Part shown: piece by piece, positions 1 to 64,000 of the stretch
Layout of the letters: each line of letters opens with the position of its first letter
Position numbering within the stretch: position 1 is the first letter of the stretch
Source of the DNA: an uncultured bacterium
GTDB lineage: Bacteria > Patescibacteriota > Saccharimonadia > Saccharimonadales > Saccharimonadaceae
NCBI GenBank assembly: GCA_938017895.1
Contig: CALIJI010000010.1
Coordinates: 15,045 to 79,044, forward strand
Direction: 5' to 3'
DNA: 64,000 nt
Program-made: the position numbers and the translations under genes
The notes under the pieces: generated by a model
The model's database searches: none
Told to the model about the DNA's origin: nothing
The model's input: only the letters and a program-made list of their open reading frames with translations

Positions 1-174
1 TCGATAATTGATAAAAGCCCACACACCAAAAGCGCCTATTCCAACTAGTGCAATTGATAAAAGAATTATTACAATCGTTGAACCTTCAACTTCTCCTCTT
101 CTATTTTTTTTCATATCTCTATTATACTTATGGTTAGTATTTTTTTCAAGAACTTTCATAACAATAAACGTTAA

Positions 175-369
175 TTAATCTTGCGAAAAATCTCTACTCA
201 CAATTTCAATCTCATTAGAAATATTATCCAGATCTGATTCGACTTCATTTACTAGATTAATTGCACTCTTGTATTTGCCTGAAATTTCTTCGATTGAAAC
301 CTCTCCATTCTCAATCTCTGATAAGATCTTGTCAATCTGTATTATTTTATCATTAATTTTGTTTGACAT
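175..369 (-). CDS. xseB: Exodeoxyribonuclease VII small subunit
   Basis: 64-aa coiled-coil-like small protein. It overlaps the end of the upstream xseA ORF by 17 nt, the typical xseA-xseB arrangement. Confidence 0.75.
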   Translation of the reverse strand: MSNKINDKIIQIDKILSEIENGEVSIEEISGKYKSAINLVNEVESDLDNISNEIEIVSRDFSQD

Positions 370-1597
370 TTTTTACCTCCGCTGTTATTTTTTTATCAAT
401 TGTCTCAATCAAAATCTGCTCACCAACTTCTATACTACCTCTCAAAATTGCATATCCTTGACGTAAGATTCTTTGTGGATTGAGGTTTTCTAGTAGTCGT
501 TTTTTTGCTAAAATATCATCTCGCCGCTGTTCGATTATAGATAATAATTTCGTTCGGATTTTATCTTTTTTAGAATTATTTTGTTTTTTTATTAATTCTA
601 TATTTTCTAAAATTCGTTCGCCTGCTCTTAATATCTTTGAATGCAAAAAACGAATCTCCGCCAACTTATCAGGCGACAAAATTTGTGCTACATTACTAGG
701 GGTCGAAGCTGCGTAATCTGCCGCCAGATCACATAAACTCTCATCAATTTCGTGGCCAATTCCAGTAATTATCGGCACACGAGAAGCAGCTACAGCGCGA
801 ACTAGACGTTCATCATTAAAAACCGCCAGATCATCAGTACTGCCACCACCCCGAATAATCGCAATCACTTCTGGCAATTCTTCACAAGAATTAAAATACT
901 CGATCGCCCTAATAATCTGATCCGCCGCTACCAAACCCTGAACTTGCGTATGTGCAACACGAATTTTAAGACCGCTCCATCGCTCATTGATAATCTTAAT
1001 AAAATCGGCAAACCCAGCAGCCTGCGTACTGGATATTATAGCAATTCGCTGTGGATTTTGCGGTAAATCACGCTTACGGTCTTTATCAAAAAGACCTTCA
1101 CGCGCCAGCTTCTGTTTTAATATGTCAAAAGATTTTTTAAGACTGCCTTCACCTTTCGGAATTATTTTTTCAACTGTTAGGCTAAATTTGCCCCAGTCGG
1201 TTAATTTAGGTCTAACCTCAGCTACAATTTTCATACCATCTTCAAGCGGAAATCGCATTTGCCAGACCGTCATAAAACAACTCAGGCTAGATCGCTCATC
1301 CTTGAGGTCAAAAAACACAAATTTCTTTTGATTGATTTTAAAACTAGAAACCTCACCCTCGATCAATACACTCGGAAAACTTTTTTCAAAAATATCATTC
1401 GAGACAGCTACAAAATCCGACACACTAAAAATAATTTCGCGATTTGCTGGATCTGTAGAATCGTATTTATTCAAAAGCGATATTTGGTCTTCAACTAAAT
1501 CATCAAACTCACTAAAATCAAAATTCATATGCTTTATTATAGCATAATCTAAAAAGTTTTTCTCGCCCCACATTAAAACAAAAAAAGACATCTGCAT
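353..1597 (-). CDS. xseA: Exodeoxyribonuclease VII large subunit
   Basis: OB-fold N-terminus (FSVSDFVA..IEGEVSSF) followed by a catalytic domain with a conserved GGGS..D region. The true start is probably the internal Met near 1528 (MNFDFSEF). Confidence 0.85.
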   Translation of the reverse strand: MQMSFFVLMWGEKNFLDYAIIKHMNFDFSEFDDLVEDQISLLNKYDSTDPANREIIFSVSDFVAVSNDIFEKSFPSVLIEGEVSSFKINQKKFVFFDLKDERSSLSCFMTVWQMRFPLEDGMKIVAEVRPKLTDWGKFSLTVEKIIPKGEGSLKKSFDILKQKLAREGLFDKDRKRDLPQNPQRIAIISSTQAAGFADFIKIINERWSGLKIRVAHTQVQGLVAADQIIRAIEYFNSCEELPEVIAIIRGGGSTDDLAVFNDERLVRAVAASRVPIITGIGHEIDESLCDLAADYAASTPSNVAQILSPDKLAEIRFLHSKILRAGERILENIELIKKQNNSKKDKIRTKLLSIIEQRRDDILAKKRLLENLNPQRILRQGYAILRGSIEVGEQILIETIDKKITAEVKNVKQN

Positions 1598-1659
1598 TTC
1601 GATAATACTTTAGCAAATGTCTTTTATGGATTATAAGTTATTTAACAAATATTTTTAAC

Positions 1660-3015
1660 TTACAAGTTAATTTTTGATTTTTTTCGATAAATGACTACAC
1701 CACTAGTTAATGCAATAAGAACAGCCGAGGCTAGTATAATCCAACCGAATACATCATTGTTATCTGATTTTTTAAATCCAGTTTGCGGAGTTTTTGGAGC
1801 TGCCTCACTGCGAGGAGCTTCAGCTGGCTTTTCAGTTTTAACTTCTTTTGCTGGTTCAGTTGGTTTTTGTTTAATAGCTTCAAGATCAGCTTGAGTTAAG
1901 ATACCCTTGATTGGCACTTCATGCACACCATTGCCTTGGAATATTACCGATCCGTCTTTTGCAGTTACCGTAACTTTATATTTGATATTCTTGAGTTTGC
2001 CATTAACTAGGTCAATATTAGCTTGAGCTGCTGGGTCAGGGTTTAGCTCTATTGGAAAATCAAACCCAGAAGAAGTCTTCAAATTCTGTTGTTCTAAAAC
2101 CTTAACATTACCGGCCAAGCCTTCACTATCAAAGCCAAATTTAAAACCAGTTCGCGGAGTTTCCATGATTAGCTTATCTGCATTAACCCTATTACTATCA
2201 TCAAAGATAAAATTCGATCCAGTATTTCGCTCAGCCTTATATTTACTAAATAGAACTGGCGAATCTTTCTCTAGTTCTATTTTGATATTAGCATCTTTCC
2301 AATTGCTTTTTGTCTCTATACCAAAGACTAAGTTTCCCCTTTTAGTATCAGAATTAAAACTAGAACTACTGCGCCATATTGTATCACTATATGAAAGTCT
2401 TTTAGTGTAACCATTAACTTTAATATGCTTGCTAAATACTTCTCGGTCATTTACTGCAGCAAAAGTACGAACATCATAATTGGGTGAAGAATCTACTAAT
2501 GGGTAACTAGCATGAATATTAGAAAAAATAAAACCTATTTTATTAACATTCTGACCTGCCACATCCTGATTAAAGGTAACCTTCCATTTACTCCAAGGCA
2601 CAGCATCTTCAACTTTATAAGCATCAAACTGGGCAATACCTGCGGCATCAGTTTTATATGAAGAATAAGTATGGCGACCCTTATTGGACTCAACAACTTT
2701 GGCAGTTGTTACAGTTTTGCCATTAGCTTTAATGTCGAAGTCTCGAATTTCACCCATACCAGCGATACCCTTTTGGTAAATAAAGAAGTAGTCACCAGGA
2801 TTGACTGTTTCCTGAATATCAAAGTCCATTCCAAAACTATACCAGCGATCATCGACCGCAACCTTATCTACTTTAGGGTCAGCTTTAAGCTGAATATTAG
2901 GTGAGGTTAAAATCTTTGTGAGCTGTTTTGGTGTATCAGCAAAAGCTGGTCGCACCAAAGCTCCACCAGTAATCGCAATCGCCAAAATTGCTGCGATCTT
3001 AATTTTATATTTCAT
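1660..3015 (-). CDS. Secreted surface protein with a sortase-like C-terminal sorting signal (PQTG, TM helix, basic tail)
   Basis: N-terminal signal peptide MKYKIKIAAILAIAITGGALVRPAFA. C-terminus KTPQTGFKK..WIILASAVLIALTSGVVIYRKKSK. Strong SD (AAAAGGAG) upstream. Confidence 0.5.
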   Translation of the reverse strand: MKYKIKIAAILAIAITGGALVRPAFADTPKQLTKILTSPNIQLKADPKVDKVAVDDRWYSFGMDFDIQETVNPGDYFFIYQKGIAGMGEIRDFDIKANGKTVTTAKVVESNKGRHTYSSYKTDAAGIAQFDAYKVEDAVPWSKWKVTFNQDVAGQNVNKIGFIFSNIHASYPLVDSSPNYDVRTFAAVNDREVFSKHIKVNGYTKRLSYSDTIWRSSSSFNSDTKRGNLVFGIETKSNWKDANIKIELEKDSPVLFSKYKAERNTGSNFIFDDSNRVNADKLIMETPRTGFKFGFDSEGLAGNVKVLEQQNLKTSSGFDFPIELNPDPAAQANIDLVNGKLKNIKYKVTVTAKDGSVIFQGNGVHEVPIKGILTQADLEAIKQKPTEPAKEVKTEKPAEAPRSEAAPKTPQTGFKKSDNNDVFGWIILASAVLIALTSGVVIYRKKSKINL

Positions 3016-3065
3016 TCTTCTCCTTTTCTACCAATAAAGGTGAATATTAACTCGTTTATGTTTAT

Positions 3066-3096
3066 ATTCTACCCCCCCCCCTGTATATTTTGTCAA
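3066..3096 (-). promoter_or_regulatory. Candidate promoter TTGACA-N9-G10-TAGAAT (19-bp spacer containing a G10 homopolymer) for the 1660-3015 surface protein gene
   Basis: On the minus strand there is a perfect -35 TTGACA (3091-3096), a G10 tract (C10 on the plus strand, 3072-3081) and a -10 TAGAAT (3066-3071), about 50 nt upstream of the SD/ATG. Confidence 0.55.
3072..3081. repeat. Homopolymeric C10/G10 tract
   Basis: Ten consecutive C residues in a ~35% GC genome, lying in a divergent intergenic region. Confidence 0.9.
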
Positions 3097-3121
3097 GTAT
3101 GTTCTTAAAATCAGTTAAATC

Positions 3122-3139
3122 TGCTATAATAAAATAATG
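3122..3139 (+). promoter_or_regulatory. Extended -10 promoter (TGcTATAAT) with the ATG 6 nt downstream, giving a leaderless transcript for the 3137 gene
   Basis: TGnTATAAT at 3122-3130 and the start codon at 3137, with no SD. Confidence 0.45.
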
Positions 3140-4366
3140 AAAATTGCAATCTTGGGCAGGCAGCCCGCCATTGGAATCGCTGAACTAGAAAGTGTTTTTG
3201 GTGGTGAAAAAATCCGTGTTTTAAATCGTGAGGTGGCTTTAGTAGACTCCACTAAGCTTAATGTTTCTCATTTTGGTAGTATTTTAAAAACCGGTGAGAT
3301 AGTTCATGAGATAGAGTCAACCGATTGGCATAAGATAAAACCGATTGTTCTGGAAAAAGTTCTAGACGACGCCAAAAAAGCAAATGGTAAAATCACGATG
3401 GGAATTTCAACTTACGGAGTCAGGACTTCCCCAAGAGAAATCTCAGACCTATTATCAAAAATAAAACAAAGCGCCAAAAAAGCTAGTATATCAATACGTA
3501 TAATCGACGGGCGCAAATTATCACTCTCTACTGCAATTTCGCACAACAACAAATTAGGGCTAAGCGATAAAAAACGAGAGATTATAATCGCAAGCTCCAA
3601 AAAGACGACCTTTATTGCTTTAAGCGAAGGTTCACAAAATATTTCTGCCTACGCCCGACGAGATCGAAACCGTCCACGACGCGACGCTTTTGTCGGGATG
3701 TTGCCGCCAAAATTAGCCCAGACAATGATCAATCTTGGCGCTGGCGAAAACCAACCACAGATAAAATTAACAAACAGCCCTACAAAAAATATAGACACTC
3801 CAAAACTACTTGATCCTTTTTGTGGCACCGGCACAGTTCTTCAAGAGGCAACCCTAAAAGGTTTTGAAGTTTTCGGAACAGATTTAAGCGACAAAATGAT
3901 TGATTTCTCGCAAGAAAATCTAGATTGGTTTGAGCAAGAATTTAGGCCACATGGCAAAATTGGCAAAATATATCAAGCTGATGCAACTCATGAAAAGTGG
4001 GATTTCGCGCCAAAACTTTCAACTGTAGTGTGCGAGACCTATCTTGGACAGCCCTTTTCTGCACCGCCATCACCAAAGAAGCTCACTGAAGTGCGCGAAA
4101 ACTGTAATCGTATAATCTCGAATTTCTTGAAAAATCTAGCCCGTCAAATTCAAGAAGGCACCCAAATTTGTATTGCTGTTCCAGCTTGGAAAACCCAAAA
4201 TGGCAATTTTTCTCACCTTCCGCTTGTTGACTTTTTGGAGGAACTCGGCTATAATAGGAGGGAATTTATGCGCGTTAAACCACAAGATTTAATATATTAT
4301 CGCGAAAATCAAGTTGTGGCGCGTGAATTATTAGTACTAATAAGGAGTAAAAATGTCAAAAGTTAA
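3137..4366 (+). CDS. SAM-dependent methyltransferase, UPF0020/Trm11-like (putative RNA m2G methyltransferase)
   Basis: Motif I DPFCGTGT, an upstream MLPPKLAQTMINLG motif, and an N-terminal domain consistent with a THUMP-like fold. Confidence 0.55.
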   Translation: MKIAILGRQPAIGIAELESVFGGEKIRVLNREVALVDSTKLNVSHFGSILKTGEIVHEIESTDWHKIKPIVLEKVLDDAKKANGKITMGISTYGVRTSPREISDLLSKIKQSAKKASISIRIIDGRKLSLSTAISHNNKLGLSDKKREIIIASSKKTTFIALSEGSQNISAYARRDRNRPRRDAFVGMLPPKLAQTMINLGAGENQPQIKLTNSPTKNIDTPKLLDPFCGTGTVLQEATLKGFEVFGTDLSDKMIDFSQENLDWFEQEFRPHGKIGKIYQADATHEKWDFAPKLSTVVCETYLGQPFSAPPSPKKLTEVRENCNRIISNFLKNLARQIQEGTQICIAVPAWKTQNGNFSHLPLVDFLEELGYNRREFMRVKPQDLIYYRENQVVARELLVLIRSKNVKS

Positions 4367-4631
4367 AGCTGGTGGTACAAGTAAGAACATCCACAACAAC
4401 GCTGGCCAACGCTTAGGCGTAAAACGATTTGGCGGTCAAAAAGTCAATGAGGGCGAAGTTCTCGTTCGACAAACTGGCGCAACCAAATTAGCTGGCGAAG
4501 GAACTTACATGAGCCGAAACTTTACAATCCATGCCGCTAAAAGTGGAGTTGTAAACTTTAAGCAAATCGCCAAAAAGAAATTTACAGGTAAAACTGAGCG
4601 ACGAACTGTAGTTGAAGTAATCGCTGCTTAA
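4353..4631 (+). CDS. rpmA: 50S ribosomal protein L27
   Basis: GGTSKN..RLGVKRFGG..G..LVRQ signature. Overlaps the upstream gene by 14 nt. Confidence 0.9.
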   Translation: MSKVKAGGTSKNIHNNAGQRLGVKRFGGQKVNEGEVLVRQTGATKLAGEGTYMSRNFTIHAAKSGVVNFKQIAKKKFTGKTERRTVVEVIAA

Positions 4632-4640
4632 TTTCAAAAA

Positions 4641-4676
4641 AATAAGCCTCTTCTCACGAATTGGCTTATTTTTTAT
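4641..4676. terminator. Bidirectional intrinsic terminator between convergent rpmA and the response regulator
   Basis: 8-bp stem AATAAGCC/GGCTTATT flanked by an A-run and a T-run. Confidence 0.6.
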
Positions 4677-4698
4677 ATATAGATTTATATGGCGGTTT

Positions 4699-5082
4699 TT
4701 ATGATTGGATTCCAAGATGGTGGCGAACTCGCTCTACTACATCAGAAATAACCACTTGAGATTTAACTAAATACTCATCAACGCCTAGAGATTCAGCTCG
4801 CTCCTTATCTTTTTCTTGACTTAAAGCGGTTAACATAATTACCGTAATATTCATCGTTTCAGGAGTATTCTTTAAAATATCAAGAACATCGAACCCAGAA
4901 ATTTTCGGCATCATTGCGTCCAGTAAAATTAAATCTGGACGATAAGCGATCGCGCTAGAAAGAGCCTGTTCACCATCATGAACTTCACACACGTCAAAAC
5001 CTTCCATTTCAAGACGAGCGCGATATACGCTTGCCAACATTTCATCATCTTCAACTAATAAGATCTTCTTCTTTATTTCCAT
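4699..5082 (-). CDS. Single-domain response regulator (CheY-like receiver)
   Basis: LLVEDD..D(54-like)..LT..K receiver motifs with no output domain. No histidine kinase is present in the window. Confidence 0.75.
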   Translation of the reverse strand: MEIKKKILLVEDDEMLASVYRARLEMEGFDVCEVHDGEQALSSAIAYRPDLILLDAMMPKISGFDVLDILKNTPETMNITVIMLTALSQEKDKERAESLGVDEYLVKSQVVISDVVERVRHHLGIQS

Positions 5083-5121
5083 AGCCGTATTATAACATAA
5101 GTTTTTTCAAAAAGCTATATT

Positions 5122-6309
5122 TTATTTTAGAGCTTCCTTAGCAGAGTCAAGCTGAGGGTCTTGGCCAGAATTTATTTGTTCAGAAGTAATTTTAACTTCT
5201 TTATCCGGAGAAATACCTTCACCATTAATATTTTTTCCGTTCGGCGTATACCACTTAGCTATAGTTACTTTTAAAATTGCACCATTATTGATCTTAATCG
5301 GTTCTTGAACACTGCCTTTACCATAAGTTTTAACACCATAAAAACGGGCAGCTTTATGATCTTTTAGGGCGCCAACAACAATCTCACTCGCACTCGCACT
5401 ACTGCCGTCGGCTATAACAATAGTCTCTACTCCTTCAAGAATATTATTACCATCCGCACGAACCTCATCGACGGTTTTCGTACCCTTTTTCTCTGACACA
5501 ATTAAGCTACCTTTTTTGAGCCATAAACTAGCCACCGATTGTGCAGCAGTAACATAACCGCCCCCATTTCCACGAAGGTCTAGAATAACTTTAGAAATTC
5601 CTTTCTGCTTGATCTCTTGTGCATATTTTTTAGCCAAATTACCGGTTTCGTTATCAAAACGAGAAATAGTCAAGATAGCAATTTTATTCGAAATATTCAA
5701 CTCAACGCTCGGATTGGAGATTTTGGCACGAGTAATCGAAAACTCTTTTTCTTCTTTATTTCGAGAGATTTTAATCTTTACACTAGTACCAGCTTCTCCT
5801 TTTATCTTGGATGTGATTTCATCAATACTCATACCAGAAACACTCTCACTATTAACCTCAAGAATAATATCTCCACTCTGAATACCAGATTCGATAGCTG
5901 GGTTATTTTTCAGAGCTCGGATAACAGTAGGAAGATTGTTACGGATGCCAATCTCAACTCCAATACCAGCACCAATATCGCCACTTAAACTTTTATTAAA
6001 TTCTTCTGCTTCTTTTGAGCCCATATAAGTCGTAAATTTATCACCAGTAGCATTAACTAGCCCCTTTGAAGCACCCTCGATTAATTTATTTTTATCAATA
6101 TTGCCATCAAATTTAGTAATTAAAGTTTTAAAAGTCTCTTGAACTGAATTTAAATCTAGCTCGTTAGTTTGCTTCTGAAGACCAAAAACAGGTGAAACTA
6201 AATTTAAAAGCTCGGTTTTTCGAGTCCCGCCAATAAAACCAACTATTAACATAACCCCCGAAATAACCACCGTAGTCGAGACATCGACTTTCCTACTCTC
6301 TCTATTCAT
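5122..6309 (-). CDS. ctpA: C-terminal processing (tail-specific) peptidase, S41 family, with a PDZ domain
   Basis: N-terminal TM anchor, a PDZ region, and the S41 motif LDLRGNGGG. Confidence 0.8.
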   Translation of the reverse strand: MNRESRKVDVSTTVVISGVMLIVGFIGGTRKTELLNLVSPVFGLQKQTNELDLNSVQETFKTLITKFDGNIDKNKLIEGASKGLVNATGDKFTTYMGSKEAEEFNKSLSGDIGAGIGVEIGIRNNLPTVIRALKNNPAIESGIQSGDIILEVNSESVSGMSIDEITSKIKGEAGTSVKIKISRNKEEKEFSITRAKISNPSVELNISNKIAILTISRFDNETGNLAKKYAQEIKQKGISKVILDLRGNGGGYVTAAQSVASLWLKKGSLIVSEKKGTKTVDEVRADGNNILEGVETIVIADGSSASASEIVVGALKDHKAARFYGVKTYGKGSVQEPIKINNGAILKVTIAKWYTPNGKNINGEGISPDKEVKITSEQINSGQDPQLDSAKEALK

Positions 6310-6339
6310 TATTTTATTATATCATAAGCAATTTTTAAA

Positions 6340-6371
6340 CTCAAAAAATCACCTCTTAGTTGAGGTGATTT
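6340..6371 (-). terminator. Intrinsic terminator downstream of the CHAP hydrolase gene
   Basis: 10-bp stem AAATCACCTC/GAGGTGATTT followed by a U-run on the minus strand. Confidence 0.6.
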
Positions 6372-6378
6372 ATTAAAT

Positions 6379-7557
6379 TTATTTGATATAGATATATTCA
6401 TGGAATTTATTTGTAGAAACACGCATTTGAGAGTATTCACCCCAGCGATTCCCATTCGAAGGAGTTGGCCAGTTATACTGGCTAATTGTCATCGTGCCGT
6501 CGCCATGAACTGATTCAACCCAAGCAACGTGACCATAGGCACCAATGTACATAACAGCGATAGACCCAGCCCGTGGAGTTGACCCTGTAGAAAATCCATG
6601 TCGTCGTGCTGAAGCTGGCCACATATTAGCGTTCCCCCACCAAAGAGGTTGATAGCCAGTTTCTTTGACAATTCTCCAAGCAGTATAGCTCACACATTGG
6701 CCACAACCGTAGCCTAGAGGATCATCTTTATAACTCCATACAGTAGATTGATCTACTACGCATCCCCAGCTAGAGCCCCAAGGATACGAGCTTCCAACTC
6801 CACCAGCCCCAAGATCAACCGAGGATCCACTACGTAGAAATCTCTGAGCCTCTTGTTGAATAATTCTATTCTGCTCGTCTTGCAGTTTAGCTTTTTGAGC
6901 CGATTGTTCCTGAGCGTATTTCTTATATTCAGCTTCTTCACCCTTTGTTTTTTCAAGCAAAGAATTTCGCTCATTGATTTTATCTTGCTTTTGCTTTTCA
7001 GATACTTTTTGGTCTTCTAGAACTTTTTTAACAGCATCTCGCTTTTGTTCAAGTTCTTTTTTGCGTTGCTTAATTTCACCAACTTTTTGCGTCAATGAAT
7101 CCTTCACAGAACTTTGATATTCTAGATTATCTAGTGCCTTAGAAAGATTTTCGCTACTCGCCAATCGTTCAATCGGTGTAATTTCTTCATCAACCGACAT
7201 ATCGGCCAGAGTTCTGCCTAAGGCCTTACGGTTTGCTTCAATTTTCTCCTCAGTTTCCTTAATTTCAATCTGAAGCTTATCATGCTGCGCCTGAGAAATT
7301 TTAATTTGATTCTCGATAGCAACTCGCTCTTTTTCAATAGAATTTAATTCATCCTGGATGTTTTGAGCTTTATTCTTAAGCTCATTTGCTTGACCTAAAG
7401 CCTCTTGTTCGCTCCTTTGAAGAGCATCAATCTGCTGCTGAAGCTCCGCCTTACGATCGGCCTGAGCTGGTTTTATGACATTCATCGCAAATACACTTGA
7501 TATAGCAAGCCCAAGCGATAATATTCCGTTTACTAAAATTTTCCTTTTCTTTACCAT
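6379..7557 (-). CDS. PcsB-like peptidoglycan hydrolase: signal peptide, long coiled coil and a C-terminal CHAP domain
   Basis: Signal peptide, about 230 aa of heptad-rich coiled coil, and a CHAP domain (Cys in GQCVSYTAW, His in GHVAWVESV). Lies immediately downstream of ftsX. Confidence 0.7.
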   Translation of the reverse strand: MVKKRKILVNGILSLGLAISSVFAMNVIKPAQADRKAELQQQIDALQRSEQEALGQANELKNKAQNIQDELNSIEKERVAIENQIKISQAQHDKLQIEIKETEEKIEANRKALGRTLADMSVDEEITPIERLASSENLSKALDNLEYQSSVKDSLTQKVGEIKQRKKELEQKRDAVKKVLEDQKVSEKQKQDKINERNSLLEKTKGEEAEYKKYAQEQSAQKAKLQDEQNRIIQQEAQRFLRSGSSVDLGAGGVGSSYPWGSSWGCVVDQSTVWSYKDDPLGYGCGQCVSYTAWRIVKETGYQPLWWGNANMWPASARRHGFSTGSTPRAGSIAVMYIGAYGHVAWVESVHGDGTMTISQYNWPTPSNGNRWGEYSQMRVSTNKFHEYIYIK

Positions 7558-7609
7558 TTTTTATTTTTTCCTGTCTATATTTTTATTATACCACATCAAA
7601 ATGCTTAAA

Positions 7610-8602
7610 TCAACTCTTATTTAGATATTTTCTTGTCGCAATCCAAGACGATACAACACCAATTAAAGAGCCCAAGAGCGCCAAGCAAGGAAATACAATG
7701 AATAAATAATTAGGCCACCTAGTTACAACCGGATCAAGTGTAATACCCCAATTTTCGATCTTGTTTAGAGATAGTGTTACTGCCGTATAACCTACACTAG
7801 TCGCAAAAACTGCAGCCAATATCCCTGAAATCATAGACTCTACAACAAAGGGACCCCGAATAAAACTATTTTCAGCACCAACAAGTTTCATCATATAAAT
7901 CTCTTCTCGCCGATTAAATATCGCCATACGAATAGTATTAAAGATTATTAAACCAGAAATCATTGCAAAAAGTGCTATTGCAAAAACGCCAACCTTTTCA
8001 ACCGTTGCAAAAGCGTTAGAAATAGTTTCGATAGATTCTTTTCGGCTACTTTTATAAGTTGGCTCTTTTGTCTTATGAAGATTTTCCTGGAAAATTTTAT
8101 CACTTTCAACTGTCTTTTTTAATTCAGCAGTATTACCGATATCTTCAAGAGTAACCGAAAAACTAGCCGGAAACTCATTCGACGCAACTTCAATCGCTTC
8201 TAGAGTAGTTTCGTCTTTTTCCTTAATCTTTTTTGAAGCATAATTCTTTTGGGCTTGTTCGTTAGACGTATATTCAACTTTCTTAACAGTCTTGAGATTT
8301 TTTAGAGTTTTGGTCATTTTAGCTACGTCGGTGTCTTTTACATCTTTTTTAAGATAAATAGAAACATCTATTTTTTCCGTTAGAGTATTAACAGTATTCA
8401 CAATACCCATACGGACCAAAAAAGATCCAAAAATTATCAAGAGCGTAATAGTCATCACTGCTGTCGCTGCTACCGATAGCCAAGCATTCCGACGAAAACT
8501 ATTTGCCCCATATTTTATTATTCGCCACAAAGTTAATAATTTACGCTTGCGGCGTTTTTGTTCCATCATAACTTTTGAATTTTGCTTTTTTTTCTTTGCC
8601 AT
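7610..8602 (-). CDS. ftsX: Cell division permease FtsX
   Basis: Four-TM FtsX topology with a large extracytoplasmic loop. The start overlaps the ftsE stop. Confidence 0.75.
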   Translation of the reverse strand: MAKKKKQNSKVMMEQKRRKRKLLTLWRIIKYGANSFRRNAWLSVAATAVMTITLLIIFGSFLVRMGIVNTVNTLTEKIDVSIYLKKDVKDTDVAKMTKTLKNLKTVKKVEYTSNEQAQKNYASKKIKEKDETTLEAIEVASNEFPASFSVTLEDIGNTAELKKTVESDKIFQENLHKTKEPTYKSSRKESIETISNAFATVEKVGVFAIALFAMISGLIIFNTIRMAIFNRREEIYMMKLVGAENSFIRGPFVVESMISGILAAVFATSVGYTAVTLSLNKIENWGITLDPVVTRWPNYLFIVFPCLALLGSLIGVVSSWIATRKYLNKS

Positions 8603-9345
8603 TATTGTTTATAACTCCCTTGCGACTGATCATGTGTAACCTTACCCTTATTGAGCGTAATTACACGACGTTTTAATTTATTAACAATCTCAACATTGTG
8701 GGTAGTCAGAACAACTGTCGTGCCGTAATTGTTAATTTTTTCAAGCAAACGAATAATATCCCAACTATGTTTCGGGTCAAGGTTACCTGTTGGCTCATCA
8801 GCAATTAGAATCTTTGGCTGACGAACGAGCGCACGAGCAATTGCTACCCGCTGGCGTTCTCCACCGCTAAGCTGCTGCGGAAAGTTTTTCTCCTTCCCTT
8901 CAAGACCGACTAGCTTAATAACTTTTGGTACAGTAGAGCGAATTTCATGATTATTCATCCCCACAATCTCCAAAGCAAAAGCAATATTTTCAAAAACAGT
9001 TCTGTTCGGTAAAAGTTTAAAATCCTGAAACACTACCCCGATCCGTCTGCGAAGAAGCGGAATATCCTTGTCTTTTAATTTATCATAATCAATCCCACCA
9101 ACGACAATCTTACCGCTAGTAGGTTTCTCCTCTCGCGTCAAAAGTTTAAGAAGTGTTGATTTTCCTGCACCACTAGTACCTACCAAAATTACAAATTCTT
9201 TTGGTTTAATATGAAGGCTAATTCGACTCAATGCTGGATGATCAGCGCTACCATAGGTTTTAGTTACACGGTCCAATAAAATCATAACTACTTTAATTAT
9301 ACTAACTTTTTCTATAACGGTCAAGCTTTTGATTTTATAGAACAA
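8602..9345 (-). CDS. ftsE: Cell division ATP-binding protein FtsE
   Basis: Walker A GTSGAGKST, ABC signature LSGGERQR, Walker B ILIADEP. Confidence 0.85.
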   Translation of the reverse strand: MFYKIKSLTVIEKVSIIKVVMILLDRVTKTYGSADHPALSRISLHIKPKEFVILVGTSGAGKSTLLKLLTREEKPTSGKIVVGGIDYDKLKDKDIPLLRRRIGVVFQDFKLLPNRTVFENIAFALEIVGMNNHEIRSTVPKVIKLVGLEGKEKNFPQQLSGGERQRVAIARALVRQPKILIADEPTGNLDPKHSWDIIRLLEKINNYGTTVVLTTHNVEIVNKLKRRVITLNKGKVTHDQSQGSYKQ

Positions 9346-9364
9346 ATATTTTAAAATTTGTTAA

Positions 9365-10642
9365 TTAAGTAAGTTTTTCAAACATATCAATTTCACCAAG
9401 CTTTTTAGAGTTAGCTTTTCGCTTTTGAATTAACTCATTAAAATCAGGGTAATCCTCATCTTCAAATGTTATACCATTCTGTTCAAAAAATATTTTCTTC
9501 TTCTGAAAACCCTGTGATTCTAAAATCTTTTCTCGCCATTCATCATCAGCCAAAATTGTCGGTTCTAATAAAACTCTGCTCGCTTCAAAATCTCTTTTCA
9601 ACTGGTCAAAATCAAGCATAAGATTCTTAAATTTATCATCTTTCAAATATTTTTTATTTTCATAATCATAATGCGGAGTACTTAGAACCAGTGACCCAAT
9701 TTTGCGCAAAAAGTTCTTCTGGGTTGGATTTTGGTGATAGCGATATTCAAAATAGCCATCATTACGATCACTAATTCCCCGCCCAAAAGCGTCTTCGTCA
9801 TCATACCAAACCGGAACTGTGCCGTGCTGGCGTTTACCGTCCAAGTTTTTCTTTGTTGAAGTTTCACTATCCCAAAAGTAAATTCCGTTTATTTTTCTAA
9901 CTTCAGGTAAAGCCTGTTCAAGCAAGTATATTGAAGTTCCAAGCGTTGCACCGCTAAAACCAGTTTCATCAATCACTGTTAAAACTTCGCCCTCAACCGA
10001 TATTGGCGAATCCATAATTTTCACAAAAATATTATCACCGCGAAAATCTATATTTACATCATCAGAAATAAAGTTAGCTCTAATTCGCGCTAAGATTTCA
10101 GTTTTATCTGATTCGGACAGTTGCTGAAAATTATTTATAAAATCAGCCGTACTAGCAAGCTTATTCCGCATCCCCTTTTCATTATCAATATAACCCCTAG
10201 AAATAGGCACGCCAATTGCAGAAAAAATATCATTTCGGTCAATATTTAAGAATTTTGATTTGGGACGCCGAGAACCCGACTTAGAGAAATTTTTCCAGAA
10301 TTTTTTAGTCAAAGCTTCAAGTGGCCTTGCAGATTTATCAAGATATATAGCCGTGTCAGTTTTATCGCCAACCGAGCCATCTAGCTGGTGGATCATTTCT
10401 GCTGTATTTCTAAGATAGCGAGACGCAATCATATCCATCGAAACAGGATCACCATCTGCATCCAACTGTTTTGAAATAATTTTATAATTATTGCGATCTA
10501 CTGCATATATATCTAGAGGGCTGAGTAGCCCTTCTTTAATCTGATTTTTGCGTCGCTCAATTAGTTTCTCTTCATGATCAGAATATCCTGAATCCATAGA
10601 CTCTTCATTTAGAGAATTATAATTTTTTCGTTTATTTTCCAT
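9365..10642 (-). CDS. Hypothetical protein, first gene of the apparent ftsEX operon
   Basis: 425-aa ORF ending 19 nt before ftsE. Weak PRTase-like stretch (VLTVIDETGFSGATLG). Function unknown. Confidence 0.5.
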   Translation of the reverse strand: MENKRKNYNSLNEESMDSGYSDHEEKLIERRKNQIKEGLLSPLDIYAVDRNNYKIISKQLDADGDPVSMDMIASRYLRNTAEMIHQLDGSVGDKTDTAIYLDKSARPLEALTKKFWKNFSKSGSRRPKSKFLNIDRNDIFSAIGVPISRGYIDNEKGMRNKLASTADFINNFQQLSESDKTEILARIRANFISDDVNIDFRGDNIFVKIMDSPISVEGEVLTVIDETGFSGATLGTSIYLLEQALPEVRKINGIYFWDSETSTKKNLDGKRQHGTVPVWYDDEDAFGRGISDRNDGYFEYRYHQNPTQKNFLRKIGSLVLSTPHYDYENKKYLKDDKFKNLMLDFDQLKRDFEASRVLLEPTILADDEWREKILESQGFQKKKIFFEQNGITFEDEDYPDFNELIQKRKANSKKLGEIDMFEKLT

Positions 10643-10669
10643 TTTTTATTTTTCTAAATTAATATCTTG

Positions 10670-10698
10670 ATTGTATCATAAAAACATCAATATGTCAA
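10670..10698 (-). promoter_or_regulatory. Sigma70-like promoter TTGACA-17-TACAAT for the 9365-10642/ftsEX operon
   Basis: Perfect -35 with a 17-bp spacer, about 28 nt upstream of the ATG. Confidence 0.5.
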
Positions 10699-10754
10699 TA
10701 AAGGTTATCTTAATCTATTTAAGTAACCTAAAATATTAATTTATTAACTAGCAA

Positions 10755-11831
10755 TCAATTTTTAGAATTCTCTAAAAAAGCATAAATGAACCCATCAATT
10801 TCGCCATTCAGTACTTTTTCAACATCTTTTTCTTCGTATTTAGTTCGTGTATCTTTAACTAGTTTATAAGGATTTAAAACATAATTTCTAATTTGCGAGC
10901 CCCAATCCGCCGATTTACCAGCCTGAAGTTCACTCAAATCAGCAGCTCTCTGCTCAATTTTCATCTGAAGAAGCTTTCCACGCAAAATATTCATTGCCGT
11001 TTCTTTATTTTGAGTTTGCGAACGCTCATTTTGAATAGCCACTACAGTCCCAGTCGGAATATGCGTAATTCGAACGGCTGAATCAGTTGTATTAACACCC
11101 TGACCACCCTTTCCACTAGATCGATAAACGTCAACTCGCAAATCTTTTTCTTCAATCTTAACGTCTTCTGGTGTTGCAATTTTTGGCAAAACTTCAACCA
11201 AAGCAAAAGAAGTTTCTCGGCTGCCGCCGCTATTAAATGGTGAAATTCGCACTAGACGATGAACGCCATTTTCGCTACGCAATTTACCATAAGCATTCAA
11301 CCCACCAACTTCAAAAACACTAGTTTTAATTCCAGCTTCTTCTCCGATGGATCGTTCTATCTGTTCAGTCTTAAAACCATTTTTTTCTGCCCAACGCAAA
11401 TACATTCGTTCAAGCATTTCCGCAAAATCCTGCGCATCAGTTCCACCGACACCAGAAGTTATACGAACAATTGCGTCGCCCGAATCAAATTCCCCATCAA
11501 AAAGCAGATCTTTTTTTAATTTGTCAAGCTCGACTTCGAAAGCATCAATCTGCTCAGAAAACTCATCTTCTAGATCTTCGCTAATCTCCATTAATTCCAA
11601 AATATCCTCAACTTGCGCTCGTAGAATATTCCAAGGATCAATTTTTTTCTTAAGACTAGCTAAACTGCGAATTTTAGTTTGCGCATTTTGCGGATTATTC
11701 CAAATCTCTGGCTGGGATATTTCAGCTTCAAGTATTTCAACTTCACTTGAAATTTCAGAAAAATTAAGCTTCAAATCGGCCTTAACGATTTCAGCTAAGA
11801 TTTGTTGGGCACGAATTTGAAGCTTTTCCAT
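10755..11831 (-). CDS. prfB: Peptide chain release factor 2
   Basis: GGQ motif and the RF2-specific SPF motif. The reading frame is contiguous with no programmed frameshift. Confidence 0.9.
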   Translation of the reverse strand: MEKLQIRAQQILAEIVKADLKLNFSEISSEVEILEAEISQPEIWNNPQNAQTKIRSLASLKKKIDPWNILRAQVEDILELMEISEDLEDEFSEQIDAFEVELDKLKKDLLFDGEFDSGDAIVRITSGVGGTDAQDFAEMLERMYLRWAEKNGFKTEQIERSIGEEAGIKTSVFEVGGLNAYGKLRSENGVHRLVRISPFNSGGSRETSFALVEVLPKIATPEDVKIEEKDLRVDVYRSSGKGGQGVNTTDSAVRITHIPTGTVVAIQNERSQTQNKETAMNILRGKLLQMKIEQRAADLSELQAGKSADWGSQIRNYVLNPYKLVKDTRTKYEEKDVEKVLNGEIDGFIYAFLENSKN

Positions 11832-11834
11832 AAA

Positions 11835-12221
11835 TTATTTTTTAGCTAGATGATCCTCACCAAGGAACTTTGTAACTGCGATAATAATAAAGTATACTAC
11901 TGCCGCAATAATTAAAAAGTTTACAAGATCATTTAAGAATACACCATATTTAATAGATGTAATCCCCTTATTAGTAGGAATATTAAATACTAGTCCCTTT
12001 AGACCATCAGTTGAACCTAACAATATGCCAAGCGGAGGCATAATTACGTTATCGATAAGCGATTTAACTAAAGTCGCTGCCGCAGTACCTATAATCAAAC
12101 CGGTAGCCATGCCGATCAAACCTTGGCTTTTTATAAATTCTTTAAACCCCTCTAGCTGTTCTTTCAAAGCGTCTGGGGTTGGATTTTTAATTACTCTCTT
12201 GGTTACTTTTTTCTCTGTCAT
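11835..12221 (-). CDS. mscL: Large-conductance mechanosensitive channel
   Basis: FKEFIKSQGLIGMATGLIIGTA..VIMPPLG, the MscL TM1 signature. Confidence 0.8.
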   Translation of the reverse strand: MTEKKVTKRVIKNPTPDALKEQLEGFKEFIKSQGLIGMATGLIIGTAAATLVKSLIDNVIMPPLGILLGSTDGLKGLVFNIPTNKGITSIKYGVFLNDLVNFLIIAAVVYFIIIAVTKFLGEDHLAKK

Positions 12222-12261
12222 AATGCCTAAATTATATCACGAGTAAGTTTTTTATTCAATA

Positions 12262-12289
12262 AAAACTCCACTCATTTAAGTGGAGTTTT
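12262..12289 (-). terminator. Intrinsic terminator after the ABC permease gene
   Basis: 10-bp stem AAAACTCCAC/GTGGAGTTTT followed by a U-run. Confidence 0.55.
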
Positions 12290-12297
12290 ATTATTCG

Positions 12298-13611
12298 TTA
12301 TTCAGTTCGAAGTGCCTCTATAGGGTTCATCTTTGCAGCTTTTCGTGCCGGTAAATACCCAGAGACTACAGCCACAACCATTAAGCATAATACCATGACT
12401 GCACTTGCAACCCAATCCATTTGAAGTAGACTCACATCTGATTTAATCGAAAATATTCCAGAGTTACTCATTAAAGGATTCAATATTGAGCTAAACACTC
12501 CAGCAATTATCACCCCAATCGTTCCACCCAAAAAACCAATCCATGCAGCTTCATAACGAAACATTTTTGAAATATCGCTCTTTTTAGCTCCGAGGGATTT
12601 CATTAGACCAATTTGCGAAGTTCGCTCAAGTACGCTTATATACTGCGTATTAATTATCCCAAAAACACTTGCCAGAATTGCTAGTGCGCCAAACCCTGCT
12701 AATCCGGCTGCAGCAACATTAATTGCAGATTGAACTGTCTTATAACTATCGGCAAAACTTGAAACTTCAAATCGTTCGATATCAGCTTTTCTAATTTCTT
12801 CGGCGACTTGTTGAGGGGTAAACCCATTTTTTACGCTCACATTAATTCCGCCAAAATAATTAGCTCTTTCGGCGTTAGTTTTTTTAGAAATTTGCAACCC
12901 ATCACTATTTGAAATTCGGAAAGCATTAGGGTAGGAAAACTCCATCTCAGTCTTTCCATTATCTACCGCCACAATCTCAAAAGTCTCTTCAATAATCTCG
13001 CCAGCTGAATTCTTAATTTCAAAAATTACTTTCTTACCGATTAAATCTTGCTCTTTCATTTTGACCGCCTTCGCAAAACTCTTAGGAGCAATAGCTTTTC
13101 CTGCAGGGATTTCAAATTTATCATTTAGCTTACCGGCCGAAAACTCAACCTGTTTAGAATCATTTTTAGTAACTGCACCCACAACAATCTTTTGTCCACC
13201 ATCTAGCCGAGCTGTCTCGACATTTATATTTACAAATGGGCTTATTTTATCAACACCTTTAACTTTTTGTATTTTTTGAATATCCGATTGTTTTAACGCA
13301 TATTTCTCGAATCCACTAAGTGTAGCTTTTTCTTTTTCGCCGCTAGAGGCTTCACCTTCGCTGTTCTGAGCTTTGAGTTCATACGGATCAGACTCTTTTT
13401 CCGATTTAATTTTTCGCGTTATACTAATAGAATTTTTGTCGCCAATTTTATTAGCTAAATCAGAAACATAAGCGTTCCCGCCTTTTCCAGCAGCAAGAGC
13501 TAGTGAAATTGTTGTCGCCCCAACTGCAATAGCTAGAGATGTTAGAATTGTTCGCAATTTAGATTTAGAAAGATTCTTACTCGCTCGCTTTACTATATCA
13601 ACCCTACGCAT
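12298..13611 (-). CDS. ABC transporter permease, MacB/FtsX-like
   Basis: N-terminal TM helix, a large periplasmic domain, and a C-terminal FtsX-type three-TM bundle. Confidence 0.75.
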   Translation of the reverse strand: MRRVDIVKRASKNLSKSKLRTILTSLAIAVGATTISLALAAGKGGNAYVSDLANKIGDKNSISITRKIKSEKESDPYELKAQNSEGEASSGEKEKATLSGFEKYALKQSDIQKIQKVKGVDKISPFVNINVETARLDGGQKIVVGAVTKNDSKQVEFSAGKLNDKFEIPAGKAIAPKSFAKAVKMKEQDLIGKKVIFEIKNSAGEIIEETFEIVAVDNGKTEMEFSYPNAFRISNSDGLQISKKTNAERANYFGGINVSVKNGFTPQQVAEEIRKADIERFEVSSFADSYKTVQSAINVAAAGLAGFGALAILASVFGIINTQYISVLERTSQIGLMKSLGAKKSDISKMFRYEAAWIGFLGGTIGVIIAGVFSSILNPLMSNSGIFSIKSDVSLLQMDWVASAVMVLCLMVVAVVSGYLPARKAAKMNPIEALRTE

Positions 13612-14302
13612 TTTTTACTCCTCTCGTATCTTTAATTGATTCGATCTCGCCATCTTTGACCCTAATTTGAATCTCACATTTTGCAGCTAGATCTTCATCA
13701 TGCGTCACAACAACTAAAGTAGCGCCATTATTTTTATTATAATCAAATAGCAATTTTTCAATTTTTGCGCCAGTTACAGAATCTAGATTACCTGTTGGCT
13801 CGTCGGCAAAAATTAACTTAGGCTCATTCACGATTGCTCGAGCAATAGCTAATCTTTGTTTTTGACCGCCAGAAAGATCTCGCGCTTTAGATTTTTTCTT
13901 ATCAAGAAGCTCAACTTTCTTCAAAGCATTTTCGATTTTCTTAGCTCGACGTAAAGTTGGCACTTCTGCTATTTCTAAAGGTAAGCTCACATTTTCAACA
14001 CAAGTTTCATTTCCTTGAACAAAGAAGCTCTGAAAAATAAATCCCATTTTTTGCGCACGAAATTTATCAATCTTCTTTTGCTTCATAGATAGAATATCAA
14101 TCCCGTCTATAAAAACATGACCTTTTTCAGGAGCATCGAGCCCACTCATTGCATGAATTAGGGTCGATTTTCCGCTTCCGGATTTACCAATAATAGCCAC
14201 GCTAGCGCCATCAGGAATCTCAAAACTTACATTTTTTAAAGCTCGAAATTTATTTTTCTTATTACCAAAAGTTTTTGATATATTCTCCACATTAATCTTC
14301 AT
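13604..14302 (-). CDS. ABC transporter ATP-binding protein (MacB/LolD-like)
   Basis: GKSGSGKST, LSGGQKQRLAIARA and IFADEPTGNLD motifs. Confidence 0.85.
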   Translation of the reverse strand: MKINVENISKTFGNKKNKFRALKNVSFEIPDGASVAIIGKSGSGKSTLIHAMSGLDAPEKGHVFIDGIDILSMKQKKIDKFRAQKMGFIFQSFFVQGNETCVENVSLPLEIAEVPTLRRAKKIENALKKVELLDKKKSKARDLSGGQKQRLAIARAIVNEPKLIFADEPTGNLDSVTGAKIEKLLFDYNKNNGATLVVVTHDEDLAAKCEIQIRVKDGEIESIKDTRGVKNA

Positions 14303-15701
14303 AAAATTGCTCCAAATCTTTTGCTTCTGTAAATTGATTATTTATATCATAGAAATAAACTTTAAAGTTTTTAATCTTACCGCTTCCTCTAACTGCAAAG
14401 TCAGAACCGGCTCGGCTCGAAAGCGTCGCTTCAAGTTTGTCTTGATCTTTTTGCGTTTGATAGCGGAAAGTCTCATTGGTGGTTATTTTCGAAAGTTCTG
14501 GACCATAGATCCTAATAAATTCATTAGATCCGCCATAGAAATATCTTCTATCATTGCCAGAAATCGTTAACTTGTTATCTCTAAAATTAAATCTTAGTTT
14601 TTTTGATAAATTCTGGTTTAAAGCTTTATATTCACCAATCTCAATTTTACGTTCATCGCTCACAATATACTCTACACGAATACCAACTTTTGAGCTAACC
14701 TCCTCAATCTTAGAAAGATCATCTTTGTTAATTGAAGCTTGCGAGACAATCGCACTAGATTCAATTTTCTGCGACAAACGATTAATACCATCGCTCGCGA
14801 CCGTGAAAATTCCTATTCCACTAGTAATACCTAGTGCTAAGCTCATCATTACTGCAATAAAATGATTGCGTGTAAATTTAGCCAAAAAACTTGCATGCGC
14901 CAGAATCGACCAAAATATAATGAATACCACACCTGCAAAATTACCCAAAATCATGATTAGGAGCTTAGAATTTTCGCTCATACCCCTCATAGTATCATTC
15001 CTGAAAGCTTCTTGAAGCCCAAAGTCGCCCATGATTATAGCAATTAATCCACAAAATGCTATAAGAGTAAAAATTACCCCGAGAATTTTTAAACCAATCC
15101 TTCTAGCTGAATGCTCTTTCCTATTAGCCTTTTCGAAATTAAACTCATCATTAATTTGTGAAATAGCACTCGCCGAAATCTCCTGACCGCGTGACCTCAA
15201 AATATCGTTAGCATTTTTAGCAACTGGCATCGCAAAATCTAAAATTAGATAGACGATAAACATCCAGCCCATTGTTGGAAAAATCAACAAAATCATCAAA
15301 ATACGAATTATCGTCACATCGATTTCAAAATACTCGGCAAGTCCAGCCGCCACACCATCAATCTGCGCATTTTCTCGAATACGATATAGTTTTTTGGCTT
15401 TAAGCCTTTCAAAATAGCTACGATTATCGTTGTCGATAGTATCTTCATCACCTTCACCTTCAAAAACTTCCGGCTCACCAATTTGAGTGCGAATTTTTTC
15501 GACATCTTCTTTAGTGATTACGCCATTTGCCCCCACGCCAATATCTGATAGAATTTCAGTGATTCGAATTTCAACATCCGCAAAAATTGAATCATCAGCA
15601 ATTTTTCGAAGAGCGTTTAAATATTTTTCAATATCTTTTTTGGCATCATTCTCAATTTCGTAAGGTATTTTCGCCAAATGAATCCGTGTAATTTCCTTCA
15701 T
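14292..15701 (-). CDS. PspC-domain membrane protein (LiaF-like stress module component)
   Basis: PspC motif KLYRIRENAQIDGVAAGLAEYFEIDVTIIRI, then multiple TM helices and a C-terminal beta-rich domain. Confidence 0.6.
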   Translation of the reverse strand: MKEITRIHLAKIPYEIENDAKKDIEKYLNALRKIADDSIFADVEIRITEILSDIGVGANGVITKEDVEKIRTQIGEPEVFEGEGDEDTIDNDNRSYFERLKAKKLYRIRENAQIDGVAAGLAEYFEIDVTIIRILMILLIFPTMGWMFIVYLILDFAMPVAKNANDILRSRGQEISASAISQINDEFNFEKANRKEHSARRIGLKILGVIFTLIAFCGLIAIIMGDFGLQEAFRNDTMRGMSENSKLLIMILGNFAGVVFIIFWSILAHASFLAKFTRNHFIAVMMSLALGITSGIGIFTVASDGINRLSQKIESSAIVSQASINKDDLSKIEEVSSKVGIRVEYIVSDERKIEIGEYKALNQNLSKKLRFNFRDNKLTISGNDRRYFYGGSNEFIRIYGPELSKITTNETFRYQTQKDQDKLEATLSSRAGSDFAVRGSGKIKNFKVYFYDINNQFTEAKDLEQFYED

Positions 15702-15710
15702 ATTTCCTCT

Positions 15711-16052
15711 TTAAAGTTTATCAATCGTTGCGCTTAAATTATTAATTTCTTTCTCCACCACCTGCGCAACACCTTTACCAAAATCGGTAATTTTATAATA
15801 TTTTCGTGGTGGGCCTTGCTCACTTTCCTGCCATTCATGCGACAGTAATCCTTCTTTTTGAAGTCGACTCAGTAGCGGGTAAATTGTTCCTTCCACAACT
15901 ACCAGCTTCGCTTCTCGAAGTTCTTTGATAATATCGCTCGTATAGACAGGTTTTTTAGAGCAAACTTTTAGCACGCAAAAAGCAATAAAGCCTTTTCGCA
16001 TCTGTGTAGACATCTGCGAAGCGTATTTTTCAATTTGTTCTTGCTCCGTCAT
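15711..16052 (-). CDS. PadR-family transcriptional regulator
   Basis: Winged HTH with the signature GY.I...L......G..Y..L..L...G. Confidence 0.75.
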   Translation of the reverse strand: MTEQEQIEKYASQMSTQMRKGFIAFCVLKVCSKKPVYTSDIIKELREAKLVVVEGTIYPLLSRLQKEGLLSHEWQESEQGPPRKYYKITDFGKGVAQVVEKEINNLSATIDKL

Positions 16053-16058
16053 AGTTCT

Positions 16059-16087
16059 ATGTTATACCAAGTAGCTGGCATTGTCAA
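16059..16087 (-). promoter_or_regulatory. Promoter TTGACA-17-TAACAT for the padR-like operon, leaderless
   Basis: Perfect -35. The ATG is 6-8 nt downstream of the -10 with no SD. Confidence 0.45.
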
Positions 16088-16104
16088 GACTTTTTTATTT
16101 TTCT

Positions 16105-16141
16105 GCAAAAATAAAATAACTTCCGGCCTTTCGAAAGTTAT
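16105..16141 (-). terminator. Intrinsic terminator after murD
   Basis: 7-bp stem ATAACTT/AAGTTAT with a U-run on the minus strand. Confidence 0.5.
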
Positions 16142-16153
16142 TTTATGCTCATT

Positions 16154-17485
16154 CTACAGTTCACCCACCGCTTTAATAAATTGCTCTCCCCGATCAACAT
16201 AGCTCTTAAACATATCAAAACTAGCGTGCGCTGGGCTCAAAATAACCACATCTCCAGATTGAGCATCAGCAAAAGCAGTTTTAACAACCTGTTGCATGGT
16301 CGTATTTAAGCCAAGATTTTTAATGCGGGTGAAGTTCTTATCTTTGAGCTTTAAATTTAATTTTTCGGCTTCTTTACCGATTAAAATTACTTCACGAAGT
16401 TCGTCAATCGATGATTCTGATATTCGCGAAATTAACTCACTTAAATCCGCTCCCTTGTCACTACCGCCCAAAATCAGCACCTTAGGCTCAGCGAAGGCAT
16501 TCATCGCCGCAATTGCACTACCTGGTGTAGTAGCAATGCTATCATCGTAAAATTTGATTCCGTTAATCTCACGAACAAATTTCAAACGATGCGGCAGACC
16601 CTCAAATTTAGACAATCCTTCTCGCCAGGCATTAGTAATCTCTCGTAAATCCTTCCCACAATCCGCAAGAAAATCAAAAGTCGCTATCATAGCCGCTAAA
16701 GCATTTTTTTGATTATGCTCACCTGCTAATTTGAGAATGCTAGTTTCAAAAAGCCTCTTCTTGCCCCAATAAAAATATCCTTCTTGAATGTGAGCAAGTT
16801 TTTTGTTCGGAAAATTTTGGAGCGTTCCACATAACTGATTCTTAGAGTTTTCCACAGCCTTTTCCACAACTTGATTTTCTGAATTATAGATAAAAAAATC
16901 ATTTTTAGTTTGTTTTAAGGCAACATTCATTTTAGCTGCAACATAATCATCAAAACCGTCATGAACATCCAAGTGGTCTGGCTCGATATTATTCAGAATC
17001 GCTACAAATGGTGATTTCTGCGCATCCCAAAGCTGAAAACTACTGAGTTCATACACCACCGCGTCATTAGGCGATATTTCATCAATCTTATCAAGCGCCG
17101 GAACACCAATATTGCCAAGGAGGTGTGTTTTTACGCCAGCAGATTTTAGAATTTCCGCCACAAAACTAGCTGTCGTTCCCTTACCCTTTGAGCCAGTCAC
17201 GCCAATAATCTTTACTGGACAATTCTCAAAGAATAAATTTGTTACACTAGTAATTTTCGAAGAAGAAAGCCTGTGTGGATTTACGGCTGGTGTGCGAACA
17301 ATTAAATCAGCTTCTACCTCCGAAAAGTCTTTTACGCCCAAAAAAATTTTAGCGTTTCGTGGCACTTCTATTTTACTTTCCGCCCGCTGATCGTAAATTT
17401 CAAATTCTGCATCTTTATATTTTTTAGCCAAAAAATTCATCGCACTTTGCGTCTCTAAACCAAATCCGAGTAAAGCAATCTTCAT
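16154..17485 (-). CDS. murD: UDP-N-acetylmuramoylalanine--D-glutamate ligase
   Basis: Mur ligase P-loop GVTGSKGKGTT and an MurD-like domain order. Confidence 0.85.
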   Translation of the reverse strand: MKIALLGFGLETQSAMNFLAKKYKDAEFEIYDQRAESKIEVPRNAKIFLGVKDFSEVEADLIVRTPAVNPHRLSSSKITSVTNLFFENCPVKIIGVTGSKGKGTTASFVAEILKSAGVKTHLLGNIGVPALDKIDEISPNDAVVYELSSFQLWDAQKSPFVAILNNIEPDHLDVHDGFDDYVAAKMNVALKQTKNDFFIYNSENQVVEKAVENSKNQLCGTLQNFPNKKLAHIQEGYFYWGKKRLFETSILKLAGEHNQKNALAAMIATFDFLADCGKDLREITNAWREGLSKFEGLPHRLKFVREINGIKFYDDSIATTPGSAIAAMNAFAEPKVLILGGSDKGADLSELISRISESSIDELREVILIGKEAEKLNLKLKDKNFTRIKNLGLNTTMQQVVKTAFADAQSGDVVILSPAHASFDMFKSYVDRGEQFIKAVGEL

Positions 17486-17547
17486 ATTTTCTCCTTTTCT
17501 TTAATTTTATCATTTTGCGTTTTTTTTAGCAAACTAACCTCACACAC

Positions 17548-17576
17548 TTGACTTTTTAGAAAAAACGTGTTAAAAT
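17548..17576 (+). promoter_or_regulatory. Strong promoter TTGACT-17-TGtTAAAAT (extended -10) for the plus-strand gene at 17627
   Basis: Consensus-like -35, a 17-bp spacer and a TGn extended -10. Confidence 0.55.
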
Positions 17577-17626
17577 ATAAAAGCTCGTTAAGAGTAAATT
17601 TATACAAAAAGGAGGTGCCAAAAAAT

Positions 17627-17962
17627 ATGGCACTAAAATGTTTTATGTTGTCGAATAAGACAGCAACCGAAGGTGTAGAAAATACCGAAAATTTAAAGAC
17701 AGTGTTTATGTCGCATATACCAGATAGCCAGGTGGATGCAACAAAAATAATCACCACCTTCATCAAACAAAATGTTAATGAAGGTGATAAGATATATTTA
17801 TTCGATAATAGTACAACGGATATTATCGAATATTCAGAGATTTTCAGGCAAGAATGCCTGAAAGCTGGCGCAAAAGAATGCACTATATCGAGATGGCAAA
17901 AAAACTTATGCACCCATGAAGAAGCCCCAGAACACGGGCAAGATATGTTCATGGAAGTGTAA
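17627..17962 (+). CDS. Hypothetical 111-aa protein (plus-strand singleton)
   Basis: Strong SD AAAGGAGGTG 7 nt before the ATG, its own promoter and a downstream intrinsic terminator. The overlapping 176-aa minus-strand ORF has an antisense-like composition. Confidence 0.55.
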   Translation: MALKCFMLSNKTATEGVENTENLKTVFMSHIPDSQVDATKIITTFIKQNVNEGDKIYLFDNSTTDIIEYSEIFRQECLKAGAKECTISRWQKNLCTHEEAPEHGQDMFMEV

Positions 17963-17970
17963 CCTACTAT

Positions 17971-17998
17971 AGCTTCACAAAAGTGAAGCTTTTTCTTT
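17971..17998 (+). terminator. Intrinsic terminator for the 17627 gene
   Basis: Stem AGCTTCAC/GTGAAGCT followed by a T-run. Confidence 0.6.
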
Positions 17999-18001
17999 TT
18001 T

Positions 18002-19291
18002 CTATTTTTCAAAAAGCTTAGAAATCTCAGCGTTTAATTCATTAACCTGCCCAACTTCACCACCACTAACCGCACCAAAAGACCAGCAGTTTGCGTCAAT
18101 AAATTCACGCGCAACCTTAAGCATTTTATCAAGTGAAATCTCACGAATTAACTCTGGCTGCTTTTCAAAATCACGAATTCCACCATCCCAGAAATAACGA
18201 CCAGCATAAAATCCAGCTGTCGAAGCTACCGTTTGGCCACTCATCTGAAAAGACCCTAGCGCAAAACTCTTCATCGCTTCAAGCTCAGTCTCAGAAATTT
18301 CACCATTCAAGATTCGCTTTAATTCTGTTACGACAAGCTCAAAAAGCGGTTTAGCAGTATCAAAATTAGTTTGGCCTTCAAAATCCCACGAAGAATCATT
18401 TACTCCACGCGATGTTCCAGAATAAATACCATAAGCTAAACCTCGTTTTCGAGCCTGACCAAAAATACGCGAATGCATAGTGCCAGTTATAATGTGGTTC
18501 AACGCATCCATAGCATCCATTTCATCATCCAACAGCTGACGTGGTAAAACTAGTGACAAGCCAAAGCTAATATTTTTTAGATCTGGGCGTGCAATATAAA
18601 CTGGTTCATGTGGCGTTTCTAGTGGATCAGTTATAAGATCAAATCTTTCACCTCGCGGTAAAGAAATTTGTTCAAGGTTGGCAATGATTTTATTGCGGCG
18701 CGATTCATCAATTTTTCCAGCAATAACAAATCGTAAGTTGTCAGTAGTGTGAGTCCGCGTGTGATGCTCACAGATATCAGCCAGCGAAATGTTATCAATT
18801 GTTTTGAGGCGCTGCTCATAAGTTAGAACTTTTTCACCAAAAGCCTGCTGAATTTTTGGCCACAAAAGGCGTGCGTTATTATTTAGATACCCAGTCAATT
18901 CATTGCGAACATTACCCTTTTCAGCCAGAAATTCAGTTTCATTAAATTTTGGTGTAGCGATCGAAAGAAGCTGAAGGTCTAGAATTCTCTCCCATTCAAA
19001 ATCAGCACAATCAGCAATATAAACCATATTCATATCAGATGTGGAGGCGTTATGATAGGCACCATTTTTAGTAAACTCAGCTTCAAATTCATGCTCGCTA
19101 GAAAATTTTGCATTAGCACCAAAAGCCATATGCTCCATTATATGAGCAGTTTCATAAATTTTATGACTTTTAGTATACCTTGAACCTGCTCGAAACTGAA
19201 ACCGAAAGCTCATCACGGTCGCATCTGGAACATTTATAAGAAGACCGCGCGCGCCATTTTTTAGGCGCACTTCTTCAACGAAATGCCGCAT
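18002..19291 (-). CDS. M16-family zinc peptidase (pitrilysin-like)
   Basis: Inverted zinc-binding motif HIMEHMAF (HxxEH). Confidence 0.75.
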   Translation of the reverse strand: MRHFVEEVRLKNGARGLLINVPDATVMSFRFQFRAGSRYTKSHKIYETAHIMEHMAFGANAKFSSEHEFEAEFTKNGAYHNASTSDMNMVYIADCADFEWERILDLQLLSIATPKFNETEFLAEKGNVRNELTGYLNNNARLLWPKIQQAFGEKVLTYEQRLKTIDNISLADICEHHTRTHTTDNLRFVIAGKIDESRRNKIIANLEQISLPRGERFDLITDPLETPHEPVYIARPDLKNISFGLSLVLPRQLLDDEMDAMDALNHIITGTMHSRIFGQARKRGLAYGIYSGTSRGVNDSSWDFEGQTNFDTAKPLFELVVTELKRILNGEISETELEAMKSFALGSFQMSGQTVASTAGFYAGRYFWDGGIRDFEKQPELIREISLDKMLKVAREFIDANCWSFGAVSGGEVGQVNELNAEISKLFEK

Positions 19292-21964
19292 TTATTTTCG
19301 GCCCTTTTTCTTGTTTTGACGCTGAGCTTTTTTAGTTTTGCGAGCCTTGTTTTTGCGAGCATTCCTCTCGGACACAGTCGAAGATTTCTTGGCGCTAAAA
19401 TCATCATCTCGATTCTTTTCACCAGCTAAAACTTCATTCACGCCAGATTCTACAGAATTTTCAGCAAGACGCGTCAATTCGGTTTCGTGATCCTCTTCAC
19501 TACGAGCTAGAACATCACTCTGCTGAATATGAGTAATAATTCGAACTGCTTCATCACGTAAAGTATTCTGTAATCCATCAAATAGCTTCTGACTCTCGGA
19601 ACGATATTCAACTAATGGATCGCGTTGACCAACACTTCGCCAGTGGATTCCTTCGCGCAAATGATTCATATTCTCGAGGTGGTTCATCCATAAAGTATCA
19701 AGAATCTGCATATAAACTTCGCGCTCGATCTTTTGGATTGTGTCTTCACCTAGCTCAAATTCTTTTTCAGCGTAAATATCGTCAGCGATCTGTTTAGCCA
19801 ACGAAAGACGTTTTTTATCATTTTTAATTCGGCCAATCGCTTCAACTGTATCACGTTCAACCGGGAAGAATTCTAGGAAATTATCAACGAAATCTGGATT
19901 ATTTTTTGAAGGAAGTTCCACTAATTCACGAACCTTATCCTCAAACAAAGCTTTAATTTGCGGAGTAATATCTTCGCCCTCAAGAATTTTTCGGCGCATC
20001 GTATAGACAACTTTTCGATGGCGATTAATTACGTTGTCATATTGAACAACATTTTTACGCGTGTCGAAATTGAATCCTTCAACTCGTTTTTGAGCATTTT
20101 CGAGAGTTTTAGAAACAGATTTGTGCTGAATTGGTTGATCATCAGGCACACCAAGTCGATCCATAAGCATAGCAATTCGCTCTCCTTGGAAAATTCGCAT
20201 TAGATCGTCTTCGGTTGAAACAAAGAATTGTGTCTCACCTGGATCACCTTGACGGCCACCACGACCACGGAACTGGTTATCAATTCGACGCGATTCGTGA
20301 CGCTCTGAACCAATTACAACCAAGCCACCAAGCTCTTTTACACCTTCACCAAGTTTAATGTCAGTTCCACGACCAGCAATGTTCGTTGCAAGCGTAATTG
20401 CGCCTTTTTCTCCAGCACGCGCCACAATCGCAGCTTCATGCTCGTTATTTTTGGCATTCAGAAGGTTGTATTTTATGCCTTCCTTATCGAGATATTTGGC
20501 GATTTGTTCATTTTTTTCAATTGAAGCCGAGCCGACCAAAACTGGACGACCGGCTTTGTGGTGTTTTTTAATTTCTTCAGCAACAGCTTTAAGCTTAGCT
20601 TTCTCAGTCTTAAAAATTAGATCTTCTTTGTCATCACGAATAACTGGTTTATTCGAAGGAATTTGCACAACCTCCAAAGAGTAAATCTGCTGAAACTCTT
20701 CAGCTTCAGTAAATGCGGTTCCGGTCATACCTGAAAGTTTTTTATAAAGGCGGAAGAAATTCTGGAATGAAATTGTTGCGAGCGTCATCGATTCTTGAAG
20801 CACTGGCACTTTTTCTTTTGCCTCAATCGCTTGATGCAAGCCTTCGTTGTATCGACGACCATTCATTAAACGACCAGTGTGTTCATCGACGATAATTACT
20901 TCTCCGTCATTAGTCACCACATAGTCTTTATCTCGCTTAAATAGAGTTTGCGCACGCAAAGCTTGATCCATATGATAAACTGCGCGCGAATGCTCTGGAG
21001 TATAAAGATTTTTCATATTGAGAAGTTTTTCAACTTTATCAATTCCAGAATCAGTCAATGAAACACTGCGGCGCTTCTCGTCAGTTTCGTAATCTTCATC
21101 CGTTAGCTGGGCGGCAATTTTAGCAAACTGAATATATGCCTCTGGGTTCTCCGCAGCTGGAGCCGAGATAATCAATGGAGTTCGAGCTTCATCGATCAAA
21201 ATTGAGTCAACTTCGTCAACGATAGCAAAGTTAAGATCACGCTGACGCAATAAATCAACTTCATTCACCATATTATCACGCAAATAATCAAAGCCAAATT
21301 CATTATTTGTACCATATGTAATATCAGCATTATAAGCTTCTTTACGTGTAGCAGGTCGAAGGCGACGCATTTTTTCATCTTCGTGCGATTCGTTGTCGAA
21401 CTTAGGATCATAAATATAGCTTGCTTCATTCACAATCACACCTACTGACAAACCTAGAAAATCATAAAGCTCACCCATCCAAGAAGCGTCGCGCTGAGCT
21501 AAGTAGTCGTTAACTGTCACTACATGAACGCCCTTACCTTCAAGCGCGTTCAAAGAAACTGGTAGAGTAGCTACCAAGGTCTTACCTTCACCAGTTTTCA
21601 TCTCGGCAACCTTTCCTTCGTGAAGCACCATTCCGCCAATTAGCTGAACATCAAAATGGCGCATTCCAAGCGTACGAGTTGAAGCTTCTCGCACCAACGC
21701 AAAAACATCCGGTAAAATCGTATCAAGTGTTTCACCTTTTTTATCAAGCTTTTTTCTGAATTTAGCAAAACTTTCTTTTAATTCATCATCAGATTTTTTA
21801 GCATATTTTTCGCTTAAAGCATTAATCTCATCAACTTTTTTTTGCAGTCGCGCCAAAATTCGCTTTTGCGGATCACCAAAAATCTTCGTTAGAATTTTTT
21901 CAGTCTTACTTTCTTCTATCATCACATTTTTTTTCGCAGTTTTTTTAGACATTTCCTTCTCCAT
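19292..21964 (-). CDS. secA: Preprotein translocase ATPase SecA
   Basis: Full-length SecA with DEAD-like motor motifs (GEGKT, DEVDSILIDEARTPLIIS) and a C-terminal basic tail. Confidence 0.95.
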   Translation of the reverse strand: MEKEMSKKTAKKNVMIEESKTEKILTKIFGDPQKRILARLQKKVDEINALSEKYAKKSDDELKESFAKFRKKLDKKGETLDTILPDVFALVREASTRTLGMRHFDVQLIGGMVLHEGKVAEMKTGEGKTLVATLPVSLNALEGKGVHVVTVNDYLAQRDASWMGELYDFLGLSVGVIVNEASYIYDPKFDNESHEDEKMRRLRPATRKEAYNADITYGTNNEFGFDYLRDNMVNEVDLLRQRDLNFAIVDEVDSILIDEARTPLIISAPAAENPEAYIQFAKIAAQLTDEDYETDEKRRSVSLTDSGIDKVEKLLNMKNLYTPEHSRAVYHMDQALRAQTLFKRDKDYVVTNDGEVIIVDEHTGRLMNGRRYNEGLHQAIEAKEKVPVLQESMTLATISFQNFFRLYKKLSGMTGTAFTEAEEFQQIYSLEVVQIPSNKPVIRDDKEDLIFKTEKAKLKAVAEEIKKHHKAGRPVLVGSASIEKNEQIAKYLDKEGIKYNLLNAKNNEHEAAIVARAGEKGAITLATNIAGRGTDIKLGEGVKELGGLVVIGSERHESRRIDNQFRGRGGRQGDPGETQFFVSTEDDLMRIFQGERIAMLMDRLGVPDDQPIQHKSVSKTLENAQKRVEGFNFDTRKNVVQYDNVINRHRKVVYTMRRKILEGEDITPQIKALFEDKVRELVELPSKNNPDFVDNFLEFFPVERDTVEAIGRIKNDKKRLSLAKQIADDIYAEKEFELGEDTIQKIEREVYMQILDTLWMNHLENMNHLREGIHWRSVGQRDPLVEYRSESQKLFDGLQNTLRDEAVRIITHIQQSDVLARSEEDHETELTRLAENSVESGVNEVLAGEKNRDDDFSAKKSSTVSERNARKNKARKTKKAQRQNKKKGRK

Positions 21965-22023
21965 TAAAACAGTATAAAATCTATTACAATTTTATCATAA
22001 TTTTAACACTAAAAAAAGCCCCT

Positions 22024-22377
22024 TTAAAGGACTTTCATTAACTTTTTGGCTATTTCTACTATTTTATTATTAGGAGAAATAATCTTATGGTTAGCGATAG
22101 ATTCAATCTCCTTATTTAAAGTCCTAAGCATACAAGATGCCTCAGCATCCCCAGCCAAAGATATAACATCAGAATACAATTTAATATTGTTGCTAGACTC
22201 GATTTTTTCGCTATCCCTAATTATTATTAAATTATTCTCTGACAAAAACAATAAAATAGGCTTTTTTATAATTTTATCATTTTTGATCTCATAAAAATCT
22301 AAATAAATTGTATTCTCATAAATATCAACAGCCACAAACCTACGGCCGTATTTTTTGAAAAGTTTTGCTTTATCCAT
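22024..22377 (-). CDS. Hypothetical protein
   Basis: 117-aa ORF between secA and hpf with no recognizable motif. Confidence 0.4.
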   Translation of the reverse strand: MDKAKLFKKYGRRFVAVDIYENTIYLDFYEIKNDKIIKKPILLFLSENNLIIIRDSEKIESSNNIKLYSDVISLAGDAEASCMLRTLNKEIESIANHKIISPNNKIVEIAKKLMKVL

Positions 22378-22424
22378 TTTTTCACCCCCTAAAATAATAA
22401 AGTTACACCATTATACAATATTTT

Positions 22425-22460
22425 TAGCAAAAAATAAAATCGCGCCGTTTTGACGCGATT
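22425..22460 (-). terminator. Intrinsic terminator after hpf
   Basis: 7-bp GC-rich stem AATCGCG/CGCGATT followed by a U-run on the minus strand. Confidence 0.6.
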
Positions 22461-22471
22461 ACTACAGTAAC

Positions 22472-22840
22472 TTATCCTCGTTTAAATGAGCGCTTAAACT
22501 TTGCCATAATACCAGCTTTACCAAGGCGTGGATTTTTTTCGGTCTTGTAACGGCGGATCTGTCCGTCAAGCTTGGCTTCAACAATATCAATCGCAGCAAG
22601 AACATTCGAGCTTTGATCTTTCGCTACCAAAGTTTTATCTGGCACATCAACGATTACTTCAACTTCATATTTGTTGTCGTGAGCACCATTGATTTGAGAA
22701 ATCAAAACCCGCGCCGATGCTGATTTTTTAGCATGTCGTGGTAGATATTTATCTAATTTACCAATATGCTTAATTGCATATTTTTTTGTATTTTCATCAA
22801 CTTCGTATTTATTTCCTGTAACTTCAATCTGTGAAATCAT
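22472..22840 (-). CDS. hpf: Ribosome hibernation promoting factor (short HPF/RaiA)
   Basis: YfiA/HPF fold signature: an N-terminal beta strand, then KLDKYL, and a conserved acidic C-terminus. Confidence 0.8.
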   Translation of the reverse strand: MISQIEVTGNKYEVDENTKKYAIKHIGKLDKYLPRHAKKSASARVLISQINGAHDNKYEVEVIVDVPDKTLVAKDQSSNVLAAIDIVEAKLDGQIRRYKTEKNPRLGKAGIMAKFKRSFKRG

Positions 22841-22870
22841 GTCTTTCCTTTTCTGTTAATTACTACTCAA

Positions 22871-22899
22871 ATATTAGCATAAACCTTTTTGATTGTCAA
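22871..22899 (-). promoter_or_regulatory. Promoter TTGACA-17-TAATAT for hpf
   Basis: Perfect -35 with a 17-bp spacer, and SD AAAAGGAAAG before the ATG. Confidence 0.5.
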
Positions 22900-22932
22900 G
22901 AAAAAAGCCCGCGAACGCGAGCTCTACACCAA

Positions 22933-23196
22933 CTACTTAAGCTTGCCTATAACTTCCTTGATTTTATCTGGATTAAACCCAACAAAAGGTTCTAGACCTA
23001 AATCTCTTGGATCTAGAAACGGAGCACCTGCCAGACCGTAAATCCGCTTCAACTCGTCAGTCATTCTTACTATAGAACCATCAGTATCATCATTTACATT
23101 GTAAACAATGAAATTCTCCAAAGCACCCGCGTCTCTCAATAACTTTTTAGTCATATTGCAAGCTGGACAATTATTTGTTATGAAAAGTACTGGCAT
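22933..23196 (-). CDS. Glutaredoxin-like (NrdH-like) thiol-disulfide oxidoreductase
   Basis: CPAC redox motif in a thioredoxin fold of about 87 aa. The likely start is the ATG at 23194-23196, with SD AAGGTGG. Confidence 0.65.
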   Translation of the reverse strand: MPVLFITNNCPACNMTKKLLRDAGALENFIVYNVNDDTDGSIVRMTDELKRIYGLAGAPFLDPRDLGLEPFVGFNPDKIKEVIGKLK

Positions 23197-23257
23197 AATA
23201 GCCACCTTCTTTCTTAATTTATTTATATTTCAATTATAACATAAGTAAATTAAAAAG

Positions 23258-23303
23258 CACTATATATAGTGTTGTAAAATATACATACACGCTAAATATA
23301 GTG
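23258..23303. promoter_or_regulatory. Tandem NrdR-box-like palindromes
   Basis: gCACTATATATAGTGt (23258-23271), plus a second 6/8 + 8/8 half-site match ending in ATATAGTG at 23296-23303. The ATATAGTG cores are 32 bp apart. Confidence 0.5.
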
Positions 23304-23313
23304 CTTTATAGTT

Positions 23314-24588
23314 CTAGATTTCTTTTCTGCCACCCATAAATGGTTGCAAAACTTCTGGGATAATTAAATTATCTCCATTCTGGAAGTTTTCGAGTATTGC
23401 TACCAAACAACGCGCAAGCGAAACGGCTGTACCATTGAGTGTATGAACTACCTGTAACTCACCACTAGTTCTACGCACACGAATGTTTAAGTTTCGCGCC
23501 TGATAGTCAGTACAGTTCGAGCAGCTAGTAATTTCACGATACTTACCGTCAACTGGGCTCCAATATTCAATATCGTATTTCTTTGAAGCTGGCGCGCCCA
23601 AATCACCACTAGCAATATTGATTACACGATATGGGATTCCTAGATCTTGATAAATTTCCTCTTCGACAGCCAGAATTTTTTCGTGAGCTTTAGCACTTTG
23701 TTCCGGTAAAGTATAGGCATACATTTCAAGCTTATTGAACTGATGAACTCGGAAAAGACCACGTGTGTGCTTGCCGTAAGTCCCCGCCTCTTTGCGATAG
23801 CAAGGCGAATAGCCAGCATAAAAAATTGGTAAATCTTTTTCGTTCAAAACCTCACCAGCATGATAACCAGTTAGCGACATTTCGGCAGTTGCAATTAAGC
23901 TTAGATCTTCACCTTCGATGAAATATTCATCACTTTGCTCACTCGAACGAGGCGCAAAACCAGTTCCCGTGGCAACTTCACCATTAACCATATGCGGAAC
24001 GGTCATAAAATTAAAACCTTTCGAAAGCAGTTTATTTAGCGCAAACTGATAAATAGCATTCTCTAAAAGCGCTAAATCACCTTTCAAGAAATAAAACTTT
24101 GCACCAGCAACCTTCGCTCCACGCTCAAAATCAACCCAGTTTTTATTCATTGCAAAATCAAGATGATCTTTTGCACCAACTCGCTCTGAACCAAATTTTT
24201 GTTCAGCTAACTCAATTCCCCACTCCTTCACAACTTCATCTTCACCTTCTTCACCAATCGGCACATCTGGTTGGAGTATATTTGGAATAGCATTTAATCC
24301 AGCATTCAATTTCTCCTCAATATCGCGAAAGTCACTTTCAAGCTCTGCAAGTTCAGTCTTGATTTTTTTACCCTCAATTATGTTTTCTTCAGAAGGTTTA
24401 CCACCATCTTTTTTCATCAAATCAGAAATTTGATTACGACGAGCGCGCAATTCATCAATCTTATAGGTTAGCTTCTTTCTTTGATCATCAAGTTCAAGAA
24501 CCGCATCAACATCAGTTTTATAGCCTTTGTTTGCAGTATCTTTTTTAACTTGCACCAAATTTTCACGAATAAATTTTATATCTAGCAT
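23314..24588 (-). CDS. serS: Seryl-tRNA synthetase
   Basis: N-terminal coiled-coil arm and class II motifs. Confidence 0.95.
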   Translation of the reverse strand: MLDIKFIRENLVQVKKDTANKGYKTDVDAVLELDDQRKKLTYKIDELRARRNQISDLMKKDGGKPSEENIIEGKKIKTELAELESDFRDIEEKLNAGLNAIPNILQPDVPIGEEGEDEVVKEWGIELAEQKFGSERVGAKDHLDFAMNKNWVDFERGAKVAGAKFYFLKGDLALLENAIYQFALNKLLSKGFNFMTVPHMVNGEVATGTGFAPRSSEQSDEYFIEGEDLSLIATAEMSLTGYHAGEVLNEKDLPIFYAGYSPCYRKEAGTYGKHTRGLFRVHQFNKLEMYAYTLPEQSAKAHEKILAVEEEIYQDLGIPYRVINIASGDLGAPASKKYDIEYWSPVDGKYREITSCSNCTDYQARNLNIRVRRTSGELQVVHTLNGTAVSLARCLVAILENFQNGDNLIIPEVLQPFMGGRKEI

Positions 24589-24650
24589 GATTAAATTATA
24601 TCACAAAAAGCAACCTCCTTGAAGAGGTGCTTTTAATGTATATTTTAGTA

Positions 24651-27134
24651 TTAAGGGTTATTAGATTTTTTACCAGAATCTGGATTAATCCAATTGCTCC
24701 TATAGTTAGGTTGAACTTTTCTAGTTGGACTATTATTGTTCGGAACTGGATTTGAAGGAAGGGTAGCTTTTGGACTGGAGCTAGTGTTAGAATTGGGATT
24801 AGCTACAACCTTAGAGTTAGCTTTTTGAATAATTTGATTCAAGAATTTTTCCTGATCAGCCGTCATATCATCGCGAGTCTCTGGGTTAGTGAGCGCATTA
24901 TTAGCCATACTTATGACACTAGATAGCTGATCTTGGCTCATATTATCTATAGCATTCAAATAGTTAGTAGTTTCGCCAGGACGAAGCGCAGTTAAGCTTT
25001 TCGCAGTCATGTTTGCATACGCCCCAGGATCAGACATAGCTTGGCCCATAACACTTTCGGCCATAGTTAAACCATTTGAAAGCTTTTGAGTAGTAATACC
25101 ACCTTGAGTATTTCGAGCAACAGTCATGGCGCCCATGAGCGAAGGAGATACAGCCTTCATATCGCCTGCATATCTATCCGTAAACTTCTGCGCAAACTCC
25201 TGCGATACACCCGATGATTTAATAGCGGAAGACATTATATTGGCAATATCGCTCTCCTTTTTTCCGGAATTTTTTGCAGCCCCATACGCAACCCTGAACT
25301 TAGAAAAATCCCCAGACTGCATAGCCCCAACAAGAGAGTTTTCTATAGCTGCATCTTTAGCCGCATCACCATTCAAAGTAGCCCAGCTCCTTGCCATAGC
25401 GACAGATTGCGCAGAGATTTGGTCATCTTCACGCTTTTGCTTAATAGCTCGCAAACCATTTAACGAACGGAGCTGAGAATCTGTAATAGTTCCACTTGCT
25501 TCCATTTGTTCTAGCATAGCAATTCTGCGATCTTCATCATCCCATTTCTGGTTTTCTTCGATAATCTGAGCATTACTATCCGCGCCAAGACGCGAATTAC
25601 GCAATCTACCAGCAATTGAAGCTATCCTTGTTCCTCGCCCAAGCCTGCCTAATTTTTGACCGAGCCCAGTCTTAGGATCTTTATCCCTTCCAGTAAGAGC
25701 GTCTACATTACCCCTACTCCAGTTAGTAGCGTGCTTCGCCACGGAAGTATTACCCATAAATTTATTTGCACCGCCAGCAAGAGAGCTGAGTTTGCCTGTA
25801 ATATTAGCATTGGTTAGCTTATCTAGAGCAGCTAAAGCACCTCTAATTAGAGCAACTACTCCAGCCATCCCCACAAACGGTAATGTCAGATAAAGCCCCT
25901 CAATAAGAAAGCTAAAAGGACCGCTAGCTGTAGCCGCTAAGGTATTGGAAGCTAGCACGGTTAGAGAGACTACAATAGATGCCATAGGATAAATGACTAG
26001 CATAGATTTAAATATACTTTTCCATTTGTTAAAAATTCCTTCGGTATTAGGTAAAATAGCAGAAGCAAAAGCAATCGGTGACAATACAACCAAAATAATA
26101 ACGACCGCCTGACGAATCATTAAAGTAATTATCATCACAACCATTCCAATTAGGGCAGACATAAGAGCCAAAAACATAGTTCCACCAAAAAACACTGCAC
26201 CAGTACTAAGCGCTAAGCCGCCCGCAACAATTTGGCCCAAACTATGAGCTCCACTAGTAGAAGCCCCAGACCATTCTACACTTCCTATTATAGTGTTATA
26301 TATACTTCGCCCTAATATATTAGATGCATCAACCGCAATAACAGATATATAATAAGATACGTTAATTAGAATGGCAAAAATCAAAAGGCGCGGAAGCATT
26401 TTTTTAATGCCATAATTAGAGATACCAAGGCTAGTGATTTGAGAAATTATAACAATCGTAAATAAAATGACAAACAAAACATTGGCTATATCGCGAAAAT
26501 TACCCCATACTTCCATAAGGCTTTTGCCACTACTTTTATCTTGACTGCTGTTAGTGAAAAGCTCATTGGACCTAACCTGCAACATATTATCTGCAATAAA
26601 TTTATACGAATCCATCACTACCTTAGACAAAAAGTTTGCACCAGGACAAACAATCCAACCTACGCCATCAACTTTACATGAGGATTTATCTTCAGAATCT
26701 TCTTTTTCATTCTTGCTTTCCTCTTCCTTTTTTTGGCTAGCTACAGCAGATTCTTGATTTTGCTTTTGGAGTTTTCGCTGGCACTCAGAACTTAAAGTGC
26801 TACCGCCTATAGATGGACCTGCTCCATTAACACAATCATCTTCTTTATTCGGTGTATCTTTACTATTCTTCTGATTACTATTACAGGCTGGATTCTTTGG
26901 TCCATCCGAAGAATTACAATCAATTGGGTTATTATTTTTTTTACTACTATTCTTATCTGTGGATTTATTATTTGTATTTTGCTGAATACTATCACAGCTT
27001 GGATCTTTTGGTCCAGCACCACTACAATTAGCATAAGCCTGATTACCGCTTGAAATAAAATTAACACTAAATATTACAGCGAAAATATACAAAATTATTT
27101 TTTTATTTTTAAACCTAACCCAAAAGTTATTCAT
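24651..27134 (-). CDS. Large Cys-rich polytopic membrane protein with VirB6/TrbL-like architecture
   Basis: Signal peptide, then about 200 aa of low-complexity extracellular sequence with repeated GP(K/N)(D/N)P(S/A)C(D/N)S motifs. About 8 TM helices follow, then a roughly 390-aa hydrophilic C-terminal tail ending in a Pro/Asn/Ser-rich region. Confidence 0.5.
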   Translation of the reverse strand: MNNFWVRFKNKKIILYIFAVIFSVNFISSGNQAYANCSGAGPKDPSCDSIQQNTNNKSTDKNSSKKNNNPIDCNSSDGPKNPACNSNQKNSKDTPNKEDDCVNGAGPSIGGSTLSSECQRKLQKQNQESAVASQKKEEESKNEKEDSEDKSSCKVDGVGWIVCPGANFLSKVVMDSYKFIADNMLQVRSNELFTNSSQDKSSGKSLMEVWGNFRDIANVLFVILFTIVIISQITSLGISNYGIKKMLPRLLIFAILINVSYYISVIAVDASNILGRSIYNTIIGSVEWSGASTSGAHSLGQIVAGGLALSTGAVFFGGTMFLALMSALIGMVVMIITLMIRQAVVIILVVLSPIAFASAILPNTEGIFNKWKSIFKSMLVIYPMASIVVSLTVLASNTLAATASGPFSFLIEGLYLTLPFVGMAGVVALIRGALAALDKLTNANITGKLSSLAGGANKFMGNTSVAKHATNWSRGNVDALTGRDKDPKTGLGQKLGRLGRGTRIASIAGRLRNSRLGADSNAQIIEENQKWDDEDRRIAMLEQMEASGTITDSQLRSLNGLRAIKQKREDDQISAQSVAMARSWATLNGDAAKDAAIENSLVGAMQSGDFSKFRVAYGAAKNSGKKESDIANIMSSAIKSSGVSQEFAQKFTDRYAGDMKAVSPSLMGAMTVARNTQGGITTQKLSNGLTMAESVMGQAMSDPGAYANMTAKSLTALRPGETTNYLNAIDNMSQDQLSSVISMANNALTNPETRDDMTADQEKFLNQIIQKANSKVVANPNSNTSSSPKATLPSNPVPNNNSPTRKVQPNYRSNWINPDSGKKSNNP

Positions 27135-27218
27135 AATGCTTATATTTAATCATACTTTACGTTAAAGTTCAATATTATGCTAATGATTTTATAAAAATAA
27201 TTTTAGCATAAAAAATCC

Positions 27219-27247
27219 TTGACTTTATGCGTCATAATTGATAAAAT
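27219..27247 (+). promoter_or_regulatory. Promoter TTGACT-17-TAAAAT for tRNA-Val
   Basis: Consensus-like elements, with the tRNA 5-prime end about 12 nt downstream of the -10. Confidence 0.55.
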
Positions 27248-27258
27248 TATAAATGTTC

Positions 27259-27335
27259 GGGTGATTAGCTCAGTTGGCTAGAGCATCTCGTTTACACCGA
27301 GAGGGTCTGGGGTTCGAGTCCCTAATCACCCACCA
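27259..27335 (+). tRNA. tRNA-Val (anticodon TAC)
   Basis: Cloverleaf with 7-bp acceptor stem GGGTGAT/ATCACCC, anticodon loop TTTACAC, T-loop GTTCGAGT and an encoded CCA. Confidence 0.9.
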
Positions 27336-27351
27336 GAAATTATTTATTTAA

Positions 27352-27380
27352 AACCGCTTCTATGAGGCGGTTTTAAATTT
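27352..27380 (+). terminator. Intrinsic terminator after tRNA-Val
   Basis: 9-bp stem AACCGCTTC/GAGGCGGTT followed by a T-rich tail. Confidence 0.6.
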
Positions 27381-27457
27381 TACTCTAACAAAATAGGTGC
27401 TTCATAGCAAATTTATCAAGCACCTATTTGTTATAACAGTGATTTAAGCGGAGAATT

Positions 27458-29233
27458 TTACCAACCCCCGCCGCCGCCACCTCCGCCGCCGCCGCCAGAG
27501 AATCCTCCACCACCGCCATCACTAGAGCTGGAGGTATCGGTATAGCTATTTACAGAAGTAGAAATCGAGCTGATAGACTGAGCGAATACTGCCGCATTAA
27601 ACGCCGTAGTCCCATCATACCAGCTTGGTGCCGCATTACCATATTCAATCGACAAAACATGCAACCAAGATTTTTCAATACCAAATAAAATAGCATAAGG
27701 CAAAAGTCTTTCATAAAGTTTCACTCGAGACTCACTTATTTCTTCTAAACGCTCAGCCCCCTTCACACTCTGAAGGAACTTTATGCGATCAGCTTCTGCG
27801 AGTTTCATATAAAGTTTAAGACCATCAAGATAGTCTTTATATTTAGCGCCAGACATATTCAACGGATGCAAGCTAAGCAAAATCATCGAATAAACAGTAT
27901 TCACAATACTTAAAATAGCTAAAATCGCTAAACTACCAATATATCTGTCCATCATCCCTTCAAAGGCTCCAGTGGTATACAAGACTCCTAATAGAACCAA
28001 CATGGACAATAGCAAAATAATACCTACATCCGTTCGCGATATCGATGAATAAAATCTATCATCTTTCATAACTTTTTCGGCATAATAAGAAAAATCATTG
28101 AAGAAATCCGTACGCAACGAGCTTATCTTAATCTCAGTCTTATTACCTTTAAATATCTTATTGAAAGTAATGGATTCATTATCGGTCAGGCCGTTATTAT
28201 TAATCTTTTGCAATATATATTCTTTGCCTCTAGAAAAAACACCCTTATTATCTCGCTCAATAATTTTAATATTACCATTGGTCGCCATTTTAATAATCAT
28301 TGCTGCAATAACTTTAGAATTAGCTTTAGTCAAAACTGCACTTTCAAATAATGAAATATCATTTGGCGGTAAATATTGCGGAACGATAGGGTCACCAGTT
28401 TTTACAGAGCGAAATCTAGTTAGTGAAAGATGAATCAGATAAACAGTTGTAGCAACCTCTATAGCCGAAACAATCCATAACAAAAAACCAATACACTTCA
28501 CCCAAAAAGGCTCTTGATAACCAACAAAGGTATCGGGTTTCAACGCAATCGAAAAAGTTACATTTTGCCCCGCGGAAAGACTAGAAGCGCCAAATGTTAA
28601 AGTTATTGATCCATCAGATTCTTCAGATTTTTCGGCAGTAGGACATTTTTCTTTACTCCCTTCTTCACCAAAATAACAAGACAGCCCAGTATACTCAGAA
28701 GATAGCTCCTTAGGTATATGGACTCGTGCGATTAAATTGCGAAAATTCTGTCTCCACTGAGTTCCATTAGTATTCCAAATAAAAAACTGTTCTTTTGCGT
28801 TTGAATTTTCGGTTTTTAAATCATCGCGAATTACATCACGGTATGAATATTCTAGCCGATATTTCTGTTCACCACGAACATACTCATCTGCCTTGCCAAT
28901 TCTAAAAACTATATTACCGCTCTCATCACTAGACGAAACACCCTCTTGATCTCCATTCCGAAGAACTTTCAGGACGCCCAGAAAGGAATCGTGACCCTGA
29001 TATTTTTTTAGCAAAGCGCGCTCAATACCGTGGTTTTGGTCAAAATCTGGAAATTCAACCGTAATTTCTTCTACGACTTTAAGTATTGATCTATTCTCCG
29101 AATCTTTACTTAGATAATAATCTGCTTCAAATTTTTTAACCACAAAATCATTTACATCAGCAAAAGCCTCTTGATGCAAAATTCCGCCAAAAGACAAAAA
29201 TGTAACCGCTAAAATAAAAATAAGCTTTTTCAT
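27458..29233 (-). CDS. DUF2207-family membrane protein with a C-terminal poly-Gly tail
   Basis: Signal peptide, a large extracellular domain, TM helices, a cytoplasmic region and a terminal ..SSDGGGGGFSGGGGGGGGGGGW. Confidence 0.6.
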   Translation of the reverse strand: MKKLIFILAVTFLSFGGILHQEAFADVNDFVVKKFEADYYLSKDSENRSILKVVEEITVEFPDFDQNHGIERALLKKYQGHDSFLGVLKVLRNGDQEGVSSSDESGNIVFRIGKADEYVRGEQKYRLEYSYRDVIRDDLKTENSNAKEQFFIWNTNGTQWRQNFRNLIARVHIPKELSSEYTGLSCYFGEEGSKEKCPTAEKSEESDGSITLTFGASSLSAGQNVTFSIALKPDTFVGYQEPFWVKCIGFLLWIVSAIEVATTVYLIHLSLTRFRSVKTGDPIVPQYLPPNDISLFESAVLTKANSKVIAAMIIKMATNGNIKIIERDNKGVFSRGKEYILQKINNNGLTDNESITFNKIFKGNKTEIKISSLRTDFFNDFSYYAEKVMKDDRFYSSISRTDVGIILLLSMLVLLGVLYTTGAFEGMMDRYIGSLAILAILSIVNTVYSMILLSLHPLNMSGAKYKDYLDGLKLYMKLAEADRIKFLQSVKGAERLEEISESRVKLYERLLPYAILFGIEKSWLHVLSIEYGNAAPSWYDGTTAFNAAVFAQSISSISTSVNSYTDTSSSSDGGGGGFSGGGGGGGGGGGW

Positions 29234-29250
29234 GTTATGATTTTAACATT

Positions 29251-29291
29251 TTTTAAAATAAAAAACTAGCTTACAATAACGTAAGCTAGTT
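29251..29291 (-). terminator. Intrinsic terminator after ldhA
   Basis: Perfect 11-bp stem AACTAGCTTAC/GTAAGCTAGTT followed by a U-run on the minus strand. Confidence 0.65.
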
Positions 29292-29303
29292 ATGCAGTGT
29301 AAC

Positions 29304-30293
29304 CTACTTAGTTAATTCGTTATCACTAACACCAGCATTCTTAAACGAAATCAGGTTTTCGGTCGACATCTTAACCATATTTTTAACAGCGGTGTCAGTA
29401 TTGAATGCGATATGTGGCGTCATTATTACATTTGGTAAACTTGATAGATCCCGAAAAATAGGATCCTGAATCACTTCTCCGCTCAAATCTTTTTTGAGTA
29501 GTTTTCGTTCAAATTCGTAAACATCAAGTCCTGCCGCTGAAACTTTGCCTGAAACCAACGCATCTCGTAATGCTTCCGCATCAATATGCGCTCCACGAGC
29601 TGTATTGATAATCACCACACCATCCTTCATTTTAGCAATAGAATCAGCATTAATAATATGATAGTTATCATCCGTTAGCGGAATATGAAGCGAAATAATA
29701 TCAGCTTCCGCAAAAACCTGATCCATAGATTTATAATCTATAATGTTTTCAGCAGCAGGGTTTTGAACGATATCATAACCAATTACTTTTGCGCCAAAAG
29801 CATTGAAAACTTTAGCTGTCGTCAAACCGATATGACCAGTGCCAATAATTCCAATTGTCATAGAATTTAACTCGCGACCCATTAGATTCTCGACTGAAAA
29901 ATCCTGAACAGCTGCTCGATTTAGAGCTAATGGTAGTCGCCGCACTGTAGCAAGTGCTAAAGCCACAGCAAACTCAGCAATTGCGCTAGGCGAATATTGC
30001 GGAACGTTAGCGATCTTAATTCCGTGAGACTTAGCTTTTTCAAGATCAATTCCATCAAATCCTGCCGTTCGAACACTGAAAAAATTAATACCCATTTTTT
30101 TAAGCTCAGCCCAAACATCATTTAAAGCTTCGCTAGAAGTATAATCCGAAACCGCATCATAACCTTGTGCTAAATGGACGGTTTCAGGAGTTAGTTCTTT
30201 TGTAGTTGTAGCATACTCAATACTAAACTCATCAGCATATTTCTCAAAATATGGAAGTTCATCTTTTCTCACACCAAAAGCTATAATCTTCAT
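29304..30293 (-). CDS. ldhA: D-isomer-specific 2-hydroxyacid dehydrogenase (D-lactate dehydrogenase-like)
   Basis: NAD-binding GxGxxG (IGIIGTGHIG) and catalytic R/E/H positions. Confidence 0.8.
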   Translation of the reverse strand: MKIIAFGVRKDELPYFEKYADEFSIEYATTTKELTPETVHLAQGYDAVSDYTSSEALNDVWAELKKMGINFFSVRTAGFDGIDLEKAKSHGIKIANVPQYSPSAIAEFAVALALATVRRLPLALNRAAVQDFSVENLMGRELNSMTIGIIGTGHIGLTTAKVFNAFGAKVIGYDIVQNPAAENIIDYKSMDQVFAEADIISLHIPLTDDNYHIINADSIAKMKDGVVIINTARGAHIDAEALRDALVSGKVSAAGLDVYEFERKLLKKDLSGEVIQDPIFRDLSSLPNVIMTPHIAFNTDTAVKNMVKMSTENLISFKNAGVSDNELTK

Positions 30294-30340
30294 AGAAGTA
30301 TTTTACACTTTTATAACGAAAAAATCAAGCTTATGTTTTT

Positions 30341-31855
30341 TTATTTCAAGTTAAGTTCAGGATAAATTTCTTTGGTTATTTCGGAAATTTCATGCTTCAA
30401 TTGTGGAAATGGCACACCTTCGCGCGCGGTAACTCCTTCAAAAATCCAGAAAACACGCTCACTGTAGCCCCATCCACAAGCTGGTGGCATACCATATTCA
30501 AGCATCTCAACATAGTCTATATCTAACATCATCGCCTCGTTATCGCCATCGTCACGCATTTGCTGCTGCTCAACAAAACGATTCAACTGATCAATTGGGT
30601 CATTAAGCTCCGAGAAGCCATTTCCAAGCTCCGAGCCAGCAATTACAGGTTGAAATCGCTCTACAACTTGCGGGTTATTTGGATTGCTCTTTGATAGTGG
30701 CGAGATAAACTTAGGTGTATTCACTAACCAAACTGGACCCGCAACATCTTTGCGGATATTTTTCCAAAGTTTATCAATGCCTCGTGGAATCGAATCTGTC
30801 TTTTCAACCTCAAGATTATTCTCCTTCAGTTTTGCAGACACTTCTTCAATCGTCGTATCGAAAACATCAATACCATAGTGCTTTTTAATCACTTCAGCAT
30901 AGTCCCACACTTCCCATTTTCCACTCATATCAACATCAAAACGATCGAGCTTAAATTTCAAAGTGCCAAAAGTCTCTTGAAGAACATATTTATACATTTC
31001 CTCCATGAACGCCATTCCTTCGCGCCAGTCCCAATAAGCCGCATACCACTCCATCGCAATATGTTCCGGCAAATGCTCATCGGAGTAATTTTCATTACGA
31101 AAACGTGGACCAAGATCATAAACCTTTTCAAAGCCCGCTCCAAGCAAACGTTTCAAAGGTAGTTCATGACTAATTCGGAGATAAAACTGTGCATCATCAA
31201 GCGCATCCATATGTGTTACAAATGGATTTGCATCAGCTCCGCCTGTAGTGTGTTCAAGAACCGGAATATTGATCTCAAAAAATCCATGCGAGTTCAAAAA
31301 ATCACGAGTCGCTTGCCAAAATTTAGAGCGACGAACAAATCGGTCACGAACCTCTAGATTGACATTCATATCAACATAGCGACGACGGAAGCGCTCTTCT
31401 TTATTCGTGAAGCCATCTTGCTGCGACGGCATCGGGCGAAGAGATTTAGTAAGAAGTCGCAATTCTCGAGTCGCCACCGAAATTTCGCCAGTTTTACTTT
31501 TAATCACCTCTCCATTCGCCTGAATAAAATCACCCGCGTCGAGCAAATTAAGGTCTTTGATTCCGATAAAATTATCCTTTGCGCTAGTTTCCGCCAAATC
31601 TTTAGCAGTGATAAAAAGCTGAATTTTACCCGAAAAATCGCGCAAAACAATAAATGCTAGTTTTCCAAACTTTCGGATACCAGCAATTCGTCCAGCAACA
31701 GATACGGTTTTACCTTCCATTTCATCGAAATGATTTATAATTTCTGCGGCCATAACCGTACGATCGGTCTTAGCTGGATATGGGTCCAATCCGAGATTTT
31801 TGATTTCTTCTAGTTTTCGTAGGCGCTCATCGCGCAGTTCTTTCATAGTAGCCAT
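30341..31855 (-). CDS. lysS: Lysyl-tRNA synthetase, class II
   Basis: N-terminal OB anticodon-binding domain followed by class II motifs 1-3. Confidence 0.9.
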   Translation of the reverse strand: MATMKELRDERLRKLEEIKNLGLDPYPAKTDRTVMAAEIINHFDEMEGKTVSVAGRIAGIRKFGKLAFIVLRDFSGKIQLFITAKDLAETSAKDNFIGIKDLNLLDAGDFIQANGEVIKSKTGEISVATRELRLLTKSLRPMPSQQDGFTNKEERFRRRYVDMNVNLEVRDRFVRRSKFWQATRDFLNSHGFFEINIPVLEHTTGGADANPFVTHMDALDDAQFYLRISHELPLKRLLGAGFEKVYDLGPRFRNENYSDEHLPEHIAMEWYAAYWDWREGMAFMEEMYKYVLQETFGTLKFKLDRFDVDMSGKWEVWDYAEVIKKHYGIDVFDTTIEEVSAKLKENNLEVEKTDSIPRGIDKLWKNIRKDVAGPVWLVNTPKFISPLSKSNPNNPQVVERFQPVIAGSELGNGFSELNDPIDQLNRFVEQQQMRDDGDNEAMMLDIDYVEMLEYGMPPACGWGYSERVFWIFEGVTAREGVPFPQLKHEISEITKEIYPELNLK

Positions 31856-31974
31856 AATTAGGTATATTTTAGCATAAAATCCAGTTGTTTACCACACTAT
31901 TTGTAATTTGTAGAAAAATATGCTATTATATCAAAAATCCTACAGTCGAGAGACTTTAAACCAGAGGAGAACCT

Positions 31975-32148
31975 ATGAGAATAAATACCGGTGATGTAGT
32001 TCAAATAATAGGAGCTACAGATAAAAAAGGCTGTAGCTGCATAGCGGTAGGAGAAGTAGCGAAAATTATAGGCAAAAAGGTACTATTAGAAAAAATAGTA
32101 ACTTTTTCACCCAAAGGTTTTCGATTACCAGCAAACAGCTTAAAATAG
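31975..32148 (+). CDS. Small hypothetical protein (57 aa) with a KOW-like motif
   Basis: SD GAGGAG before the ATG and a GDVVQIIGATDKKG motif. Shorter than the 60-aa ORF-track cutoff. Confidence 0.3.
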   Translation: MRINTGDVVQIIGATDKKGCSCIAVGEVAKIIGKKVLLEKIVTFSPKGFRLPANSLK

Positions 32149-32271
32149 CCAAAATCAAATAACAGTAATGAATGCTCGAAGGATGAGCTCTCAAGAGTAT
32201 CTCCAACGGAACCTTTATATGAAATATACAAAAGATCTTCGCTATAAAGTCAATAAAAAAATGTTTTTCTA

Positions 32272-32300
32272 TTGACTAAATAAATGTATTATGCTATAAT
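32272..32300 (+). promoter_or_regulatory. Perfect consensus sigma70 promoter TTGACT-17-TATAAT
   Basis: -35 at 32272-32277, a 17-bp spacer and -10 TATAAT at 32295-32300. A 5-bp stem AGTCC/GGACT lies in the leader. Confidence 0.65.
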
Positions 32301-32344
32301 TTTCATATCAGTCCGACCTTGGACTTAAAAGGAGGTAGTTTTTT

Positions 32345-32539
32345 ATGGCTAATAAAGGAAAACCCTACAACGTAGAGCCCAAAACGCTAGGCGCTGACGG
32401 AAGAAACATCTTTACCGCCGTGGAAAATACAGGTGAAGATAATTGTAGACAGAAAGGAATACCTACAGAAATACCTATAGTGATACCTATAGTGATACCT
32501 ATAGGGATACCTCACCCAGATAGCGCTGCAGAAAGGTAA
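32345..32539 (+). CDS. Small 64-aa protein with an (I/V)PI repeat tail
   Basis: Strong SD AAAGGAGGT, a consensus promoter and a downstream terminator. Ends ..IPTEIPIVIPIVIPIGIPHP. Confidence 0.5.
   Translation: MANKGKPYNVEPKTLGADGRNIFTAVENTGEDNCRQKGIPTEIPIVIPIVIPIGIPHPDSAAER
32471..32512. repeat. 12-bp tandem repeat (ATACCTATAGTG x3.5) inside the small ORF
   Basis: Direct head-to-tail DNA repeat encoding IPIV units. Confidence 0.85.
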
Positions 32540-32554
32540 GATCCCTCAACTCGG

Positions 32555-32579
32555 CTCCGCAAATTCGCGGGGCTTTTTC
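32555..32579 (+). terminator. Intrinsic terminator for the small ORF
   Basis: GC-rich 6-bp stem CTCCGC/GCGGGG followed by a T-run. Confidence 0.5.
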
Positions 32580-32585
32580 AATTAT

Positions 32586-32613
32586 TAAAAAACTCCGCGC
32601 CACCGGAGTTTTT
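32586..32613. terminator. Bidirectional terminator (proS 3-prime end)
   Basis: Stem AACTCCG/CGGAGTT with an A-run upstream and a T-run downstream. Confidence 0.6.
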
Positions 32614-32624
32614 GAATTTTCTTT

Positions 32625-33866
32625 TTAAGCAAGCTCTTCTAAAAGCTCATCTCGATTCAATATTTTTAGCTCGCCACTTACGCGCTCAACTAGCTCAAAG
32701 CTATCACTCTCCATTAAACGATCAGAGACGGTCACCCGATAAGGAATGCCCATCAGCTCAGCATCTGCAAATTTTTGACCTGGGCGCACTTCTCGATCAT
32801 CAAACAAAACTTCAATACCCTTCGCTTGTAATTCTTTATAAATTTCTTCTGCGAGTTGTTTTGATCGATCACCAATCTGAACGAGATAAACTTTAGCTGG
32901 TGCAACATTTTCCGGCCAAACAAGACCTTTATCATCAGAGAAATGTTCAGCAATCATACCCATCACTCGACTCGGGCCAATGCCATAACTACCCATAAAT
33001 ACAGGCTTTTCGACACCATATCGATCTATAAACTTTAACCCCAAAGCTTCAGAGAATTTATAACCAAGTGTAAAAATATTACCAACTTCTACCGCTTTCT
33101 CTTCTCGCAAATCTTCTCGTTTTAAGCCAAGCTCAGTCAAAACTTCATCCGTCAAGACTTCTTCATTAATAGCAATTTTCTTTTCATCCGAAATATAAAT
33201 CGTGTCTTCACCTACAGAACTAACTGTTTGAAACTCATGACTAAATTTCGAAAAACTTCCGCCACTCGCAAAAGTTTTATACGTAAAATCACCTAAACCA
33301 AGTCGCGCAAAAACTCGCGCATAAGCTTGCGAAATTTTATCGTAAAACTCATCGTGCTGTTCACGGTTTTCAGAAAAACTATATAAATCCTTCATCAAAA
33401 ATTCGCGCCCACGCATCAAGCCGCTTTTACTACGAAGCTCTGCCCTAAACTTAGTCTGAAACTGATACGGATAAACTGGTAAATCTTTGTAGCTATTGAT
33501 GAAATTTTTCATCATTTTTGTGATTGGCTCTTCATGAGTTGGCGCAAGCCCAAACTCTCGACCGTTCGAAAGTTTAGTTTTAAACCAAACATCCATCACC
33601 TCATCACTCCAACGACCGCTAGCCTGCCAAGTCTCAGGATTCTGAAGTGCCGTCAGGCTAATTTCATTACCGCCTACCGCATTCATTTCTTCGCGGATAA
33701 TTTGAATAATCTTATCCAACACAATTTTTCCAAGTGGCAAAAAATCGTAAACACCCGCCATTTCTTTATGAATAAACCCAGCCCGAATCAAAAGTTGTGC
33801 ATTTTTTGAAACTTCGTCCGATGGACTAGTTTTTGAAGTTTTAGTAAATAAATTAGTTACTCTCAT
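32625..33866 (-). CDS. proS: Prolyl-tRNA synthetase (short form lacking the INS editing domain)
   Basis: Class II motifs plus a C-terminal anticodon-binding domain. At 413 aa there is no insertion domain. Confidence 0.9.
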   Translation of the reverse strand: MRVTNLFTKTSKTSPSDEVSKNAQLLIRAGFIHKEMAGVYDFLPLGKIVLDKIIQIIREEMNAVGGNEISLTALQNPETWQASGRWSDEVMDVWFKTKLSNGREFGLAPTHEEPITKMMKNFINSYKDLPVYPYQFQTKFRAELRSKSGLMRGREFLMKDLYSFSENREQHDEFYDKISQAYARVFARLGLGDFTYKTFASGGSFSKFSHEFQTVSSVGEDTIYISDEKKIAINEEVLTDEVLTELGLKREDLREEKAVEVGNIFTLGYKFSEALGLKFIDRYGVEKPVFMGSYGIGPSRVMGMIAEHFSDDKGLVWPENVAPAKVYLVQIGDRSKQLAEEIYKELQAKGIEVLFDDREVRPGQKFADAELMGIPYRVTVSDRLMESDSFELVERVSGELKILNRDELLEELA

Positions 33867-33919
33867 TTCATTCCTTTACATCATAAAAGCTCAGCATTTG
33901 ATCAGCTGAGCTTTTATAT

Positions 33920-34387
33920 TTATTTAATTTCTGTAATTTCGTATTGAATTGCGGCTTTTGGAGTCGTAATTTCAACAATTTCACCGAGCTTTTTACCCAT
34001 AAGTTGCTGACCAATTGGTGATTCATTACTAATTTTACCCTCAAGGGGGTTTGCTTCAACTTTACCAACAACTGTATAGTGAACAATTTTATTGTCCGAA
34101 AGGTTCTTCAGGCTAACTTGACTACCAAGAGAGACCTCTCCTTTAGCTCCGCTACCAATTATTTCTGCATTCTGTAGAATATTCTCAATTTCTAAAATTC
34201 GACTCTCTGCCAAGCCTTGCTTTTTACGGGCTGCATCATATTCGGAATTTTCACGCAAATCACCAAAATCTCGCGCTGTAGCAACTTCTTCGGCGATTGC
34301 TTTTCGCTCTGAAATAAGCTGTTTTAGTTCAGCTTCAAGCTCCTGTTTCCCAATTTTTGTGATATTAAAAACTTGTTTCATATTCAT
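33920..34387 (-). CDS. greA: Transcription elongation factor GreA
   Basis: N-terminal coiled coil with acidic tip residues (DLRENSEYD) and a C-terminal FKBP-like domain. Confidence 0.85.
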   Translation of the reverse strand: MNMKQVFNITKIGKQELEAELKQLISERKAIAEEVATARDFGDLRENSEYDAARKKQGLAESRILEIENILQNAEIIGSGAKGEVSLGSQVSLKNLSDNKIVHYTVVGKVEANPLEGKISNESPIGQQLMGKKLGEIVEITTPKAAIQYEITEIK

Positions 34388-34420
34388 AAAATTATAGCAA
34401 ATAGCAATATTGAAGTCAAG

Positions 34421-35167
34421 CTACATAAGCGTTAAAGTAGGCAAAACAAACAGAACGACAAAAGCTAATGCATTCTTTAAGAAATGAAGAATTATGCCAG
34501 CCCAAATCGTATCAGTTATCTTCTCACGAATAGAACAAGCCACAAAGCTCATCACAAAAGTAGTAACCCCAAGACTAAGCTCTAAATGAGCAATACCAAA
34601 AGTTAAACTTACTATAAACATCGCTAACCAAGGATTTATTTTTCGAAGCTCACCATAAGCAATTCCCCGAAAGATAAATTCCTCCACGATCGCCGGAATA
34701 ATTGTAAGACTCAAGAACGCTAGAATATATTGAAAAGGCCCGTGTATCCCCGAAAAACCAATTTTTTGCTCCCCAGGATGAATATTAGTTAGGCTAAGTA
34801 AAACACCAGCTATAAGAAGTGTGATAAGTAGCCCCAAAACACCAAGTGCAACATCAGACCAAGTCAGATCTTTCTGCACTCCTAAATCATCTGGTGTGAA
34901 CTTTTTAGACAAAAGCTTTTGAGGTATAAAATAAGCAATTATTGACGTTACCAAAAAACTTACCACAATATAAAATCCAGTAGTCGTATTATTCTGCATA
35001 ATCTGCGCCACTAGTTCATTATTACCACCCACTGACAAAAATACTACAGCTCTTATAATGACAGCAACAATAGCCTGTGAGCCAAAAAATGCCACTAAAG
35101 GAAAAATTAGCCAAAAAATAACCTTTCCCCAATCTTTAGAATAGACATCCGAAAAAAATTTTTGCAC
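34421..35167 (-). CDS. CPBP-family intramembrane metalloprotease (CAAX protease-like)
   Basis: EEFIFRG motif plus a conserved H in a polytopic membrane protein. Confidence 0.7.
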   Translation of the reverse strand: MQKFFSDVYSKDWGKVIFWLIFPLVAFFGSQAIVAVIIRAVVFLSVGGNNELVAQIMQNNTTTGFYIVVSFLVTSIIAYFIPQKLLSKKFTPDDLGVQKDLTWSDVALGVLGLLITLLIAGVLLSLTNIHPGEQKIGFSGIHGPFQYILAFLSLTIIPAIVEEFIFRGIAYGELRKINPWLAMFIVSLTFGIAHLELSLGVTTFVMSFVACSIREKITDTIWAGIILHFLKNALAFVVLFVLPTLTLM

Positions 35168-36336
35168 TAGAAAAACCTTCCAATATCAAGAATAATAACT
35201 AAAACCGTCAAAATTAACATAGCATAGACCCCATATGTCAATATTTGCTCTTCCCGTTCTTTAGTGAGAGGTTTTCGAAGAATTTTACGATAAATAAATG
35301 TCAAAAGCCAACGACCACCATCTAGCACAGGAATCGGCAGTACGTTCATACATGCAAGGCTAAGCGAAATTAAAGCAGAAAGTAATATAATCGTTTCAAC
35401 TCCAGCTTGCGTAGCTGTTGGAAAAAGAATACCTAAAATTGAAAGAGGGCCTGCAACAGATTTTCCAGCTTTTTCTAATTTTTCATTAGCAATTTGTTGA
35501 GTTTTAGGACTTGAACTAATTTTTTGCACAAAACCCGTTACGGTATTCGAAATTAGCTCGCCTAAACTGCGAAAAGTTTCCACCGAAAGCTGAGCTGTCA
35601 CGCCCAATCCAACAATTGGCGCACTCCATGTAGAATGAATTTTCTGCGAGTTAGAATCGCTCCCTAATCCAAGATAGCCTTTTTTGTCATCATTATTAGA
35701 GCGAACTTTTGCTGATTTGATAGATGATTTTCCATCACGAATAATTTCAATATCTATATTCTTTCCGGCATTATTTTTCGTAATATTGGAAATCTGCTCC
35801 GAATTTTCAATTTTTTGCCCATTAATTTTTAAAATTTGATCACCACGACGAATACCAGCTTTTGCTGCCGGTAGATTATCCACTACCTGAACCGCAATAA
35901 TCTCACCGCCAGTTATTCGAGCGTCGCTAGAAATATAAAATTGATTCGGAAGCATTTTAGGGAGACCAAATAAGGCCAAAAAAGCAAATAAAATTATAGC
36001 AACTAGCCAGTTCATTGCTACACCAGCAAAGAGAATTTGTGTCTTTCCCCAAAAACTAGCAGCACCGTAATCACCTTCTCCAGAATCAGAATCATTTTCA
36101 CCCTGTAACTTTACGTAACCGCCAAGTGGAATCCAATTGATCGCAACAGGAGTGCCTTTTGGTAAAATTCTATCTGTTTTAGTATTAAATTTAAAAATAT
36201 TAGGCGGAAATCCTAATCCATACTCTTTTAGTTTTACGCCATTTTTTTTAGCCGCCATCGCATGACCAAGCTCATGCAATCCGACTAAAATAGTTAAAAC
36301 AACTAAACCAATTATAATTCCGAAAATTAAGTCCAT
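35167..36336 (-). CDS. rseP: RIP zinc metalloprotease RseP (site-2 protease)
   Basis: HELGH motif in TM1, a PDZ domain and a C-terminal LDGG motif. Confidence 0.8.
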   Translation of the reverse strand: MDLIFGIIIGLVVLTILVGLHELGHAMAAKKNGVKLKEYGLGFPPNIFKFNTKTDRILPKGTPVAINWIPLGGYVKLQGENDSDSGEGDYGAASFWGKTQILFAGVAMNWLVAIILFAFLALFGLPKMLPNQFYISSDARITGGEIIAVQVVDNLPAAKAGIRRGDQILKINGQKIENSEQISNITKNNAGKNIDIEIIRDGKSSIKSAKVRSNNDDKKGYLGLGSDSNSQKIHSTWSAPIVGLGVTAQLSVETFRSLGELISNTVTGFVQKISSSPKTQQIANEKLEKAGKSVAGPLSILGILFPTATQAGVETIILLSALISLSLACMNVLPIPVLDGGRWLLTFIYRKILRKPLTKEREEQILTYGVYAMLILTVLVIILDIGRFF

Positions 36337-36405
36337 TCTTAAAGATACCCTCCTCTACTTTATAAAAATAAAATCAGCCCAAATAAAACTCTGGGCTGAT
36401 AAAAA

Positions 36406-36957
36406 TTAAATCGTTAGAATTTCTTTTTCTTTAGATTTAAATAATTCATCAATTTTTGCACCAAAATTCTTTATCTCGATATCAATATCTTTTTCAATCC
36501 CACGAAGATCATCCTCGGTAATAGATTTATCATCTTTCAACCTTTTGGCCACCTTGAGTGCGTCTTGACGAATATTGCGAAGTGCAATTTTAGCATCTTC
36601 CACTTTTTCGGACGTTTGTTTTACGATTTGTTTGCGCCGTTCTTCAGTCAAAGGTGGAACTGGAACGCGCACTACTCGACCATCATCACTCGGATTAAAA
36701 CCAAGACCCTGATCAGCGCGGATTGCAGAAGAGATAGCTGAAATATTATTAGTATCAAAAGGAGTAATCAAAATCATCGAGGCCTCTGGAGCCGTCATAT
36801 TAGAAATCTGATTGAGTGGCATTTTCGTACCGTAAACTTCAACCGTTACACCATCAAGCATTGAAGGATGCGCTCGTCCAGTTCGAACTTTCTTGAGCTC
36901 ACCTTTATAATGTTCAAGCGCGTGATTCATTTTTTCTTTGTAATCATTAATATCCAT
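36406..36957 (-). CDS. frr: Ribosome recycling factor
   Basis: 183-aa protein with conserved RRF motifs (R..HP..L..V). Confidence 0.9.
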   Translation of the reverse strand: MDINDYKEKMNHALEHYKGELKKVRTGRAHPSMLDGVTVEVYGTKMPLNQISNMTAPEASMILITPFDTNNISAISSAIRADQGLGFNPSDDGRVVRVPVPPLTEERRKQIVKQTSEKVEDAKIALRNIRQDALKVAKRLKDDKSITEDDLRGIEKDIDIEIKNFGAKIDELFKSKEKEILTI

Positions 36958-37010
36958 ATTATCCTCTCTTTTCTTTATTATATCACAAGCTTAAACTTAC
37001 AAAAAGCGAT

Positions 37011-38216
37011 TTATCTTAAATTGAATGCGGAGTACTTATCTAGAGAAGCATTAACATCTAGCGTGTGACCATTCCTATTGATCGTAAGTTTCACTGTTTC
37101 GCCGGGGGAGTATTCGGAAATTAAGCTTGACACAGATCCAGCTGAGCCAATTTTCACTCCATTGACAGCAGTAATAATATCACCATCTTTAACACCCGCT
37201 TTATCCGCAGCCCCACCAGGCTGAACAGATTGATCACTTCTTCTATCACGAATCCATGCTCCGTATTTTTCAGATAGATTATTCTCCTTCGCAAGAGCTG
37301 GATTTATTGATATGTATTTTATACCCAATACAGATCTAGAAGCTTTTCCACTTGATATTAGCGATTTTAGCATACCCTTAGCAGCTGAAATCGGAATAGC
37401 GAAACCAATTCCATTAGCATCACTTGCAACAGCAGTATTAATACCAATCACCTGCCCTTTTGCATTAACCAGTGGACCACCAGAATTACCTGAGTTGATT
37501 GCAGCATCTGTCTGAATCATATCGCTTAAAGTCTCAGTCCGACTTGAACTTCGTCCAGAAGAGGCTGTTACAGTTCTATTTACACCAGAAATAATTCCAC
37601 TTGTGACTGTACCCTGGTATTGTCCAAGAGCGTTCCCTATCGCAACCACACCTTGACCAATTTTTAATGTTTTAGAATCACCTAATTCAGCTGGTTTAAG
37701 GTCAGAGACGCCTTTAATTTTTAGATAAGCTAAATCATTTAAAGGATCTTTTGCAGCAACTTCAACATCTTTATAAACTGTTCCATCAGAAAGAATAACC
37801 TGAATATTCGTAGCATCTTCAATTACGTGCTTATTCGTAAGAATATATCCATCACGAGTAACTATCACTCCAGTTCCGGCAGTAGAAGTAGATTCATCTT
37901 TACCATAAAAGAAGCTAGACCGGCTCTGTGCAGTACCAACAATCGAAACCACACTTGATGAAAGCTTAGATGCCACAGCCTCAACAGTAGATGAGCCTAT
38001 AGATGAAGACGATGATGAATTACCGTCTTCACCCGAAGATATACTGCTTGTGGATGAAGATTGTTTTTTAATTAGATGAGATACCATAATTCCACCGCCC
38101 GAAAGAACTGCTATTGATCCAACAATCACGACAGCAATAATAGCTGAGTTAGGACCCCTTTTAACTTTGTCTACTTTTATAATTTTTTGATTACTTATTT
38201 TTCCCTCTTTATCCAT
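37011..38216 (-). CDS. htrA: HtrA/DegP-family serine protease with a PDZ domain
   Basis: N-terminal TM anchor, catalytic H/D/S (GNSGGPL) and a C-terminal PDZ domain. Confidence 0.85.
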   Translation of the reverse strand: MDKEGKISNQKIIKVDKVKRGPNSAIIAVVIVGSIAVLSGGGIMVSHLIKKQSSSTSSISSGEDGNSSSSSSIGSSTVEAVASKLSSSVVSIVGTAQSRSSFFYGKDESTSTAGTGVIVTRDGYILTNKHVIEDATNIQVILSDGTVYKDVEVAAKDPLNDLAYLKIKGVSDLKPAELGDSKTLKIGQGVVAIGNALGQYQGTVTSGIISGVNRTVTASSGRSSSRTETLSDMIQTDAAINSGNSGGPLVNAKGQVIGINTAVASDANGIGFAIPISAAKGMLKSLISSGKASRSVLGIKYISINPALAKENNLSEKYGAWIRDRRSDQSVQPGGAADKAGVKDGDIITAVNGVKIGSAGSVSSLISEYSPGETVKLTINRNGHTLDVNASLDKYSAFNLR

Positions 38217-38260
38217 AATATTTATTATATCAATCCTTCCTTAATATAAGCTTAATTATT

Positions 38261-39037
38261 TCAACTTTGCGGAATTGTTGAAAAAAGTAGAATAAGCAGC
38301 AAGCATATAGATAATGTAAATAATGTTGGCACAATTAAATCTCGAGCTGTTTTATTATTATTTCGCGAAATTGAAAGTGCTTCAAAAGTTAAAAAGCTTA
38401 TCACTGTCGCAATTATAGAAGCCTGAGGAATTGTAAAGATGAAAATATCGCCAACTTTAACGGTATAGCCAACAAGTAGAAAACTTAAAACCCATAAAAA
38501 TTCTGCAAAAATCATCCCCCAAAACAAACTAAGTAGTTCAATATTGTTATTTTCATCACTTGAAAGAACATGCCTAAAACTAGCATACCCAATAATAAAT
38601 GCTGAAATTACCACTATCTCAACAGGCCACGAATAAGCAACGGATAAAATGGCAGTAAGACCAACAAAAATCGAAAGTAATGCTTGTGCTTTTACTAAGT
38701 TTTCACTATTCTGAGGCTTAAGCCATAATAGCCACCCCAGATAGACAATTATTAGAGTAGCCTGAGATAACCAGAAATCTATACTTGAGAACATTAAAAC
38801 CACAATCCCAAGACTAAAGATTAAATCAACTAAATTTGATTTAAAATTTGCAGCCCAATATAATGGTCGCACAGCAAAAGTTCTCCACTTAGAAATAATA
38901 ACCAAAATTATCGCTAAAAAAGGCATCTTGGTCACGAAAATAGATAGCCAACAGGCTGCAACGAGAATAATATTTAAAAAAATATGAGCAATTGAGCTAG
39001 CAAGTGAATGCTTTTTTGAAACACTAATAAAATCCAT
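38261..39037 (-). CDS. Hypothetical polytopic membrane protein
   Basis: 258 aa with about 8 predicted TM helices and no motif. Confidence 0.45.
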   Translation of the reverse strand: MDFISVSKKHSLASSIAHIFLNIILVAACWLSIFVTKMPFLAIILVIISKWRTFAVRPLYWAANFKSNLVDLIFSLGIVVLMFSSIDFWLSQATLIIVYLGWLLWLKPQNSENLVKAQALLSIFVGLTAILSVAYSWPVEIVVISAFIIGYASFRHVLSSDENNNIELLSLFWGMIFAEFLWVLSFLLVGYTVKVGDIFIFTIPQASIIATVISFLTFEALSISRNNNKTARDLIVPTLFTLSICLLLILLFSTIPQS

Positions 39038-39113
39038 ACTTCATACATTATACCACGAGCAACCAAAAATAACCATAATTGTAAAAATAATTTATTCATG
39101 CTAAAATTGTGTA

Positions 39114-39731
39114 ATGAAGAGTAATTTTTGGCAGAGACACAAAACACTTACTGATATTTTGGGGATTTTCTTTTTTATTATTTCGGTTACTGTAGGTACA
39201 ATATTAATTAATTCATTCATCTTCCAAAGCTTTACAATTGTTGGTGGAAGTATGGAAAATACCTTTCATGATGGCGATAAAGTTATAATCAATAGGTTAC
39301 CTATAACTTGGGCCAATTTAAAAAATTCAAACTATACACCAAAACGTGGAGAAATTATAGTATTCAAAAATCCACAATATCAACTCGGTATGAAAGACCA
39401 ATATATAATTAAACGCGTAATCGCCTTCGCTGGAGAAAAAGTAAAAGTTAACAACAATGGCGATGTTACAGTCTTTAATTCTGGACACAAAAATGGATTT
39501 AATCCAGACTCTAATTTTAAGAATGAACCAAAAAAATATACAAGCCATCCAGGTGAGTGGATAGTGCCAGAAAATGAAATCTTTGTAATGGGTGACAATC
39601 GCGAAGGTAATAATTCTTATGACTCTCGTAGCGGTTTAGGGACGGTACCTCTTTATGACATAGTTGGTCCGGTTGCTTTTCGTATTTTCCCCATAGATAA
39701 AATTCGAACTTTTGAATATCCACAAAATTAA
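39114..39731 (+). CDS. lepB: Signal peptidase I
   Basis: S26 boxes: GGSMENT (Ser), IKRVIAFAG (Lys) and VMGDNREGNNSYDSR. Confidence 0.85.
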   Translation: MKSNFWQRHKTLTDILGIFFFIISVTVGTILINSFIFQSFTIVGGSMENTFHDGDKVIINRLPITWANLKNSNYTPKRGEIIVFKNPQYQLGMKDQYIIKRVIAFAGEKVKVNNNGDVTVFNSGHKNGFNPDSNFKNEPKKYTSHPGEWIVPENEIFVMGDNREGNNSYDSRSGLGTVPLYDIVGPVAFRIFPIDKIRTFEYPQN

Positions 39732-39794
39732 AATTAATAATCTAATAATATAAAAGATACCTAATTTGACACCTAAAAATACTCTCGGATGAAT

Positions 39795-40721
39795 CTATTC
39801 CGAGAGTATTTTTTCTATCCGCTTAAGCTCTTCTTCATTCTTAAACTTAATAGTAATTCTTCCATTACCTCGAGCCGAAGTTTTGATATTCACATCTGTT
39901 TTTAACCTAGCAGCAATCTTCCTAGCATTTTGTTCAAAAGGCATCTTAGTTAAGCTTTTCAAGCTTTTAGCTGATTTATCCTTTTGCTCCTGCAGCTGCT
40001 TTTTATACTGAACAAGAAATTGCTCCAACTTGCGCGCACTCCAGCCTTCCTCGATAATTTTTGGTAAAATTTTCAAAACGGTCTCTTTATCAACTTTAAG
40101 AAGCGGTCGGACCTGACCTTCTTTTAGCTCACCAGAGTAAACATATTTTTTAACCTCATCCGGCAAATTAAGCAATCTTAAAGTATTCAAAACAGCACTC
40201 TCGCTACGCCCACCAACCCGTTCACCAATTTGCTTAGCTGTCATATTAAATTGTTCCCGAAGCTTTAGGTAGGCCGTAGCTGTTTCGAGAACGTTCAAGT
40301 CTGATCGTTGAATATTCTCAATCAAACTTAACTCAAGCCGATTCTGGTCAGATAGTTCACGCACAATAGCAGGAATTTTCTTTAGACCTGCTAACTTGGA
40401 AGCTCTAAAACGACGTTCCCCGGCCACAATCACAAACTTATCAGAGTCATCTTTCTTTATTAAAACAATTGGCTGTAAAACACCGTGGATTTTAATCGAA
40501 TCAGCTAATTTCTGAAGTAACTCTTCGTCAAAATGTCGACGCGGCTGATCTGGATCTGGCGTAATTCGATCAAGGGATATCTCCTGTAGTTTACTAATCT
40601 CTGAATCAACGCCCAAAGTCGGATCAAACTGATCATCGATAATCATTTCTGTCGGGATTAAAGATGAAAATCCTCTGCCTAAGCCTTTTTTAGCCATTAC
40701 TCTTCTCCTGTGTTCGTTCAA
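39795..40721 (-). CDS. parB: Chromosome partitioning protein ParB
   Basis: ParB box GVLQPIVL..VIVAGERRFRA and an HTH. Confidence 0.85.
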   Translation of the reverse strand: MNEHRRRVMAKKGLGRGFSSLIPTEMIIDDQFDPTLGVDSEISKLQEISLDRITPDPDQPRRHFDEELLQKLADSIKIHGVLQPIVLIKKDDSDKFVIVAGERRFRASKLAGLKKIPAIVRELSDQNRLELSLIENIQRSDLNVLETATAYLKLREQFNMTAKQIGERVGGRSESAVLNTLRLLNLPDEVKKYVYSGELKEGQVRPLLKVDKETVLKILPKIIEEGWSARKLEQFLVQYKKQLQEQKDKSAKSLKSLTKMPFEQNARKIAARLKTDVNIKTSARGNGRITIKFKNEEELKRIEKILSE

Positions 40722-41466
40722 TAATTTCTTTAGCTACAGCTTTATAAGCACGAGCCCCTTTGCTAAATCGATCATAAATCCCTACTGGCACGCCATGGCT
40801 TGGTGCTTCAGCAAGGCGAATATTACGTGGAATTGGGGTCGAAAAAACCTTACCTGGAAAGAATTTTTTAATCTCTTCGTAAACTTGACCGCTCAAAGTT
40901 GTGCGCGAATCCACCATTGTTGGCAAAACGCCTAACAGCTCAAGATTGGGATTCATACCTTTACGTACTAATTTCATACTTTCTAGCAACTGACCAAGTC
41001 CTTCCATGGCATAAAATTCTGCCTGGACAGGCAAAACTAAATAATCGCTCGCAATAAATCCGTTAACCGTCAATAAACTTAGGCTTGGTGGCGAGTCTAA
41101 AATAACATAATCAAAATCATTACGTACATTTTCTATAGCATTTTTCAGTCGAGTAAACCGACCTTTTGCATTAGCTAGCTCAACCTCAGTATTAGCTAAA
41201 ATTGGTGTGCTCGGAGCAAGTTTTAAACCAGAAAAGCCAGTGTCAACAATTACATCTTTTAGCATTTTTTCACCAGAAATTACATCTGACATTGTGATCT
41301 CGATCTGGCTTTTATCAATACCTAAACCGCTAGTTGCATTACCTTGGGGATCAAAATCAATCAATAAAGTCCTTAGCCCCATTTTAGCCAAAAAATAAGC
41401 TATGTTAATCGCACTGGTGGTTTTACCAACACCGCCCTTTTGATTAGTTATTGAAATCACCTTCAT
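40690..41466 (-). CDS. parA: Chromosome partitioning ATPase ParA/Soj
   Basis: Deviant Walker A KGGVGKTT. Confidence 0.9.
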   Translation of the reverse strand: MKVISITNQKGGVGKTTSAINIAYFLAKMGLRTLLIDFDPQGNATSGLGIDKSQIEITMSDVISGEKMLKDVIVDTGFSGLKLAPSTPILANTEVELANAKGRFTRLKNAIENVRNDFDYVILDSPPSLSLLTVNGFIASDYLVLPVQAEFYAMEGLGQLLESMKLVRKGMNPNLELLGVLPTMVDSRTTLSGQVYEEIKKFFPGKVFSTPIPRNIRLAEAPSHGVPVGIYDRFSKGARAYKAVAKEIIERTQEKSNG

Positions 41467-41519
41467 ATATGAGCATTATACCACAAAATAACATAAGCGA
41501 CAATAAATTTTAAACCGAC

Positions 41520-41548
41520 TTGAATTTTATAGTTCTATATGTTAAAAT
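41520..41548 (+). promoter_or_regulatory. Promoter TTGAAT-17-TAAAAT for rplU
   Basis: 17-bp spacer, and SD GAGGA before the ATG. Confidence 0.5.
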
Positions 41549-41578
41549 AATTAAGATATTAACTTTAATGAGGATTTT

Positions 41579-41893
41579 ATGAAAAAAGCAGTCGTAAAAG
41601 TTGGCGGTAAGCAATTTATAGTCAGCGAAAAAGAGACCCTTCTGGTGGACCTCCTCCCGCAAGGAACAAAAGAGCTCAAACTCGACGCTTTGATGCTAAT
41701 TGATGGCGACAAAGTGGAAGTTGGAACTCCTATTGTGAAAGGCGTGAAGGTTTCCGCAAAAGTTGTTGACGAACTTGTTAAGGGAGAAAAAATCCGTGTG
41801 ATCCGCTACAAAGCTAAAAAGCGTGTTCATAAAGAAAACGGACATCGTCAAAAATATACAAAGATTGAAATTGCTTCAATCACAACCAAATAA
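41579..41893 (+). CDS. rplU: 50S ribosomal protein L21
   Basis: MKKAVVKVGGKQFIV... L21 signature. Confidence 0.9.
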   Translation: MKKAVVKVGGKQFIVSEKETLLVDLLPQGTKELKLDALMLIDGDKVEVGTPIVKGVKVSAKVVDELVKGEKIRVIRYKAKKRVHKENGHRQKYTKIEIASITTK

Positions 41894-41917
41894 TAAAAAG
41901 GCGGCCAGCCACTTCAA

Positions 41918-41952
41918 AACAGCCCATCTCACTCACTCTCGGGCTGTTTTAT
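41918..41952 (+). terminator. Intrinsic terminator after rplU
   Basis: Stem AACAGCCC/GGGCTGTT followed by a T-run. Confidence 0.55.
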
Positions 41953-42046
41953 TATATATCCTCAGAATTGTGCGACATAAAAATATTACCCCAAAACTAA
42001 ATGAAACCCCACAATTATGAGGTTTCATTTTAATTTTTACGAATAG

Positions 42047-43474
42047 CTATTTCTTCAAGAATTTAGATTTTATCTGTTCAATTTTTGAAGTAATCTTGCT
42101 TTTAATTTCTCCTGCTGACTCAGTTGCAGTCTTCAATTCTTGACGACTTCGCATGTAATATGCTATTCCACTAGTAAGTGCCATAACAGCAATAACCATT
42201 GCGGCAGCTTCAGCTGGACCAGTTTGTGGAAGTTCACCTGGAACTTGCGCACATTTTTTATCATTAGCATTTAAATGCTCTAATCCTGGAATTTTACATT
42301 TTTCAATTCCACCATCTTTACAATTTGGATCACCTTTTTTGAGGTGAGTTTTTCCAGGGATTGGACAAGGATCTTCTCGTTCTTTCGGTGAACAATCTTT
42401 TTGAACAGTAACAGTTGCTGTGTCTTGTTTTGCACCATTTAGAGTGTGAATTTGTCCAACATTCTGAATATTATTTACACCACAAGCTAGTTTAGAAGAA
42501 TCTACTTCTGCAGTAAATACTATATACGCTTCAGTACCTACTCCATAGTTACCAATGTTAATTCCTTTAGAGAATAAATCATCATTTATACTTTTACCGC
42601 TTGGATTGTTAGCGTTGAACAATTTTGTTGTCCCCGCAATATATTTCATGCCTGCTGGTAAAACATCTTTTAGTTGCACATTATTTTGCCAAGTTGTTCC
42701 TAGGTTCTTGTATGTAATTTTGTAGTCAACTTTTTCACCCAAATTAGCTTTTTTAGTTTTAGACCAGTTATTTTTACCATGATCAGATACAGTTTTATTT
42801 ACGCTAAAGTCTGTAAAATCAGCTTTAAATCGATAAGTCACATAACCAGAATATTCTGTACAACCAGGAACAATTCCATTTAAATCACTATAGCCTAGCA
42901 GCGCACCTTCAGAAAAAATCTTTGAAGGAAGTTTTTTACCATTTATCGCACCGTTACTATAAACAGTTGCTGAATCCGGTACATACTTCAAAGCAACATC
43001 ACGCTCCGGAGAGCTTACTGTTACATGATCCCAAACTGCACTTGGACTTGCGTTCGAAGCAGAAATCGTAGATGTAATATCAACATTCTGACCCTTACGA
43101 ATAATTGAAGGCATTTTGGCAAGCATTTTTACGTCCCTTGCGATACCTTTATGGCCATGCTCTGCAGTATTTAATGAAGAGCTAGCATTGTTATGGAAGA
43201 AAGTATAAACTTCATATTCCTTCCCTGGTACAATTTTTGCGCTATCAACATAACCAGTCTGGCCAACTTCCTTGATTCTGACAAAGTTACGTTCGTCACC
43301 GACCTTAGGATTATTGGTCATCGAGTTGAATGTTACATAGTCTGCTGGCTTCTCACCAACAAAAGTTTTTCGCTCAGGTCCATAAGCAAAGACGCTTTGG
43401 ATAGATAACGATGTGGCAACTAGGATTGCGCCAAGCGCAAGTCCTAGTTTTTTAATGTTTATATTATTTAGCAT
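42047..43474 (-). CDS. Secreted surface protein with an LPQTG sortase sorting signal and a DUF11/CARDB-like domain
   Basis: Signal peptide, a Cys-rich stalk and a C-terminal LPQTG + TM + basic tail. Confidence 0.65.
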   Translation of the reverse strand: MLNNINIKKLGLALGAILVATSLSIQSVFAYGPERKTFVGEKPADYVTFNSMTNNPKVGDERNFVRIKEVGQTGYVDSAKIVPGKEYEVYTFFHNNASSSLNTAEHGHKGIARDVKMLAKMPSIIRKGQNVDITSTISASNASPSAVWDHVTVSSPERDVALKYVPDSATVYSNGAINGKKLPSKIFSEGALLGYSDLNGIVPGCTEYSGYVTYRFKADFTDFSVNKTVSDHGKNNWSKTKKANLGEKVDYKITYKNLGTTWQNNVQLKDVLPAGMKYIAGTTKLFNANNPSGKSINDDLFSKGINIGNYGVGTEAYIVFTAEVDSSKLACGVNNIQNVGQIHTLNGAKQDTATVTVQKDCSPKEREDPCPIPGKTHLKKGDPNCKDGGIEKCKIPGLEHLNANDKKCAQVPGELPQTGPAEAAAMVIAVMALTSGIAYYMRSRQELKTATESAGEIKSKITSKIEQIKSKFLKK

Positions 43475-43492
43475 TTATTTTTCCTTTTTGTC

Positions 43493-45832
43493 TTAATTTG
43501 TTGGAGGTAAATCTACTACTGTTCCATCCGCAAGAGTTACTCTATTTGGATTTTGAATATTTTCCGCGGCCTTATCTGTTTCAGCTTGGCGTGCTGCAGC
43601 TTCTTGATTCTGGCGATCAATTTCAGCTGATTGACCTGCTACGCCATCATCTTGCTGTTCAAGACTCGGATTGTATTGATTTTCAGCCTTCTGGCCATTG
43701 TAAGTATTTCCGTAGTCAACCCCAAGGTTTGGTGTCTCTTGGCCAATTTGAGGAGCCGCCTTATAGGTGTAGTCCAGCTCAGAAGAACGAGTCGAGTTAT
43801 CTTCCCTAAAATCACCCTTATCCATTGGCGTGACTTCATCTCCAGCTTTTTGCTTGCTCCAGTCTTTCTTCTCAAGGTCTTTTGGCGTATCTGGAGTTGG
43901 AGGTGGAGTTTCTTCTCCGGGGTTATTTGGTTTATCTGGGGTTGGAGGTGGAGTTTCTTCTCCGGGGTTATTTGGTCTATCTGGAGTTGGAGTATTCGGT
44001 GTAATTTGAATTTCACAACCTCGAGGAGCCCAAGAATTAAAGTTATGGCCAGTCTTTACCGTTACCCCCTGACTACAATTAGTTCGTTCATCATAAGACT
44101 TACCTTCTTTTAATGATCCATCTGCATTTTTAGATCGCAATTTAATTGAGCGCATTTTTCCGCCGATTCTCAAGTCTCTGGCATGAGCAAGTCGTTGCAT
44201 TCCATTAGAATCCTTAATAATATATTCAGAATCAAATATCCCTGGAATTTCAGTTTCTTCGCCAATAATAGCATTTTCAACAGCTTTCTTATAGAAATCC
44301 TGAACCTTTTTAAAGAGTGCTGGATCTTTTGTCATTTTATCGGCAATTTCATGGAGCTGATCATCAGTTATATCTCCATCACCATCATGATCCAAAAATT
44401 CTGGAATCAACCCTGCATGGTCAAGCTTAGTTAACATCATAATTGGATTAGTCGAAACTTCATTAGCTAAGAATTTTCGATAGTCATCCGTCGATAATCC
44501 TTCTCGACTGGCAGAAAAGTTTTCAAGATATTCCTTTTGTGGCTTCTCAGTTTCATAAATATCTTTATCCGCACTATATCCTTCAAGATTCTTTTCGGCG
44601 TCCTTATTATTTTCTAGGACATCCTTTATAGCACTATCATATTTACTCTTATCTTGATTCGACTGGTTATCATTGGTAACATGCTCGGTTCTAGGATTGT
44701 TATTACTAGATGAATCATATTCATTAGCACCAGTCGTTAATCTACCAATCATAAAACTGGCCCCAACTACAGCACTACCTAAGAGTACTTTTACGGCTTT
44801 TCTAGTTTTTGGATGTTCATCCAGGAACCTTCCGATCTTCTTTCCTAATTTTCCCCAATATTCTTTAGCTTTTTCTAGCTTTGACGGATCTTTATCTTCA
44901 TTGATTTCATTAGGCTCACCACGCTCTGGTTTCTCTATCGCCGAAATATAATCATTCATCAATTTATATCTAGGAGTATTTCTCTTATATAGGTCAGAAT
45001 TACCGATCTCGCCTTTAGCTCTATATTTCGATAGCTCATCAAAATACATTTCGGCAATTTCACGCAATTGATCTGGACTAGCGCCATTAAGCGCAGCTTT
45101 ATCGAATTGATCACTAATTTCATCAAGTTTAGATTGATCATCACTAACAAATTCTGCATTATTTTCTTTAGAGATTTTGATGTGGTTTTTTGAATTTTTA
45201 AGCTTTTCAAGGTTCTCTTTGTCGATTTTATAACTTTGAGTAACCTGTTTATTAATCTTTTCGTTTATATCTTCAGGCTCTGAATTGGTTACAGGCTCTG
45301 CATCAACTTTAGAGCCTGTGTCGTTTTTTGAAAATTCCACTTCGCTAACAGATTTACCGCCGTTGATGATGCCTTCAATATAGCTATCGATAATGTCAGC
45401 TCTTCCGCCGTATCCATTTTCTTTTTTCTTATTGAGAAGGGCATTTAGCATTTTTTCTCGACTTTCGACTATAGCTCTCGCAGCTTCGATTCGCTGTTTG
45501 ACTTGGTGATATTCTGTCATTGACATATTTTCGTCAAGGAGAGATTCCAATTTCGAAATTTCACTATTTTTGTCTCGAATTTCCATTGCATAGTTTTCCA
45601 TATGATCAACAGGCAATTTTTTTCGGAACTTTTCTTTGATGTTGTTTATATTGTCAAAGAACGCCTTATTTTGACTATCGTCATATCGAGACAAATCCTC
45701 CTTTTGCTGCGCAAGCTCTAATTGACGACGCATTAGCTCTTCCTGTTGTTGCCGCAACATCTCTTCTTGAAGAGCGACGTCGTCCCAAGCGCTATGCCTT
45801 TCGCCGGTAGGATTGAACTTATCTTTGTTCAT
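43493..45832 (-). CDS. Large single-pass membrane protein with a coiled-coil N-terminus, a calcium-binding loop and Pro-rich tandem repeats
   Basis: About 340 aa of cytoplasmic coiled coil, a TM helix (VKVLLGSAVVGASFMIG), the loop DHDGDGDITDD and the repeats PNNPGEETPPPTPD. Confidence 0.55.
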   Translation of the reverse strand: MNKDKFNPTGERHSAWDDVALQEEMLRQQQEELMRRQLELAQQKEDLSRYDDSQNKAFFDNINNIKEKFRKKLPVDHMENYAMEIRDKNSEISKLESLLDENMSMTEYHQVKQRIEAARAIVESREKMLNALLNKKKENGYGGRADIIDSYIEGIINGGKSVSEVEFSKNDTGSKVDAEPVTNSEPEDINEKINKQVTQSYKIDKENLEKLKNSKNHIKISKENNAEFVSDDQSKLDEISDQFDKAALNGASPDQLREIAEMYFDELSKYRAKGEIGNSDLYKRNTPRYKLMNDYISAIEKPERGEPNEINEDKDPSKLEKAKEYWGKLGKKIGRFLDEHPKTRKAVKVLLGSAVVGASFMIGRLTTGANEYDSSSNNNPRTEHVTNDNQSNQDKSKYDSAIKDVLENNKDAEKNLEGYSADKDIYETEKPQKEYLENFSASREGLSTDDYRKFLANEVSTNPIMMLTKLDHAGLIPEFLDHDGDGDITDDQLHEIADKMTKDPALFKKVQDFYKKAVENAIIGEETEIPGIFDSEYIIKDSNGMQRLAHARDLRIGGKMRSIKLRSKNADGSLKEGKSYDERTNCSQGVTVKTGHNFNSWAPRGCEIQITPNTPTPDRPNNPGEETPPPTPDKPNNPGEETPPPTPDTPKDLEKKDWSKQKAGDEVTPMDKGDFREDNSTRSSELDYTYKAAPQIGQETPNLGVDYGNTYNGQKAENQYNPSLEQQDDGVAGQSAEIDRQNQEAAARQAETDKAAENIQNPNRVTLADGTVVDLPPTN
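43891..44000. repeat. 48-bp tandem repeat (~2.3 copies) inside the 779-aa gene
   Basis: Near-identical direct repeat ..GTTGGAGGTGGAGTTTCTTCTCCGGGGTTATTTGGT.. encoding 16-aa units. Confidence 0.8.
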
Positions 45833-45928
45833 TCTGGTCCTTTTCTTTATTTTTATATTTTATTTTCTGGAATTTTCCCTTATGGAAAAAATACCTTCAA
45901 TTTACTCTTAGATTTTACCACAAGCATA

Positions 45929-45957
45929 ATAAAAAGTCAAGCTTTTTACTTGACTTT
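45929..45957 (-). terminator. Intrinsic terminator after the 45965-46471 gene
   Basis: 9-bp stem AAAGTCAAG/CTTGACTTT followed by a U-run. Confidence 0.55.
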
Positions 45958-45964
45958 TTATATT

Positions 45965-46471
45965 TTAAGCTGCTTTTTGTAATCCTACAGCCTTCATTAC
46001 ATTTGATAGTTTCCGTCCTAATGATACGCTTCGAGACAACCCTTTAACCTGATCAATGTTTTCATCAAGTTGAGCCTGTGTTTGGTGTTGGTCTGCACGC
46101 ATCATAAAATCATCCCGACCTTCATAGCTAGCAAATTTCGCCCGATAATCCGATAAATAAACAATCTTCTCATCATAATCTTGTCGGTGAATAATACCAG
46201 AACTATCTCGTCCAGATAGTTCAATTTTTTCTAAAATATCACCTTTAGCTTCTCGACCTTTGTTGTCACTCTCGCCAACCTGTTCATAAATTTTTAGCAC
46301 CTCTTCATGCGTCCGATCCTTAGTCGCTTCATGTGCCTTTTTAGCATCTTGAAGCTGCTCCTGAGAAATGTAACTTTGGCGATTTAGATGCTCTAACGAA
46401 AGAGTCTGAAACTCACTAATTTTTTGCTTTCGGTCCTGATCTTCAAATCTGTTTATCTTAAAATTTTCCAT
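45965..46471 (-). CDS. Hypothetical protein
   Basis: 168-aa hydrophilic, charged ORF with no motif. Confidence 0.4.
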   Translation of the reverse strand: MENFKINRFEDQDRKQKISEFQTLSLEHLNRQSYISQEQLQDAKKAHEATKDRTHEEVLKIYEQVGESDNKGREAKGDILEKIELSGRDSSGIIHRQDYDEKIVYLSDYRAKFASYEGRDDFMMRADQHQTQAQLDENIDQVKGLSRSVSLGRKLSNVMKAVGLQKAA

Positions 46472-46553
46472 AATATTTTGTTTTCTTTTTTGTCTTGTTT
46501 AATCTATGCTTCGTATTATAGCATAAGCTAGTTTAATTGTCAATGCTCAATTC

Positions 46554-46584
46554 AAAAAATCGACCCGATAAGAGCCGATTTTTT
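46554..46584 (-). terminator. Intrinsic terminator after the tRNA-Thr/Tyr pair
   Basis: 9-bp stem AAAAAATCG/CGATTTTTT. Confidence 0.5.
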
Positions 46585-46599
46585 GGAAAAAATAATTTC

Positions 46600-46685
46600 T
46601 GGTGCTGGGGGAAAGATTCGAACTTTCGAAGGCATCTGCCGACAGATTTACAGTCTGTTGTGTTTGACCGCTTCACTACCCCAGC
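46600..46685 (-). tRNA. tRNA-Tyr (anticodon GTA)
   Basis: Reverse complement folds into a cloverleaf with a long variable arm, anticodon loop CTGTAAA, T-loop GTTCGAAT and CCA. Confidence 0.85.
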
Positions 46686-46698
46686 AATTTTCATATTC

Positions 46699-46775
46699 TG
46701 GAGCCACCTTTCGGATTCGAACCGAAGGCCTGCTGTTTACAAAACAGCTGCTCTAACCAGCTGAGCTAAGGTGGC
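46699..46775 (-). tRNA. tRNA-Thr (anticodon TGT)
   Basis: Reverse complement GCCACCTTAGCTCAGCTGGTTAGAGC..TTTGTAA..GGTTCGAATCC..GGTGGCTCCA. Confidence 0.85.
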
Positions 46776-46793
46776 AAAACCAAATACTTTCTA

Positions 46794-46822
46794 ATTATAT
46801 AGTAAGAGACACCAAAAAGCAA
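46794..46822 (-). promoter_or_regulatory. Promoter TTGCTT-17-TATAAT for the tRNA-Thr/Tyr operon
   Basis: 17-bp spacer, with the tRNA start about 19 nt downstream of the -10. Confidence 0.45.
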
Positions 46823-46835
46823 TAGGTTTTTATGA

Positions 46836-47276
46836 TTATTTTAATTCTTCTTTCACGATTTTTGCTAGTATCGCTCCGTCAACTGAAGTGCCAAATCTAG
46901 TTTTCAGCTGGCCAATAACTTGTCCCATAAATTTCGGCGATTTTTCTTCTAGTTTTGTGATTTCTTCCTGAACAGCTAATCGAATTTCATCTTCACTAAG
47001 CATTTCTGGCAAATATTTTGAAAGAATTTCAGCTTCTTTTAGCTCATTCTGAGCACGCTCTTCATCTAAAAGAGCCGCAGCTTCTTTTCGCTTTTTAACT
47101 TCTCGCGCAATCAATACCTCGATTTCAGCGTCCGTAAGTCCAGATTCACGCTTACCAAGTTTAACTTCTTCATTTAAGATTGCTGCCTTAAGCCCGCGAA
47201 AAACCGTAGTCTCAAAATTATTGCGCGCTAGCATTGCTGTTTTTAAATCTGCATTTATTTTATCTTTTAAATCCAT
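46836..47276 (-). CDS. GatB/YqeY-domain protein
   Basis: 146-aa YqeY-like helical protein; N-terminus fits a YqeY-like helical domain. Confidence 0.65.
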   Translation of the reverse strand: MDLKDKINADLKTAMLARNNFETTVFRGLKAAILNEEVKLGKRESGLTDAEIEVLIAREVKKRKEAAALLDEERAQNELKEAEILSKYLPEMLSEDEIRLAVQEEITKLEEKSPKFMGQVIGQLKTRFGTSVDGAILAKIVKEELK

Positions 47277-47333
47277 ATTCTCCTACTCCTTAGAAAAACA
47301 AAAAGTCGGCTTTGCGACCGACAATTTGTGATT

Positions 47334-47564
47334 TTAGCGAATTCCAAGTCGCATCTTCATAGTTTTTTCAGCTTTTCGTTGGTTGCGAATAATAGCTTTT
47401 TTACGACGTTCGCTCTTACTAATTGGTTTCGAAAATCGCATAGACGCTTTAGCTTCGCTCAAAACTCCACTTTGTAGAACTTTTCGATTAAAGCGACGAA
47501 TAATATTTTCGTTAGCTTCTTTCTGGTCTTTCCTTGTTACACTAATACTCATACTAGTTACCAT
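47334..47564 (-). CDS. rpsU: 30S ribosomal protein S21
   Basis: Basic 70-aa protein (..RRFNRKV..KRKK..RNQRK). The start is probably MSISV at 47552. Confidence 0.8.
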   Translation of the reverse strand: MVTSMSISVTRKDQKEANENIIRRFNRKVLQSGVLSEAKASMRFSKPISKSERRKKAIIRNQRKAEKTMKMRLGIR

Positions 47565-47633
47565 TTTACCAAAGTTTTTTTAAAAAAGCAAGAAGAAAAT
47601 AAAATTGCTCAATTTTGAATAATTTTAATAAAA

Positions 47634-48668
47634 TTATTTTAACTTTGCCTGTTCTCGATAAAAATCAATCCAAATTTTTAACAGTCTGTCCTCTGAATAA
47701 TAATCTGAAATTTCTTTTGACTTCGCTTTAAATTCTTTTAATTTTTCTGGATTTTTCGAAATGTCTTTAATTACTTCATTCATCTCTTCGAAATCTTTAC
47801 CGCAAAGATATTTTCCTTCAAGAATATTTTTATACAAATCCAAATCTCGTAGCATTATTGGCGCCCCGCAACTAGCTGCTTCTAAAATAGCCATCGGAAA
47901 AAGCTCAGCATAACTTGGCAAAAGAAATAAATCACAACTTGCATAAAACTTTCGAATTTCTTCGCGCGGCACAATTCCTAAAAATTTCAAATTTTTTGGT
48001 GGATTTTCAACTATTTTTTTGTAGCGCTCATAACCACTGGTAATTTTTCCAAACGAAAAACCGCCAGCCCAAACGAATTTAATATCAGGATTATTTTCTG
48101 CTAACTTTACAAAATCATCAATACCTTTTCGTTGCTGAACTTGACCAACGCCAAAAACCACAATTTCATCTTTTTTCCAACCTTGTAATTTTCGAAATTC
48201 CTCTCGCTCTTCCTCATTCAAAGGTGACCATTTATCTTTTGCAACAAAGTTTGGAATATAAGTTATTTTTTCTCGATCAATACCGATTTTAACTAATTCT
48301 TCTTTAAAATCTGGATTTACAACCACTAAATGATCCATTTTATCATAAAATTTGATCAGATATTTTTTTACAATTTTTTCAGCAATTGCCGGCATATCTA
48401 AACTACCGTCAAGAGTGTCAGGGATTAAGTGAACGTAGCCAACTCTGCGGCCAGTATATTTTTTAAACTGTGCAGCTAAATAGAAATGTGGATCAATAGT
48501 GTGAAAATGTGTAATGTCTGGGTTTTTCGAACGAAGTGTTTTAGTAATTTTCAACTCGCTTTTTGCCCGATTTTCAAGAAGATTCATTAGCTCAGCATAA
48601 GCACCGCCAACACCTTGGCCAGCAACTTTATCTGCGGAGCTCATCATATTCACATGAATTTTAGTCAT
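47634..48668 (-). CDS. Glycosyltransferase family 4 (GT1/GT4 fold)
   Basis: C-terminal EX7E-like region (PSYAELFPMAILEAASCGAP) in a GT-B fold. Confidence 0.7.
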   Translation of the reverse strand: MTKIHVNMMSSADKVAGQGVGGAYAELMNLLENRAKSELKITKTLRSKNPDITHFHTIDPHFYLAAQFKKYTGRRVGYVHLIPDTLDGSLDMPAIAEKIVKKYLIKFYDKMDHLVVVNPDFKEELVKIGIDREKITYIPNFVAKDKWSPLNEEEREEFRKLQGWKKDEIVVFGVGQVQQRKGIDDFVKLAENNPDIKFVWAGGFSFGKITSGYERYKKIVENPPKNLKFLGIVPREEIRKFYASCDLFLLPSYAELFPMAILEAASCGAPIMLRDLDLYKNILEGKYLCGKDFEEMNEVIKDISKNPEKLKEFKAKSKEISDYYSEDRLLKIWIDFYREQAKLK

Positions 48669-48675
48669 AAGTTAA

Positions 48676-50319
48676 TTATACACTTTTCCTTTCCAAATAC
48701 AAAATCTGCCCTTCGATATTTTTTTGCCCTTGCCATTCGTTCAAGCCGAGCGAAAAAACCACGTCAATTTCTTCACCGATTTCCGCAAAAAATTCTTCTG
48801 GAGCATTAAATTTCAACATCTTAATTTCATTCTCGCCATCAGTTAAAGTTAGCTTTAAATGCTGTTTTTTGTCACCCATTTCTTGCCGATCCATAACTCG
48901 CACTTTTTTAATTTCGAAAATCGGCTCTTCATTCCCATTTCCAAACGGCTCAAGCTTTGTAATTTTTTCGAAAAGATCTAACGAGATTGGCGAAAAATCT
49001 TCAAGCTGAATATCCACTTTCGGTAAAAGATATTTGAGCTGATCTTTAAGATTGAGCGAATCATAAAATTGATTAACGATTTTCCGAAAATCATCAATTT
49101 TTGAGGTTGGCAGAGTCACACCGGCTGCAGCATCATGACCACCGCCCTTAATAATGATTTCACGAGCTTTATCGACAGCTTGACTAGCCGAAAATCCGCC
49201 AAAACTACGCGCCGACCCTTTCGCAATTTCACCCTTAATCGAAATAACAAAAACTGGCTTTTTAAATTTCTCCATCAAACCCGACGCTACAATACCAATA
49301 ATACCATCGTTGAAATTTTCGTCAGCAATAACTAGAACTTTGTCATTTTCGAAATCCTTAGCTTTTTGAATTGCAATTTCGAGAGCGTCACTTTGAAGCT
49401 TGCGCCGTTTTTTGTTTAACTCATCTAGATATTTAGCCTTCTCTAGGGCTTTAAAGTTATCTTTTTCTATCATTAGATCCAAGGCCTTTTCTGCCGTTTC
49501 AAGCCGACCAGCTGAGTTAATCCGCGGCCCTAAAACAAAACCAAGCGTAGAACTATTCGGTTTATCAATTCCAGCATAAGCTAGCATTGACTTGAGACCA
49601 TTACGCCGAGTTTTCTCCATTACTCTCAAGCCCCAAAAAGTATTTTGACGGTTTTCAACAGTTTGCTGCATAATATCACAAACCGTACCGAGCGCCACCA
49701 TATCAAGAAGCCATTTCTCTTGGCCAAGCGGTAAGCCGTCAAGTCTGGTTTGTAGAGCTTGGATCAATTTAAAAGCTACACCAACACCTGCGAATTTCTC
49801 GGCTTGCGGATATTGATTTTCTTTTCGGCGAGGATTCACAACTGCCACCGCATTCGGTTGAACTTCAGCAATATTATGGTGATCGGTCACAATTGTATCA
49901 ATTCCAAAGCCTTTCGCAAAACCAATTTCAGCGTGATTTAAACTTCCACAGTCAACTGTTAAAATTAGATTAGTTCCACGTTCGGCGAGTAGTTTCACGC
50001 CTCGTTCATTCATTCCATAGCCATCTTTAAAGCGATCCGGCAAAAAATAATCAACATTTTTGAAGCCAAATTTTTCAAAAGCATCCAAAATAATAGTCGA
50101 GGCAGAAACTCCATCAACATCATAATCACCATATACAGTAATTTTTTCTTGTTTTTTGTGCGCCTGCAAAAGTCGTTCAACCGCTTTTTCCATATCGGGC
50201 AACAAAAAAGGATCGTGCTGATTATTATAATCTGGGTTCAGAAAAGCCTCACGATTCTCTTTCAAAATTCCACGATTCTCTAAAATTTGTTCGATAATTT
50301 CGCTCACAGAAAGCGACAT
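48676..50319 (-). CDS. recJ: Single-stranded-DNA-specific exonuclease RecJ
   Basis: DHH motifs (GDYDVDG, TDHH) and a DHHA1 GGGH motif. Confidence 0.85.
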   Translation of the reverse strand: MSLSVSEIIEQILENRGILKENREAFLNPDYNNQHDPFLLPDMEKAVERLLQAHKKQEKITVYGDYDVDGVSASTIILDAFEKFGFKNVDYFLPDRFKDGYGMNERGVKLLAERGTNLILTVDCGSLNHAEIGFAKGFGIDTIVTDHHNIAEVQPNAVAVVNPRRKENQYPQAEKFAGVGVAFKLIQALQTRLDGLPLGQEKWLLDMVALGTVCDIMQQTVENRQNTFWGLRVMEKTRRNGLKSMLAYAGIDKPNSSTLGFVLGPRINSAGRLETAEKALDLMIEKDNFKALEKAKYLDELNKKRRKLQSDALEIAIQKAKDFENDKVLVIADENFNDGIIGIVASGLMEKFKKPVFVISIKGEIAKGSARSFGGFSASQAVDKAREIIIKGGGHDAAAGVTLPTSKIDDFRKIVNQFYDSLNLKDQLKYLLPKVDIQLEDFSPISLDLFEKITKLEPFGNGNEEPIFEIKKVRVMDRQEMGDKKQHLKLTLTDGENEIKMLKFNAPEEFFAEIGEEIDVVFSLGLNEWQGQKNIEGQILYLERKSV

Positions 50320-50323
50320 CTTA

Positions 50324-50644
50324 TTACCTCTTAACAGAATTATTCAAAAAACGAGGATTTCGCGAAACAGTCTGTTGCGCACGAACCTTCATAACAATCG
50401 ACTGCAGTTCCTTAAACAAAAGAAAATCCGTATTCGAAAAATAGACAAATGTATTTTTCTTTTTTTCGCGAAATAAAAATCCAGCTTTTTCAAGCTTATT
50501 AAGTTCACGCTGAATGTTTCCTGGATCCTCTTTGAGAAGTTTTGCCAACCCTCGTATATGCATCTTGATAGCAGGATAAGTCACAAAAAATACGACAATT
50601 TTTCGCTTAACTCGTGATGTAATAAAAATATCCAAATCTACCAT
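50324..50644 (-). CDS. Putative winged-helix transcriptional regulator
   Basis: 106-aa basic protein with a helix-turn-helix-like core (IRGLAKLLKEDPGNIQRELNKLEKAG). Confidence 0.45.
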   Translation of the reverse strand: MVDLDIFITSRVKRKIVVFFVTYPAIKMHIRGLAKLLKEDPGNIQRELNKLEKAGFLFREKKKNTFVYFSNTDFLLFKELQSIVMKVRAQQTVSRNPRFLNNSVKR

Positions 50645-50698
50645 TTTTAGCTCTCTTATCTCCTATTTTACAAAAAATAAGCTTTTTTCGCAAGCAAT

Positions 50699-51355
50699 TT
50701 AACGCCAATTTAAAATGATTTCGTTTATTTTTTTAACAACCTCTTCACGAGAAGGAAGCTCGTTCTCATCATAATAATGATTCGCGCCGAAATAATTCGC
50801 CTTGACGTCAAGAATGTGGAGTTCATCTGCAGAAATATGTAGCCGATCAATAGCCTCAACACTTGCAACCGGAGCTGCAACAATAAGTTTCTTATAATCA
50901 ATCGGTTTTAAAAAATCCAGCACAACGTCAAGCGTAGCCTTTTCAGCAAAACCATCACTCACTAAAATAATATTGCGATTCCTAAGCAGGTCTAGAGATA
51001 TTGTCCCGCCATCGCCAATTAAGCGATTAATTTTCTGAAATTTCTCAAATTGGTCTTTCTGGAAAGTGCCAAAGCTTTCTGCGACATACCCTTCAAATTC
51101 AGCATTCGTCATAAAAGAATTACGCACGAAATTACCATTTTGCGAAACACTACCCAAAATTAAGTTTTCGCCGGCAAGTTCAACTTCTTCACTCAAAAGT
51201 AGATTGAGTACGCTATGAAGAGCCGCTGCAATAGGTTCACCAACCAAAACACCGCCCTCATTCAAAGCGACAACAGCACAATCTTCGAAGCGATATTTCT
51301 CGAAAAGTTGTTCCGCCAAAAGATTCCCTGCTGAGTTTCGATTTTCAAAATACAT
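50699..51355 (-). CDS. Predicted phosphoribosyltransferase-like protein
   Basis: PRTase-type motif IILVSDGFAEKATL. Confidence 0.5.
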   Translation of the reverse strand: MYFENRNSAGNLLAEQLFEKYRFEDCAVVALNEGGVLVGEPIAAALHSVLNLLLSEEVELAGENLILGSVSQNGNFVRNSFMTNAEFEGYVAESFGTFQKDQFEKFQKINRLIGDGGTISLDLLRNRNIILVSDGFAEKATLDVVLDFLKPIDYKKLIVAAPVASVEAIDRLHISADELHILDVKANYFGANHYYDENELPSREEVVKKINEIILNWR

Positions 51356-51379
51356 ATTTTTATTATATAATAAAAATAG

Positions 51380-53344
51380 ATGGAAAACTATTACGAAATC
51401 GCTCCGCTTAAAATTATTCGCAATGAGAGCGAAGTTTTTACTTATTCATCTGATATAAAACTTCAGAGGGGTCAAATTGTCGAAATTCCAATTAGCAACA
51501 AAAAAAATACTGGTATAGTTTGGAAAACTGTAGAAAAACCAAATTTTGAAACCCGCAAAGTTCAAAGAGTCATTTCAGACCAACCAATCCCAGATCATCT
51601 AATAAAAGCATCTGAATGGATAAGTCAATATTATGCAACACACTTATCGCAAGTCCTGAGCGGAATTTTACCTAATGGAGTTCAAAAATCACGTCGCCTC
51701 ACAAAAAATGAAATCACTGAAACAGATATAAATTGTAAAAACCGTTCAAATTTTTTATACACAGAACAGCAGCAAAATGCTATAAAAAAACTAAATAAAA
51801 TACATAGCGGAACTGTGTTTCTTCACGGAATCACAGGATCGGGTAAAACTTCAATCTATATAAATCAAGTAAAAGAGGCTCTAAAAAATAATAAATCAGC
51901 GATTATTCTTATACCAGAAATTGCACTAACATCTCAATTAGTTATAAATTTTAGAAGCCATTTCACGAATATAAAAGTTATACACTCACGTCAAACCGAA
52001 TCTGAGCGACATAAGACTTGGTTAAAAATACTAAACGATACTGATCCACAAATTATTATTGGTGCGCGCTCAGCACTCTTCGCTCCGGTCAAAAATCTTG
52101 GCTTAATCATAATCGATGAAGCTCACGAGCCAAGCTTCAAACAAGAGCAAACACCAAAATACTCTGCCCTACGAGTCAGTAGTTTTTTAGCGTCATATTT
52201 TAATTTTAAAGTAATTTTAGGATCGGCAACACCTTTAGTTGAAGATTACTTTCTAGCAGAAATTTCAGCAAAAAATGGCGGAAACGAAATTATAAAACTA
52301 ACTGAACTTGCTAAAAAACAAGCTAGGCCACCAAAAGTTTCAATAATTGATTTAACTAAAAAATCTTCTCACAACCATCGCTTTTTATCAAAAGAACTTT
52401 TAAGCGAAATGAATCAAACTCTAAGCGAAAATAAACAAGTCCTACTCTATCACAATCGACGTGGAAGCGCATCAATAACGATGTGCCATAATTGTGGCTG
52501 GCAAGCATTATGCCCAAATTGTTTCTTGCCCCTAACTTTACATACAGATAAACATAAGGTTATTTGCCATATCTGCGGCCATAGCGAAAAAATACCACTC
52601 TCATGCCCCGATTGCGGCGAACCTGAAATTATCCATAAAGGAATTGGCACAAAAATGATTGAGGAAGAAGTTCGCAAGCTATTTCCTAATAAAAAAATTG
52701 CACGTTTTGATGCCGATTCAGACTCCAATAGAACAGTTGAAAAAATGTATAACGAAATAGTCTCGGGCGAAATTGAAATTATAATTGGCACGCAAGTTAT
52801 CGCCAAAGGATTAGATCTTCCGAAACTCAAGACCGTAGGCATTATTCAAGCGGATGCAGGTTTAGCTTTGCCAGATTTTACTTCTAGCGAACGAAACTTT
52901 CAACTAATTGCACAAGTCGTAGGTCGCGTCGGTCGTCACTCAAGCGAAACAAATGTAATAGTCCAAACTTTTCAGCCCGATGCTCCGTCTGTAAAATTTG
53001 GAGTGGAACAAAACTATATCGATTTTTATAATTTCGAAATCGAAAAACGTAAAAAAGAAAATTTTCCACCTTTTGTTTATCTTCTCAAATTAACTTGTAT
53101 TTATAAAACTGAGAGATCAGCTATTTTAAATGCGCAAAAAGAGGCCAAGGCAATTCGCGAAAGATTCAAAGGTAAAGTTCAGCTCTTCGGACCGACTCCA
53201 GCTTTTTACGAAAGAATTGGAGAAACTTATCGTTGGCAAATTATCATTAAGAGCAAAAAACGCGCACCACTTCTCACAATTGCACGCGAATTTCAAGGCA
53301 AGCCACAATGGCGAGTTGATTTAGACCCACCAGGGTTGATTTAA
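51380..53344 (+). CDS. priA: Primosomal protein N-prime (PriA helicase)
   Basis: Walker A GITGSGKT, a DEAH-like motif and twin Cys4 zinc ribbons (CHNCGW..CPNC..CHICGH..CPDCG). Confidence 0.9.
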   Translation: MENYYEIAPLKIIRNESEVFTYSSDIKLQRGQIVEIPISNKKNTGIVWKTVEKPNFETRKVQRVISDQPIPDHLIKASEWISQYYATHLSQVLSGILPNGVQKSRRLTKNEITETDINCKNRSNFLYTEQQQNAIKKLNKIHSGTVFLHGITGSGKTSIYINQVKEALKNNKSAIILIPEIALTSQLVINFRSHFTNIKVIHSRQTESERHKTWLKILNDTDPQIIIGARSALFAPVKNLGLIIIDEAHEPSFKQEQTPKYSALRVSSFLASYFNFKVILGSATPLVEDYFLAEISAKNGGNEIIKLTELAKKQARPPKVSIIDLTKKSSHNHRFLSKELLSEMNQTLSENKQVLLYHNRRGSASITMCHNCGWQALCPNCFLPLTLHTDKHKVICHICGHSEKIPLSCPDCGEPEIIHKGIGTKMIEEEVRKLFPNKKIARFDADSDSNRTVEKMYNEIVSGEIEIIIGTQVIAKGLDLPKLKTVGIIQADAGLALPDFTSSERNFQLIAQVVGRVGRHSSETNVIVQTFQPDAPSVKFGVEQNYIDFYNFEIEKRKKENFPPFVYLLKLTCIYKTERSAILNAQKEAKAIRERFKGKVQLFGPTPAFYERIGETYRWQIIIKSKKRAPLLTIAREFQGKPQWRVDLDPPGLI

Positions 53345-53688
53345 CTATCTTTCTTCGAAGTGCTAAAAATGTAACTCTTTAGATATTCTAAATTAGCTTT
53401 TCTTGCTTCATCTTTCGTTATTTTGCCAGATTTTATCTTTTCAATATCTTCAAGCATAAAGCCAGTCAATTCACCAAACTCCACCACGCTTGGCGAAAAT
53501 TTATTATCAGGATCAGAAAAACCTCGTCCCTCAGAAACCATTCGACCGTAATAATCTTTCGCAAGATATTCTATACCTTCATAATTATCCGTTTCAAAAA
53601 ATATCAACGCAAGATAAATCAACATCGAAAGCATTTCCCTGTCATTTTTTGGTTTTATTAGATCTAAAAAAGCTGTAATTTCTTTCAT
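53341..53688 (-). CDS. Hypothetical protein
   Basis: The ORF-track frame extends to 53730 with a non-ATG start. The first ATG is at 53688 (MKEITAFL). Adjacent to the preceding small gene. Confidence 0.4.
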   Translation of the reverse strand: MKEITAFLDLIKPKNDREMLSMLIYLALIFFETDNYEGIEYLAKDYYGRMVSEGRGFSDPDNKFSPSVVEFGELTGFMLEDIEKIKSGKITKDEARKANLEYLKSYIFSTSKKDS

Positions 53689-53702
53689 AAAACAACTACT
53701 TA

Positions 53703-53984
53703 TTAATCTATCTCTGCCAAAATAATCCAACCGTCAGAAGATAGAATTCCAATATCACCACTATTAGTTTTTATATACCTTTTAAATTCTTTACTATATT
53801 CCGATATTTTTTTCGGGTAAAATATTTTTATATCATTATCGCTAAAATAATCAGTAACGATTAAAGCATATTTTTCAAAAAAATATATACTCTGATCGGG
53901 CATATCTCTATCAAAATACCTATCTATTACAGGGCCTAATTCTATGCCAAACTCCTTTTCTATATTTGTGGTTATTTCGTCCAT
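53703..53984 (-). CDS. Hypothetical protein
   Basis: 93-aa acidic protein with a strong SD (ACAGGAGGT) and an upstream TTGACA-16-TAAAAT promoter. Confidence 0.45.
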   Translation of the reverse strand: MDEITTNIEKEFGIELGPVIDRYFDRDMPDQSIYFFEKYALIVTDYFSDNDIKIFYPKKISEYSKEFKRYIKTNSGDIGILSSDGWIILAEID

Positions 53985-54073
53985 ATTTACCTCCTGTTAA
54001 AATAACCAAAAATTCACTAATCAAAACTTCTACTCCTAATTTTAGTGTATATATGTATGTTGTCAAGAGTTTT

Positions 54074-54844
54074 TTAGAAAATGTCTAGATTTAGCGTTTC
54101 TTTTCGCTGATTGAAATAAATTATAACTTTTGACTTTTCAAAATATTCGCTCTTTACTGCTTTCGAAAAATCTTCACGCAAAAAATCTGAAATTTCATCC
54201 AAAATCCGCTCGTTGAAATCACGTAAAACATCGCGGTGCGAATAAGTTCCAATTGAAAAATATCCCGTTCGAGAATTCTTGAAATCCCGATTTTTAAAGT
54301 GATAAAAACCAAAACTAAAACTAATGAATCGCGAAAGATTTTCAAGCAAAAAATCGCGGGTTTTAGCATTTTCAGATTCAACCGAAATTCGCAAAATATC
54401 GCGCCGATTTCTCGGCTTCGAAAAATATTGCGAAGAAAACGCGCTCGTTTCGTGAGGTTTAAATCTTAAAATTGGCTTTTCGAAAAAATATTTCGAAGCG
54501 TGAATTTCATTTAACATTTTGCGAATTTTACTCAAGTCAAAATTATCATCAAATCGCCAAGATTGCTCTTCTGCAAAAATTTGATTAGCGTATTTTTCAA
54601 TTTCCCAATCTTCAATCTGCAAGTTTTGATCCATAAATTTTTCAAATTCTGAATATATATTTTCATTTTTCGACTTTAAAGATATTTCAGTAATCCCGCC
54701 ATTAGGCCAAGTGAAACCTAATACCGAATAGTCCTCAAAATAAACCCATCCTCCTTCATGCATTCTTCGCCAGAATTCATCCACGATAATGTGTTCATAT
54801 AAATGCAGAACTTCCCAATATTTATAAGATTTATATATATTCAA
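54074..54844 (-). CDS. Hypothetical protein
   Basis: 256-aa Phe/Tyr/Trp-rich soluble protein with no motif. Confidence 0.45.
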   Translation of the reverse strand: MNIYKSYKYWEVLHLYEHIIVDEFWRRMHEGGWVYFEDYSVLGFTWPNGGITEISLKSKNENIYSEFEKFMDQNLQIEDWEIEKYANQIFAEEQSWRFDDNFDLSKIRKMLNEIHASKYFFEKPILRFKPHETSAFSSQYFSKPRNRRDILRISVESENAKTRDFLLENLSRFISFSFGFYHFKNRDFKNSRTGYFSIGTYSHRDVLRDFNERILDEISDFLREDFSKAVKSEYFEKSKVIIYFNQRKETLNLDIF

Positions 54845-54873
54845 AATTAACCTTTCTCTTTAAAATAAAAACG

Positions 54874-54885
54874 AGCTATATAGCT
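54874..54885. promoter_or_regulatory. Perfect 12-bp palindrome AGCTATATAGCT (candidate operator or weak terminator)
   Basis: Lies in the 64-bp gap between the 54909 gene and the 54074 gene. Confidence 0.3.
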
Positions 54886-54908
54886 TGCTAACCTTGAGAC
54901 TACTTTCT

Positions 54909-55055
54909 TCAAGTATTAGACTTAATACCTTCTGAAATATGCTTATTAGTCCCTTTAAACTTCTTAGAGGAACCATCGCTGCGAGTATTGGTTTTCTTTT
55001 TATGTGATTTTAATTGAGAAATCCAACCACTCTTGTCATGCTTCTTATCAGCCAT
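54909..55055 (-). CDS. Small highly basic hypothetical protein (48 aa from MADKK..)
   Basis: Strong SD AAGAGGTGG 5 nt before the ATG at 55053-55055. Sequence MADKKHDKSGWISQLKSHKKKTNTRSDGSSKKFKGTNKH.. Confidence 0.4.
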   Translation of the reverse strand: MADKKHDKSGWISQLKSHKKKTNTRSDGSSKKFKGTNKHISEGIKSNT

Positions 55056-55180
55056 ATAACCACCTCTTTCTAAAGTGCGGAGCATTCTTAGCTCATTCGA
55101 AATATTTACCATTTCAAATATCCGGTTTTAATTTTGCCATAGTCAAACCTAAAAATCAATGATTTTGTAGCTTTTTTACC

Positions 55181-55206
55181 CTAAAAATGGTATAATAAAA
55201 ACAATG
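55181..55206 (+). promoter_or_regulatory. Extended -10 promoter (TGgTATAAT) for a leaderless def-fmt operon
   Basis: TATAAT ends 8 nt before the def ATG, with no SD. Confidence 0.45.
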
Positions 55207-55785
55207 AAAAAAGAAGATATTATAACCTTGCCTAACCAGAATTTGCGCAAAAAATGCGAACGCGTGCATGTCATTACAGATGAAATTCGCCAAATTGTGC
55301 AAGATATGATTAACGCCAGCCTTGATTGGGAAAATGCCCACCATCATGAAATTTCGGCAGCAATTGCTGCACCACAAATTAACAAACTCTACAAAATCAT
55401 TATTGTTCGAAGCGATTTAGATGATAAAAATAACAAAGAATTCACCGCTTTAATCAATCCTGAAATTACAAAATTCGAAGGAAAAACCGACATCGATTTT
55501 GAGGGCTGCCTTTCAATTAAAGGAATTTATGGTAAAGTTCCGCGAGCTTCGAAAGTTCGCGTTAAAGCGCTTGACATCTACGGCAATGAGGTTCGAATTA
55601 AAGCAGAAGGTTTCTTAGCTCGTGTTCTTCAGCATGAAATTGATCATACAAACGGCGTTCTTTTCATTGATCATATCCGCGATAAAAAAGATGCATTTTA
55701 TCGCTTAGACAAAGATGGTGAATTACAGCCATTAGATTATGAAAAAGATATTGAGAACAACTCAGACCTTTGGGGAGATTTATAG
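55204..55785 (+). CDS. def: Peptide deformylase
   Basis: GCLS, EGCLS and HEIDH motifs. Confidence 0.9.
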   Translation: MKKEDIITLPNQNLRKKCERVHVITDEIRQIVQDMINASLDWENAHHHEISAAIAAPQINKLYKIIIVRSDLDDKNNKEFTALINPEITKFEGKTDIDFEGCLSIKGIYGKVPRASKVRVKALDIYGNEVRIKAEGFLARVLQHEIDHTNGVLFIDHIRDKKDAFYRLDKDGELQPLDYEKDIENNSDLWGDL

Positions 55786-56673
55786 ATGAAAAATCCTATA
55801 ATTTTCTTTGGTACAGAAGATTTTTCAGCCGTTTCGCTCCAAAAATTAATTGACGAAAATTTCGAAATTGCTGGAATTATCACCAAACCAGACTCCAAAA
55901 AAGGTCGCGGTCAAAAGCTCCAATCGCCAAAAGTTAAGAAAATTGGCGAAAAGTTTAAAATTCCCGTTCTCCAACCACAAAAAATGAGTGAAATTGTTGA
56001 TTTTGTGAAAACTTTCGAAAACCCAGTGGGTGTTTTAGTTTCATTCGGGCGAATTATTCCGCAAGAAATAATCGATCTTTTTACGCCCGCAATAGTGAAT
56101 GTCCACCCTTCACTTCTACCAAAATACCGCGGGCCAAGCCCAATTGAGAGTGCAATCTTAAATGGCAACTCAAAAACTGGCGTTTCGCTAATGAAGCTCT
56201 CAAAAGAAATGGATGCTGGCGATGTTTATTCGCAAGAAGAAATTAAACTTTCGAAAACAGAAACTGCTAGCGAGCTTTATGAAATTTGTGGTAAAATTGG
56301 CGCTGAAATGCTAGTGCGAGATTTGCCAAAGATTATTTCTGGCGAGCTAAAAGGCAAAAAACAAGATAACTCACAAGCCGAATATTGCCAACTTCTTAAA
56401 AAAAGTGATTCGATTTTAGATCCAAAAAATCAAACCGCAAAACAAGCAGAACAGCAAATTCGCGCTTTCGAAATCTTCCCAAAAAGTAAAATCATGATCA
56501 ACGAGCGCACTATCATAATAAAATCCGCGGAAGCCTTAGACCATGATATGAAAAAATCGCCCCTAACGCTTAAATTTGCCGATGGAGCGTTTCTAAACAT
56601 AAAAACGCTGATTACACCAACAGGCAAAGAAACTACCGCAGAGAGCTTCATAAATGGCTATCTAAAAAAATAA
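55786..56673 (+). CDS. fmt: Methionyl-tRNA formyltransferase
   Basis: Formyltransferase core (N..HPSLLPKYRG) and a C-terminal domain. Abuts the def stop. Confidence 0.9.
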   Translation: MKNPIIFFGTEDFSAVSLQKLIDENFEIAGIITKPDSKKGRGQKLQSPKVKKIGEKFKIPVLQPQKMSEIVDFVKTFENPVGVLVSFGRIIPQEIIDLFTPAIVNVHPSLLPKYRGPSPIESAILNGNSKTGVSLMKLSKEMDAGDVYSQEEIKLSKTETASELYEICGKIGAEMLVRDLPKIISGELKGKKQDNSQAEYCQLLKKSDSILDPKNQTAKQAEQQIRAFEIFPKSKIMINERTIIIKSAEALDHDMKKSPLTLKFADGAFLNIKTLITPTGKETTAESFINGYLKK

Positions 56674-56674
56674 A

Positions 56675-56714
56675 ATACCAGCTTTCATTTTTTAGAAGCT
56701 GGTATTTTATTTTA
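56675..56714 (+). terminator. Intrinsic terminator after fmt (shared with the convergent minus-strand operon)
   Basis: 9-bp stem ATACCAGCT/AGCTGGTAT followed by a T-run. Confidence 0.6.
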
Positions 56715-56715
56715 C

Positions 56716-57129
56716 TTAGCCAATAATCTTATTGATATTTGCGCGAAGCTCACCCTTCATTTCATTCATCACAGTTTCAATAATTTGTGCAAAATCTGGA
56801 CGATTGACCTGAAGCCACTTCATAGCCGCATACTCATTCATAATCTCTGCACTTTCTTGACCGTTATTTTGATCAACGAAAGTCTGATAAATTTCATCGT
56901 TTTTATAATCAGGTGTATTCATTAAAACCCAATTCTGAATAAAATCTGAATTTTCATCAATAATCGCTTCAAATTCATCTAGTTTTTCTGGCGACATACC
57001 GTCAGAAATTCTCTCACCCACACGCACTTCAATTTCTTCTTGAATGTGTTTTTTAAACTCTTCTTGCTCATTCACAGGCATTCTGTTTAGCCCAATCTCT
57101 TCGAAAAATTTCTCGTCTAATTCAAACAT
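56716..57129 (-). CDS. Hypothetical acidic protein
   Basis: The likely start is the ATG at 57127-57129 (MFELDEK) with SD AAGGAAAAG. The longer track ORF overlaps the upstream gene. Confidence 0.45.
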   Translation of the reverse strand: MFELDEKFFEEIGLNRMPVNEQEEFKKHIQEEIEVRVGERISDGMSPEKLDEFEAIIDENSDFIQNWVLMNTPDYKNDEIYQTFVDQNNGQESAEIMNEYAAMKWLQVNRPDFAQIIETVMNEMKGELRANINKIIG

Positions 57130-57172
57130 TGCTTTTCCTTGTTTAGTTATACTAATTTTAACACAAGCATAA

Positions 57173-58624
57173 TTATTTTTCAATTTTTGCAAAAAGTTTT
57201 TTCAAGTCTTCAATTTCCTCTTCGGTTATACGGATAGATTTTTTAATGAAATTAGGCGCCCCTTCACCTAAAGTAAGATTCATATCAGGAAGATTAACTT
57301 GAATAGAATCATCTTCAAAGTTAACTTCTTCATCATCAAGCATTATAATATTTGGCTCATTGACCGATAGAAATTCTTTAATCCCTTGCGGATATTTAAA
57401 ATTATTTACGACCATATTTTCAAGAACTTCTTTTTCGATTTCAAACATCTCTCGACGCAAATTACGATCAGCCTCCGATATAACATATTCAAGTTCTTCA
57501 TTTCCCCTATTATTAATCGAAAAATCCACAGCAAAAAGCCCTTTCGTAAGTCCAGCTTTAGAAATAAAAGCATCACTCCAGGACTGAATTACCGCATCCC
57601 GTTTTAGATAAATATCTCGAATATTTTGTAGATTTTCAAATAAGTTTTCGCTTGATTTTTCGTTTTTAAAGTCTGAATTATGGCGTAAATTTTTCATAAT
57701 CTCACCAATATTATTAAGGTGAGCCTGATAGACTTCGTTAGCATATAATTTCTGCTCGGTAGGATAGTTTAAATCAAAACTTTGCGCACCGCGAAGGTAA
57801 AAATTCAAAAAATCCATATTCGAAATTTCGCCATTTAAATGTTTCTCCATCATTGAGTCAATTTCTGATATTTTTTGATCAGTAAAACTTTCTTCATCAA
57901 AAATAATCACCGGAACGTTAAACTCCGCTGCAGCTTGGGCGGCTAGATCAATGTTCTTGCTTTTAAATTTATCAGTCGTATATGCACCGGTTACAATAAA
58001 ATCAGGTTTTCGCGGCTGGGAATTTTCCATATCCTCGTAACGCCAAAGCGCAATTTCATTATAATTTAAGTCATCAAAGTGTAAATCATTATATAAATAA
58101 GAGCTAATCTCACTTATCTCACCACGAAGAGTTTTTTCACCAGACGTCCACTGATCACTTGCGCCACCATTAATAATATCATTAGGTTCAATCTGAGAAT
58201 AGCCAAAACTCCAAGGGCTACAGAGCCCCCAATTAAGAGATTTAAAGTTTTCATTTGATATAAAAGAAGTTGAAATATAATTATTCCCAAAACCAAATTC
58301 TAGGCGCATTTCATCAAAGCTCATTTTTGAAGCTTTAATAATATTTTCCTGATCACAAAAGAAGTTATTTCGAATATCGGAGCCTATTGGATTCATAAAA
58401 ACCAAAAAAGGTGATGAGACAAGCAAATTAAAATCACCTTTATGAACGGTATAGATATCAACTTCTTTACCATTCGCAAGATTCTTTGTCATCTTGAAAG
58501 CATTATCACTGTTTTCGAGAAAGTCTAAATCTACAACTTTTTTGTTAAATTCCTGAACGAATTTTTCTCGGTTCTCATCAATATTTTCTAGCGAATTATA
58601 ATTGTTTATTTTTGGTTTTTCCAT
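57173..58624 (-). CDS. Hypothetical protein (483 aa)
   Basis: Long ORF with no motif. Preceded by TTGACT-17-TATAGT, with the ATG about 9 nt after the -10 (leaderless). Confidence 0.5.
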   Translation of the reverse strand: MEKPKINNYNSLENIDENREKFVQEFNKKVVDLDFLENSDNAFKMTKNLANGKEVDIYTVHKGDFNLLVSSPFLVFMNPIGSDIRNNFFCDQENIIKASKMSFDEMRLEFGFGNNYISTSFISNENFKSLNWGLCSPWSFGYSQIEPNDIINGGASDQWTSGEKTLRGEISEISSYLYNDLHFDDLNYNEIALWRYEDMENSQPRKPDFIVTGAYTTDKFKSKNIDLAAQAAAEFNVPVIIFDEESFTDQKISEIDSMMEKHLNGEISNMDFLNFYLRGAQSFDLNYPTEQKLYANEVYQAHLNNIGEIMKNLRHNSDFKNEKSSENLFENLQNIRDIYLKRDAVIQSWSDAFISKAGLTKGLFAVDFSINNRGNEELEYVISEADRNLRREMFEIEKEVLENMVVNNFKYPQGIKEFLSVNEPNIIMLDDEEVNFEDDSIQVNLPDMNLTLGEGAPNFIKKSIRITEEEIEDLKKLFAKIEK

Positions 58625-58650
58625 CTTTAAAAACTATACCATAACAATCC

Positions 58651-58689
58651 AAAAAAGTCAATAGAGCTTACCCTTATGATAAGCTCTAT
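58651..58689 (-). terminator. Intrinsic terminator after infB
   Basis: 10-bp stem ATAGAGCTTA/TAAGCTCTAT followed by a U-run on the minus strand. Confidence 0.6.
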
Positions 58690-58704
58690 AAATATCTGTA
58701 GCTA

Positions 58705-60492
58705 CTAGCCTTTTAGCTTACGAGCAACAACTTCACGAGTGAAAAATTCCAGTTTGTCGCCAATTTCAAGCTGGATTTTCTTTTTAGTTTTGAGCGAAAG
58801 ACCACACATCTCACCTTCGACAACATCTTTAGCTTCTTGTTGTTGGCGCTGAACGCTTGAAACTTCAACTTCGGCAATCTGTTCTTTCTTACGAATCACT
58901 CGAGCAAGCAAGCCAGCATAGATGCGACCAGTCTTAACTTCACCACCAGCGATAATCTCCTCTTTCATCGTGCGGAAAACTCCTTTGACTTCTAGTGATC
59001 CAATTTCAGTCTCGACGACTTCTGGCGCTAAAAGTTTTTCCATTTCAGCGCGTGCATCATCAAGGAGTTCATAGATAACTTTATAAATTCGAACCTCCAC
59101 CCGATCGCGAGTAGCAATTTTTTTAATAGCTGGCGGTAACTCCACATTAAAACCATAAATAATCGCATTTTTATCGGCGCTAGCAAGCCGAATATCATTC
59201 TCAGTAATGTTTCCAATTCCAGATTTTACGATATTCAGATTCACTTCTCCATCAGTCTCAATTAAGCGCAAACTATCAGAAACAGAAGTTAGAGATCCCT
59301 GAACGTCGGCTTTGATTACAATATTAAAATCTTCTGCATCGTGTTTTTGATTCATCATCTTTAATAGATCAGCACCGGTCACATTGGCAGTTGCAGCATT
59401 TTTATCGGCTTCAATTTTAGCTCGTTGCGCTAGATTGCGAGCTATTTTTTCATTTTTAACAATTTTAAATACATCCCCAAACTGAGGCAATTCCTTAAAC
59501 CCTGTCACAGTGATAGGAGTCGAAGGACCGGCTTTTTTAACGCTTTCACCTTTGTAGTCACTAAGCGTTCGAACTTTACCATAAGTCGTTCCAGCAATCA
59601 AAAAATCACCTTGTTTAATATCGCCCTGTTCTACCAGCAGAGAGACAACAGAACCTTTTCCAACTTCCATATGCGATTCAATCACTAAGCCCTCGGCCGG
59701 AATGCCAACATCGGCTCGAAGTTCTTCCATGTCAGCAGTCAGAAGAACCATGTCAAGTAATTCATCAATTCCAGAACCAGTTTTCGCCGAAATCGGAACC
59801 ATTACAACTTCACCGCCCCATTCTTCAGGCATTAAGCCACGTTCAGCAAGCTGCCCCTTTACGAGTTCAGGATTGGCAGTTTCTTTATCCATTTTGTTAA
59901 TCGCTACAACGATTTTTGCATTAGCATTCTGCGCAAATCGAATCGCTTCGATAGTTTGTGGCTTTACACCATCATCTGCAGCGACAACAATAATAACAAC
60001 ATCTGTAAGCGTTGCACCGTGTTGACGAAGGGCGGCGAAAGCCTCGTGACCAGGCGTGTCAAGAAGTGTGATTTTACGCCCTTTTCGTTCTGTCTGATAA
60101 GCGGAAATATGTTGCGTAATTCCACCAGCCTCTCCAGAGACAGTTTTCGTATCAAGAATCGTATCCAAAAGTGTAGTTTTTCCATGATCAACATGACCCA
60201 TCACTGCGACAATCGGTGGACGAGGTTTAGCATTTTCAGACACTTCGTGAATTTTATTTATCCGAGAAGTGATTGCATCAGCCTTTTCCTTTTTATGAAG
60301 CTCAACATCCTCAAGACCGAGTTCTTCAATAATAATTGTGGCAGTCTCAAAATCAATTCGCTGATTGATTGTAGCCATAATACCATTTTTAAATAGCTCA
60401 CCAATTAAGGTTGTAACAGGTAAATTTAATGCGCTCGCAAGCTCATCAACTGTGATCGAATCCGTAATATTAACAATTTTCTTTTGACTCAT
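58705..60492 (-). CDS. infB: Translation initiation factor IF-2 (short form)
   Basis: G-domain GHVDHGKTTLLD, DTPGH and NKMD motifs. The start is probably MSQKK at 60490-60492 (SD AAAGGAGGT). Confidence 0.9.
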   Translation of the reverse strand: MSQKKIVNITDSITVDELASALNLPVTTLIGELFKNGIMATINQRIDFETATIIIEELGLEDVELHKKEKADAITSRINKIHEVSENAKPRPPIVAVMGHVDHGKTTLLDTILDTKTVSGEAGGITQHISAYQTERKGRKITLLDTPGHEAFAALRQHGATLTDVVIIVVAADDGVKPQTIEAIRFAQNANAKIVVAINKMDKETANPELVKGQLAERGLMPEEWGGEVVMVPISAKTGSGIDELLDMVLLTADMEELRADVGIPAEGLVIESHMEVGKGSVVSLLVEQGDIKQGDFLIAGTTYGKVRTLSDYKGESVKKAGPSTPITVTGFKELPQFGDVFKIVKNEKIARNLAQRAKIEADKNAATANVTGADLLKMMNQKHDAEDFNIVIKADVQGSLTSVSDSLRLIETDGEVNLNIVKSGIGNITENDIRLASADKNAIIYGFNVELPPAIKKIATRDRVEVRIYKVIYELLDDARAEMEKLLAPEVVETEIGSLEVKGVFRTMKEEIIAGGEVKTGRIYAGLLARVIRKKEQIAEVEVSSVQRQQQEAKDVVEGEMCGLSLKTKKKIQLEIGDKLEFFTREVVARKLKG

Positions 60493-60586
60493 ACAACCTC
60501 CTTTGGTTTTATTTTCATACGCTGAACTTCGAAAACCGATTATAACAACCGATTTTCGAGTATTCAACGCAAGAATTTTGCTTGAA

Positions 60587-61654
60587 TTATTTTGTTAGGC
60601 TAAGTGAAATTTTTCGGCCTTCTTTATCAATATCGATAACTACGAACTCTTTTCGTTCATTTAGAGTGAATACATTCTCTGGATTTACGTCATTCCCTTT
60701 GCCAAGCTCAGAAACATGAACAAGTGCTTCTATCGCTGGAGAAATCTGCACGAAAGCCCCAAAAGGAGTAATTCGAGTTACAGTACCTTCGATTTTAGAC
60801 CCTTTCTTAAAATCTTCAACCTCGGTTAGCCATGGATCTTCGGTGAGCTGCTTCATAGATAGACTCAAGCGATCCTTGTCAATTGATATAATTCTAGCCT
60901 TAACTGTGTCGCCAATCTTCACATAATCTTTTGGATCACTTACTCGTTCCCAAGAAATTTCTGAAATATGAATCAATCCCTCAATTCCATCAACATTCAC
61001 GAAAACACCAAAATCAACAACGCCAGTTACGATACCTTCGACATCGTCACCTATTTTGAGACTCTCGAATCGTTCATTGAGACCATCTTTGACGGCTTCT
61101 TTTTCACTAAAAATTAACTTATTAGTTTTGCGATCAGCATCTAGAATTCGAACTGAGATCGGCTTATCAATTAGTGCATTCAAACGACTTAGAATTTCAT
61201 CTTTGTCACTAGCACCTACACGTGGGTAATGTTCAGCCGAAAGCTGCGAAACAGGCAAAAATCCTCGAATTCCTTCATACTCTACAAGTAAACCTCCGCG
61301 ATTGGCATCGTAAGGAATAACTTCGATAACCTCACCCGATTCAAGTTTAGCAGAAACCTCTTCCCATCCACGATCCTTAGCGGCTTTTCGAAGAGATAGA
61401 AGAGACATTCCGTTATCCATTTCTGCATCAACAACGCTTGCAGTCACGGCTTCCCCTTCAGTTAGGTTTCGAGAATGACCCGCTTCTCGGCGTGGTACAA
61501 AACCAACACCTTTTGCGCCCAAATCGATTAGAATTTCGTGCTTACGAACCGATAGAACGACTCCTTCAACGGTTTCTCCTTGTACTAGTTGGTTTGCGCT
61601 CTCTGGAGCAGACGCCAACAATTCGTCCATTGTTATTTTTTTGGCTGTTGCCAT
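60587..61654 (-). CDS. rpsA: 30S ribosomal protein S1 (reduced, about 4 S1 domains)
   Basis: Repeated S1 OB-fold motifs (G..V.G.V..I..FGAFV). Confidence 0.85.
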   Translation of the reverse strand: MATAKKITMDELLASAPESANQLVQGETVEGVVLSVRKHEILIDLGAKGVGFVPRREAGHSRNLTEGEAVTASVVDAEMDNGMSLLSLRKAAKDRGWEEVSAKLESGEVIEVIPYDANRGGLLVEYEGIRGFLPVSQLSAEHYPRVGASDKDEILSRLNALIDKPISVRILDADRKTNKLIFSEKEAVKDGLNERFESLKIGDDVEGIVTGVVDFGVFVNVDGIEGLIHISEISWERVSDPKDYVKIGDTVKARIISIDKDRLSLSMKQLTEDPWLTEVEDFKKGSKIEGTVTRITPFGAFVQISPAIEALVHVSELGKGNDVNPENVFTLNERKEFVVIDIDKEGRKISLSLTK

Positions 61655-61767
61655 TAGTCTTTAAGACTCCTTCCTTAATTGTATTTCTTTGAACATAGTC
61701 AAAATTAACCTGCTCAATAGATTGATTATTATTTTAACAGATTATAAAAGATTTTTCAAGCATTAAA

Positions 61768-61805
61768 ACTAAAAAATAGCCCTTGTTTTTTGAAGGCTAT
61801 TTTTA
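61768..61805 (-). terminator. Intrinsic terminator after the 61815-62306 gene
   Basis: 10-bp stem AAAAATAGCC/GGCTATTTTT. Confidence 0.5.
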
Positions 61806-61814
61806 ATATGTAAC

Positions 61815-62306
61815 CTATTTCATATTTTCGTAGTAGTCTATAATCTGCCGACTCAAACCTTTTCGGAATTTCAGATACTCTGCATTATCAGTATTCCCAG
61901 TTGACCTATTTCCTCTATTAAAAACGGTTAGTACTAAAGGAGTTTCCCCCCTATCAGTTGGTTGGCCGATAGTAAGACCTTTATATGGGTTAAAATCTTC
62001 ATCCTTATCACTCATATCAATAAGATCTTCTAGTTGTGCTTTACCTTCTTTGTTAGTTTTAACCAACCCCATAAAGCCAGCGTAAGTAACAATATAATTG
62101 CCATTATCTAGTTTTAGCATAGATGAAATTGGTTCTTCTCTAGTATTTTTAGCATAGCTTCCCTCATTAATAAGCCTTTGCTGTAAAGTGGCTCTATAGG
62201 CATCGGCTGTAGCAACAAAACTTCTTTCCTCATAGCCATTCCTAAGATCATCGACAAGATTATCGAGGCTTGTTCCTGTTTTATCGTACGTTAAGTTATT
62301 AAACAC
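61815..62306 (-). CDS. Hypothetical protein
   Basis: 163-aa ORF whose track start is a GTG. An out-of-frame 23-aa mini-ORF with a good SD overlaps it upstream, so the start is ambiguous. Confidence 0.45.
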   Translation of the reverse strand: MFNNLTYDKTGTSLDNLVDDLRNGYEERSFVATADAYRATLQQRLINEGSYAKNTREEPISSMLKLDNGNYIVTYAGFMGLVKTNKEGKAQLEDLIDMSDKDEDFNPYKGLTIGQPTDRGETPLVLTVFNRGNRSTGNTDNAEYLKFRKGLSRQIIDYYENMK

Positions 62307-62398
62307 ATCATTCTTTTTTCTAAATACTCTGGCTGAGTATTGAACGAATTAAAATTCTTCATATTTATCCTTTAAAAAATATTAAAAATCGCATTTTG

Positions 62399-62429
62399 AT
62401 TATACCCCCCCCCCGAACAGTTTTGTCAA
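62399..62429 (-). promoter_or_regulatory. Candidate promoter TTGACA-N9-G10-TATAAT (19-bp spacer containing a G10 homopolymer)
   Basis: On the minus strand there is a perfect -35 (62424-62429), a G10 tract (C10 at 62405-62414) and a perfect -10 TATAAT (62399-62404). Confidence 0.55.
62405..62414. repeat. Homopolymeric C10/G10 tract
   Basis: Ten consecutive C residues. Confidence 0.9.
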
Positions 62430-62491
62430 GTTTTAGCTTTAGAGTTTTTTGAAGGTTGAATTTTTAAATTTTTCATCGTAAAATAGAATTA

Positions 62492-62647
62492 ATGACTACT
62501 GCAATAAACAATAACATACCAAAAACTTTATTAGCAGAATTTTCGAAAATCTTTCATAAGCCTAAAATTCTAGTCGGAAAGCCTCAAGAATCCGTAATTT
62601 ATAACTACTTTAATTTTATAAAAAAAGGCGCTAAAAGTTTAGTATGA
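62492..62647 (+). CDS. Small 51-aa ORF translationally coupled to the downstream HExxH gene
   Basis: Its stop TGA overlaps the next ATG as ATGA. No homology is recognizable, and it is below the ORF-track cutoff. Confidence 0.3.
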   Translation: MTTAINNNIPKTLLAEFSKIFHKPKILVGKPQESVIYNYFNFIKKGAKSLV

Positions 62648-63096
62648 ATATAGATTTTGTTAAAACTTTGCGCAAAGATTTTCCGCAATTTATCTTTAAA
62701 GAAAATGATGATTTTCATTGGTCGAAACAAAAAAACACAATTTTCTTCAATCTAGAATCTACCAATTTTCATCTATTAATTCTTCACGAGCTAGCTCATG
62801 CGCTACTAGGCCATGAAACTTTTAATCTTGATATAGAGTTACTCCAAATGGAGATGGAAGCTTGGGAATTTGCTAAGAATAACCTTGCTACACAATACGG
62901 AATCTGCTTTGACTCAAATATATCCGAACGAAAGCTCGACACTTACCGAGACTGGATCCATAAACGCAGCTTATGCCCAAATTGTACAGTGAACGGATTT
63001 CAAAAAAGCGATCTATCTTATAAATGTCCCGCATGTGGAACAACTTGGACTGTAAATGACTCCCGATTCAAAAGTCTACGACGAGTCAAAAAATAG
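62644..63096 (+). CDS. HExxH zinc-metallopeptidase-like protein (ImmA/IrrE, DUF955-like) with a C-terminal zinc ribbon
   Basis: Motif ILHELAHALLGHE and a C-terminal CPNC..CPAC. Confidence 0.55.
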   Translation: MNIDFVKTLRKDFPQFIFKENDDFHWSKQKNTIFFNLESTNFHLLILHELAHALLGHETFNLDIELLQMEMEAWEFAKNNLATQYGICFDSNISERKLDTYRDWIHKRSLCPNCTVNGFQKSDLSYKCPACGTTWTVNDSRFKSLRRVKK

Positions 63097-63123
63097 ACCA
63101 TCCTAGGGAAAGTCTATTTTTCT
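63087..63123. terminator. Bidirectional terminator between the convergent HExxH and KGG genes
   Basis: 6-bp stem ATAGAC/GTCTAT with an A-run on one side and a T-run on the other. Confidence 0.5.
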
Positions 63124-63150
63124 TTCATATCTATATTTTAATTAAGCAAA

Positions 63151-63408
63151 TTAAGCAGCGCGTCGCACTTCAATCACTGACTCTTCAGAATCTTGAGCCA
63201 TCATTGTAATTGAAGTTTTAGCAGGTCCACGACGACTAATTCGTCCACCCTTTTGACCAGCAATTTTTGCAAGCTCACGGTTAGCGGCAAAACCACCAGT
63301 TGTTCCGTTTTTACCGCCTTTTTGGCCAATTCGCGAATAAAAATCTTTGCCATATTTTGCTTTATTAGTTGCGGCAGCCTTCGCTCCGCCAGCTTTAGTT
63401 CCAGCCAT
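63151..63408 (-). CDS. KGG-repeat general stress protein (YciG/con-10-like)
   Basis: Repeated GQKGGK/GQKGGR motifs and a Gly/Lys-rich 85-aa sequence. SD AAAGGAG. Confidence 0.65.
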   Translation of the reverse strand: MAGTKAGGAKAAATNKAKYGKDFYSRIGQKGGKNGTTGGFAANRELAKIAGQKGGRISRRGPAKTSITMMAQDSEESVIEVRRAA

Positions 63409-63450
63409 TTAATCTCCTTTGTTTTAATCTATTAACTGATTACGTTTAAG

Positions 63451-63479
63451 ATTATAGCACAACTTATGCTTTTTGTCAA
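63451..63479 (-). promoter_or_regulatory. Perfect consensus promoter TTGACA-17-TATAAT for the KGG stress gene
   Basis: Both hexamers match consensus and the spacer is 17 bp. Confidence 0.65.
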
Positions 63480-63551
63480 TATTTACATAAGGACTTTTTT
63501 ATTATATTGTAATATTTTATATTTATAATCTGTTTATGTTATAATTTTATT

Positions 63552-64000
63552 ATGATTTTTCGAATAAACAATGAGTTCTATCGTAAGCTACCTAAGCAAA
63601 TTTGTATATTTTTCTTACCAAAATCAATAAAAAATAAAACACAAAATAAGGCGATTTTAGAGCTTCAAAAACAATTTTCGAATACTTTACCTAATTTTAC
63701 CGAAAACGAGCTAAAAGAGTATAAAAATAGTATTATAAATGTAAAATTTTGGCACGGAACTGGAGGATTTGAGTATAACTCTAGTGGAAATATTACACCA
63801 ATTTTTGACAATATTTTAAAAAATGGATTAAAAACCCAGCAAGATGACTACTTGATTATTTATTCTAAAAAATTAAGTATGAAATCAATATCTCTAGTAA
63901 ATAAAAGAATTATCGCTAGATGCTATGCAGATAATCATAATTTTAAGAACCCTAAAACTTTTCGTTTTGGAAATAGTATTTTTTGGATTGTGCGACATTA
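63552..64000 (+). CDS. Hypothetical protein (partial, runs off the window end)
   Basis: Open frame from the ATG at 63552 to the window edge (MIFRINNEFYRKLPKQ..). Absent from the ORF track, presumably because it lacks a stop. Confidence 0.4.
   Translation, partial: MIFRINNEFYRKLPKQICIFFLPKSIKNKTQNKAILELQKQFSNTLPNFTENELKEYKNSIINVKFWHGTGGFEYNSSGNITPIFDNILKNGLKTQQDDYLIIYSKKLSMKSISLVNKRIIARCYADNHNFKNPKTFRFGNSIFWIVRH

Follow-up and report, generated by a model that had tools for sequence, protein, structure and literature searches.

The window (the whole 64-kb stretch of DNA that we analyzed) contains two divergent intergenic regions in which a run of ten G residues lies on the minus strand between a −35 and a −10 hexamer. 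At the first of these (locus 1), the minus strand reads TTGACA AAATATACA GGGGGGGGGG TAGAAT from 3096 to 3066. The −35 hexamer TTGACA (3091..3096), read directly and kept in all orthologous loci, is followed by a non-repeat spacer part of 9 nt (AAATATACA, 3082..3090; 8 or 10 nt in some relatives), the G10 homopolymer that forms the hypervariable element (3072..3081; C10 on the plus strand), and the −10 hexamer TAGAAT (3066..3071; TAAAAT in two relatives), giving a spacer of 19 bp. Direct reading of the minus strand reproduces exactly the arrangement described by the original prediction. The −10 hexamer is separated by 51 nt from the start codon of a 451-codon ORF (3015..1660, minus strand), with a Shine-Dalgarno sequence in between (AAGGAG, 3020..3025, minus strand, 4 nt 5′ of the ATG at 3015), and transcription is predicted to start near 3059. 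The intergenic region measures 121 bp and is bordered by divergent genes. The opposite neighbor is a 409-aa methyltransferase (3137-4366, plus strand). Its upstream sequence suggests a leaderless or very-short-leader mRNA, because TATAAT lies just 8 nt before the ATG (3125-3137, plus strand) and there is no obvious Shine-Dalgarno sequence.

The 451-aa product of the minus-strand gene (1660..3015) consists of a signal peptide, two IgG-like MSCRAMM-type domains, a Pro/Glu/Lys-rich stalk, and a sorting signal. The Sec signal peptide (N-terminus MKYKIKIAAILAIAITGGALVRPAFA-DT, read directly) is conserved in the family, and the ligand-binding-type region is made up of two tandem IgG-like domains of the N2-N3 type. 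The claim that this gene encodes an exported protein with a PQTG sorting signal held up, as the C-terminus has the tripartite form with TPQTG, a 10-residue linker, the hydrophobic stretch WIILASAVLIALTSGVVIY, and the basic tail RKKSK. Across 16 family members (APNTG/TPQTG), P410, T412, and G413 are invariant or nearly so. The first position of the motif is not Leu, making it non-canonical. Compared with the MSCRAMMs SdrD, ClfA/B, FnBPA, SdrG, and Cna, the protein carries TPQTG/APNTG instead of LPXTG, and its identity to them is just 10-19%. It gave no Pfam matches, and its family is tiny, with 16 representatives at 50% identity among 1.84 billion. We conclude that the product is an exported, putative cell-wall-anchored MSCRAMM-like adhesin with a family-conserved xPxTG signal. 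A search for a cognate sortase found no ORF with a TLxTC-type motif within the 64-kb window. The window does contain a second protein with PQTG, a transmembrane segment, and a basic tail (42047-43474, minus strand, 475 aa, with a DUF11 domain), next to a 779-aa neighbor without a Pfam match (43493-45832, minus strand); a homopolymer is absent from the promoters of both.

The second locus (locus 2), which had been predicted to share this architecture, indeed does so, with TATAAT as its −10 hexamer. Here, the minus strand reads TTGACA AAACTGTTC GGGGGGGGGG TATAAT from 62429 to 62399, with the −35 hexamer at 62424..62429, the 9-nt spacer prefix AAACTGTTC at 62415..62423, the G10 homopolymer at 62405..62414, and the −10 hexamer at 62399..62404, again giving a spacer of 19 bp. 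The start codon follows 37 nt after the −10 hexamer, with a Shine-Dalgarno sequence between them, the divergent intergenic region measures 129 bp, and the predicted transcription start lies near 62392. The gene (61815..62362, minus strand) belongs to a family of approximately 180 aa and is represented in the window by a 23-codon ORF (ATG at 62362) and a 163-codon ORF (GTG at 62306). We place the full-length start at 62362 because the N-terminus MKNFNSFNTQPE is conserved in all homologs of the protein (17 out of 17). The ORF itself contains two short runs on the minus strand, A6 (62314..62319) and G6 (61946..61951). The reading frame of the conserved 19-aa N-terminus depends on the length of the A run, with A6 giving 163 aa and A7, found in three relatives (L133-135), restoring a single 182-aa frame. 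In the locus-2 product of another relative (P0023), a protein-level reading shows a +1 frameshift from the G6 run onward and truncation to 124 aa. A sister species has GAAGAAGAG in place of the A run. The 182-aa protein had no match in Pfam, PHROG, or PADLOC, and its AF2 model has a pLDDT of 36. On the plus strand of the divergent side, an A7 run (62620-62626) lies at the end of a 51-aa ORF (62492-62647), just before a 150-aa gene (62644-63096) with a HEXXH metalloprotease-like/zinc-ribbon product; with A6, as in L010 and L011, the upstream ORF is shortened to 49 aa and overlaps the 150-aa gene differently.

At both loci, a simple repeat thus lies between recognizable −35 and −10 hexamers, 5′ of a gene. 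The two C10 runs of the plus strand are the sole G/C homopolymers longer than 6 nt in the 64 kb; besides them, we found one C6 run, and the rest are 5 nt or shorter. The earlier view of a C10 run as very unusual in this DNA stands on this count, and the base composition given with it (around 35% GC) needs correction to 36.8% G+C. The full 31-nt pattern, with 2 mismatches allowed, occurs exactly twice in the window and in none of 100 dinucleotide-preserving shuffles. Both intergenic regions are short (121 and 129 bp) and divergent, so that the downstream genes must each be served by a separate promoter within them. Rfam and tRNA scans of the window identified only three tRNAs and nothing near either locus. 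The window as a whole is strongly strand-asymmetric. Among the ORFs that reach 150 aa or more, the minus strand carries 41 out of 49, and the plus strand has 13,723 C versus 9,836 G. Judged from its sequence, the source organism is a human-oral member of the Saccharibacteria (TM7). Identical or near-identical window proteins are confined to contigs from human oral metagenomes, and the genes are syntenic with, and 33-63% identical at the protein level to, loci in Candidatus Saccharibacteria MAGs (L115, including def, fmt, and IF-2, and L040). The ORFs read through with the standard code.

We scanned the whole window for pairs of hexamers with spacers of 13-23 bp and at least 11 out of 12 matching positions. 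These near-consensus pairs peak at a spacer of 17 bp (8 out of 20), and two perfect TTGACA-17-TATAAT promoters lie directly 5′ of genes (63479 and 46543). The only such pairs with a 19-bp spacer are the two poly-G loci. For locus 1 in the G10 state, the best candidate for an alternative −35 at 17 bp from the −10 is GACAAA, which matches 2 out of 6 positions and was rejected. Because the promoters of the window peak at 17 bp and no alternative −35 is present at 17 bp from the −10, we predict that G10 (19 bp) is a weak or OFF state and that G8 is the full-ON state. This prediction rests on established sigma-70 behavior and on the precedents of tp0126 and porA. A point against it is that the RNA polymerase and promoters of Saccharibacteria have not been characterized experimentally.

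To compare the tracts among relatives, we used, for locus 1, contigs encoding five known variants of the adhesin protein (83-100% identity). The hexamers and 60 nt on each side are almost invariant across these orthologs, and the differences are found mainly at the tract. The window and two assemblies (L002 and L003) have a 9-nt prefix with G10 (19 bp). A 17-bp spacer is formed by 9 nt with G8 in L004 and L005, by 10 nt with G7 in L006, where one G has turned into A, and by 8 nt with G9 in L007, and L008 combines 8 nt with G8 (16 bp). Prefix length and G-run length co-vary. A spacer of 17 bp is present in 4 out of 6 distinct intact-gene assemblies, and since it is built in three different ways, the pattern is one that selection on the length of the spacer, rather than on its sequence, would produce.

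For locus 2, we compared contigs that share the identical neighboring 150-aa protein. The tract is G10 in the window and in four assemblies (L009 and L133-135), G8 (17 bp) in L010, and G12 (21 bp) in L011. The latter two have no mismatches to each other over 800 nt on each side of the tract, so that G8 and G12 alleles between these flanks (1.6 kb) imply at least two to four length changes over a time in which no substitution arose. In a 370-nt alignment of these contigs with the window, the only differences are the G tract and one T7/T6 run, which is the A7/A6 run at the end of the 51-aa ORF. The loss of 2 G that the original prediction had named as the route to 17 bp is therefore found in nature, in the G8 alleles at locus 1 (L004 and L005) and locus 2 (L010), and the related genomes, whose tracts differ in length as the original prediction had expected, add G12, G9, and G7 alleles with identical or nearly identical flanks. 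In these consensus assemblies, several of them at low coverage (2.5-10x), the length of the repeat is hypervariable relative to the flanking sequence among close relatives at both loci. At locus 2, G10 is the majority allele, both in the assemblies of the window lineage (5 out of 7) and in the samples of a sister species with 67% protein identity (7 out of 8), where the promoter reads TTGACC-AAACTGTTC-G10-TATAAT in seven samples and has G9 in one. One contig (L012, 2.5x coverage) ends at its position 1 inside the locus-2 C tract, orthologous to window position ~62407. This is what an assembler failing to resolve the run would give and is a weak sign of heterogeneity. The sister species also has a third poly-G promoter, 5′ of a DUF4352 protein, with the sequence TTGACA-TTTC-G10 (L188, 1374) or G9 (L189, 231) followed by TATAAT. 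The spacer of this promoter is just 14 or 13 bp, and its ON state would need approximately G13, or else the −35 would be unused.

In addition, we identified a sister lineage without the tract, recognizable by its methyltransferase (variants P0008 and P0009) and represented by at least nine short-read assemblies (L182-L187 and L198-L200). The locus-1 spacer of this lineage is 13 nt long (AACTGTACAGAGG), with the homopolymer lost (decayed to CAGAGG), and is identical in all nine assemblies. Its presence in at least nine Illumina assemblies rules out a long-read error, and its invariance indicates that the length variability belongs to the homopolymer and not to a noisy assembly of the region. 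The adhesin gene of this lineage, orthologous to 1597-3140 of the window, is a pseudogene with a fragmented ORF. Its ATG has changed to ATA in 6 out of 9 assemblies (L182, L184, L187, and L198-L200), and in the alignment, nothing corresponds to query positions 1001-1350 of the window gene (~350 bp). The divergent methyltransferase is intact and >90% conserved. Because the tract was lost as the adhesin decayed and the methyltransferase stayed intact, we consider the tract to go with the adhesin and not with the methyltransferase. The pseudogene further shows that cells can do without the adhesin, which is typical of contingency genes.

A scan of metagenome contigs with degenerate patterns for both loci returned 46 matches, of which 42 are unrelated promoters and 4 are BNJU01 contigs. 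The locus-1 spacer of BNJU01 is the same as in the short-read assemblies of the tract-less lineage, and BNJU01, a public assembly of the same lineage, was probably made from long reads without polishing, so that its homopolymer lengths are not to be trusted. We left its contigs (L138, L140, L167, and L171) out of the tract lengths and pseudogene calls because even S1 and IF-2 are split by frameshifts in them.

Outside this lineage, a homolog of the adhesin in another Saccharibacteria species (P0027, 36% identity) has the promoter TTGACT-C-A15-TGA-TACAAT (L196/L197, 3923-3953). Here, a 15-nt poly-A tract occupies most of a 19-bp spacer that also provides an extended −10 TG, placing the same adhesin family under a different homopolymer. 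We also scanned 185,579 species genomes for TTGACA-N7-13-G8-TANAAT, which yielded at least 120 loci in a search biased by its requirement for G≥8; a rough chance expectation under uniform base composition is ~30 matches for the whole collection. The matches listed (L013-L132) belong mostly to host-associated Clostridia/Lachnospiraceae, Treponema (many genomes), Streptococcus, and other Bacilli, and include three Saccharibacteria and one Parcubacteria MAG. Among these listed matches, a signal-peptide or lipoprotein-like N-terminus, called by a crude heuristic, was present in 67 out of 99 downstream ORFs, compared with 201 out of 755 ORFs that served as controls at these loci (odds ratio 5.8, p=3e-15). 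The spacers of the listed matches have their mode at 19 bp with a dip at 17 bp, and runs of 9 G are the most frequent irrespective of how long the prefix is. One of the Saccharibacteria MAGs (L040) has a G14 promoter 5′ of a 470-aa protein ending in SPDTG, a transmembrane segment, and a basic tail. Hence, the promoter design recurs for surface proteins within the phylum and well beyond it.

Overall, we consider it likely, from the sequence comparisons above, that the poly-G tracts act as slipped-strand promoter switches, either on/off or graded, of the adhesin and of the locus-2 gene. We propose that each G10 run is a hypermutable tract in the spacer of a canonical sigma-70-type promoter, in which slipped-strand mispairing during replication would add or remove G residues. 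Each gain or loss would alter how far apart the −35 and −10 hexamers lie and how they are rotated relative to each other, and this altered geometry would in turn change the binding of RNA polymerase. A spacer of 17 bp (G8 here) would allow full expression, 16 or 18 bp would be intermediate, and 19 bp or more, as with G10 in the window, would give weak expression or none. At locus 1, the population would then hold cells that display the adhesin alongside cells that do not, and at locus 2, the same promoter switch would act on a small protein that may additionally be subject to its frameshift-prone A and G coding runs. Slippage as the mechanism, reversibility within a clone, the lengths that correspond to ON, and the biological role are inferred here.

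The recurrence of the 19-bp state does not fit easily. This length is the commonest one, occurring at both window loci, in 7 out of 8 sister-species samples, with the A15 run of P0027, and most often among the matches listed from the biased genome scan. If the tract were very unstable, one might anticipate a wider spread of lengths than the G10 majority at locus 2, and this counts against a switch. Perhaps 19 bp is not OFF in the source organism, and the G residues directly 5′ of the −10, including a G at −14, could allow a degree of activity that is independent of the −35. In the simplest reading, OFF or low expression would be the default, with the tract close to a length of G9-G10 at which mutational gains and losses balance, as is the case for the poly-G tracts of Campylobacter. 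A bolder reading within the switch model is that the recurrent 19-bp state is a selected, poised low-expression setting or reflects a shifted optimum for homopolymer spacers.

The main rival to a switch is a stable strain polymorphism, in which the tract mutates faster than ordinary sequence and is fixed within each clone, serving as an evolutionary tuning knob of promoter strength rather than for phase variation. The recurrence of G10 in many independent samples at locus 2 fits this explanation, as does the fact that our evidence comes from consensus assemblies. We nevertheless consider it unlikely, given that G8 and G12 occur between flanks without a mismatch in 1.6 kb and that three prefix-plus-tract combinations all reach 17 bp at locus 1. 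To our knowledge, homopolymers of at least 8 G have been experimentally unstable in every organism tested. In T. pallidum, for instance, 76% of 17 poly-G tracts vary within isolates (PMC7864442). If the tracts instead had a fixed regulatory or structural role, for example as a regulator site or as an A-form/G-rich structure that determines promoter geometry, so that the signal would not lie in their exact length, or if 19 bp were the optimum for homopolymer spacers, then the prevalence of 19 bp at the window loci, in the sister species, and in the A15 promoter of P0027 would be explained, together with the mode of 19 and dip at 17 among the matches listed from the biased genome scan. The length of the tract is not conserved, though, ranging from G7 to G12, four of the six intact locus-1 assemblies have 17 bp, and the tract was lost as the gene decayed. 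Moreover, G runs and A runs cause opposite helical deviations, so a shifted optimum shared by both is physically unlikely. Altogether, a fixed element seems to us improbable.

Even less probable are two further explanations. Errors of Illumina sequencing or of the assemblers could in principle produce apparent length differences, since errors are frequent in long G runs, coverage is low for some contigs (such as L012 at 2.5x, which ends inside the tract), and the BNJU01 contigs are frameshifted even in essential genes. Such errors would hardly place the runs in an exact promoter context at two loci, for which the shuffles gave no match, and the observed differences of 2-4 nt, from different assemblers and samples, exceed typical errors. 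Prefix substitutions also co-vary with tract length, and the identical spacer in at least nine tract-less assemblies shows that the region is not noisy. We regard an artifact as very improbable for these reasons. The same holds for the idea that the tracts control the divergent neighbors, that is, the methyltransferase at locus 1 and the 51-aa and 150-aa ORFs (62492-63096) at locus 2. Both tracts do lie between divergent genes, and the start codons on the other side are 56 and 78 bp away, but the hexamers flanking them face the minus-strand genes, and candidate promoters for the plus strand are found elsewhere (TTGAAT-17-TAAAAT at 62456-62484, and TATAAT 8 nt before the ATG at 3137). In the lineage without the tract, moreover, the methyltransferase has stayed intact and conserved.

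Phase variation through simple repeats is known from several bacteria. In Mycoplasma hyorhinis, a host-dependent bacterium with a reduced genome, the promoters of the vlp lipoprotein genes carry a poly-A tract in the spacer. The likeness lies in the homopolymer within the spacer of surface-protein genes, and P0027 with its A15 run also has the poly-A tract; the base is A in vlp and G at the window loci, and the vlp proteins also vary in size through coding repeats. In Campylobacter jejuni, Haemophilus, and Helicobacter, phase variation is translational and depends on homopolymers in coding regions. This resembles the A6/A7 and G6 runs of the locus-2 ORF and the frame changes in the products of relatives, with the difference that the coding tracts of locus 2 are short (6-7 nt) and that this gene has a promoter tract as well. 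The slipped-strand promoter-spacer switch of porA and tp0126 is probably the type to which the mechanism belongs. In N. meningitidis porA, a poly-G tract lies between the −35 and −10 (as reviewed in PMC7864442), and as at locus 1, a G homopolymer sits in a sigma-70 spacer upstream of a surface-protein gene; slippage in porA, an experimentally established mechanism, changes transcription in several steps (PMC7864442). Differences from porA are that the host here belongs to the Saccharibacteria (Patescibacteria/CPR) instead of the proteobacteria, that the target is an MSCRAMM-like adhesin with a sortase signal instead of a porin, that the common allele is 2 bp above the optimum, and that the present case is known from sequence alone. 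In T. pallidum tp0126, which encodes an OmpW homolog, poly-G also lies between the hexamers, and a transcription optimum at a 17-nt spacer has been established experimentally (PMC7864442). Treponema tracts vary within and between isolates and target surface proteins (PMC7864442), which is a further likeness, whereas phylum and target class differ from those here. The tprE/G/J/L tracts differ in addition by overlapping the −10/TSS-proximal region and not setting a spacer.

Saccharibacteria are obligate epibionts, and little is known about how they recognize host bacteria or human surfaces and stay attached to them. Recent work on their attachment has focused on type IV pili, and additional adhesins that act at close range have been postulated (PMC11623550). 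In our literature search, we found no paper linking Saccharibacteria or Patescibacteria with slipped-strand phase variation. The case gains interest from the combination of an obligate-epibiont phylum with a minimal genome, an adhesin family without prior annotation, the existence of ON-like, OFF-like, and decayed alleles, and a second gene with several tracts. The wider scan suggests that promoters of this design are common in gut and oral Firmicutes, where they have received little study. Tentatively, we can extend the proposal to a possible general contingency system of Saccharibacteria, shared with host-associated Clostridia, spirochaetes, and streptococci, in which homopolymer-in-spacer promoters would preferentially control xPxTG adhesins and create epibiont subpopulations that differ in attachment or host range, with locus 2 as a combinatorial switch of three tracts (promoter G, coding A, and coding G). 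If the tracts are indeed switches, annotators and those who polish MAGs should be warned that homopolymer 'errors' can be biology. Natural alleles would also be at hand for comparing ON (G8) with OFF (G10-G12 or the tract-less pseudogene) states. The MSCRAMM-like adhesin family would be a variably displayed surface factor, and the tiny, repair-poor genomes of CPR bacteria would make use of a classic contingency-locus strategy.

Follow-up and report, generated by a model that had tools for sequence, protein, structure and literature searches.

Is a run of ten G residues, lodged between two perfect promoter hexamers on the minus strand at 62429..62399, a genetic switch, and if so, which gene does it turn on and off? 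The question was addressed in a window of 64 kb, by which we mean the whole stretch of DNA analysed here. Exact-protein matches assign the locus to contigs of human oral metagenomes, and core genes (SecA, PriA, RecJ, rpsA and infB) lie around it. IF-2 of the window shares about 75% identity with proteins named Candidatus Saccharimonadales or Saccharibacteria, and the window derives from an oral Saccharibacterium (TM7, Patescibacteria), not from a mobile element. Members of the Saccharibacteria live as obligate episymbionts and have very small genomes; the literature searched yielded no report of SSR phase variation among them. Switches with poly-G in a promoter spacer are a class already known, with a textbook mechanism, and the case described here is new within that class. 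In our judgement the locus is likely to be a hypermutable on/off contingency locus, whose main switch is the poly-G tract in the spacer of a sigma-70-type promoter.

The poly-G promoter and its tract lengths

The minus strand at 62429..62399 reads TTGACA-aaactgttc-GGGGGGGGGG-TATAAT, exactly as described in the first-pass annotation, with both hexamers perfect and the G10 run within a spacer of 19 bp. The -35 hexamer (62424..62429) is TTGACA or TTGACC across five lineages, and the fixed part of the spacer, aaactgttc (62415..62423), is near-invariant among relatives. The G10 homopolymer (62405..62414), the putative hypermutable element, occurs as G7, G8, G9, G10, G11 and G12 in public assemblies; the -10 hexamer (62399..62404) is TATAAT here and CATAAT in some relatives. 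A promoter scan restricted to spacers of 16-18 bp does not call this promoter, because its 19-bp spacer lies outside that range. Two other perfect TTGACA/TATAAT promoters, with 17-bp spacers, are present in the window (46543..46515 and 63479..63451, both on the minus strand), and the organism therefore uses that consensus. Both have 12/12 consensus positions and a TG extended -10; the one at 63451-63479 precedes a gene for a KGG-repeat stress protein and the one at 46515-46543 precedes a tRNA-Thr/tRNA-Tyr pair. GACAAA was considered as an alternative -35 in the 19-bp state and rejected, with a consensus match at only two of six positions.

The same layout occurs a second time in the window, at 3096..3066 on the minus strand, where TTGACA-aaatataca-G10 (tract at 3081-3072)-TAGAAT, again with a 19-bp spacer, lies upstream of a 451-aa ORF. 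The earlier view that two loci share the layout beyond chance is borne out: runs of G8 or longer in the 64-kb window are confined to these two promoter tracts, while 100 dinucleotide shuffles gave on average 0.21 matches for G8 or longer and none (0/100) reached the observed count. G/C runs of length 5 number 13 in the window, those of length 6 one and those of length 10 two, with none between 6 and 10, and TTGACA-N15-21-TATAAT was found three times against 0.16 expected. A chance origin of the poly-G promoter layout at the two loci is excluded.

Tract-length polymorphism, on which the first-pass annotation had staked its reading, is present at the level of assemblies, with G7-G12 at 62405..62414 and G7-G10 at the twin. 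The sequence TTGAC(A/C)-aaact(g/a)ttc-Gn-(T/C)ATAAT is kept in about 30 assemblies from five lineages, whose proteins are 65-98% identical, and Gn is G7 in five, G8 in one, G9 in one, G10 in 14, G11 in eight and G12 in one of them. Differing tracts precede an identical 163-aa product in L001 and L003 (G10), L002 (G8) and L004 (G12). L004 has no substitution relative to the window in 2.4 kb and differs in the G tract (+2) and by a 1-nt change in an A7 run (62620-62626); L002, with four SNPs in 5 kb, has G8 and the same A7-run indel as L004. Other alleles of the window's species carry G10 (L127 and L128), G11 (L147) or G7 followed by CATAAT (L143 and L144). The sister lineage, with proteins about 77% identical, has G9 once, G10 twice and G11 three times; the L134 allele has G11, the P0013 lineage has TTGACC with G10 (n=3), and the P0014 lineage has G7 (n=3), G10 (n=4) or G11 (n=2) before CATAAT, with the identical protein P0014 throughout.

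The mechanism that we propose is that replication slippage adds or removes G residues in the spacer and that this would alter both the distance and the rotational phasing between TTGACA and TATAAT. G8 would give the optimal 17 bp (ON), G7 and G9, with 16 and 18 bp, would be intermediate, and G10-G12, with 19-21 bp, are predicted to be weak or OFF. The window's promoters, at 19 bp in both loci, are thus probably weak or off. The commonest states are G10-G11 (19-20 bp), and the 17-bp state was seen once at the 182-aa-gene locus; under the simple model the gene would therefore be off in most samples. The assemblies show the architecture and its conservation, the variation in tract length and the frameshift described below; the effect of length on transcription, reversibility, switching within populations, the assignment of ON and OFF states and any benefit to the organism are inferred.

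Could the tract instead be a static spacer element, such as a G at -14 or a protein-binding site, with length differences that come from Illumina or assembler errors? Errors are frequent in homopolymers of ten or more, the poly-G tract is where several contigs start or end, and some of the differences could indeed be homopolymer assembly error. The contigs broken in the tract, like some short variant contigs, may on the other hand hint, indirectly, at length changes within a population. Against a static element, lengths recur in independent samples (in one allele group G7 in three, G10 in four and G11 in two), G10 is common to the window, L001 and L003, and consensus assemblies differ by as much as plus or minus 2-3 bases. 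At the twin locus the lengths even compensate for changes in the fixed part, so that N8+G9 and N9+G8 both give 17 bp. We consider the static element quite improbable, and a tract of variable length remains the preferred reading.

Lineages that share only 65-80% identity in their proteins show hardly any variation in the -35, in the nine fixed bases of the spacer and in about 60 nt upstream, and these 60 nt may, to judge from their conservation, be a regulatory or UP-like region. The near-invariance of 62430-62492 persists where the divergent neighbour gene differs (ROK versus 51-aa and 150-aa genes). Back to back with the poly-G promoter stands a divergent promoter-like site on the plus strand, TTGAAT-17-TAAAAT (62456..62484), for the 51-aa and 150-aa genes. 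That it stands 26 bp away from the G10 promoter's -35 lends some plausibility to the idea that C10 on the plus strand tunes the divergent operon, instead of or besides the minus-strand gene, as in hifA/hifB. The tract, however, is outside the divergent promoter and about 42 bp upstream of its -35, hence its length has no effect on that spacer; moreover, the P0013 and P0014 lineages have a ROK-family neighbour yet keep the poly-G promoter and the 182-aa gene. Tuning of the divergent operon is therefore very improbable, and we continue to assign the tract to the minus-strand gene.

The 150-aa protein (62644-63096, plus strand) has the motif HELAHALLGH (HExxH) and a C-terminal CxxC...CxxC zinc ribbon, and weakly resembles phrog_87, a phage metalloprotease (E = 9e-5), as well as Lit and ImmA-like peptidases (E ~0.01). 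An obligatory link of the 182-aa gene to this neighbour was rejected, a ROK gene being found there in two lineages. The start of the 150-aa HExxH gene is overlapped by the 51-aa ORF (62492..62647), inside which lies the plus-strand A7 run at 62620-62626; A6 in L002 and L004, the sole indel besides the G tract between these and the window, alters the C-terminus and length of the small ORF (49 versus 51 aa).

The gene behind the promoter

Comparison with homologues reveals that the gene downstream of the poly-G promoter occupies 61815..62362 on the minus strand, encodes a protein of about 182 aa, starts at ATG 62362 (GTG in some relatives) and is frameshifted in the window. Full-length homologues have mostly 179-187 aa and all begin MKNFNSFNTQPEYLEKKNDVF.. 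/ MKNFNSFNTQPEYLEKKNDVFNNLTYDK.., whereas the window's frame comprises 17 authentic codons from ATG 62362, is lost at an A6 run, and leaves as its remainder a 163-codon ORF (62306..61815). The A6 run is located in codons 16-18 (GAA AAA AGA; 62314..62319, minus strand), and a run of A7 keeps the frame intact (E K K N D V F): the intact 182-aa allele P0037, found in L127 and L128 and belonging to the same 90% cluster, has GAAAAAAAG where the window has GAAAAAAG. The run is A6 in the window, L001-4, L143/4 and L160-2, A7 in L127, L128 and L134, and A8 in L147, so that out-of-frame (A6), in-frame (A7, 182 aa) and again out-of-frame (A8) states occur among alleles at least 96% identical. By this comparison the window allele is a -1 frameshift, one A having been lost from the A7 run.

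It follows that the leader, described earlier as about 85 nt long, would rather have about 30 nt, since the start of the mini-ORF is the start of the gene, with transcription predicted to begin at about 62392. The poly-G promoter lies 37 nt upstream of ATG 62362, and the Shine-Dalgarno sequence AAAGGA (62368..62373, minus strand; AAGGAG or AAGGAA in relatives) precedes this ATG by 5 nt. The start of the real product, which had been called ambiguous, is thus ATG 62362, as in the homologues. The 23-aa mini-ORF (62362..62291) and the GTG ORF (62306..61815) do exist as the first-pass annotation claimed; its leader-peptide reading fails, as the first 17 residues of the mini-ORF are the N-terminus of the homologues, and the later codons are out of frame. 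Control by a leader peptide, in which the 23-aa ORF in a leader of about 85 nt would couple translation of the GTG 163-aa ORF, could appeal to the good Shine-Dalgarno sequence of the mini-ORF and to its stop 13 nt downstream of GTG 62306, and termination-reinitiation might yield some N-terminally truncated product. However, every full-length homologue has an N-terminus homologous to these 17 residues, one extra A restores the join, a separate leader ORF is present in no homologue, and no Rfam element was found in the leader of the 182-aa gene. Such control is scarcely credible and, judging by the homologues, is refuted as the way in which the locus is built; some reinitiation at GTG 62306, at a low level, may occur. 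Programmed -1 frameshifting was also rejected: AAAAAAG is present, but the zero frame GAA AAA AGA is the wrong register for X XXY YYZ. Relatives with A7 need no ribosomal frameshift for the full-length frame.

In the proposed switch the A6 frameshift would act as a second block besides the 19-bp state of the promoter, and the window genome probably yields no full-length 182-aa product. The A run has only 6-8 residues and is confined to the window's own species and the L134 allele; it is absent from the P0004, P0013 and P0014 lineages, which have the codons GAGAAAGAA, GAAGAAGAG and GAAGTAAAA, so that GAG AAA GAA or GAA GAA GAG replace the run in relatives with the same residues. On these alignments, the A run is a secondary site at the level of the species and the poly-G tract is the conserved element. 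Within the gene, a G6 run (D R G E; 61946..61951, minus strand), the only other G/C run of six or more in the window, is G8 (+2, a frameshift) in L160-L162, three short low-coverage contigs from three samples, which may be assembly bubbles of minor variants.

A terminator-like hairpin with a U run (61772..61804, minus strand; -11.3 kcal/mol, z = -2.55) lies 3' of the gene, which is therefore probably monocistronic; beyond it the promoter scan places a promoter-like site for rpsA (61759..61731, minus strand). It should be noted that the homopolymers make gene callers split or mis-start the gene, giving 163-aa, 217-aa and 124-aa forms; the 217-aa database forms are read-through by the gene caller across the promoter, with ..KLFGG.. 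as translated poly-G.

Searches of the 182-aa protein against Pfam, NCBIfam, PADLOC and PHROGs returned no matches, and neither a signal peptide nor a membrane segment was found in it. A PDB profile search gave weak ankyrin matches only (E = 6e-4), with no stretch passing alone. When 1.8 billion cluster representatives (50% clustering) were searched exhaustively with a profile, nine were found, one of them through a repeat motif that matches He_PIG Ig domains in P0051. Even distant members of the family retain the N-terminal MKxFNSF motif. In members P0004-P0017, P0045, P0049 and P0050, the segment FNPYKG.TIGQPT..G.TPV.LTVFN resembles the core of the He_PIG Ig-like repeat in P0051. As far as can be predicted, the product is a soluble protein of about 182 aa from a tiny lineage-restricted family, with a sequence that appears to diversify between alleles.

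A pN/pS of 0.2-0.3 relative to the sister lineage indicates purifying selection on the coding sequence. Between the window (61815-62306) and L134 (2153-2641), there are 54 non-synonymous and 6.7 synonymous differences (pN/pS 2.2), with 47 of the 61 changes at first and second codon positions, whereas the neighbouring genes (150-aa and KGG) have pN/pS values of 0.05-0.09 in the same strain pair. In this one allele pair the excess of replacements looks like episodic diversifying selection. DGR-type mutagenesis was rejected as its source, the substitutions not being adenine-specific.

Is the gene, then, simply being lost? Decay would mean that the G, A and internal G runs gather inactivating indels with no adaptive reversibility. 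In the window's species the alleles are mostly frameshifted (A6 in at least eight assemblies, A8 in one and A6 with G8 in three, with A7 in only two), pN/pS among its close alleles is 0.3-0.7, a value that comes from few changes, and the modal promoter state is 19-20 bp. On the other hand, the position of the poly-G promoter and its flanks are conserved in five lineages and the ORF is intact in four of them, on dozens of contigs; in alleles with A6 or A8 the 163-codon remainder is free of stop codons and of other disruptions; the A run has both +1 and -1 states around the intact A7; and the comparison with the sister lineage points to purifying selection. We regard decay as unlikely, with room for partial decay in the window's own species, given that lengths predicted to be OFF predominate. 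The states A6/A7/A8 of the coding run, G6/G8 of the internal run and the pN/pS of 2.2 against L134 are hallmarks of a contingency gene.

The twin locus and the same layout in other genomes

The twin promoter precedes a gene for a 451-aa surface-type protein (3015..1660, minus strand) with a signal-like N-terminus and a C-terminus (..TPQTG.., a hydrophobic segment and RKKSK) that resembles a sortase sorting signal. Its match to an NCBIfam LPXTG subfamily is weak (E = 0.097), TPQTG departs from the canonical LPXTG, and its homologues form only four clusters, all more than 83% identical. In relatives the twin tract is G8, A+G7, N8+G9 or N8+G8, corresponding to spacers of 17, 17, 17 and 16 bp, i.e. 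three of the four reach 17 bp by different combinations of fixed part and G run. A Saccharibacterium from sheep gut likewise has a 470-aa protein ending in ..SPDTG.. behind a poly-G promoter (L041:1501-2910, minus strand); no homology was found between this protein and the 451-aa one.

The two loci had also been suspected of being switched in a coordinated manner, and only two independent strains with both loci were available for comparison. The window strain has G10 at both (as does ERZ989726, which shows no difference from the window in the regions compared); in the NODE_133 strain the twin locus has G8, 17 bp, and the 182-aa gene G7 with CATAAT, 16 bp. One strain with both tracts long and one with both short is compatible with common selection or with chance, and no trans-acting mechanism linking the loci is indicated. 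Slipped-strand switching is normally independent at each locus. MutS and MutL were not found among the ten large ORFs of the window that were scanned, three of which had no Pfam match.

A scan of one genome per species for TTGACA-N8-10-G8-N0-4-TANAAT returned at least 120 stretches from many lineages. The matches listed are mostly from host-associated Clostridia, Lachnospiraceae, Bacilli, Mollicutes-like organisms and Treponema, together with two other Saccharibacteria. By habitat and group, the listed matches of this species-representative scan are mostly gut or rumen Firmicutes and Treponema. The layout shared by the two loci is therefore a recurrent common design and not a genome-specific system, so that the dedicated switch of the first-pass annotation cannot be upheld in that sense. 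Among the matches listed, a hydrophobic, signal-peptide-like N-terminus is found in 63% of the first downstream ORFs, whereas control ORFs taken from these loci have one in 24% of cases (Fisher p = 5e-13). The G run directly adjoins the -10 in 96 of the 121 matches listed, which hints at a role of the sequence besides its length and speaks to that extent for a static element. Among the matches listed, total spacers are most often 18-19 or 16 bp long, with a dip at 17 bp; we counted this under-representation of 17 bp across phyla against the proposed switch.

What the locus may mean, and known systems

Taken together, the observations invite a broader reading to which we give somewhat less than even credence: that Saccharibacteria (CPR/Patescibacteria) possess a phasome with at least two conserved poly-G promoter switches, one of which drives a homopolymer-gated, diversifying protein of a novel family without a signal peptide. 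Within it, a G run that abuts the -10 of TTGACA/TAnAAT promoters may be a widespread and under-described switch of host-associated Firmicutes, Treponema, Mollicutes-like organisms and other lineages, with genes for secreted proteins possibly preferred. If this phasome exists, the pattern would be in keeping with a molecule engaged in an arms race, be it against phage, the bacterial host or the human immune system. Cell-to-cell heterogeneity in Saccharibacteria would find an explanation in a conserved stochastic switch, which also bears on how these organisms modulate their contacts with phages, with bacterial hosts and with the human host; the 451-aa surface protein and the diversifying 182-aa protein are flagged as candidate interaction genes.

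As in other promoter-spacer SSRs, the repeat is situated between the -35 and -10, is unusually long for 64 kb of sequence and varies in length between conserved flanks. In the closest precedents, the poly-C tract of fetA and the poly-G tract of porA lie between the -10 and -35, and expression peaks at 17-bp spacing (PMC5320596); phase variation by the porA promoter-spacer poly-G is also discussed elsewhere (PMC7864442). In T. pallidum, tp0126 is optimally expressed when its poly-G gives 17-nt spacing, and the activity of tprL, evident with G8, is close to background when the tract is G10 (PMC7864442). It is because of the 17-bp optimum in these precedents that G8 is predicted to be ON here and the G10 of the window weak or OFF.

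Our locus is like N. meningitidis porA and N. gonorrhoeae/meningitidis fetA in that a homopolymer between the hexamers differs in length between strains. In porA and fetA the spacer, and with it the level of transcription, depends on how long the tract is, an effect which we infer for the present locus. Unlike those of the proteobacterial pathogens, the promoter belongs to a Gram-positive-type ultrasmall episymbiont, and unlike the outer-membrane proteins PorA and FetA, the target is a small protein without a signal peptide, which is atypical among targets of promoter SSRs. The likeness to tp0126 and tprL of T. pallidum extends to the poly-G tract, which is about 7-11 long and lies in or at the promoter, and also to the gene model: the annotated start of a treponemal ORF was revised after its promoter had been located (PMC7864442), which parallels the mis-called start here. 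The treponemal cases, with outer-membrane targets, are supported by fragment-length and reporter evidence, and ours by the comparison of assemblies.

With regard to the coding run, a 5' homopolymer in -1, 0 and +1 states resembles the poly-G tracts of Campylobacter jejuni and the translational phase variation of Neisseria (PMC5320596, PMC6321876), although the classical G/C tracts, of eight or more, exceed a poly-A of 6-8 in both length and mutability. Finally, H. influenzae hifA/hifB, as cited in PMC11868660 (its reference 120), carry a TA repeat in the promoter spacer of a divergent intergenic region. There the repeat is in the overlapping spacers of both divergent promoters, whereas the tract described here is in one of two promoters that stand back to back.
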